Shown here: piece by piece, positions 1 to 64,000 of the stretch
Position numbering within the stretch: position 1 is the stretch's first letter
Layout of the letters: every line of letters starts with the position of its first letter
Origin: Ascidiella aspersa
Lineage: Eukaryota
Direction: 5' to 3'
DNA length: 64,000 nt
NCBI GenBank assembly: GCA_963924565.1
Contig: OZ004609.1
Span: forward strand, 13,330,001-13,394,000
Program-made: the position numbers and the translations under genes
Notes under the pieces: generated by a model
Seen by the model: only the letters and a program-made list of their open reading frames with translations
Told to the model about the DNA's origin: nothing
Databases searched by the model: none

Positions 1-3000
1 GGAGGTGTTCAGGCATTCATAGGAACAACGTGTGTAACGTCCAAAAACATACGTCTTTAAGAAATTTACAATAGGTGAAAAGGTTAGTAAACGTTTCCAT
101 TTAATTTTTTTTGTCTGTAATGCAATATTAAAACAGTTTGAAATATTTAATGGTCTCAAGCAGTGCTTCTCAACCTTTTTCAGTTGCGACCCACTTTTAA
201 TGCAAGTTTTATTGTGCGACCCACAATGAGATATCACCAAATTGTTCAGCAATTATTTAAAGCGCAACTTATTGGAAATAAGAATAACAGTTACATTAAA
301 TCTGCATTTTTCTAATGGTATACGTACTGAAATTATTCATGCAACAAAACACATTTAATTGATACGCATTTGATACATTGTTGCATAAATGTTACGTAAC
401 GATAATGCAATAATTTCCCGATCTTAGAAAACTGTAACATTTAGAAATGCATCGCGACCCAACTGGAATAGCTGCGCGACCCACTGGTTGGGAAGCACTG
501 GCCTAAAGTGGTAAATCAAACCCTTTTTTAATGTATTAAATATAAAGACACATCAAATGAGGGTAAGGTCCGTCGATTACGGTAGCCTATATTTTAAACT
601 CACGTCGCAGTTGCGCCGAGGTACGTCAGCTGAAATACGAAATCCACTTCTGCACGAAATATTGCATCTAGAGCCCACGTCATTGCCAGCGTCGCACGTC
701 AACACAAGTCCTGGAGTTCGAGGAATCGGGTGGCAACGTTTTCCTGTTAAAACAGATTTTAATCAAAAGCGAGACCATTGCTTTGTGGCATTTTTTAATG
801 ATAAAATTAAGTTAGTTTTGGAAATAAATGTTGATCGGGTCGTTTTTATACTGCACAATCGTCCGAATAATAATGCTAACGCGCTGTGTTGTTCCCCCCC
901 CAAAAAATACAAAACGCATAAGGCAGGGCAATTGAGAGAAGATTAACAAATGCTCTTTACTAGAGGTTTAGGCCTTTGCACCCATTTAGCATTGCTTGGG
1001 TTTCTAGTGCGTCGACTTACGTACGCACTGCCAAGTGGTTGTCGACCAGTTGCCGTCATAGTAACACGATGCTTCGTGGCCAGAAGGAATGTGGAATCCA
1101 GGGCAACATTGCGCCCTGCATATAGACCCTATCCGGTTAGAGGCGCTACATTTGAGAGCCTGTCCACAGTTGCTCGGATTAGGTAGAGATGCAGGTGAGC
1201 ATGTTGAGTTAGCTAGGGAGCTCTGTGCGTTACAAATGTTCCGTGCTACATCCCTGAAATAAACATTTAAACAAAAAAGATTTGATTACTGTAATATTTG
1301 AACAAGTCCATATTCTACAAGTATAATATTAATTATCGATAAACGTCCAATAAAACTGTGCTGACTGCTAAAAATAATAACTATTATAATTATGCTAATT
1401 TTCCATTTCAATTACTAAATTTAATTTGGAATTGAAAGATTTTAATAGTTAAATTTATATTGACATCCAGACAGTTATGGTTAAAGTCATTGAAAAGATT
1501 AAGGGAAAAAAATGGGGAGTATAAAAGCAATAAATGTTTACCGCTTATTGCGCTGTTGTTACATTATCAGAAACCAGAATCTTGATTAAGATTTGGATTC
1601 AGTGAAGGCTGAAAGGATAACCAAACGAATTGTGCTTACGGTAAAATAGAGAGCAACGCAACAAAGTTGTCGACCGTGTGTGAATAGAGCTGATCAGGAT
1701 CTGAGGCGATCGTGTCGATTTGCGCACTACCAAACGAGTTCACCCCGATTGCAATCACCTTCGATTTACGTTGAAGTTGTTCGGCTGGACCTCAAATAAA
1801 CAAACACATTTTTCGAACGCGTAAAGCGGAGTGAAACAGCGAATGTATTTTTAGATGTCTAGTAAGTCGAATGTCTATTTGGCTTTTCGCCTGTAAGTTA
1901 AATTAACTGCAATTTTTATTTATCTGAGTATAACTTTGTCAAAACTAAATGATAAAAACTATTACAACTTTCTAAATTCAGAACCCCTCTTACGTTACGA
2001 CTTCCTCATATAAGAACTTTGATCTGGAGCGAGACAAAAGTTTTAAAACATTATAGAGTAAAATTTTAAATTTTTAATGAAGTTGTATAAAACATTTCTA
2101 AGCAGAACATACTAGCTTGTTATGATGCCAAAAACATGCCTACATAAAACCTGAAGTTATGAGGTAAACAACATGCCTACGTAGAACCTGAATCAAACTA
2201 AAAGTGTGCTTAGACCACTACCTTGGAATTGTTTTATTGATGTTCAGTACATACTTGTTAAATTTGTTACATTGCCGTTTTATCAGAGTCCTCTGCCAAA
2301 TTTAATTTGGTCTGTATTGTCAGAGCTGTGCAACGACAGTCGCTCGTTTTAAAATGACGAAAACTTATTTTTTTACCTAATAAATTATTTTAGCCTTTCT
2401 GACAAGTAGAACCAAATTAGCACCCAGCTTATTTTATGTATTGTTGTTAAACCGTACATCAACTAGAAGCTCCACGTTGATTAAAAATCGACTAAACCTC
2501 CATATTCCATGTTATATTTACACTTAAAACCACGAATTGCTGTCAAAGCACTTTCGGAGACCAAATACAACTGGACCATAGAGACATAGATAAATAGCGG
2601 GGGGCAGCTCTGTAATCAGTTATGAGCTATTTGAAATAGATAACAATTTGTGAGACCGTATTTCCACTGGCTACTTATATTTTGTACCAAAAGTACCAAA
2701 TGACTGACCTATTTCAATTACTAACCTCGCACACTGTCGTGCGATTTCCCGTCTGTCAATACCACCGTAAGATGGGAAATCCCCTTCCTTCGTCCGGATT
2801 TGGCCCCGAACTTGATATCGATAGCGTGTCGGAGAGCGTCACCTGTTTTGGTGCCGCTGCCTAAATATTCGATGTTGCTCACGGCCTGTTCAAAGAGTCC
2901 AATGTGAATTTCGCGTTACAATCCCAAGCTTCCGAAAACAAATTTATAGATAGATTTGGATGGAAGAAAACTGTTTTCTGATGAACTTGCTTAACACGAA

Positions 3001-6000
3001 CTTTTGCACGCTCTTGCCTGAAAGCTTTCGTTTACATAATAAATTACGCGCGGCTTACATACCCATGCACATAGGATTGGCAACAGGATTGCCTAAAAAC
3101 ATGTGATTGCGGCAAGTGGAGTATCCTGAGGCAGGTTTTGCACGTCACGATAACCACAAAAATGATGTAATTATCTAAATGTACATAGGTCTGAACAATT
3201 TATTTTTTCTCATAAACGTATATGGTTCACAGTTATAGTATAAAAATCGCATTGTGTTTCAATGTTTATTTGACGGGCAGTTAGTTATCCTTATTGCTGG
3301 AAAATTTACTGTTTTCATTTTAGATTACGCTGAATACTTGTCGCATATAGGTCGTAACAAAAGACTAAGAAAAAGTAAGAGGCAAAACAAATTAGGTGAA
3401 AATTGCATTCCATTCCAAATACTGTATATAAAAAAGGTAAATTAAGTATTTTCGAAAGCTTTTAAATAACGCTGCCTAAAAATATGAAATTACTTGAGTC
3501 GCCGATAGCTGACTTATAGCTACCGCAATACTTTATATGACGTTTGTGATTGCTGAACTGCTTTAAAGGTTAAATAGACGTGTCACAGCAGACCAAATGA
3601 ACAAAAATCCCTCTTTGAGGTAAAACGCAGTTTAATGGCACTTAGCCTAAACATCTTTCCTCACTTAGGACAAGAGGTCGCGAACATGTTTTACATTTCG
3701 GCGATGATGACACCACGCGGAATCAACAAACATGGCTTAACAGGCCTCAGATAATCTAGTGACGAGAGGCCTAAAGGCAAATGTTACCTGCATTAGTGCG
3801 TCCTTGCTCTTGTAATCGTCGTAATTCCATAATGACGTAACCTCTCTGTTATAGCGAATTGCAGACACCTTAAAACAGATGGTCTTCGTAACTTAGTGTG
3901 TAGCTGCCCCTAGATGCCTTTTCTTTGCCACAAAACTATATGGTATTTGACAAGGTCCCAATCATATCGCGGTATGACTTAAACTATCTCGACCAGGCGC
4001 AAACAGCAAGAGCCAGTTTTGGTTTTGTTGTATGGTTGCTGTGAAGGTAACGAGCAACAAATAGTGTGGAAAACATTTAACATGGAAAACGACAGCACAG
4101 TATTTCAATGAAATTGCGATCGAGAGTTTACGAAAATCGCAAAATACGTATCTCGTTTCACAAAAGATATAAATAAAGATACCCTTTTTTGCGGGCAGTT
4201 TCATATTTTGAATTTCTCACCAGAACGCCGTGTTCGCCGATGTCAAATGTGTCAATTAGTCTTGTAACAAAATCCTTCATAACACGGAAATTTCGCTCGC
4301 CAATGCTCGATGACGAATCCAAGATAAAAAGCATATCGAACTTGGTCGAACAAACTGACGATACAAAAAGTATATTTGTTGTTACATTGTTAAAAATTTC
4401 CAAAAATATATTGCTTTTAATATCCACAAGAGTATATTATAATTTTAGAAAATGTTAGGGTACATTGACAAGACGGAATAAGACTTACATCCACACGTCA
4501 CCTTCGTACCGCTCCAATATGGGCCAATATCGGGAAAGAACAAGCAAGTTCTCTGCACAGTTTGACGCCGTTTGTTGTAAGAAGCGTCACACACATACGT
4601 GCAGTTTGAGCCAACATTATTTGAGTTGCTGCATGTCAAAGTCCCGTGATATGGCGTGAGAAGGGGAGGACAAACTAAAATAAAGCGTGTTAGAACGACT
4701 CTGGCCATTTAAACATTTTTGCTGTGATTTAACTACAGAAACAATATTTTATAATAACGCTCAATGTTAATTGGTATATTTTAATCAGTAGCAATTTTAT
4801 ACAGCCAAATGGTGGACAGTAGCAGCAAAATGTTTGCCGTAAACTATTGCACAATGAAGACAATATCGGTGGCAAGCCTGTAAAGGTTAAAACCTGTGGC
4901 CACAAGCAGATATCTGTTTAATTACAAAACATTCCAGAATCTGGCGATTGTTTTCCGAGGCATAGCTTAATTATCTCGACGTTATATCATGCTTTTGAGC
5001 CATTTTGAACGTACTGAATTTAAATGGCGGAAGAGCTACTTAATTAAACTGCCAAATAGAAATTTTCAAAATAAACAGCTTTGCAAAAGTTTAGCGAAAC
5101 TTGTGTTATTAAGTTTATCCTTCTTCTCTCAAATTCGACCAGCAGTGGAATGTTGTTTTTGAACATAAAAAATATACCTTTGAATGATAGTTCGATTTAG
5201 CTAAGCACAGATTGTGTTTTTCCTTAAATAAACTATTTCACACAAACACACCTGGTATATTAAAGGACGCTTTTATCTCGTTGCTTAGACTAGGAATGAG
5301 TGTTGCCAAAGTGCGGTAGCTTTCAGGTTGATAAACTCGTAAGCTGTTACCATACTCTCCATTGGCGATCATCTGAAGCTCAGAAAGCTTATACTTATCA
5401 ACTCCAATGCAAAATAAAGTGACGTTCTAAAGAAATACTGGTTGATATATAAATAAAATACTAATAAATAAAACAAAATGGCGGTACTGCCAGGTTACTC
5501 TAAGTGTCTATTATATGTCGCTGCGCCACAATCAAGACATATTGAAAGATAATCGATCATCCTTAACTTAACATTTGCTAATTACATTTTTGCGAGCGAA
5601 GTGTGACGCGTACGTTACGTCATCATAAGACGGACCATCAGTAAGCAATATCAAAACCCGATTGGCACTTCTGTTCGAATGCTGAAAATCTTCTTTAATC
5701 GTTTTGTTTATAGCTGCTCCAGTAAAACTTGTGTAAGGCTAAAAATAAAATTATAAATTTATCATAAAAGTACTGTTTCGCGACTAAGTAATTTTCCTTA
5801 ATATTATTAATGCGTTCATGAAACTCAAATAGCCGAATGGTAGACCTACCCGTATTTTTATTCGTGAAACATGCTCGCTAAAGCAGTGGAGAGTTTTGCA
5901 ACGACCAAGAGGGAGTTCAGTGCGTAAATAAGTTTGTCCCTTCAAAGGCACGTTTATTAACTTGTGTGAATACTGAACAACCCCAATTTGAACAGCCTCT

Positions 6001-6858
6001 GCCAAAAACAAATACAATAACATATCAATCGAAACACCGACATAACCATCTCAAAAAAGTACATATATTTAAATTAATTTAAATTTAAACTATATTGTTT
6101 CAAACATAAATTTGAACTATTAGAAACACGATCAGAGAAAACAAGCTTACAATTAAAATACATGCACTGTACATATACCGTTGGATATATCAAGTTGCGC
6201 AGCCATGTTCACAATCCAGGAAAGGATGCGTTTCCAAATTCCCTTTTCGGACACTGATCCTGACCCGTCCACGAGAAATATAATGTCAACATTTGATACT
6301 GAAAAAACAAACTATTAGAAATACATAACTATAAAACAAATTGTGTAAGCTGGGGTCTGCTTGTCAGGTTGTTACGTTCCCTATTGTGGCCATAAAGTTT
6401 AAACATTAAAGTAACAATTACAGTAATAAGAAACGATTATAAATGTGTCTGGACAGTGGTCACAGCCACACGATAACGGTAAAAAACACATTGACGCTAA
6501 TTGATTAAACACCTATAAAATTTTTTCACATTTTTCCCCTTATATACAAACTTTATCCACCAGGTTATTATAGTTACTTTAGTAGACTATATTAAAAAAA
6601 ATAATATCGCTGTGCATATTTAGGTATGGCACTACTCGCCCTGTCCCTACCGCTTACAACACTCTTCCAGGCAGGTGTTTGCAACATGCGAGACCAGTCG
6701 TTTGGTGCGTCGGTGGTAACAGGGTAGGGCCAACCGCCGACCACAGTTGAGCCCCTCTCAACATTCGATTGTGAGGTGCTTCTTTTTGTTACACCACCTC
6801 TGCTTTGACTCATGAAGTAAAGCAAAATCATACAAGTGTGCACAATGTGCAGTTTCAT
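1..6858 (-). CDS. Secreted VWA + sushi/CCP modular protein (SP-VWA-CCP-VWA-CCP-CCP...), multi-exon, 3' end beyond window
   Basis: Manual GT-AG exon joining (approx.): 6858-6651 (MKLHIVHTCMILLYFMSQSRG signal-like), 6298-6178 (VDIIFLVDGSGS), ~5999-5850, ~5738-5586 (LILLTDG), ~5426-5252, ~4675-4489 (CCP: CPPLLTP...CSNSNNVGSNCTYVC...WSG), ~4354-4221 (DMLFILDSSSS), ~3868-3788, ~2885-2726 (GTKTGDAL...VVLTDG), ~1790-1640, ~1253-1021 (CCP), ~743-604 (CCP), ~54-1. Splice phases are consistent. Confidence 0.85.
161..500. mobile_element. Non-autonomous hAT (Buster/Charlie-like) MITE
   Basis: TIRs CAGTGCTTCTCAACC / GGTTGGGAAGCACTG; GCGACCCA subterminal motifs; imperfect 8-bp TSD GTCTCAAG/GCCTAAAG. Confidence 0.8.
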
Positions 6859-8515
6859 TTCATGGATAAGTGTTTCACATACAAACTGAATCATCAACCT
6901 ATATTGTTTTTTTATATAAAATCTTTTCTGCAATTTAAATAGTGTAACTTAAGAGTGAGAAGTACTTCGATTACACTTACAGGTTATGAGGTATTTCGTT
7001 CTGGCGCTTTATATTATGGCAAAAACACAACTGCTTCCACTACAAACCTTACACGGTAAATTATCATGATTTGGTTGTATAATACTACTATACACTAATA
7101 CAACAACTAGTTAACTTTTTAAATGAAAGGAAAACTGTTTTGGCAAATTTGCACTTATGACAACAACGTCATAATACTAGCCTACTTGTACTTCTGCCTA
7201 ATTGTTTGCTGTAACTTACATAACATCACTTGACCTCAGTCTAAATTAAACCTTTCTGACAGAGTTAGTTGGTCAGTTAATCACCTAGCTTATTGTTATC
7301 TATATTGAAAAAATGATATAGTTATAATGAACTGTACCCAACTTACAGTGCTCTAGCTTGCACGCTAACCAGCTGCTAAAAGCGACTAAGCACATGAAAC
7401 CCAAATGCAGTGTTTACTATTGTGTCTCGCGATTTCTCTGTGATATGCTATTTACAGTGATGGCAGCATTGACGGCAAGTTAGCCGGCGGCAGATTTCAG
7501 TCAGTATAAAGTTGACAAAGCACAACTATTCTCATGTTGGATTATTCCTTCCACGTACATCCCACGAAAGACACGCGAATACCCCTTTCAACTTGCGAAT
7601 TTCTTAAAATGGCAATGATGTCAATACCAGGAACGATTAGGAAAATGTAAAGTCGCAATTCGCCGATTGGCTTCCATGCTTTATGCTAAGTCTGAGTAGC
7701 GCAAAAAAAATCCTGTATATTTTTTGCAATTAAATTCCTCAGCGACTCGGTTTAAATATTTCGTGACAACAGAAGAAACCCTTCAATACAACTTCCTGAT
7801 ACGTTTCTGGAGTCGGTCCAACTGGCAATGCAGACGGACGTTGCGTTTCCGGGAAAAAACGAAGGCAACTTACAGGCGCGTGCCCAAAATCAGTCAAAGG
7901 AGTATGGGCCAAAAGCAGTTTCGGCAGCTAATTTATATAGGCCGCTTAAAAAAGCCATTCCAAATTTGCGTTATCATCATATCATTAATATCGGGTAATC
8001 CCATTTTCTTTTAAATAATGCAGTTTGTGGTGAATATGAGTTCCATATATATTTTTTCGTAATATTATGTAAAATATGCTGATTGCTGACGTCATGATTT
8101 TCAAGACTAAGTCAACTGCATAATTCAAGCTACTTGATACCTTTACTTTTAGCTATTTACAGATGTAATTATATACTTAATCGCAGTCGCATATATAACC
8201 ATGTAGGCCTATATCTAAAACAATAGCCCTGGCCTATATATTTATTTAACACAGAGTTGATTTTTTATAATTTGATAGAACATAAATACCATAAGTTCTG
8301 ACACACAAAAAAAGAGGTCATAAAGCAGATAATATTTCACGTCTGATCCACATAAGTAAATGATAACATTGAAAAACTATAGAACTGTAGGAATACCACA
8401 ATTGATAACGACCTATTTATTTGTTTGCTGGCAATAATGAATATATTCCATCTATAAAAAACTGCTTTTTTCGTAAAAAAAAAAAAAAAAAAAAAAATAG
8501 CAGTTTATACCAGGG

Positions 8516-8712
8516 GTTCGAACCTCACTGCAGGCCAGTTGTTTTTCTGGCTTGCTCTGCTTGCATCATAGATCGACAGATTCGGCGAGTCTGCGATGGC
8601 TTTTCGGTGTACTATTGATACGGAAGCCGTAATCGTTGGTCATAAAGCAACTTCCGAGGGGCTAGATCACAGATGTTATTAAACACATATGTTTGTGTGT
8701 GTCTTTCATTCA
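8516..8712 (+). mobile_element. 5'-truncated copy of tRNA-derived SINE-like retroposon
   Basis: Near-identical to the element at 51.7-52.1 kb from the B box (GTTCGAACC) to the TTCATTCA tail; flanked by 12-bp direct repeat TTTATACCAGGG (8504-8515, 8713-8724). Confidence 0.9.
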
Positions 8713-8719
8713 TTTATAC

Positions 8720-8845
8720 CAGGGCTGCGGAGTCGGAGTCGGACTCGGGACTCGACGGAGTCGGCTTGTTTTGTCGAAGTCGGACTCGGGACTCGGGTAA
8801 GTCCACGTAAAACTACCCGAGTCCGACGTGCGCATGCGCAGTATC
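8720..8845 (+). mobile_element. hAT-like element end with (GAGTCG/GACTCG)n subterminal repeats
   Basis: Starts CAGGGCTGCGGAGTCGGAGTCGG; homologous reverse-strand pieces at 53170-53271 and 53440-53495. Confidence 0.7.
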
Positions 8846-9122
8846 AAATTTTAAAACTGTTAAGGCGGCAAAATGTAAGTTGTTAAAGTGTAATAGTAAA
8901 TGGTGAAATATTTTTTAACCATGTAATGCGGGTGGTTTATTTATTACATTAATATGAGTGGATTGCAAAAAATCCCCACTTTAATTTAGTTGCTTAAATG
9001 GGTAAAATACAGGTTGCAGAGTAGGGATATCATTTTTTCAGCACCTTAAAAGAGGACATTTTCTTGCCTGCAAGTAAAACGAAAGTAGAATTGTTACGTT
9101 TGAGAAAAACGTGCCATATCAA

Positions 9123-9218
9123 AGTATTGCATTCAGCTTCGAAATTAACACGTCCTTTTCTGAAACCCGGATACGTCTGGCGTAGCTCATCAGTAAACAG
9201 AGTTTTCCTTTTCAGCAT
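9123..9218 (-). pseudogene. Probable relic of a DNA-transposase N-terminus
   Basis: Translates MLKRKTLFTDELRQTYPGFRKGRVNFEAECNT, resembling the KRK..F.......P.....AEC start of Zn-finger hAT-type transposases; not continued. Resemblance judged from memory only. Confidence 0.4.
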
Positions 9219-11700
9219 TATAATGTATAGCTTATATTTTGCTTTATTGTTGTCTAAATTTAAAGAAAGCGTCTGCTGAGAACCACCTGATGCCATAGAC
9301 AAACCACCTGATGCCATAGTTCTTAATCTTTTTCAGCCGTGTCCCCCTTGGTCATTTTCTCATGCCTTGCGCCACATAATTGCAAAAAAGTTTTCGGGGA
9401 TTTCTAAATCGTTTTCTCGGGATTTCTAAATCGTTTTAGATTGTATAGTTTGTTTTTCTCAAATAAAGGAAAAAATGTCATGCCTTCCAAAATAAAAATC
9501 GTGCATCCGTCCCTGATGCCTACATAAAAACGTGCAAACTTTATTTTCTATATTTATCCAAAAAATGGCTTGGTCGTAGTACATAAAGCGGTAACTGAAA
9601 CGGGCGCTGCCAGTGCTTGACATAAATTTTGGGGTTGGGGGGTCTTGTAGGTACTACTTTTAGTTTACTGAGACCATATCAAGATGTTTTTTTTTTAGTT
9701 TTTGGTATTTCATAAACGGTTTATTCAACGTTGGTCAACAAAAAGCACGTTCTTTTTTATTCTTGCCTTTAAATGTTTTTTGAGATACTATAATAGTATA
9801 ATATCAAAGAGTTCATCATCACCTTTTTTCACTTTTGATAATAGCACTATTCTTCACCAGATCCATTATTTTTCGTGGTTATTTAAGTACGACGTCGAAC
9901 AAGATTAATATGTATATTTTATATCAGTAAAAATCTATATACAAATCAATATTATTCTATTAGTAACTTAGTAAAACTAATAATTACCGTCTTAGACAAA
10001 ATCTAAGGCAGCTCAAAGCGAATAAACTCATCACACCATTTTATAATGCGCCGAATAGGCCAAAACTTGTGATGTCTTGTTTCCAATTTAGCAGTTTTTC
10101 GTTCTTTTTAAAAAGTGTTAGTATTCTATCCCCTAAATATTTTGTCTTGTCTCAGTTAAACTGCACCATGGAATTAATGTCTTCAAAAAATAATACCTAA
10201 AAAATATATGTTATATACAGTACTTTCTACTTTATATATGTGATATACTTTATACGTAACTTAAATGGTCTTTTGATACACAACTAAGATAAATTTTATA
10301 TCACAAACCAAGGAGACAATAAAAATATCAAGATCCTACGTCCTACACTTATTTCCTAGGTTTGTCTATATTGATAAAGTGTTTATGGGGGTTCGTTGTG
10401 CTTTTAAGGTTTGAACGTTAAGTAGGCCTACTTATACTAACATTATTATTAAAATTTAACTTTTGGTAAAAGCTAACAGTTGTAATTTTTTAGAATATTT
10501 TGGGAAAGTTTACAATGTTTTACCAGGATTGGTATTAGTCGAAATGCATGTCTTAGTTTGATTTTTCTTGTGTCATTTTTACCGATAGAAGACATAACCT
10601 TTTAACAGCGCAGGCAAAATAACCACCGAGAACGTGACACTGCTGCCACCTGCTGTCATGGTCTGGCGTCACACCGTTTGCGGAGCACTGTTAACTCTAA
10701 AAAATAATTAAATTGATATGATAAAGTTTTACGTATAGCCTTTTTAAGATAAAACGAGGTTTATGTAATGGCAATAAATTAGCTTGGGTTAGGATATTAG
10801 ACAGGATTGCTCCCTAGCTTGCAACTCAACAAACATGTAAAAGGAAAATAGTAAGAGGGCGCTAGACGTCGCATTGCCAACTCAAAATTAGATTTTGCGA
10901 ATGGACAACAAATACACGTTCGTTTTATATTCTTGCACAATTTTGTTCTTTTACTTTTCAAACAGATGGGGAACAATAAACTCAATTTAAAACTGTTAAA
11001 ATGTTATTGTCGTAACTATGCGTCGGAACAGTAGGTTAAACTATCATTCGTTTTTTGTCACAGATTCCAATTCGACTTGAATATAGACTAAATCGTGCTT
11101 TTGTGAAAATGCTAATGCGGAAATTTTCAGAATTCGATGTATTCGAGGTCCAGTGGTCACATTCTATTTTATAGTTTATCTTGTCTCGATTCTAAATGTA
11201 TTTACATCAAGTCAGTCGAATACCAATTTTGCAATAAAACTGGTTAAGTCGTTTTGTATTAACCGTAGATCTGTATTTTTAAAGATTTGTTACTGTTTGT
11301 GTATCGAATATATGAAGCAAAGATTTTTAATCAAGTCGTGGAAATGCCCCTTAACAAATTTTTCTTTCTGGGTATAGTGCGTATTATTTTCCTCTCAAGT
11401 TTAGTGTAAAAATCAACACAATTTAAACATTTTATTTGGAAATAGCGAAAATATTACATCTGTTGTTAACATTGCGCCCTATGTGGGTATTTAAATGGTG
11501 ATATATAATCAGTAGGGTTTTAGCATAAAGGCACCTAGAACATCCCTTAGTGAGACTTTGAGTTTGTTTTCTCGGCACCATGGTCTCTGCTTTTAAACAG
11601 TAACTCTCCCTATTGATCAACGGTAAAGCCAACTAGCTGTCCCATTCGATCAATTCAGACTAGTCCACATAATAGCAGGACAATAAAACGCGGCTACTGA

Positions 11701-11713
11701 GTTGCCCAACAAC
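11701..11713 (+). promoter_or_regulatory. Possible RFX X-box upstream of the CNBD gene
   Basis: GTTGCCCAACAAC, near-match to GTTGCCNRGCAAC, ~630 bp upstream of the ATG of a gene family typically expressed in ciliated or sperm cells. Confidence 0.25.
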
Positions 11714-12340
11714 CATCTACCGTCGCATCTATCCTGTTTACCAGGTGTGACTGACCTGTGTTCAATTCAATATTTATTCATCTCCTTTATCTTCGTTAAC
11801 CTTTGTCCAAGGTTTGATGTGATTTATTTGATATGGCATGATCAGTTGGCTGGATATAACTTACCGGAAGCATTTCTATAACGAAGTGTTGTAAGTAGAA
11901 TCACTGGAAAACGTTAAAGCAGTAAACGAGCGCGTAAATATGTTGTTCAGCTGTTGAATAAAAATACACCGGCGGGGCAAAATACACAATCCAATTCAAT
12001 GGGTTTAACTTCACTTCGAACGTTCATTGTGCGAAATACAAAGCAATACAGACCAGCGTAATGGAAGGTTGCGAGATTTAAAAATACGTTACTGTTTTCG
12101 AGTTGACCAAGGGTTTTCGAGTTTGACTTAGCACAAGCTCATTTCGACGTTTTCTTTTGCTTCTAGCCTAATTTATAGCTGCGAAACAAAATATATTGAG
12201 ATCAGAAAATTTTCAGCTGCAATTAGCGCCTTTTGTTATACAACTTGGTCACCATTTGTTAGTGGTTTTAAAACACACACGTTAAGGTTTTATTTATGTT
12301 GACCATTTTTCTTATATAGACTTTAAGTATTGTAATTTGA

Positions 12341-15300
12341 ATGAACCTGGACTTCATGCAGTCGGATAATCTGTTACCAGCGGAAGAATCTAATGATGGT
12401 GAAACTTTACAAAGCAAATTTAAAACGATGCTTGACTTGAGTAAAGCAGAAAAAATGCTTGGAAACCAACAACTTAACGTGGAAATTGATTTGAACGAGA
12501 GAGTTTTGTTGGACGCTTCGCGAACAAGAGCTGGCTATCCACCATTTTTAAGCAATAGCGACGGGGCAAAGTACATCAAAGAACAAGTTAAACTTCCGGA
12601 GAAGAACTTAAATCAACGCAGAAGAAGATCCCATGTCGCACCAATATTTCTTGGGGGGAAATTTTTAAATAAAACTTTCGGAAACAGTGAAGGTGTTAAT
12701 CCAAATATAGAATCAGTTTCTTCAATTGCAGACGAAGACTCCAACACTTTTCCATCAACACAATATTTGCTTTTTCCGTCGTATTCAGAAGATATTGACC
12801 ATGGCCAGTCGAAGACTAAATCGACATCGTCGCTCGATGTTATGGATGACATCAGTAAGATTGAATCGCTTAACAATACTTGTGAACCTGTGGAAAGTTA
12901 TGTTGTCGATGGAAGAGACGAAAGTGGGTTAATCAAACAACCAATTAATAATGTTATGCAACGTCGAAGAAGCTCGATTTCTGTTTTCACCACAGTGCAA
13001 AATGTTACAGCGCCGTCTGAGGCGAAATCAAGCGACAGAAATTCACGCAAGAATCATCTACCTAAAAGAGCCACAGTTCAATTAGGCCAAATAACTCGTT
13101 TATCGAGAAACGATAGCTTCCCACATTTAGAGTCGTCACGGTTTGGCAAGAATCGATCATCAAGAAATGCGTCTATATTATCAGAGTTTGGCAAAGCCAA
13201 CTATCACGACAACAGCGGACATAATCGCGTCCGACACAAGGCCTACTCACAAGCTGAAGGTATTAATCACAGGTAAATTGTCCGTCAGTCAATGCGATAA
13301 CCTTTTTGCATCAAGTAGTTAGTAGTGTGGAAATCAAAGAGTGTTTTTTCGTCGGATTACAAAAAAAGGAAAACGCAAAAAACGTCATAATTTGAAAAGC
13401 GCACTTTAATTCAGGAAGTCCAACCGTTTGACTTTTCCGGTTCAGGTTCGGTTCGGGTTTAAGGATTTTTTGAAAAGCGGGTTCAGTTCCGGTTTTGGTT
13501 ACGAGTAATCTAAAAGTTCCGGTTCAGCTCCAGTTTGACCTTCGTTATTTTAAAACCGGTTCATAAAGGGCCGGTTCGGATACAATAAAAGTTGCCTTAA
13601 ATCTCAAAATTGTGGGTCAATGAAAGTAGAGAATCATCTTTAAATTGTCATTTGAATCTAAGTTACGTGATGTATTAAAATACCAGCAACTCATTATTAA
13701 AACATCTAAAAAATAAAAAATAAACTTTTATTTAATCAATATTAATTTTTTTTTTCATAAAATTACAAACATGACACCACTTGTCTGTAAAACACAAGTT
13801 GTGACATTATGCTGGAATGAACCGCTTTTGTTTACGGGTTCATGTTCGGTTAAGGTTCAGGTTCTTTCAAATTATTCGGTTCGGTTCCGGTTCGACTCTT
13901 TAAAATATTATAAAGAACGGTTCCGGTTCGGTAAGGATTAGGAAAAATTTGGCTCAAAACCGGTTCATAAAGTTCCGATTCGGTTCCGGTTCGACACCCT
14001 GCTTTAATGACTCATTTCTATCGTCGGCATAACGTGTTTCGTTAAGGGGGCAAGATTCTGTTGTTGAAAAACATACAAAGCTCTAATTGCTTAGGTGTTT
14101 TAACGTTGTTCGGCAAATACAATATATGGGTGTAATTTGCACATGTAGTATGGAGCAAAATGATATTTACGTTTTTTTTTCATTAATTTTGGCGGTTCAT
14201 GAACTGGACAAAATCGAATGATGTCAGGTTCTAACAATGAATGTTAATAAACTATTATATATTTATAGGTTTTAGGGTCGTTGTTTTTATTTGTGTGATT
14301 TATAGTACTATCTGTAAAGTAAGCACAAGTTTATTTCTACTACATGCTAAATAATGCTAAATAACGATCGGGAACACTTGTCCTTGAATACTTATTTAGG
14401 TTCGTCCGTATAATATTTTTTTCACAGATTCTTGCAGAGGAGGTTACGAGTTGGTTACCTGTCACATGAGTTTCTTCGCGAGTTGCGTATGCAACGAAAA
14501 CGAAAGCATCAAAGATCTTACGAACCACTAACAGTAATTTTTTTTACAATTGTTTATAAGTAACGAGCAATGTTGCTCGATTAAGATGCTTTAAAATTAA
14601 AATATAGGTTTGGAAAAAAAAAAAAACACTTATAGGCTATGTGTAGGCCTAGTAATTCGTTGGCAATAGATATGTTAATATGAATTTTAATTATTTACAG
14701 CCCTACGAAAAGTTTCGCCGTATTGCATCAGTTATTCGCTTGTTATTGCGATGTCTAGACAACTACCGCAAGATATCTGTGGTATCGCATGTAAGCCAAA
14801 TGTCCTTCGCAATGCTTTCCAGTGACTTGGTGGCTGCAAGATCATATCGAGGAGGGCTAACCTTCGAACCTAACGATTACAGAGCGGTTACGGAAGTAAG
14901 TACAAATATATGTTCTAAAAATCTAAAATACAGAAATCTTTAATAAATAGGGTTAACTCTAAATTTGTTTGTTTGTTCTTTCAGAGTTGTCTAAACGACA
15001 AAGTAAAGTATATATTAACAATCGTACCTCATCAGCGAACTGAAAAACAAGTAAAATATGTACGAAACTTTTAACTATTCTAATTTGTGAACAACAATAA
15101 TATGACATTAAATTATAATGTAGGCTGTGAAACGACTGAGAGCTAGTGTAGAAGAATTCGCTGAATTTCCTCTTCGCATGCAAGAAGCTTTGGTTCGTGT
15201 GGCGTGGCTTGACGAGTAGGAAAATAAGGATTAAGTATTAAACGCTCTAGTAAAATAATACGTATGTCAATGTTGCTAAATGGTGTGCAGCAGACAAAAA

Positions 15301-18300
15301 ATGACCTGGCTTGAAGTTGAATTTACTTACATCACCGATTAAGTTTTCGGTTATTTTTAAGACTTCTAGAATACCCAACAAGTATTGTCGAAAACAGCAA
15401 ATTATAATTGTACAGAAGTATAAAAACAATTTCGGGCTCTCTGTTCTTAGGGCCAATTTTTAAAAACGTTTATCTGCTTTGCACAAAATAAGCAGGGCAT
15501 AGCCTACCCGTAGAGTTTAAGATGTTGATAATTTTGAAAGTGCAAAATTAAAACGTTCAAGTAATTTTAAACTTTGCCGCCTTTTAGATTTACTGCGAAA
15601 TAAATCCACCCTCGGCTTGTTTAAAAAAGTGGCCGTATTGTGAACTTTCCCAAACTGGGTTAGTAATTTATAAAAAGTACGCCGCCAGTATAAAGTATGC
15701 TGTTTTAGCATGTTTTGTAGGTGTAGCCTATCGCCATTTTTTAAACCGTCTTGACATGACTCAAACAAATAAGTTTACAGAGCACTAATATGGGTTAACC
15801 AAACATAAATTTAACGTAAACATTCCCTTTAGTCACTAATTTTATGCCAAGGTCTGAAATTAGGTAAAACTGAATTAACAAATAACGATATTTGTATACA
15901 GGTTTGAACCCAAAAGAATAATAATTCGACAGGGACATAAGGCTGAGACCTTTTATCTGATTATATCAGGAACTGCGCTTGTAACACGAAATAAAATAAA
16001 CAGATCCGGTGAAGGATATGTGGAGACGGTGAGTTGTGTGTTGAACGAAATTTGGTTGTGATATAAATCTAACATCTAAAATCATGGTAAAATGCTCTGT
16101 TCAAGGTAAGCATACTAAAGCGTGGCAAGAGTTTCGGGGAGCTTGCGATAATACGCCATGAACAGAGAAACAACAATGTTGTGAGCCAGACTCGTCTGTC
16201 CCTGCTCACTGTAGGGCGAAAAGATTTTATCGAAATCTTCATGCACAGGTGACATTTTCAAGCACGCCATCCTAGATCGTAATTGGCGTTTAACCCTGCG
16301 AAGACATATTTTGTTGTTTTGTAGGATGGACGGAGGTGAACCAGAGTTCATGGTCTTTTTAAGGAATCTACCAGAGTTCAAGGGTTATCCGCTATATAAG
16401 TTGCCTCGTAACAAACCTCAGATTTGCGCCTTCACCTATTTTCGGGTGGGAGTTGTGATTTGCCCAAATAGCAATGAAAGTGACGTCATCGTTGTGGTCA
16501 AATCAGTAAGTCTACAAACTTTCTGTTCATATATGATATTGTGCAAATTTTTAGGCCTTTTGTTCTTAAGGTTGTTGAAAAAACGAACTTATAAATATTT
16601 TTAACAAAGAACTTGCTTCGGGGCCTTTTTCAACCTAGGCTCAACGAAATCCATTTGTAGGAGGTTCTTTGTCGAACTTTCGTCAGAACCGAAATATTAT
16701 CCTGAAAGAAGCTATTCACTTGAATCTGATAAGCACTGACGCATAAAAGCCCACGATTACCATACGAAGTGACATTTTTTCCGTTGAAAGCGAAGCTTGT
16801 TATTCGAGTGATATAAAGTTGTCTCTTCATTCGGCCTTTTAGTTTTGCGTAAGCTAAAGGTCTTTTTTATATTGACGGCTAAATATACCAAATAAGGCAT
16901 TACAAGGCTACAATTTGGCTCGGATTTTCATGTTTAGCTTCCATATAAAGCTCGCGAAAAACAACCTGAATTCGCGTCTGGCTGTTATGTATCTAATTTA
17001 ACTTTAGTTATATACAACAGGGATTTTGCCGCGTTGTAAAATGTCTTCCGGCGAAAAGACCGAATATCAATGAATTAAAAGCGTCTCCTTCCGACCTTGA
17101 GCACCAAGAAAAAGTCGTCCCTGGATCTCGCGGTAGGCTTTTCGAGTTAGGCCTATATTTATCCTTTGTTATATTTAAAACATAATTTTTAGATTCTTTA
17201 ACGACTTACGGACAAATTGTGCTGCCGTCATTGGTTTCGCCAGTTTCACTGTTGACCGGACCCATAAAGCCATCCCTCATGCATAGGTTAAATATGTCCG
17301 TGGTTAAGTAAGTCGTAAGGTTTTGTAAAGGTTAAATATGGAATGTTTAATGCAGTTTTTTTCGCAGAGGTTCTCCCAAAATTAGTAACTCGACAAAAAA
17401 ACTTGTTCCTAGTGCGCCAAATCAAAGCAAGTTTGGTTTATTGTATCAATATTTGTTCCGTTTTAAATGGGATTTTCTATAAATTTGTAAAATTTATTAA
17501 ACATTTTAGGCAATAAAAAAATCATCGAGGCGCATAAGGCCGCAATTCAAATAAAATATAAAAAGTGGCAAGAAAATCATCCAATTTCAAGAGAAACATT
17601 TGCTCTTCTTATGACTGGCCGTGATATTGAACAGGACAATGATGACACACAAGAGGAGCTCGAGGAAAGGTTGCATTTTTTTGTAAAAATAACAAAGTAT
17701 TTTTTTTAAATACCATAACAAAAACGCTTTGCTGAATTGTGTTTACACAATTATTCTGTATAAATTCGAGACATGTTGATTATAGTGCGGACGTGCAGCA
17801 ATCAAGCTTTGATTTGTTTCCCCTTCAGCAATATGATGTAGACGAAAAAGGTGGGGATTAATTTAATCAACATTGTGCAAAATTTATTTCGTTATTTCGT
17901 TATAGAAATGTATTTAATATAAGTCAATTATATTCGTAGCAACACTACTGAAGTATATACTGGTCAAGTCGGACTCGAATTAAATAACTGTGGAGCTCTA
18001 AATACCCTGGCCTAGGAGATATAAAAAAAGTAAACCCTAAGTTAGCTAACTTTGAATGGAGCCATGATATATAAGTTATAGTCACTGAGTCTATAAAATC
18101 GTTTTTGCCAGGTTGTAATAGCACTACATGAATAGGGGAAGGTTGCCCTAGATGGGACGTTGCCTGAGTCGGGACTTGAGGATTACATCGACGTGCCATT
18201 AGGTAGCGCCAATTCTTAATTATTTTTTGAAGCACACAAGGGTAGCCATCATTTTAACACAAAAACATTTCAGTAGGCCAGTGTTTCTTAACCTTTTTTA

Positions 18301-21300
18301 TTTGGGGGCGCACTTAGAGACGTATAAAAACGTGGCGGCGCACCTTACGAGCGAAGCGAACGCGAAATTTTTTAGGTGTACCGACATTTCTCTTAAATTG
18401 CCTCTAATTGTTTGTTATAGGGGTTTTATGGTTGCATATCTTTAAAGGGACTTCCAGTCTTTGACACGTAAAACGTTATTTTGTACATTAAAGTCCTATT
18501 CCGATTAATTTTGGACTTCTTTCGACATGTTTTTGCCGTTCTCTCGCGGCGCACCTAGCAGCCCTACATGGTGCACCGGTTGAGAAACGCTGCAGTAGGC
18601 TGACGGCGTTTTTAGAACATATCAATCTAAAGAAAATAGGGGTGTTTTCTTGCTGGTTTTATTATTTTTATATCTGAGTTATTTCATATTTGTTGAAGTT
18701 GTATAAAATTCATTTTTTACTAATATATGGGTAATTTACCAGGCTTACTTTACTTATACAGGTAAGTTTTTCATATTATCTTGTACCTATAAGCAGCCGG
18801 TATATCTTCTGTATATGGTGATGTGGGGTGCGTTAGATGGGACAGTTCGTTTCCAAGTGAGGAACTATTTGTTGCAACCTACATTTTGGGTTATTGTGAC
18901 AAAAAATGGACTTGCCATTACCTCTTTTTAAGAAGCTAACATTTTGTTATACTAGTTCCAAAGTTTTCAACTAACAAATTTTAATATGGTTAGTTTTAAA
19001 TTTTTGATGTATGACGTAAAACATTATATACGGTTTCCCTACCCATAAAATACGTTAAGAAATGCACCTGGTTAAAATGTATCACCGTATCAACAGGTTT
19101 GTAAGACCATACCTATTCGAATTAAAACAAAATTATTGTTTAAAAGTCCCGTAAAAAACAAACGAGCAAACAGACGAGATTTGGCCTAGGTCGTGTGTTT
19201 TGAGAGCTATCAACACAGACAGAATATTTGTATAATGTATTCAATGTAAAAATATAGACACAACAAAACTAACGTTCCAAGACAATCACTCTTTGTCACG
19301 CACTTGTCCTGTGGATTTAAAAATATTAATTTTCGCTTACCACAGCAAATTCGTTGTAAGATTCTGTGAAATTGTTCTAAACAGGCTAGTCTTGAACTGA
19401 TGTAAGTGTAGCAGGTGGAGTTAAAGTTGTTTTTAATGCTTGCGGTACAAATTGATTAATGTAAAACAACGGATTTATCCTGTCCCATCTTGCGAATCAC
19501 ACTGTCCCATCATATGAAACTCTGGTTTCTAAAGACGGGACACAACAACGTTTTTTCTAAGACGAAAGTTAGAACGCTAGAGGCAAAGTTATAAGTGTTT
19601 TTTAAACGTTACGGGCATAGGTATCAAGTAGGCATGATATTATTCAAAATTATTGTTATAACTGAGAACTACAATCATTTGAAAAAACGTGTGCCATCAT
19701 GGGCAATCTTCCCTACTCAACACTCACCAGTTTATACCCGTTAATTGTTCTTGTGAGCCCTATATGTGGTTTGCGCCAGTTTGGGAACCATTTGTTTAGA
19801 AAATGGAGCGATTCCTCTTGAAACACAAAAAACATGTCGCCGCATTATCTTTGAAAAATTAACATGATATCAGAACTCCCTCTTTATTAATTGCGGAACA
19901 GATGATTTCACTAAAAAGTCTCTTGTCTATTTGTGGATCGCAAGAGATCCACATAGCATCAATACATAGGCGTAGCCAGGGGGGGGCCTGAGGGGCCATG
20001 GCCCCTCCCAAAATTTATAAATATTTTACTTTTAACACTCTGTTTTTTAGCATTTATGAGCAGTACCACAAAAGTCGATCACAGGCATGCCACACCTTCA
20101 ATTGTCATGCATTGTTACGTCACAAATCATGTAGTTAATATAACGTTTGCTATACAATAATTTGCTCTTTGATTTGTTTTTGAGTATTGCGGTAACACTT
20201 AGTCAGTTGCTGCTCGAAACGGTTTGCTAGCATTGTTATTTGTGTTCGTTACGGCAGTTAATACAATGACGAAAGCTAAACAAAAAATTCCAACTTTTTG
20301 GCCCCCCCAAAAAAAAATTTTCGGCTGGCTACGCCACTGCATCAATATTAACCGCGGAATAATCTACACAGATTTTTGTACTGTGAAATTTATAGGTTAT
20401 CCTCTGCCAATATATTTACAATTACATATACACATACGTGTATATTGTATAACGACTGTTATCTAACCATTCAGAACTCGTCTTTTTGATCAACGTTAAC
20501 GACATTTAAATCACAGTTCACTGGTAGCCTTTTTTTCTCAACCCTCGTGGCCCCTTTTGAAATGTTCTCAACCCTCGTGGCCCCCTGCTTAAAAAAATGC
20601 CTAGCATTGTGTTTAACGTATTTTACTTCTTCACGTTATTAGCCAATACAGCCATTTATCAACAAACGCATGCACATACTTAATTTAACAAATAAGTCAT
20701 TTTAATTTAAATTTACTTAGTTAGTCATTACAAAGCTTGGTCTTACAATGACATGTTTTAAATTCGGCTCTGTTTTGTACTGAGCCAGGCGATGCCACTA
20801 CATTCGTGGAGATGATTTCTTAATTTTAGTTTTATTAATGCTTTACTATTTCTTGGCAAATAAGCAGTGCATAACCTAGCTGAATATTGGCCTAAAATTG
20901 ACCTTGAGTATACCCTGTAGCGCAGTGATTCCCAAACTTTTTTTCTCACGTACCATTTTAAGCTTGTGTACAGTGTTCATGTACCACCTAGCCAAGTTAC
21001 ATCTGACTGGAACCAAACTATAACTATTTTAGCATATATATAGGAAAATGAGCATGTAGCTGTATTAAAGTTTAGCAAGTGTCATTCCAAGAAGACATAA
21101 AAGCCATAAATTAAGCAAAACCCAACCAATAGTTTTAATGCGATCGATGTAGATGACTGTACTTTCGTTTTAGACATGTTCCTTTAGTTCTCGCACTGAC
21201 CCTCTATTTTAAAAGAAATTACAGTAGTTCAATATGATTGAAATATCATTATACATACGGCATACTACACTGCTGCTATTAGTTCATTACTACAAACCAG

Positions 21301-24029
21301 CTAGCAATTAACGTTTTATTATGTGGAACCAGTTAAGTGTTACGTCATAAACGTGCGAAACCTCAAATTAAAGGTAACTGAAACGCAACATTGCTAATTA
21401 CCCAATCTGAAAGTTTTCGCAAATTTATACGTATGCCTTGAAAAGTTTTCGCAAAATTTATACGTAGTCGCGTACCACCTAAAAGACTCTCGCGTACCAC
21501 CGGTGGTACGCGTATCACAGTTTGGGAACCACTGCTGAAGCGTATACTTTATGCGTTTTACGGTGGAATGTTTCAGCTTTTGCCGGACATTTAATGCTTA
21601 GGCGAAGGGTATCGGGCTATCGGCAAGTAACATGCCACTAGAAAACACGGTGACGCCGCACTACATGACTACGTATAAAACAGCCCAGTAATTGTTTCGC
21701 CACAGCGACAGACCTTTACCCAAACTTGCCACTCGCCTACGTGCGGCGTAACTTTAGGTGATAAAACGAATAAAATGATCCAATATTCTACTTTAGACAT
21801 CCCTACTGACGAGTCAAAGCAAGTATCAGAAAAATGTGTTACATAACGTTACAAGAAAGTTTAACAGTCATATTAAAAAACACTAGTTTGAGTTATATGA
21901 CATATTAAAAAAATTACACTTTGTTTTTGCAATACCTATAGCTAAAGAGTTATGCCCGTGGCCCCCCAATGACCGCTCCGTGGACCCCCAGGGGGGGGCG
22001 AAGGAGAAACCCTGGGCCCTGGGAAGGAGAAACCCTGGACTGATCGAATAAGCATGCATTTCCGAACATGATGCAGTAGGTAATGGTGTCATGGCTGCGA
22101 CTCACTCCCCTTGTCTGCTTCTATAGCTCAGTTGGGGGAGCAACGAGCTCGATATGGTCGTAGGCCATGAGTTCAAACCTCACCATAAGCTTGGTTTTTC
22201 TATCCTCGCCTTGCTTGCGTAATAGATCGACTTATTCAGTAAATATCTAGGAGACTTCCGGTGTATTATCATGAGCCATGCATTTAATTAAGTTGCCATT
22301 ATAGCTGGCAATTTCATACAGCACGTTTTTCTGGCAGTGTGGTATTTGCAAACGTTAGAATCAGATGATAGAATGACTTCCTGTAAGATGTGAAAAAAGG
22401 TACATTCTTGTCTTTCCAGGTGGCAATTACAGCAGAAGGGAGTCTATGGAAAGTAACTATCGAACCCATATTTTAAAAAGAAACCGAACCAGTTTGGTTG
22501 ACGCATGGTCGTGGAAACAGAGAAAGAAGGTATTCTGCCTTTTGGGACCGCAGTTAGTACTGTTGGGCTTAACTCGTGGGTGGGTTTGAAAATAATTATT
22601 TTTAATTTTCAACTTAAATAAAAGTTAAAGTTAATATTTGCATATCACCTGCAGAATACCAATAGGCAAAATGATTTTATTTCTTGTAACCTATGTCATA
22701 CCATATGACAGTTTTGTAGAAAAACACAAGAGAATATTTCAACAACATATCAGAGGTTTAAAAGAACTTAACGCGCTACAAATGCTTTTTTTGTCAAAAG
22801 TATTAAAAACCTGAAGCGCTTTATAATCTTGGAATCAAAAGTCATTGGGCCACGTCAAGGCTTTGTAGAGTAGAATTTTGTCTTACTGTACAACTACTAT
22901 AGGATGCGATTCTGATGTATTATTTTATACACTGCTAAATAAATATTTTCAATAATAACTTAAGATTGATTTTAGAATAAAAACAGTTTTCAAAGTAACA
23001 ATGCTTCTTTTCCACTTTAGGCATCCTCAGCAGCTGTAAGTCTTCCCACACTGAACGAAAATGCACTGCCACGCCCATCGTTTGCCGAAGTTCAATACGA
23101 AAACCAACAGACAAAAAGGGAGAAGCCAGTGTATATCCACATACAAACTCTTGGAGAACGAGATGTGTTTGTATGAAAACCTAACAGAACCTTAAAGACT
23201 ATTCGCGTGTTTCTAAAATTGTACAAAATATACGGCTGGATATATAAGCAGATTTGCTGGGCAATAAAGATAAGAGATGCTATAGATTTTAACAATACTT
23301 AAAAAAATATGTAGTAGTTTACCGTTTAATACCTTCTAAATGTACTATGACAAAAGTATTTTTTAATCAAGACAAAACAATTCTGCTAAAAATATACCTT
23401 GCTTTTAACTGAAAGGCCAGTTAATGTACATTGTACACGCTGGAAAATATTTTTGGTCAATGTGCAGGGTTTTAATCAGGCCAAAATTAAAAACATGATA
23501 TACGACTAAATACTTCACAGTATAAATGTTTTATTTACGTTCTAAGGGTCTACTGCCGATACTATTCGACAAGTCGGAAGGTGCTACTACAGTATCTTTG
23601 ATATCTGAAGGCGCTGAGTGTATTCTTATCAACAAAGATTTCTTCATGAAGCACTTTGACGCGGAACTTAGAGAATCACTTGTTCGAAAGGTGAGAAAAA
23701 CACCAAGTTTTTGTGAATGGTTAATGGTAAATATCTCGGCTTCTCAAGACTGAAGGTACAAAATGAAATGGATATCTTTACGACCAGCATCAGTTGATAA
23801 TTTTTTTACCCCTTATAGTTTCGGTGACAAGCCTTATGTATTAACATATAGCAATATATTGTGTCGTTTTTAGGTTCGCCCTTATCCAACCGATGAAAAG
23901 CTACAATCGAGTATGCAAGATCAAGCCAATTGGGATGCCTATAAATTGATGACAGTGAATCAGATCAGGACAAAACACATAACTTCAATGAAGCCAGCGA
24001 CAATAGGCTTGAAACCCTCAGGATTTTAA
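12341..24029 (+). CDS. Cyclic nucleotide-binding domain protein (CNBD1/CNBD2-like), two CNB domains, long low-complexity N-terminus
   Basis: Exons 12341-13272, 14428-14533, 14701-14895, 14985-15059, 15124-15215, 15902-16028 (FEPKRIIIRQGHKAETFYLIISG), 16106-16248 (GKSFGELAIIRHEQRNNNVVS), 16325-16505, 17021-17132, 17193-17307, 17368-17426, 17510-17669, ~17771-17850, 22420-~22529, 23021-23170 (TLGERDVF), 23547-23690 (GL...SLISEGAECILI), 23874-24029 (stop TAA). Phases are consistent. Confidence 0.85.
13412..14001. mobile_element. Non-autonomous hAT element with GGTTC/CCGGTT subterminal repeat arrays
   Basis: Termini CAGGAAGTCCAACCG / CGGTTCGACACCCTG; TSD CTTTAATT/CTTTAATG; dense GGTTC repeats at both ends with an AT-rich core. 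Confidence 0.8.
18133..19715. mobile_element. Old TIR element with AGATGGGAC (Cimi-like) termini, containing nested insertions
   Basis: TAGGGGAAGGTTGCCCTAGATGGGAC at 18133 is an imperfect inverted repeat of GTGCCATCATGGGCAATCTTCCCTA ending 19715; further AGATGGGAC/TGTCCCATC motifs at ~18835, 19481 and 19503. Confidence 0.5.
18279..18592. mobile_element. hAT Buster-like MITE
   Basis: TIRs CAGTGTTTCTTAACC / GGTTGAGAAACGCTG; perfect 8-bp TSD CAGTAGGC. Confidence 0.9.
19965..20339. mobile_element. hAT (Tip100-like) MITE
   Basis: Termini CATAGGCGTAGCCAG / CTGGCTACGCCACTG; perfect 8-bp TSD CATCAATA. Confidence 0.85.
20923..21534. mobile_element. hAT Buster-like MITE
   Basis: TIRs CAGTGATTCCCAAAC / GTTTGGGAACCACTG; CGTACCA subterminal motifs; TSD CTGTAGCG/CTGAAGCG. 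Confidence 0.9.
22081..22320 (+). mobile_element. Diverged subfamily copy of the tRNA-derived retroposon
   Basis: tRNA-like head 22117-22190 (A box TAGCTCAGTTGG, B box GTTCAAACC), then T5 and a body alignable to the 52-kb copy (TGCTTGC..ATAGATCGAC..ATTC..CCGGTGTA). Confidence 0.8.
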
Positions 24030-24868
24030 AATGTTTCCAAATTCGTATTTTAGCTGCTTTGAAAATGTGATGCTGATAAGATACAAAGTAAACACTTTTG
24101 AGTTCACAATAAGAAAGCACGAAAAGAATAAAAAGGCACTCAGCACGGTTTCATTGCTCGTGATATGCAGATCAGACACGACGTGAAATGTGTAATATTC
24201 TGTCCATAGCCGTATGTTGAGATGCATTGCTGAAAGCCGATGTACAATGAAATTGTTATCTTTGACCTAATTGTTTTGTATGATTCTGCACGTGTTGAAT
24301 GATTTTGATGGAATGAAAAAAAACTGCAGCAATATTGCTGGGACTTTTACGGTTTTTAATGATGCATTTGCAAACTTAAAGGTCAAAGGTGTGTAGTAGG
24401 TTATTACTGTCAACAAACGGAAAAAATGTAGTGTAGCTACGTAAAACTCTAAACTTTCGTCAGATATGGTATCATTTAGAAATGACCATGGGTTGCCAGC
24501 AAAACTATGTAAAGATTGTACAAACTAGCGCAGAACTCGGAAACAATTATTATAATAATTAAGTTTGCCTATAGTTAGCATATATATGACAATATGTAAG
24601 TTTGACTTACCTCCAGTTTAACTATTGCCTTAGTTCACAATGACTGTGACGCCCGCGAATTTGCTGAAAATATGTCCTAGTAAAGCGGAATAAACATACA
24701 AGGAAGTAAAACACAGTGTAAAGGTATACCGAGTTTGAATTGGCAAAAGTAGTGTGGGTCATTAATCCAACAGCGCAACACAACCTTTGCATTTTTAAAC
24801 TACACGTAAATGCAAAAGATTTTTGCGCATTCCGTGAATCTGAAATGTGTTTCCGTTATGCCTTAACC

Positions 24869-25383
24869 CAGTGGCCGGCAATTTTTTGCACTGCGGACAG
24901 GTCAAAAACTAATATTTTATCACGGCCTGGCCATCAAAAGCAAATGTTCAGTCAAGGAAATTAATTATGGTACAACTCTTTTTCAATGAGAACTTAGAGC
25001 TTGTTTTAAACTTAACAAAACCCACAATGTCTCCCTTACAGCCTTTGTTGCTGTACAGAAAATCCAGCATCGCATAAGTAAGATGTCGGAAATGACAGTA
25101 AAGTTTTTAAGGCTTTTATGGCAACGCTTGGGTTCGAATACACGATAAAGTCAGTTATTATTTTTGTCTAGCAAGTATTTCTCTGTGGGTGAAACAATGA
25201 TTGGCCGCGCACTCTGGTGCAACCTCCTTTATTCGAACAGTCAAACCAGACAGACGGACAATCAAGGCTGCAGGCCCGTAAGTATATACACCGAAACAGA
25301 AAGACCACGGTACATACGGTTTGAGTTTAGATCAAAATTTTAATTTGGCAACCCTGCTAGGGACCGGCGGTTGCCGACCACTG
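24869..25383. mobile_element. hAT Buster-like MITE between convergent CNBD and KLHL 3' ends
   Basis: TIRs CAGTGGCCGGCAA / TTGCCGACCACTG; TSD CCTTAACC/CCTTAAAC. Confidence 0.85.
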
Positions 25384-25990
25384 CCTTAAACCATTTGACT
25401 TTTACGCTTGGTGGTAATCGATAACATCCTTGAATTGTATACAATTGTGTAGGTCTAGTTCTCTTATTCGAAATAAATTTTGTTTGCGGTGGTGTTGACC
25501 AAATATTACGCATAATCGGGAATAAGCAATCACTGTAACTAGAACTTGATATATTTCTTCAAAATTAGGGAACAAAAGAAACTTCATTGTTGCACGTTCT
25601 CATTTCCCAATGCTTTTCCGTTAGAAAGCGTAAATATGCCTGTTGTCTGCTTGTACCCAACTGGTTAATTTATAAAAACTTATAAGCGAGTTTAACGTAG
25701 GTTTTTTGGTCCAAGTAGCCCATCATATACCAATTAAGTAGTTTACGCATAGCCCATAGGGGTCCACGGACCCCCGTTTGAGAACCCCTGGCCTAGACTT
25801 TAATATATAAATATACACATTTTCTAAACAATCGTGGTTAAACCACATTAACACAACAATTAAAAGGTTTTGCTGCTTCTTTAATGCTGGTTGCATGGGT
25901 AGCGAAGAAAATAGAAACACAATATAAATCTAAAAATGACCACTTTTGAAGAGTAGGCTATATGCTGTTGAATGACAGGAATGTTACGGT

Positions 25991-28900
25991 CTACACCATC
26001 TTCGATCGTATCTGGTCATACTTTTGTAGAGTGATGCACCCGTGGTGCGAAATACCACAAGGAACGTTGCACTCGGATCTGATCACATTGCTGTCGGTAT
26101 CCAGGTAACTAACGTTTGACATTACTTTTCCCGTCTCGTCTCTTCCTCCAACAATAAAAATCTATAAGCGAAGTGAACAAAACTGTAAAAGTGTAAAGGT
26201 AAACCAGATCGTTTAAGGATTTAAATCAGATATCTTTATTTACTTTGACGTATATTTAGTGTCTATTTAATCATCTTTTTTGTCACCAATTTGTTTTATA
26301 ATGACTAAACAGACTGAGGGATAGTATTTAATAAACGAAAACTTTTAGAAAACAGATTGTTTTGGATGACAAGTAATCCGGTTAATGCTAAATCAATTAA
26401 GCCATTACTATAGTCTGTATAAGTGATGCTTGCTAACCTTGTCACTGCACAGTGTCACCCCACAACTAGCCCTCTCGGAGGTCAATTTCTCCCCCACTTG
26501 CTCCCAAATCGCAGAGTCAACATCAAACCGAAGCAGGCGTTTAAGTGTTCCCCCAACCACGTAGATCTTGCGGTTGTACGAGACAGCATTGATGCACTTC
26601 GCAGGTTCGGGCATCGAAGTCGAAAACCGCCAAAGATCGCTGGTAGGGTCGTACACCTTAAAACAATTTTAATAAATTGCGGTAATTGACTAGAGAAAAT
26701 TATGTGCATTGTATCACTGAGTGTTCAATCTATGGGTCACGACGGTTCGCCGACTGTAATACTTCACATGGTCAAGATCCGTCCAGATCAAATTTGAGAA
26801 AAATACAAAGACATCGCTGATTTTAATTCAATTCATTTTAATTTATACTATTTGTCTATTGTTTTGTTCAATTATAAAATGTTCAAAAAAAAAATGGGGC
26901 GCTTCCCCGTTATAGGCTGCCTACGCTTATCGTTTGGGTCGCCGCGAAAAAAGTAACGAAACACTGGTTATATCAAAACTTCAGGGAGCCAATGCGTGTG
27001 GGTCGCCTAATTTTTTTTGGTGTCGCCATAACTCACAATATTTCTGCGGTTTTAGAACGATTTACGTATTTTGTTTTCTTTACAATGACGTCATCTTAAT
27101 AAACGTGACTGAGTACATAGAAAAGATAATCTTATAAAATAGGTGTTTTTTTTAATAAATCATTTTGATGTACATATGTAGTCATAGTTCTCTGGAAATG
27201 TATAATTTCCCAAATTCACTCATGTTACGTAGTTCCAGCAGTATTATATATGAAAACAAAAATTGGGTCGCAATGTTAATTCTGATTTCAATTTATTTAA
27301 ATTGGGGTCGCTTATTAAAATGGTTGGAGACCACTGATCTATATCATGCAGTCCGCCATTGTTTGTAATAGGATATTTAACTGTGTCAATTTGCATAAAT
27401 AGTGACTATAAACCAGGGTTGGGTAACCTTTTGCGAAAAAAACAACTAAACAAAAAAACGAAATAAAGAAATAATAAAAGGTAATTGCACTATGTATTTT
27501 CGTTACGGTTCGAGTAAAATAAGCCGGTTATAAAACTCTAGTTGATTTAATAGAAACTGTATCGTCAATTTTGATCACATTTGTTCATGTAGGCGTGATC
27601 AATATATATACTTTCCACGTTTTGCCATATAAATATGTTTGGGTAAAGTAACAAACTCCTACCTGTACTTTTTCAGATGAGATTCGTACGCTGGGTCCAC
27701 CACCGATAACATAGATCATCTGATCGCACTCACAAACTGCTGCTGAGCTGACGCCTTCCATCATATGACGTTGTTCCTTCCATCGATTTTCTCTACGGTT
27801 TCAGCAAGTCACAAGTAATTAAGCAACCCACTGTTTCAACTATTAAATCCTTTGTTAATTGCCGTATATGTCTAATTCTAAATAGAGGAATCAAGCTTTC
27901 GCACAACCTTGCTTCATCTCTTTTTTTAACCTTGCTTCATCAGGTCAAAGCTATTATGTCTGTTGCGGTCTTACAATACAGTGCCACCTGACTCCTCTAT
28001 GAAATTGTATTTCTCTTTTACCTTGAATTATACTTTTCCAAGCTGTCGACCCTCAGTAAGCCGTCGTACCCTCCAACCACATACATATATCCTCCACAGG
28101 TTACCATACGGTGACGCCATCTGCCCGTGTTAAGTCCGCCGAGCTCGACCCACTGACGCAGGGAAGTAATGAACATCCACGCTTCCTATCGTGAAATAAG
28201 TCTTTAGACAGCCGAATGTCATATTACAAAATATAGTAATTTATTTCCTACTGTACTTCGTTTTAGGATTCGGTGCATATTGCGATAATAGCTTTAGGTT
28301 TGTAAAGAAGATAAAATGGTCTGTCAGCTGAGTTAACTTATAATAATAACTACCTTTCTGCTTTCCTTCCCTCCGCTTATTACAATGTTATTCTTCCATG
28401 ACACGCAGCCGAACTCCGCCCATTTCGACCTCTCAGGGTTGGCAGGGTTGGCAGGGTTGTTGCCGTTCGACTGAGAAGTTCTCCGCGTTGAGTTGCTGCT
28501 GTTCGGCAGCTGGCAAAGAGTGGCGCGTGTTTTGTGCTGGAAGTCCAACACTGACACTTCTCCGATGAACTTGTCATCTTTGTCACAACCACCGACCGTC
28601 ACAAAAACCTGTGTAAAACAGTAATATTCACACACACAAAAAAAAATAATTACAAAAAAATACATTTCGCGCCTATAAATTAGCCTTTTAGAGAACGCAA
28701 TTTCACAAGTTTCTTAATTTATCACTTACTTGGTGGACCAAGGCGCTCTGGCGAGGAACAATACGTGATCCCTCTGTGACGTCACCAATGGTTCGGTAAC
28801 GCCTTGCTTCCATAAGGAAATCAAATAGATCTGGGTTGTTTTTGATAAAAGGATGAGGTTCCACTTTCGTGACGAAATATGCCGGGTCGATCAAGGGAAA

Positions 28901-31900
28901 TTTGACCTTTACGTCGTTAAACATTTGTTATCTTTATTTTTAATATTAATGGTATTTGATAATTTTACAATTGGGTGCCTTTATATTAAGTTAAAAAAAT
29001 TGAGTAAAGAAAGTTTTAAAGGTGCTTGAACAGTGGTTGTTTACTGTGAGCCATGATAGGCCGCTTCTGCCTTTAAAAGGTGGTCCTGGGTTGTCAGCAT
29101 CTGGGGCCAATAATTTGCGAGGCACACTCAATAGTAGACTATATAAACTTCCTTGTTATTTAATACAAACGTTTGGGCAGTTTTTATTGATTAAATATGA
29201 CTTAGAGACCTTTCGCGTGACGTTCTGTGAAGTCTTCACTTTTTTGTTAAACGTGATCAGGAATCACAATTTCTTGAGCGTCCATATAAGGGGTACATGA
29301 CTAACGATAGGTTAAGAACCACTGGCCTATATAGCATAGCGTATCAACCTCTGACCCGACATTACACGTTTACCCAATAAAATTTAACTGGAATGTAATA
29401 TCGTTTAGGCCAGTGGTTCTTAAACTGGGGGGCGCGCGAGGTTCACAAGGGGGGCGCGAAAATTGACAAAATCTGTATTAATTATGACTAAACTTTATGG
29501 TGATTATTGAATGAACAACATCGAGTTATCACACATTACTTTTTTCTGTCCTGTAGAACAGGGGTCCGCAAATACGGGGTCGCGACCCAAATTTGGGTCG
29601 CGGGACCATTAAGTTTGGGTCGCAAAAGCCTTAATATTTTTAAAAGCGGCCTATATTTGGTAAGTTTTTTTAATTGTTTTTATGAAGAGCCGTCTTACTT
29701 TGAGCGCGACTAGACTTGTCAAGCGAAATATATACACCAAGACCCGTGAAATATCGTGAGACCTTTGTTCAATCCAGGCTATGGGAAAGAGAGCTCGCAA
29801 TCCAACACTGTTATGGGCATTACCACACCAAACTAATCTGCTGAGCCGGAATCTGGGTTTACTTCCTATTATATGCTTTTTTAAAAACGCTTTTTAGCCC
29901 GTTTTCTGTAAGTTTTTTCTCAGACCAAACGTGACGTGCGCATGACAACTATAGGCCTAAGTAGGAAATTTGTCGTAGTATGAAAGCACATAATAAAAAA
30001 AAAATTGTCGTAGCATGAAAGAAAATTTAAAAAGCCGAGAACTTGCTGAGTTTGCTTTGGCCAGCGACTTGGTAAAGGTTGCCGATTTCTGTCTAAAAAT
30101 GTATATTGTCCCCTGAAAAATCCTTAGATCCGCGCCTTATAATGTTGAGCTTATAGTGTTAAGTTTCCTAAAACGATTGCGAGACGTCGAGCATTTTTGG
30201 TGAGTTGCACCCAGTTTAGGCCTGCAGCACCAAAAAATCATTACACACCTTGCCAGTAATTATTGCACTAAACTAAGTAGCGGACGGGGGTTGAAGGGGT
30301 TTGAGTTGGTGGGGGCTCCTACCCCAAGAGTACATATTGGTTGCTAAATCATATTTGTCATCCGAATGAGACATCACAAGTAGTAAAACTCGAGGCATCT
30401 TTTTAGTTGTGTTACAGAACCCATCAACAAAGCACATAACATAGATTTGTCATAATAAATAGAAACACAATAGTTGCCGTTTTTTTAGCAAAGCTATTTT
30501 GTTAAAACCATCTCGAAGAATTTGGGTCGCAAGACCTCGGTACTAGTAATTAGGGGTCGCGCCAAAAAGTAATTGCGGACCCCTGCTGTAGAATATTCCT
30601 GTTGATTTTAAGGTTAGTATTTTCGTTTTGTAAGATGATTCCACAAAAACTTTATGCTTACGCATTAATCACGTGATTAAGTTACCCGCTCTGATCGGCC
30701 ATTCGAGAAAAACATGGTGTGTGCCGCATCACACATTAATTTTTTTCTGTCCTGTACAATATTCCTGTTGATTTTAAGGTTAGTATTTTCATTTTGTGAG
30801 GAGATGATTCCACAAAAACTTTATGCTAACGCATTATTCACGTGATTAAGTTACCCGCTCTGATCGGCCATTCGAGGAAAACATGGTGTGTGCCGCACGC
30901 ACGCATGCGATTAAAAACGATATTTGTTAATACCAAAATTTGTTTAATTTTTCGTACTGTTTAATAAATAGCTCAAATATTCACAGAGAAAGTGCTAATA
31001 CTGTTAATTGTTTGTTTCAGTTTGTTTCAGCCCAAAGGCGTCGAGCGTCTTATCGCACTATCAAAAAGTTTTTGCAACTTCAAACAATATAAGTTTTTTA
31101 TTTCTTTTCACGAATAGCTTTTGTAATAAAAGTAACACCACTCCAACCTATAACTTTAACAAAATAAACGAACTGTGTGGTGTACTTAAGTTTACTTTTA
31201 TGACGTCCGATTTTGATGCCAATTTGTGGCATTACGTTTTGATGTAACTCTGTGACGTAACGTTATGACGTAATTTCCCCCGCTTGCTCGAGTGTCATAT
31301 TCGTTATCTTTTGCTGCAAGTTTCGATTCCGGTGACCGTTATGAGTAACAAACATATAACTTGAATTGGAATACGAAATTTGGTCGCGAGTAAAAAAATA
31401 ACAATTCGAAAGTATAGATTGATAAAATCAATACATTTTACTTTATTAAAATTGTTATGTTTAATAAGGTTGTTTTTGTCCAACTTTACTTATTGAGAGA
31501 ATTAGGAAAATACTCGGTAATAAAAAGAAGCTTAAATAACAACATTTGTGTCAATTGCCATTCTTTTTACTTTTTAAAATGAAAAATTTTACAAAAAAAA
31601 ATCAATCATAATACTGCTCTATAACGTCGATTTGTGCATCCATTGTAACTTACATGTTTGAGAAGTTTGGGCAAATGTGGTTTTCGTTTTTCAGGAGAAT
31701 GTTGGCACCAAAACATAACGAGTTGAAACACTTGCTCCTCGTAGTGAATCATCAAATCACCACGGCACACCAAAGTTTCCAAGAGTTCAGTGGACAGTAC
31801 AACAATGTCCGATTTCTACATAGTGGCAAGTCTCGGGGATAACTAATTTAAGGTTAACAGAAGGGCAAGGAAAGTTTAACTTTATTTATAAGTATATTGT

Positions 31901-34900
31901 TGCTACCAGGCATTGTTCGATTAAAAATTGGTTATCCGGCAAACTTTTGATTGTGCCAACGTTTCAATGACTTCAGGTTATCTTCAACAAGGCAATAAAA
32001 CTTGCAACTTCGCGAAAAATTCATATAAATGCAGTCAAGAAATAAGACCACAATAAAAAACGGCGACTGAACAAAGCCAACAACAAGACAACGCTATTTT
32101 CACCTTGTTCGGTCGACCTGTTCAAATGCTTTTATCATTTGGCTGCATATTTTATATTTTTGCTAACTTGCAAGTTAATTGCCCTGATGACGATTACACG
32201 AATAGGTCAAAGAAACGTTGGTACAAACAATGAAAAAAAAATTGTCTGAACGAACAATTCCATAATTGTTAAACCTTATCTTGTATACTTACGCAAAACC
32301 GTAATATATATATTAAAAAGCGAAAAGACATTCTTAGTACGAAGATTTTAGTTGACCGACATAATTATTCCTAATCAAAAAAATATTATTGTTCAGTAAC
32401 CTAAAGCGTTGTGCACTTAAACACCAGCAAATAAAATTGGTTAACGACGTGTTAATCCCAATAACAGATATCTTGGAAGACTTTGAATTGATAGTTCTTG
32501 GAATTTTTATTGAATTAGTTAGGGTTCTGTTCATTGTTGTGATCAATGGTCAATGATCCGACTTTCGGTTTTCTATGCGACAATTGCTATAGCATCGAAA
32601 GAAGAGGAGTCAGCACACATAAATTAAAACAATGGCGCTTGAAAAAAGTTGACTCGCTAGATTTATATACTCACTTCCTGCAGCTGGTCAAAGCATGTGA
32701 CGCACTTGAGTCTTGCCAGCACCAGCAAATGATGTAGGTTGTGTGTATGAGCAAGCTCCATAATACCTGGCGCATTTTCTACGTCAAGTTCGCCCACAAA
32801 ATAGTTGGAACAAGCTTCCAGAACTCTCTCGAACTGATTAAAACAAAAAACACTTTATCCTATATGTTTTTTGTACAAATTGGCAACAATTAAAAAACAA
32901 CTTTTGTAAACAGCTAGTAGGCTTTAATTGAAGTGCAAATTCTCAAATTTATAACCATTGGCGGTTCATCGTGTCTATAGAGATAACCCTGTTGACCCCA
33001 AACAAATAGAAGTAAACGGCAAATGTTAAGAGCTAAATCTAACGACGAAACTGAAAACTGACCCCAACTGTTATTTATTCTCAACTTTATTCGTTGGTAG
33101 ACCACAACGTCTATTCAGACTACCTTGTTGACCACAAATAAATACAAGTAAACGGCAATTTTTGAAGATTAAACTAAAGACGAACATGAAAACTGATCCC
33201 CATTGTTATTTCTCATAGAATCTATAGTATAGAATCTATACTATAGATCAACTGTTAAGAAGATCTGCTCTAGTACAAGATTGGCAACAATGTTAGTTGT
33301 AGCGTATCATAAGCAATAATCATTAACCTGTAGTAGGCTTGCAGCCTCGAGGACACTTTGAACACTTTCGCGATTGATTTCTAAAAATGAAGTGTAGGAG
33401 TAACGAATAAGTATCTTCATAACGTCCGAAGATACTCCTCGGATTGTAACAGAGGGCTGGTTTCTTTCTTTGTAATCGTTGCAGAACATTGCCCTATAAT
33501 TTTTAATTTTATAAAAAGAGTTAAAAATTTAGTAGGCCTATAAAACGAGAAAGTATGTATAAGCCGTAAGCGTATCGTGCAACTATATGCATCGTGGTTA
33601 ACAGTGGAAAAATAGAGAAGGAATCATCTCGACGACATAGAATAACAGTAGGCCTAATATAACTTGACACTTAACAGCGCGTAGATTACCACAGAGCGAT
33701 GTTATAGTTAGAAGTCACAGCGTTTAGGGACGAAAAGTGTTAAAATAGAGTGTGGAAACATAGGGTCTTAGTTAACTTTGAAAAAAACCCTTTAGTTTCA
33801 GATACAGCATTACAAATATGAAGTAAATTAATCCTATACTTTTTAGATCTAGTCTAGTAAGTTAACGGGAACTTTATTTCCTCTTACATCATAATAACAC
33901 AATGCCTTTTTCTTTATTGGAATTTGGAAACAGCCGGAAATGACGCGAATAGAGAACTTAACCCGGCGATTCTTTAACTCTGTGTCTCGAGAGATTCTTG
34001 AGTTTGCCGCTAAACTTTTTATTATTTTAGAAAATAACCCATTCGTGTTCCAAATGGGCCTGCACTCCGCAGCATGCGGCATAAATGTAGACGATCTATT
34101 TGAAAACTGACGAAGTGATAATAATATATAAGTACTTAAACATACCTATTGTCTTGCGCTATATATAAAGTGTGATTGTCAAGTTATGAAACTGTTGTTT
34201 TGTTAAAATGGTGCCGCCAATATTTTCAAGCTAAGAAGGTTTGAGAACTACCGCAGCATTATTCTGAAATAAATTCTACAGTTTTGACAAATATTGAGCA
34301 ATCTCGTAAGTGTTAACGTTTTTTTGAGAATTTGAGATTTGATTATATTGATATTGACGTTGGTTTGTACAATACAAATATATCAATGGTAGCACTATCT
34401 TTAACCTACCTAAAATATTTGCTACTTGCAGCAAGAATCATTCGATGGCATAAGAATCGGTGATCATCAATTTGCAATGTGACGTCAGAAAACTGTCCAT
34501 CTAACGCCATTTCTCGAATGGAATCCTTTATTGAAAAGTAACACACAATATTAATCACGAAGCAACGATATCTAAAGCGGAATTATCAAAGGTTCCAGTA
34601 TAGTCGTTTCGGCCTAGTCAATACGACGCCATTTAGAGACGGGTGCTTTTCTGGTATCTAACTGATGCCCTTGTTTTGGGTTAGCTCTGGACAATTAGTA
34701 TGGTTAGAACTTGGGTTAGGGTTTGAATAATTGAGGAATTAGTGTTAAACAAAGGGGCGTTGTTTGGGATTCGGTAAGGGGTTGTTAAAATATTTTTCTG
34801 GTCGTTTAGGTCTTATTCCGACTATTGGCCATTAGTCCTATTTTGGTTTTATTACAAACTGTGTTTTATTTCGACATTAATTTAATTATATTTTGTGGTC

Positions 34901-36348
34901 TTGTTGCTGGAAACCCTTTTAATACGTTTATATGTGCCTTTTTCAAGGTATTTGACGATTTATTGACATATTTCTACCTGCATCAGTGAAGGAAAGTAGG
35001 GATCTGAATACTGAAAGTAAGCTGATGAACTATTTCCATGCGACTCCCTTGATTTAACGAAATCCTTACATTTTAGTTCCATGGCAAGTCGACAAACATC
35101 TGAAAAAAATAACATTTGTGCGAAAAAATAACACTAAATTCGCTTAAACAGAAATGGCAAGGGCTTTCAAACCACTTACAATGATTTGCATTCTAACTTA
35201 ATCAGTAAAGTTTATTTGAATGTAAATAGATAACGATTCCCGATTGTATAGAAAGAAAGTAAAACTTTAAGGAACCTTCCATGTAAATTAAATTACCGTT
35301 CACGGTAAGTTTTACATTTTTAAAGACGTAAGTCAATGACATAAAGTGCACTTAAGTCACTGCATTTATTTCGTAAAATGGGTTGTTTAAATTTGTGAAC
35401 TTAAAAAATGTAATTACTATTCGTTTCGTTTATGAATATTGCAATGTGAAATATTTCTTAGGAAGAAATTACATTACTCATTGTAATAATGTAACATTGT
35501 GTTATGTTAATTACTAGACCTGGAATTGACTTTCTATGGCAATCACTTAACTTATTTATTATTAATTAAAAAACGTTGACTCGGATTTAAGCTACTTTGC
35601 AAATGAACTGACAGGGGCGTAAGTTATTTAAAAAAAAAAAAGATTTACAAAATGGTAACTGGTAGTATAGGGCCATACCAGTCTAGTCATTGTGAATTGT
35701 AATGAGTAATGACCTACCATCTGACGCTTGCTTATCGTTGGGTGATAATTGATTTTCCAGACCGGAACTTCCTGGTGCAGACATAAGGCATGGTACAGAG
35801 GAGTTAGGCAATATCGACAAAAGATTAACGTTTGGTTTCTCAAACAGTTCGCTCATGTTAATGTACACGTGTTTATCTTCCGGATCGGGTTGCACTGATT
35901 GCACATCCTCCGCAATGCCAGGGGTTTCATTGTAATCTTCAACGGGTGTTGTATTGTCGTCGTTCTGCGCTAAAACATATTGTCCTGGTGTGTCACTGTC
36001 GCATATTTGGTTGGCGCAAATGCTGCTTGTAGTTGCACACTGTTCCACCTCATCAAGACTCGAGTCAGAGTCTTGACTGTCTGGAACATTGGCACGTAAT
36101 TCGGCGAGGTGGGTCTCCGTCACTTTGGATGGCAAGGTAAGCGAATTATTTGGGCAATTGAGGGACTGACTTGTCGAGGCTCCAGTGCTCTCATCAACAT
36201 TTGAGTAGGTCTTTCGCAATGTTCGTTTCAGCTTTTTAATTCGTGATGCCACCCTTTCAGACGAACTGTAAGTTACTTTCTTCAACTTTTGCGCAGATCT
36301 ACAGCTTTCCGCCATCTCTTCGTTGTCAGTTGAATTAAGGGAGGACAT
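25991..36348 (-). CDS. KLHL24: Kelch-like BTB-BACK-Kelch CUL3 adaptor, KLHL24/KLHL35-like
   Basis: Exons 36348-35718, 35099-34978, 34525-34410 (FSDVTLQIDDHRFLCHRMILAASSKYFR), 33493-33328 (AMFCNDYKE), 32833-32675, 31815-31654, 28906-28730, 28608-28354, 28185-28022 (VVGGYDG), 27792-27663 (IYVIGGGP...SEKVQ), 26656-26438, 26161-25991 (IVGGRDE...SHHGCITL, TAG). AMFCND, GGGP..S.KVQ and HGC.T motifs match KLHL24. Confidence 0.85.
27891..27946 (-). ncRNA. Minimal type-I hammerhead ribozyme-like motif (Penelope-type), stem-II loop expanded by duplication
   Basis: Minus strand: gac CTGATGA a GCA [29-nt loop containing duplicated GATGAAGCAAGGTT] TGC GAAA GCTT gat. Confidence 0.6.
29559..30585. mobile_element. 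hAT Buster-like non-autonomous element (~1.03 kb)
   Basis: Perfect 13-bp TIR CAGGGGTCCGCAA / TTGCGGACCCCTG; perfect TSD CTGTAGAA (29551-29558, 30586-30593); GGGTCGC subterminal motifs. Confidence 0.95.
30586..30898 (+). repeat. ~170-bp tandem duplication (first unit interrupted by the 29559-30585 MITE)
   Basis: ATCACACATTA..TTCTGTCCTGTA(G/C)AATATTCCTGTTGATT...ACATGGTGTGTGCCGC occurs twice (29528-29558 plus 30594-30727; 30728-30897). Confidence 0.9.
31945..32235. mobile_element. Inverted pair of diverged Penelope-like terminal fragments, each with a degenerate hammerhead core
   Basis: Arms ~31945-32050 (-) and ~32130-32235 (+) are homologous; cores TTGAAGA..GAAACGTTGG and CTGATGA..GAAACGTTGG. 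Confidence 0.55.
32993..33212 (+). repeat. Diverged ~135-bp-period direct repeat in KLHL intron
   Basis: TTGACC..AAATA.AAGTAAACGGCAA...GACGAA..TGAAAACTGA.CCC.A.TGTTATTT occurs twice. Confidence 0.7.
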
Positions 36349-38941
36349 TGTCTAATTTATAAACATTGTGGTGAAAACTAAGGATTAAAATAATATTACA
36401 TCTGTGTTTTGGAAATTTCAGCGATTTTTTGTTTGCTGTAGTAGCTCTCTCTGCTTTTTTAGTCGCAATTTATGACGGTAAAAATTGTCTTGGATACAAC
36501 AGAATAACAGGACTTTTTTTGTTCACTTTTCAAGGCATTACGAATCAAGTTCAGAATTGTTTAGTTAAAATGTGCCATACGTTACAGGGCGGTCCTCCAA
36601 TATTCTTTTATTTTTTCCATCATGCAAGTATTTTAAACCGTTTTTGTTCCATCGAACAATTCTTTCGGCTCATTATAGCCCATAAAACGCTGCAAGCTTA
36701 GGTTTACTTTTAATAATAAACTATGTTTAAATTGTTAAGCAGCAAAAAGTTTTGCCATGTTTCTGCTAACAAGTAATTCAATATATTTTTCCTATGAGCA
36801 GAATGCGCTAGCGTGTATTGCGGCTACAATATTGGTATTTATAACTTTTGAAGATGGAAGTTGTTCGTGATTAACATCTTACATCAGTCGGATATATGTA
36901 GAAATGGGACAAAACTATGTATTTAATTATCTTTCCGATTTGCATAAACGATTTAAGTAACTATAGCGCTAATTTTAGCATTACAATGATGGCATACATA
37001 TTACGAGACAGATTTTTTTAACAGCGATCTGCAGTCAATTGAAATGGCAGCCTACTATACTACTGGGCATTACCCACAATTTGGGAACCACTGCAGCAAC
37101 CCCAATAAACTAAGCTAAAAATATATTTGTTTAGTTGCTAGCCTACCTTATTACTGGGGATATTAGGCTTAACAATTGATTGTACGCTTAGTTTTAAAAT
37201 CCCATCAATATAGGGAAAATAAAAGACTTCTTGTATTTCACAATGCTGCCATTTTAGCCATGGAGTAACATTATTTTCCAATCACCATTATATCCCTCCG
37301 TCCATAACTGTCACTATTAGTACTTGCCGCCAACGAATTTGTGTTTAGACACTACTATATTAAAAATAGGTGCCATCACATTTTACACTAACAGTCTAAC
37401 ACTCTTCCAAGTCACTTACATTAACTGGTTCAATTGGTAAAAATAAACTTTCAATCTTCCTATAACGCTAGATCTCATGAATTTGACTTACTAGCGAATA
37501 AGTTCTCGCATGAAGGTGCGGAATTTCATCATTTACAAATAACTTTATATGCCAAACGCCATTGTACACTGACTGCTACAATATGAACTAACACAATGCA
37601 GGCACCAGGGCAATGCACAGGAAGGCAGAGTTTCCTGTACGTAGCAGCAACAAAATACTGGCGTCATCAAGGGTTTCTGCAACTGGTGTAGTCGACTTAC
37701 CAGTTGGACATCAAACTGCATAATGCAGTTTCAAACAAATGTAAAACGTTGACTTCAAGTAACTGTTTGTCGCGACGGATTCCAAAAAAATCTTAAAAGG
37801 CTAATTCTGGTCACTCAGCATAAGTGAAAGTGTGTCCAGTCTCTATCTTCATAAAGGTTGACTAAACAGAACACCAATTTGCTTTTCTTAGGCCGTTCTA
37901 CAAGAAGACACATGCTTACTTTTGGGAAACCTCAATCTAACATACTAAGGTATAGGTTACACCTTCAATATTCTCACAGTTACTTCAGCGCCCGACCTAT
38001 CACGTGCATTCTGTTTGCAACACCAACTTCTCTGTCCGCGGAGTAGTTCATGAATCGACTGAAAACGCATCATCAAGTCGTTATATGCGAAACTTGCGAC
38101 CTAATTCATGCATCATACACGGAACGCTTCTTTCACTGTCTGACACGTCAACATGATAATTTACGCTATCACTTGTTTAGGCGCCAACACGAAATCTGCA
38201 GCGATTAACTTTGAATGTATTTACATTTTGTCCTAAAGTGCATTAGTCATACAACCTTACGGTTATGGTAAAGTGGAAAACAAACCGGAAATTTTAACAA
38301 TAAATATATTTTCGGAAATTTGATCGAAACACATCCAACCTCGAAACACGCGCAAAGCAAAAAAACAACGTAGCGAAAAAACAGAATGAAGCAATCAAGC
38401 TCGATACAAATTGATGCATTACTTTCCACGCACAATCATCTAGTCTTTCCACACGGGGGTTGTTCGCATGTTATAATGAGAATGCCAAATGCGTGCCTTC
38501 CAGACAAACTAGAGCTTACCGGAGGGCACTTTAAAAAGAAAAAACACCTCCACCAACAAAGGACAAGTCATTTAAATAAACTTTTGCAAAATGCAATTTG
38601 AAATAACAAATCCTAAAGTGCGATTTGAATAAGCAAAATCGTTTTTTATTATAATAAATAAATGTATGTTTAAAAATTATAAGCCTAACGGCATTATAAA
38701 CCGAAAGGTGGCCATTTCGCTTCTTTAAACTATATTTCTAAATAATATGCCTCGAGTCACCATATGAAATAACACCTACATAACTTTCTGGCATATATAT
38801 ATGATTATTTAATTTTTTAACGCGTTGAAAAACGTTGGCCCGGTGATGTTAGCGTTGCATATTTCACGTGCGAGTTTCTTGCGGTTGTGCAACTTCGAAA
38901 AGGGAAGAGAATAAAAGCGTATACACTACAGCGTTGTTTAT

Positions 38942-64000: not shown

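Follow-up and report, generated by a model that had tools for sequence, protein, structure and literature searches.

The five hammerhead-like motifs in a 64,000-nucleotide stretch of the Ascidiella aspersa genome (contig OZ004609.1, positions 13,330,001 to 13,394,000; hereafter, the window) are very probably decayed minimal hammerheads in the truncated pseudo-LTRs (pLTRs) of four families of Penelope-like elements (PLEs), likely inert and likely undergoing neutral decay. A pattern search of the window recovered all five motifs listed by the first-pass annotation, at 27943-27893(-), 31987-31958(-), 32184-32219(+), 57761-57791(+) and 61319-61284(-). The pattern nearest to the one used there had seven window matches, compared with 1.07 ± 1.03 in 200 block-wise dinucleotide shuffles of the window (seven or more in 0/200), and a strict core pattern had three against 0.075 expected from the shuffles. 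An Rfam scan of the window returned no match to hammerhead models up to E=5, a result that is no test either way. Since approximately one loose match per window is expected at random, and three such matches were found here (2978, 44477 and 53803), the five motifs might likewise be random hits of a loose pattern on AT-rich intron sequence. The three are set aside as chance: none fits any family profile, and 53803 also lies inside a predicted exon. For the five motifs, however, this explanation is refuted through flank homology, as four of them fit family profiles with E no higher than 1.5e-10 and the motif at 27943 fits family F in three pieces, and we regard its probability as practically nil.

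The motifs had been taken for five independent copies of a single family. They instead belong to four PLE families (F, D, A and C) and represent four insertions, with 31987 and 32184 forming the two arms of one inverted insertion. Profile searches also revealed family B and E pieces that are absent from the first-pass annotation. The insertions and their two host genes are as follows:

26438..36351, minus strand: host gene 1, a BTB-kelch protein (predicted exons; BTB and Kelch domains by Pfam).
27850..27960, minus strand: pLTR stub of PLE family F (Neptune/Nematis-type linker), core at 27943-27893, parent L051.
27975..28004, plus strand: short inverted piece of the family F pLTR end, a weak match (nhmmer E=0.007, blastn E=0.007), just upstream of the 27850..27960 stub.
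31918..32094, minus strand: PLE family D, first arm of the inverted pair, core near 31990-31958, profile E=1.5e-10, parent L106.
32094..32268, plus strand: PLE family D, second arm of the inverted pair, core at 32184-32219, profile E=2.2e-13.
44848..44950, minus strand: family B pLTR piece without a core, E=8e-13, newly found.
49150..63700, minus strand: host gene 2, a NEK1-like kinase that runs on to the window end (RNA reads, predicted exons, NEK1 match E=7.5e-22).
52556..52680, no single strand: inverted family B pLTR pieces without a core, by profile match, newly found.
54495..54558, plus strand: family E stub with the 3' half of the core only, E=4.6e-07, newly found.
57557..57848, plus strand: PLE family A stub of ~290 nt, core at 57761-57791, profile E=3.3e-26, parent L232.
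61280..61432, minus strand: PLE family C stub, core at 61319-61284, profile E=1.7e-17, parent L093.

Each motif had been described as disabled by one lesion of its own. The named lesions are there, but most copies carry several (for example, 27943, 57761 and 31987). At 27943 the core letters are intact, with a 23-nt insertion or duplication in loop II and a ~40-nt deletion that took the 3' strand of stem I. The family D insertion spans ~31918-32268 with divergent arms, whose mutual pairing in the pre-mRNA is predicted at -116.5 kcal/mol for a 390-nt fold; its 31987 copy has a damaged 5' box and a 3-nt deletion in stem/loop II, and its 32184 copy has intact core letters and an unpaired stem II. 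The 57761 copy, in a stub 78-79% identical to other family A copies, is missing G12 and has one stem I pair broken, and the 61319 copy carries C3U in its core. Outside the core, the four profile-aligned window copies differ from their families at 31/106, 28/97, 21/115 and 13/70 sites (18-29%), and at such divergence a 13-nt core survives intact with a probability of 0.01-0.08. Broken motifs are therefore expected in these copies, and five of them need no special cause.

The earlier remark that no reverse transcriptase or GIY-YIG reading frame is visible nearby was confirmed by tblastn of the window with 10 PLE proteins, which gave nothing at E<=0.01 and thus no PLE coding remnant; a blastn match of 53171-53322 to a GIY-YIG locus was accordingly rejected as PLE coding sequence. 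Weak minus-strand pLTR matches to families E and F were seen at 59477-59529 and 56598-56648 (E ~0.003). Other repeats in the window include a tRNA-derived SINE family (51713-52143, 8516-8714, 53570-53729 and 22117-22237); in this family, the 51.7-52.1 kb copy contains a perfect inverted duplication of 127 nt and shares 98-100% identity with the 8.5-kb copy. A long hairpin at 46027-46298 (75-nt arms, 93% complementary) scores on miRNA models, below the cut-offs, is repeated elsewhere and is probably a MITE. A 169-nt two-copy tandem duplication at 30586-30897 is nested in other repeats within the long BTB-kelch intron.

As had been proposed, all five motifs lie in introns; these belong to two minus-strand genes and are placed partly by predicted exons. 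The 27943 motif falls between predicted exons 28022-28185 and 27663-27792 of the BTB-kelch gene, and predicted exons place the 32-kb pair in a 3.8-kb intron of the same gene, between 32675 and 28906. The motifs at 57761 and 61319 lie in introns of the NEK1-like gene, both set by predicted flanking exons rather than by listed read joints, with ~55 nt separating the 61319 core from a predicted 3' splice site downstream. Stranded RNA reads, which comprise ~6% of one same-species run, revealed minus-strand GT-AG introns across 44.5-63.7 kb, while the introns at 24-44 kb are given by prediction and Pfam. The exon finder was self-trained, seeded on the RNA joints of the window and validated by those joints, by flank agreement and by Pfam; its reversed-sequence control was weak (524 real versus 235 control exons at score 16) because reversal preserves coding periodicity. 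Relative to their hosts, the motifs at 27943, 31987 and 61319 are sense and those at 32184 and 57761 are antisense.

At 61.3 kb the RNA depth was ~0.16, with no end pile-ups among those listed, and back-joints of circular RNA were found at neither 57.8 nor 61.3 kb in the same ~6% of one run, where depth is low. A pile of 48-50 reads at 57753-57790, with two differing letters and loose ends, belongs to another copy and not to this locus. That other family A copy carries G8A, and its transcription, at fair depth and perhaps as part of a UTR, runs antisense to the hammerhead. A minus-strand ETF-ubiquinone oxidoreductase gene (38946-46580), which lies between the BTB-kelch and NEK1-like genes, shows an alternative joint near 45876-46458 in the RNA reads.

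Across 308.6 Mb of genome sequence, the exact core pattern had at least 3,507 matches (families with GC or with a longer palindrome fall outside it), compared with 110 for the pattern reversed and 132 with its second box inverted. The high copy number suggested from the window is therefore upheld: the motif count was not equal to that of the controls, and both intact relatives and Penelope elements are present in the genome. Clustering of 214 distinct intact cores with their flanks yielded 12 families of at least two members and six singletons. Family cores have CUGANGA and GAAA boxes, a palindromic 15.2-16.2, UH and no stem III, and the window copies are damaged versions of them. Over the 12 families, stem II is paired at 45/48 positions and stem I at 43/48, with different letters; mixing the arms between families gave 2.7 (stem II) and 2.0 (stem I) pairs per 4, and the observed pairing was reached in 0/20,000 permutations, in which related families are not independent. 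One unpaired base follows A9 in all 12 families, and G10.1-C11.1 is present in 11.

These properties closely match the min-HHRs described by Cervera and de la Pena 2014 (PMC4209133), who reported that single motifs are dispersed in their thousands per genome and fall into several families, that opposite-strand pairs are separated by 100-700 bp, that the motifs derive from truncated PLEs and that a single motif does not cleave. Shared with that description are the type I core without stem III, the palindrome at 15.2-16.2, the short stem I, the single unpaired base after A9, the G10.1-C11.1 pair (in 11/12 families here), the thousands of single motifs, the opposite-strand pairs and the few copies in full PLEs. 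Only the host and the particular families differ, and the supplements of that paper may list related families. We found no literature naming these ascidian PLE hammerhead families, which published supplements may likewise list. The motifs are real, ordinary PLE debris, in which the families are new and the kind is already known.

Each window family (F, C, D and A) has a parent elsewhere in the genome that combines a reverse transcriptase frame with an intact minimal hammerhead downstream, which substantiates the proposed link to Penelope elements for all four. The parents were reached by a GIY-YIG family search and a search with one PLE protein:

L051, family F (27943): 488-codon, 5'-truncated frame; RVT_1 E=3e-10, GIY-YIG E=2e-7.
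L093, family C (61319): 815-codon open frame; RVT_1 match.
L106, family D (31987 and 32184): RVT_1 frame, hammerhead ~200 nt downstream, endonuclease end damaged.
L232, family A (57761): RVT_1 and GIY-YIG by Pfam; direct and inverted hammerheads.

In L051 the hammerhead lies 185 nt downstream of the frame, with a 140-nt inverted repeat upstream, and in L093 a pair of direct repeats, set 2,633 nt apart and each bearing a hammerhead, encloses the frame. Three of the four window families show a clear GIY-YIG domain or motif, although the GIY-YIG-like motif of L093 was recognized by eye and regex only and has no Pfam score. The pLTR arrangement is direct in L093 and inverted in L051, L055, L102, L105 and L232. 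Between families F, C and D the parent proteins share only 25-47% identity, which points to separate invasions. A CX2-5CxxC linker occurs in family F and is absent from families C and D; judged by this linker motif alone (Craig et al. 2021, PMC8557442), family F would be of Neptune/Nematis type and families C and D of Penelope/Poseidon type. Like canonical C-terminal EN+ PLEs (PMC8557442, PMC11167929), these elements have the reverse transcriptase followed by GIY-YIG, a hammerhead in the pLTR, 5' truncation, an inverted 5' copy, a 30-40 nt tail and tandem arrays.

Further PLE loci came to light in the same searches. L054 (G000:C2:30626000-30635999) and L053 hold a tandem array with a 3,422-nt period of a different PLE, which has a Zn-finger-like linker and a hammerhead in which a 4-nt palindrome replaces the usual 2-nt one. 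A second PLE tandem array, with a ~2.67-kb period and open frames of 816-843 codons, is found at L096 (G000:C9:23484000-23493999), L094 and L095; the core pattern found no hammerhead in the fetched L095 and L096 stretches and one candidate downstream in L094.

When mapped on the parents, the 3' ends of copies cluster 40-70 nt past the cut site. The 5' ends do not pile up there (in family B, 1/184 alignments starts exactly at the cut site), and the upstream sequence shared by family B copies ranges continuously from 20 to 400 nt or more, into the endonuclease frame. Clustering of 5' ends at -110 in family B was rejected as a sign of a fixed element end, since the reference copy, L109, has an internal deletion that produces it. 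Outside the window we collected 251 core-spanning copies, including 104 that form inverted pairs of divergent orientation, 15-2,341 nt apart, and 18 pairs of same-family direct neighbours at irregular spacings of 168-4469 nt.

These copy ends bear on the earlier suggestion of a non-autonomous, retrozyme-like system. By definition, retrozymes consist of tandem units that each carry a hammerhead (bioRxiv 10.64898/2026.07.22.740005), and the animal non-LTR retrozymes (same preprint; PMC7229834) share with our copies a type I hammerhead, a PLE origin and non-coding copies. High copy number, short length, a window without coding sequence and 7/18 same-strand neighbours within 900 nt would all be compatible with a dedicated non-autonomous family, either a retrozyme or SINE-like, that spreads via circular RNA. 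Such a family is nonetheless extremely improbable, and largely refuted for these five motifs, given that the four stem/flank families are unrelated and each run on into a coding PLE, that 5' ends form a continuum from 20 to >400 nt that reaches into the endonuclease frame, and that the cores are without canonical helix sizes or stem III. Unlike retrozymes, the window and sampled copies are solo or inverted truncation stubs and not tandem units; no tandem units with complete hammerheads were found in the window and no regular array among the 251 copies, in which direct neighbours are few and irregular.

We instead favour an origin of the stubs by truncated copying of PLEs. The active element would encode a reverse transcriptase and a GIY-YIG endonuclease and carry its hammerhead in the pseudo-LTR, and copying would start ~40-60 nt past the cut site of the hammerhead. 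An early stop would be the usual outcome, leaving a stub of 100-400 nt that retains the hammerhead, frequently accompanied by a second, inverted piece. The parents, the 3' ends, the variation in 5' ends and the inverted pairs were observed, and target-primed copying of uncut RNA is the process they would suggest. For the anole PLE, Frangieh et al. 2024 (PMC11167929) report that reverse transcription begins inside the RNA downstream of the hammerhead, that uncut RNA is the main template, that the hammerhead cuts only with PLE protein present and that the required RNA reaches beyond the start site. By analogy with the anole element, the required RNA would exceed what a stub keeps. A lone stub, with no stem III, no partner and probably no protein-binding stretch, would leave the host RNA uncut, judging from other PLEs in vitro, and would then accumulate random mutations.

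Core and non-core decay were compared in copies selected by their flanks. A flank-only search that left the core free had 281 matches for family B, 104 for family A and 0 for the controls. From the first 100 family B matches, with six segmental duplicates dropped, we obtained 90 loci with 94 copies, of which 88 have the modal length. Core positions were mutated in 49/1,144 cases (4.3%) and non-core positions in 78/1,672 (4.7%; p=0.65, with one subfamily variant column discounted), and the core was intact in 50/94 copies. The first 30 family A copies gave 6/390 for core versus 13/570 for non-core positions (p=0.49), with 26/30 intact. There was consequently no excess of core lesions in the flank-selected copies of either family. 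Among profile-found copies the core was less mutated than the flanks, which we attribute to ascertainment and ragged boundaries.

Decay inside genes had also been read as a sign of selection against self-cleavage of pre-mRNA, in which intact sense copies would cut the host transcript and disabling mutations within genes would be favoured. We compared orientations in 140 loci of ~8 kb (90 from family B and 50 of the 100 listed for family A, some of the latter chosen because they were broken or formed long pairs, without regard to the host strand), which hold the 251 profile-identified copies. At an exon score of 16, 135 copies were flanked by exons on both sides and 109 of these had both flanks on the same strand, with strands called ab initio. 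Between same-strand exons, including four window copies, we counted 25 sense and 25 antisense intact copies and 33 and 30 broken ones (p=0.85; three other exon thresholds, p=0.39-1.0). Solo copies were similarly balanced (intact, 16 sense and 13 antisense; broken, 17 and 18), with a 95% interval of 0.36-0.74 for the sense share of intact ones. When 133 of the 159 flanking exons (the two longest per locus) were submitted to Pfam, 44 matched host-gene families (33/67 loci) and none matched a reverse transcriptase or transposase. Setting aside three between-gene or low-complexity loci left 30 with a Pfam-confirmed flanking exon, at which 11 sense and 7 antisense copies were intact and 13 and 12 were broken. 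Because some duplicate loci remain and miscalled strands would dilute an effect, only strong selection is excluded by these comparisons.

Some observations do lean towards selection: in inverted pairs within called genes (n = 23) the sense copy alone was broken in six and the antisense copy alone in three, which is not significant; the core was intact in 49/109 copies (45%) in called genes and in 75/142 (53%) elsewhere (p=0.25); and retrozymes are reported to be depleted from Xenopus introns after size normalisation (bioRxiv 10.64898/2026.07.22.740005). Against it, two of the five window copies are antisense yet equally decayed, core substitutions per site are 0.058 in sense versus 0.068 in antisense copies, and at L253 and L143 intact solo sense copies have exons of one Pfam-confirmed gene type on both sides. 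The published biochemistry is also unfavourable, with no in vitro cleavage by a single min-HHR (PMC4209133) and protein-dependent cutting of the anole hammerhead (PMC11167929). With no core-lesion excess and no sense/antisense difference, selection against pre-mRNA self-cleavage is unlikely, a weak effect being conceivable, and neutral decay of the stubs is the reading we retain.

We found no literature on sense/antisense orientation tests of PLE hammerheads, and the direct test here was negative: intronic PLE hammerheads appear to be tolerated when intact and sense, in line with the notion that minimal hammerheads do not cut when alone. Protein assistance has been seen in vitro for a PLE hammerhead, so bursts of PLE expression could trigger, in trans, simultaneous cuts in many host pre-mRNAs at the several hundred intact sense PLE hammerheads in introns and so impose weak selection on sense copies, a scenario to which we assign a slender chance. 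The intronic copies would matter more only if the PLE protein can trigger host-intron cleavage. Several PLE families in the genome are young and have long open frames, and these could be used to study how PLEs are copied.
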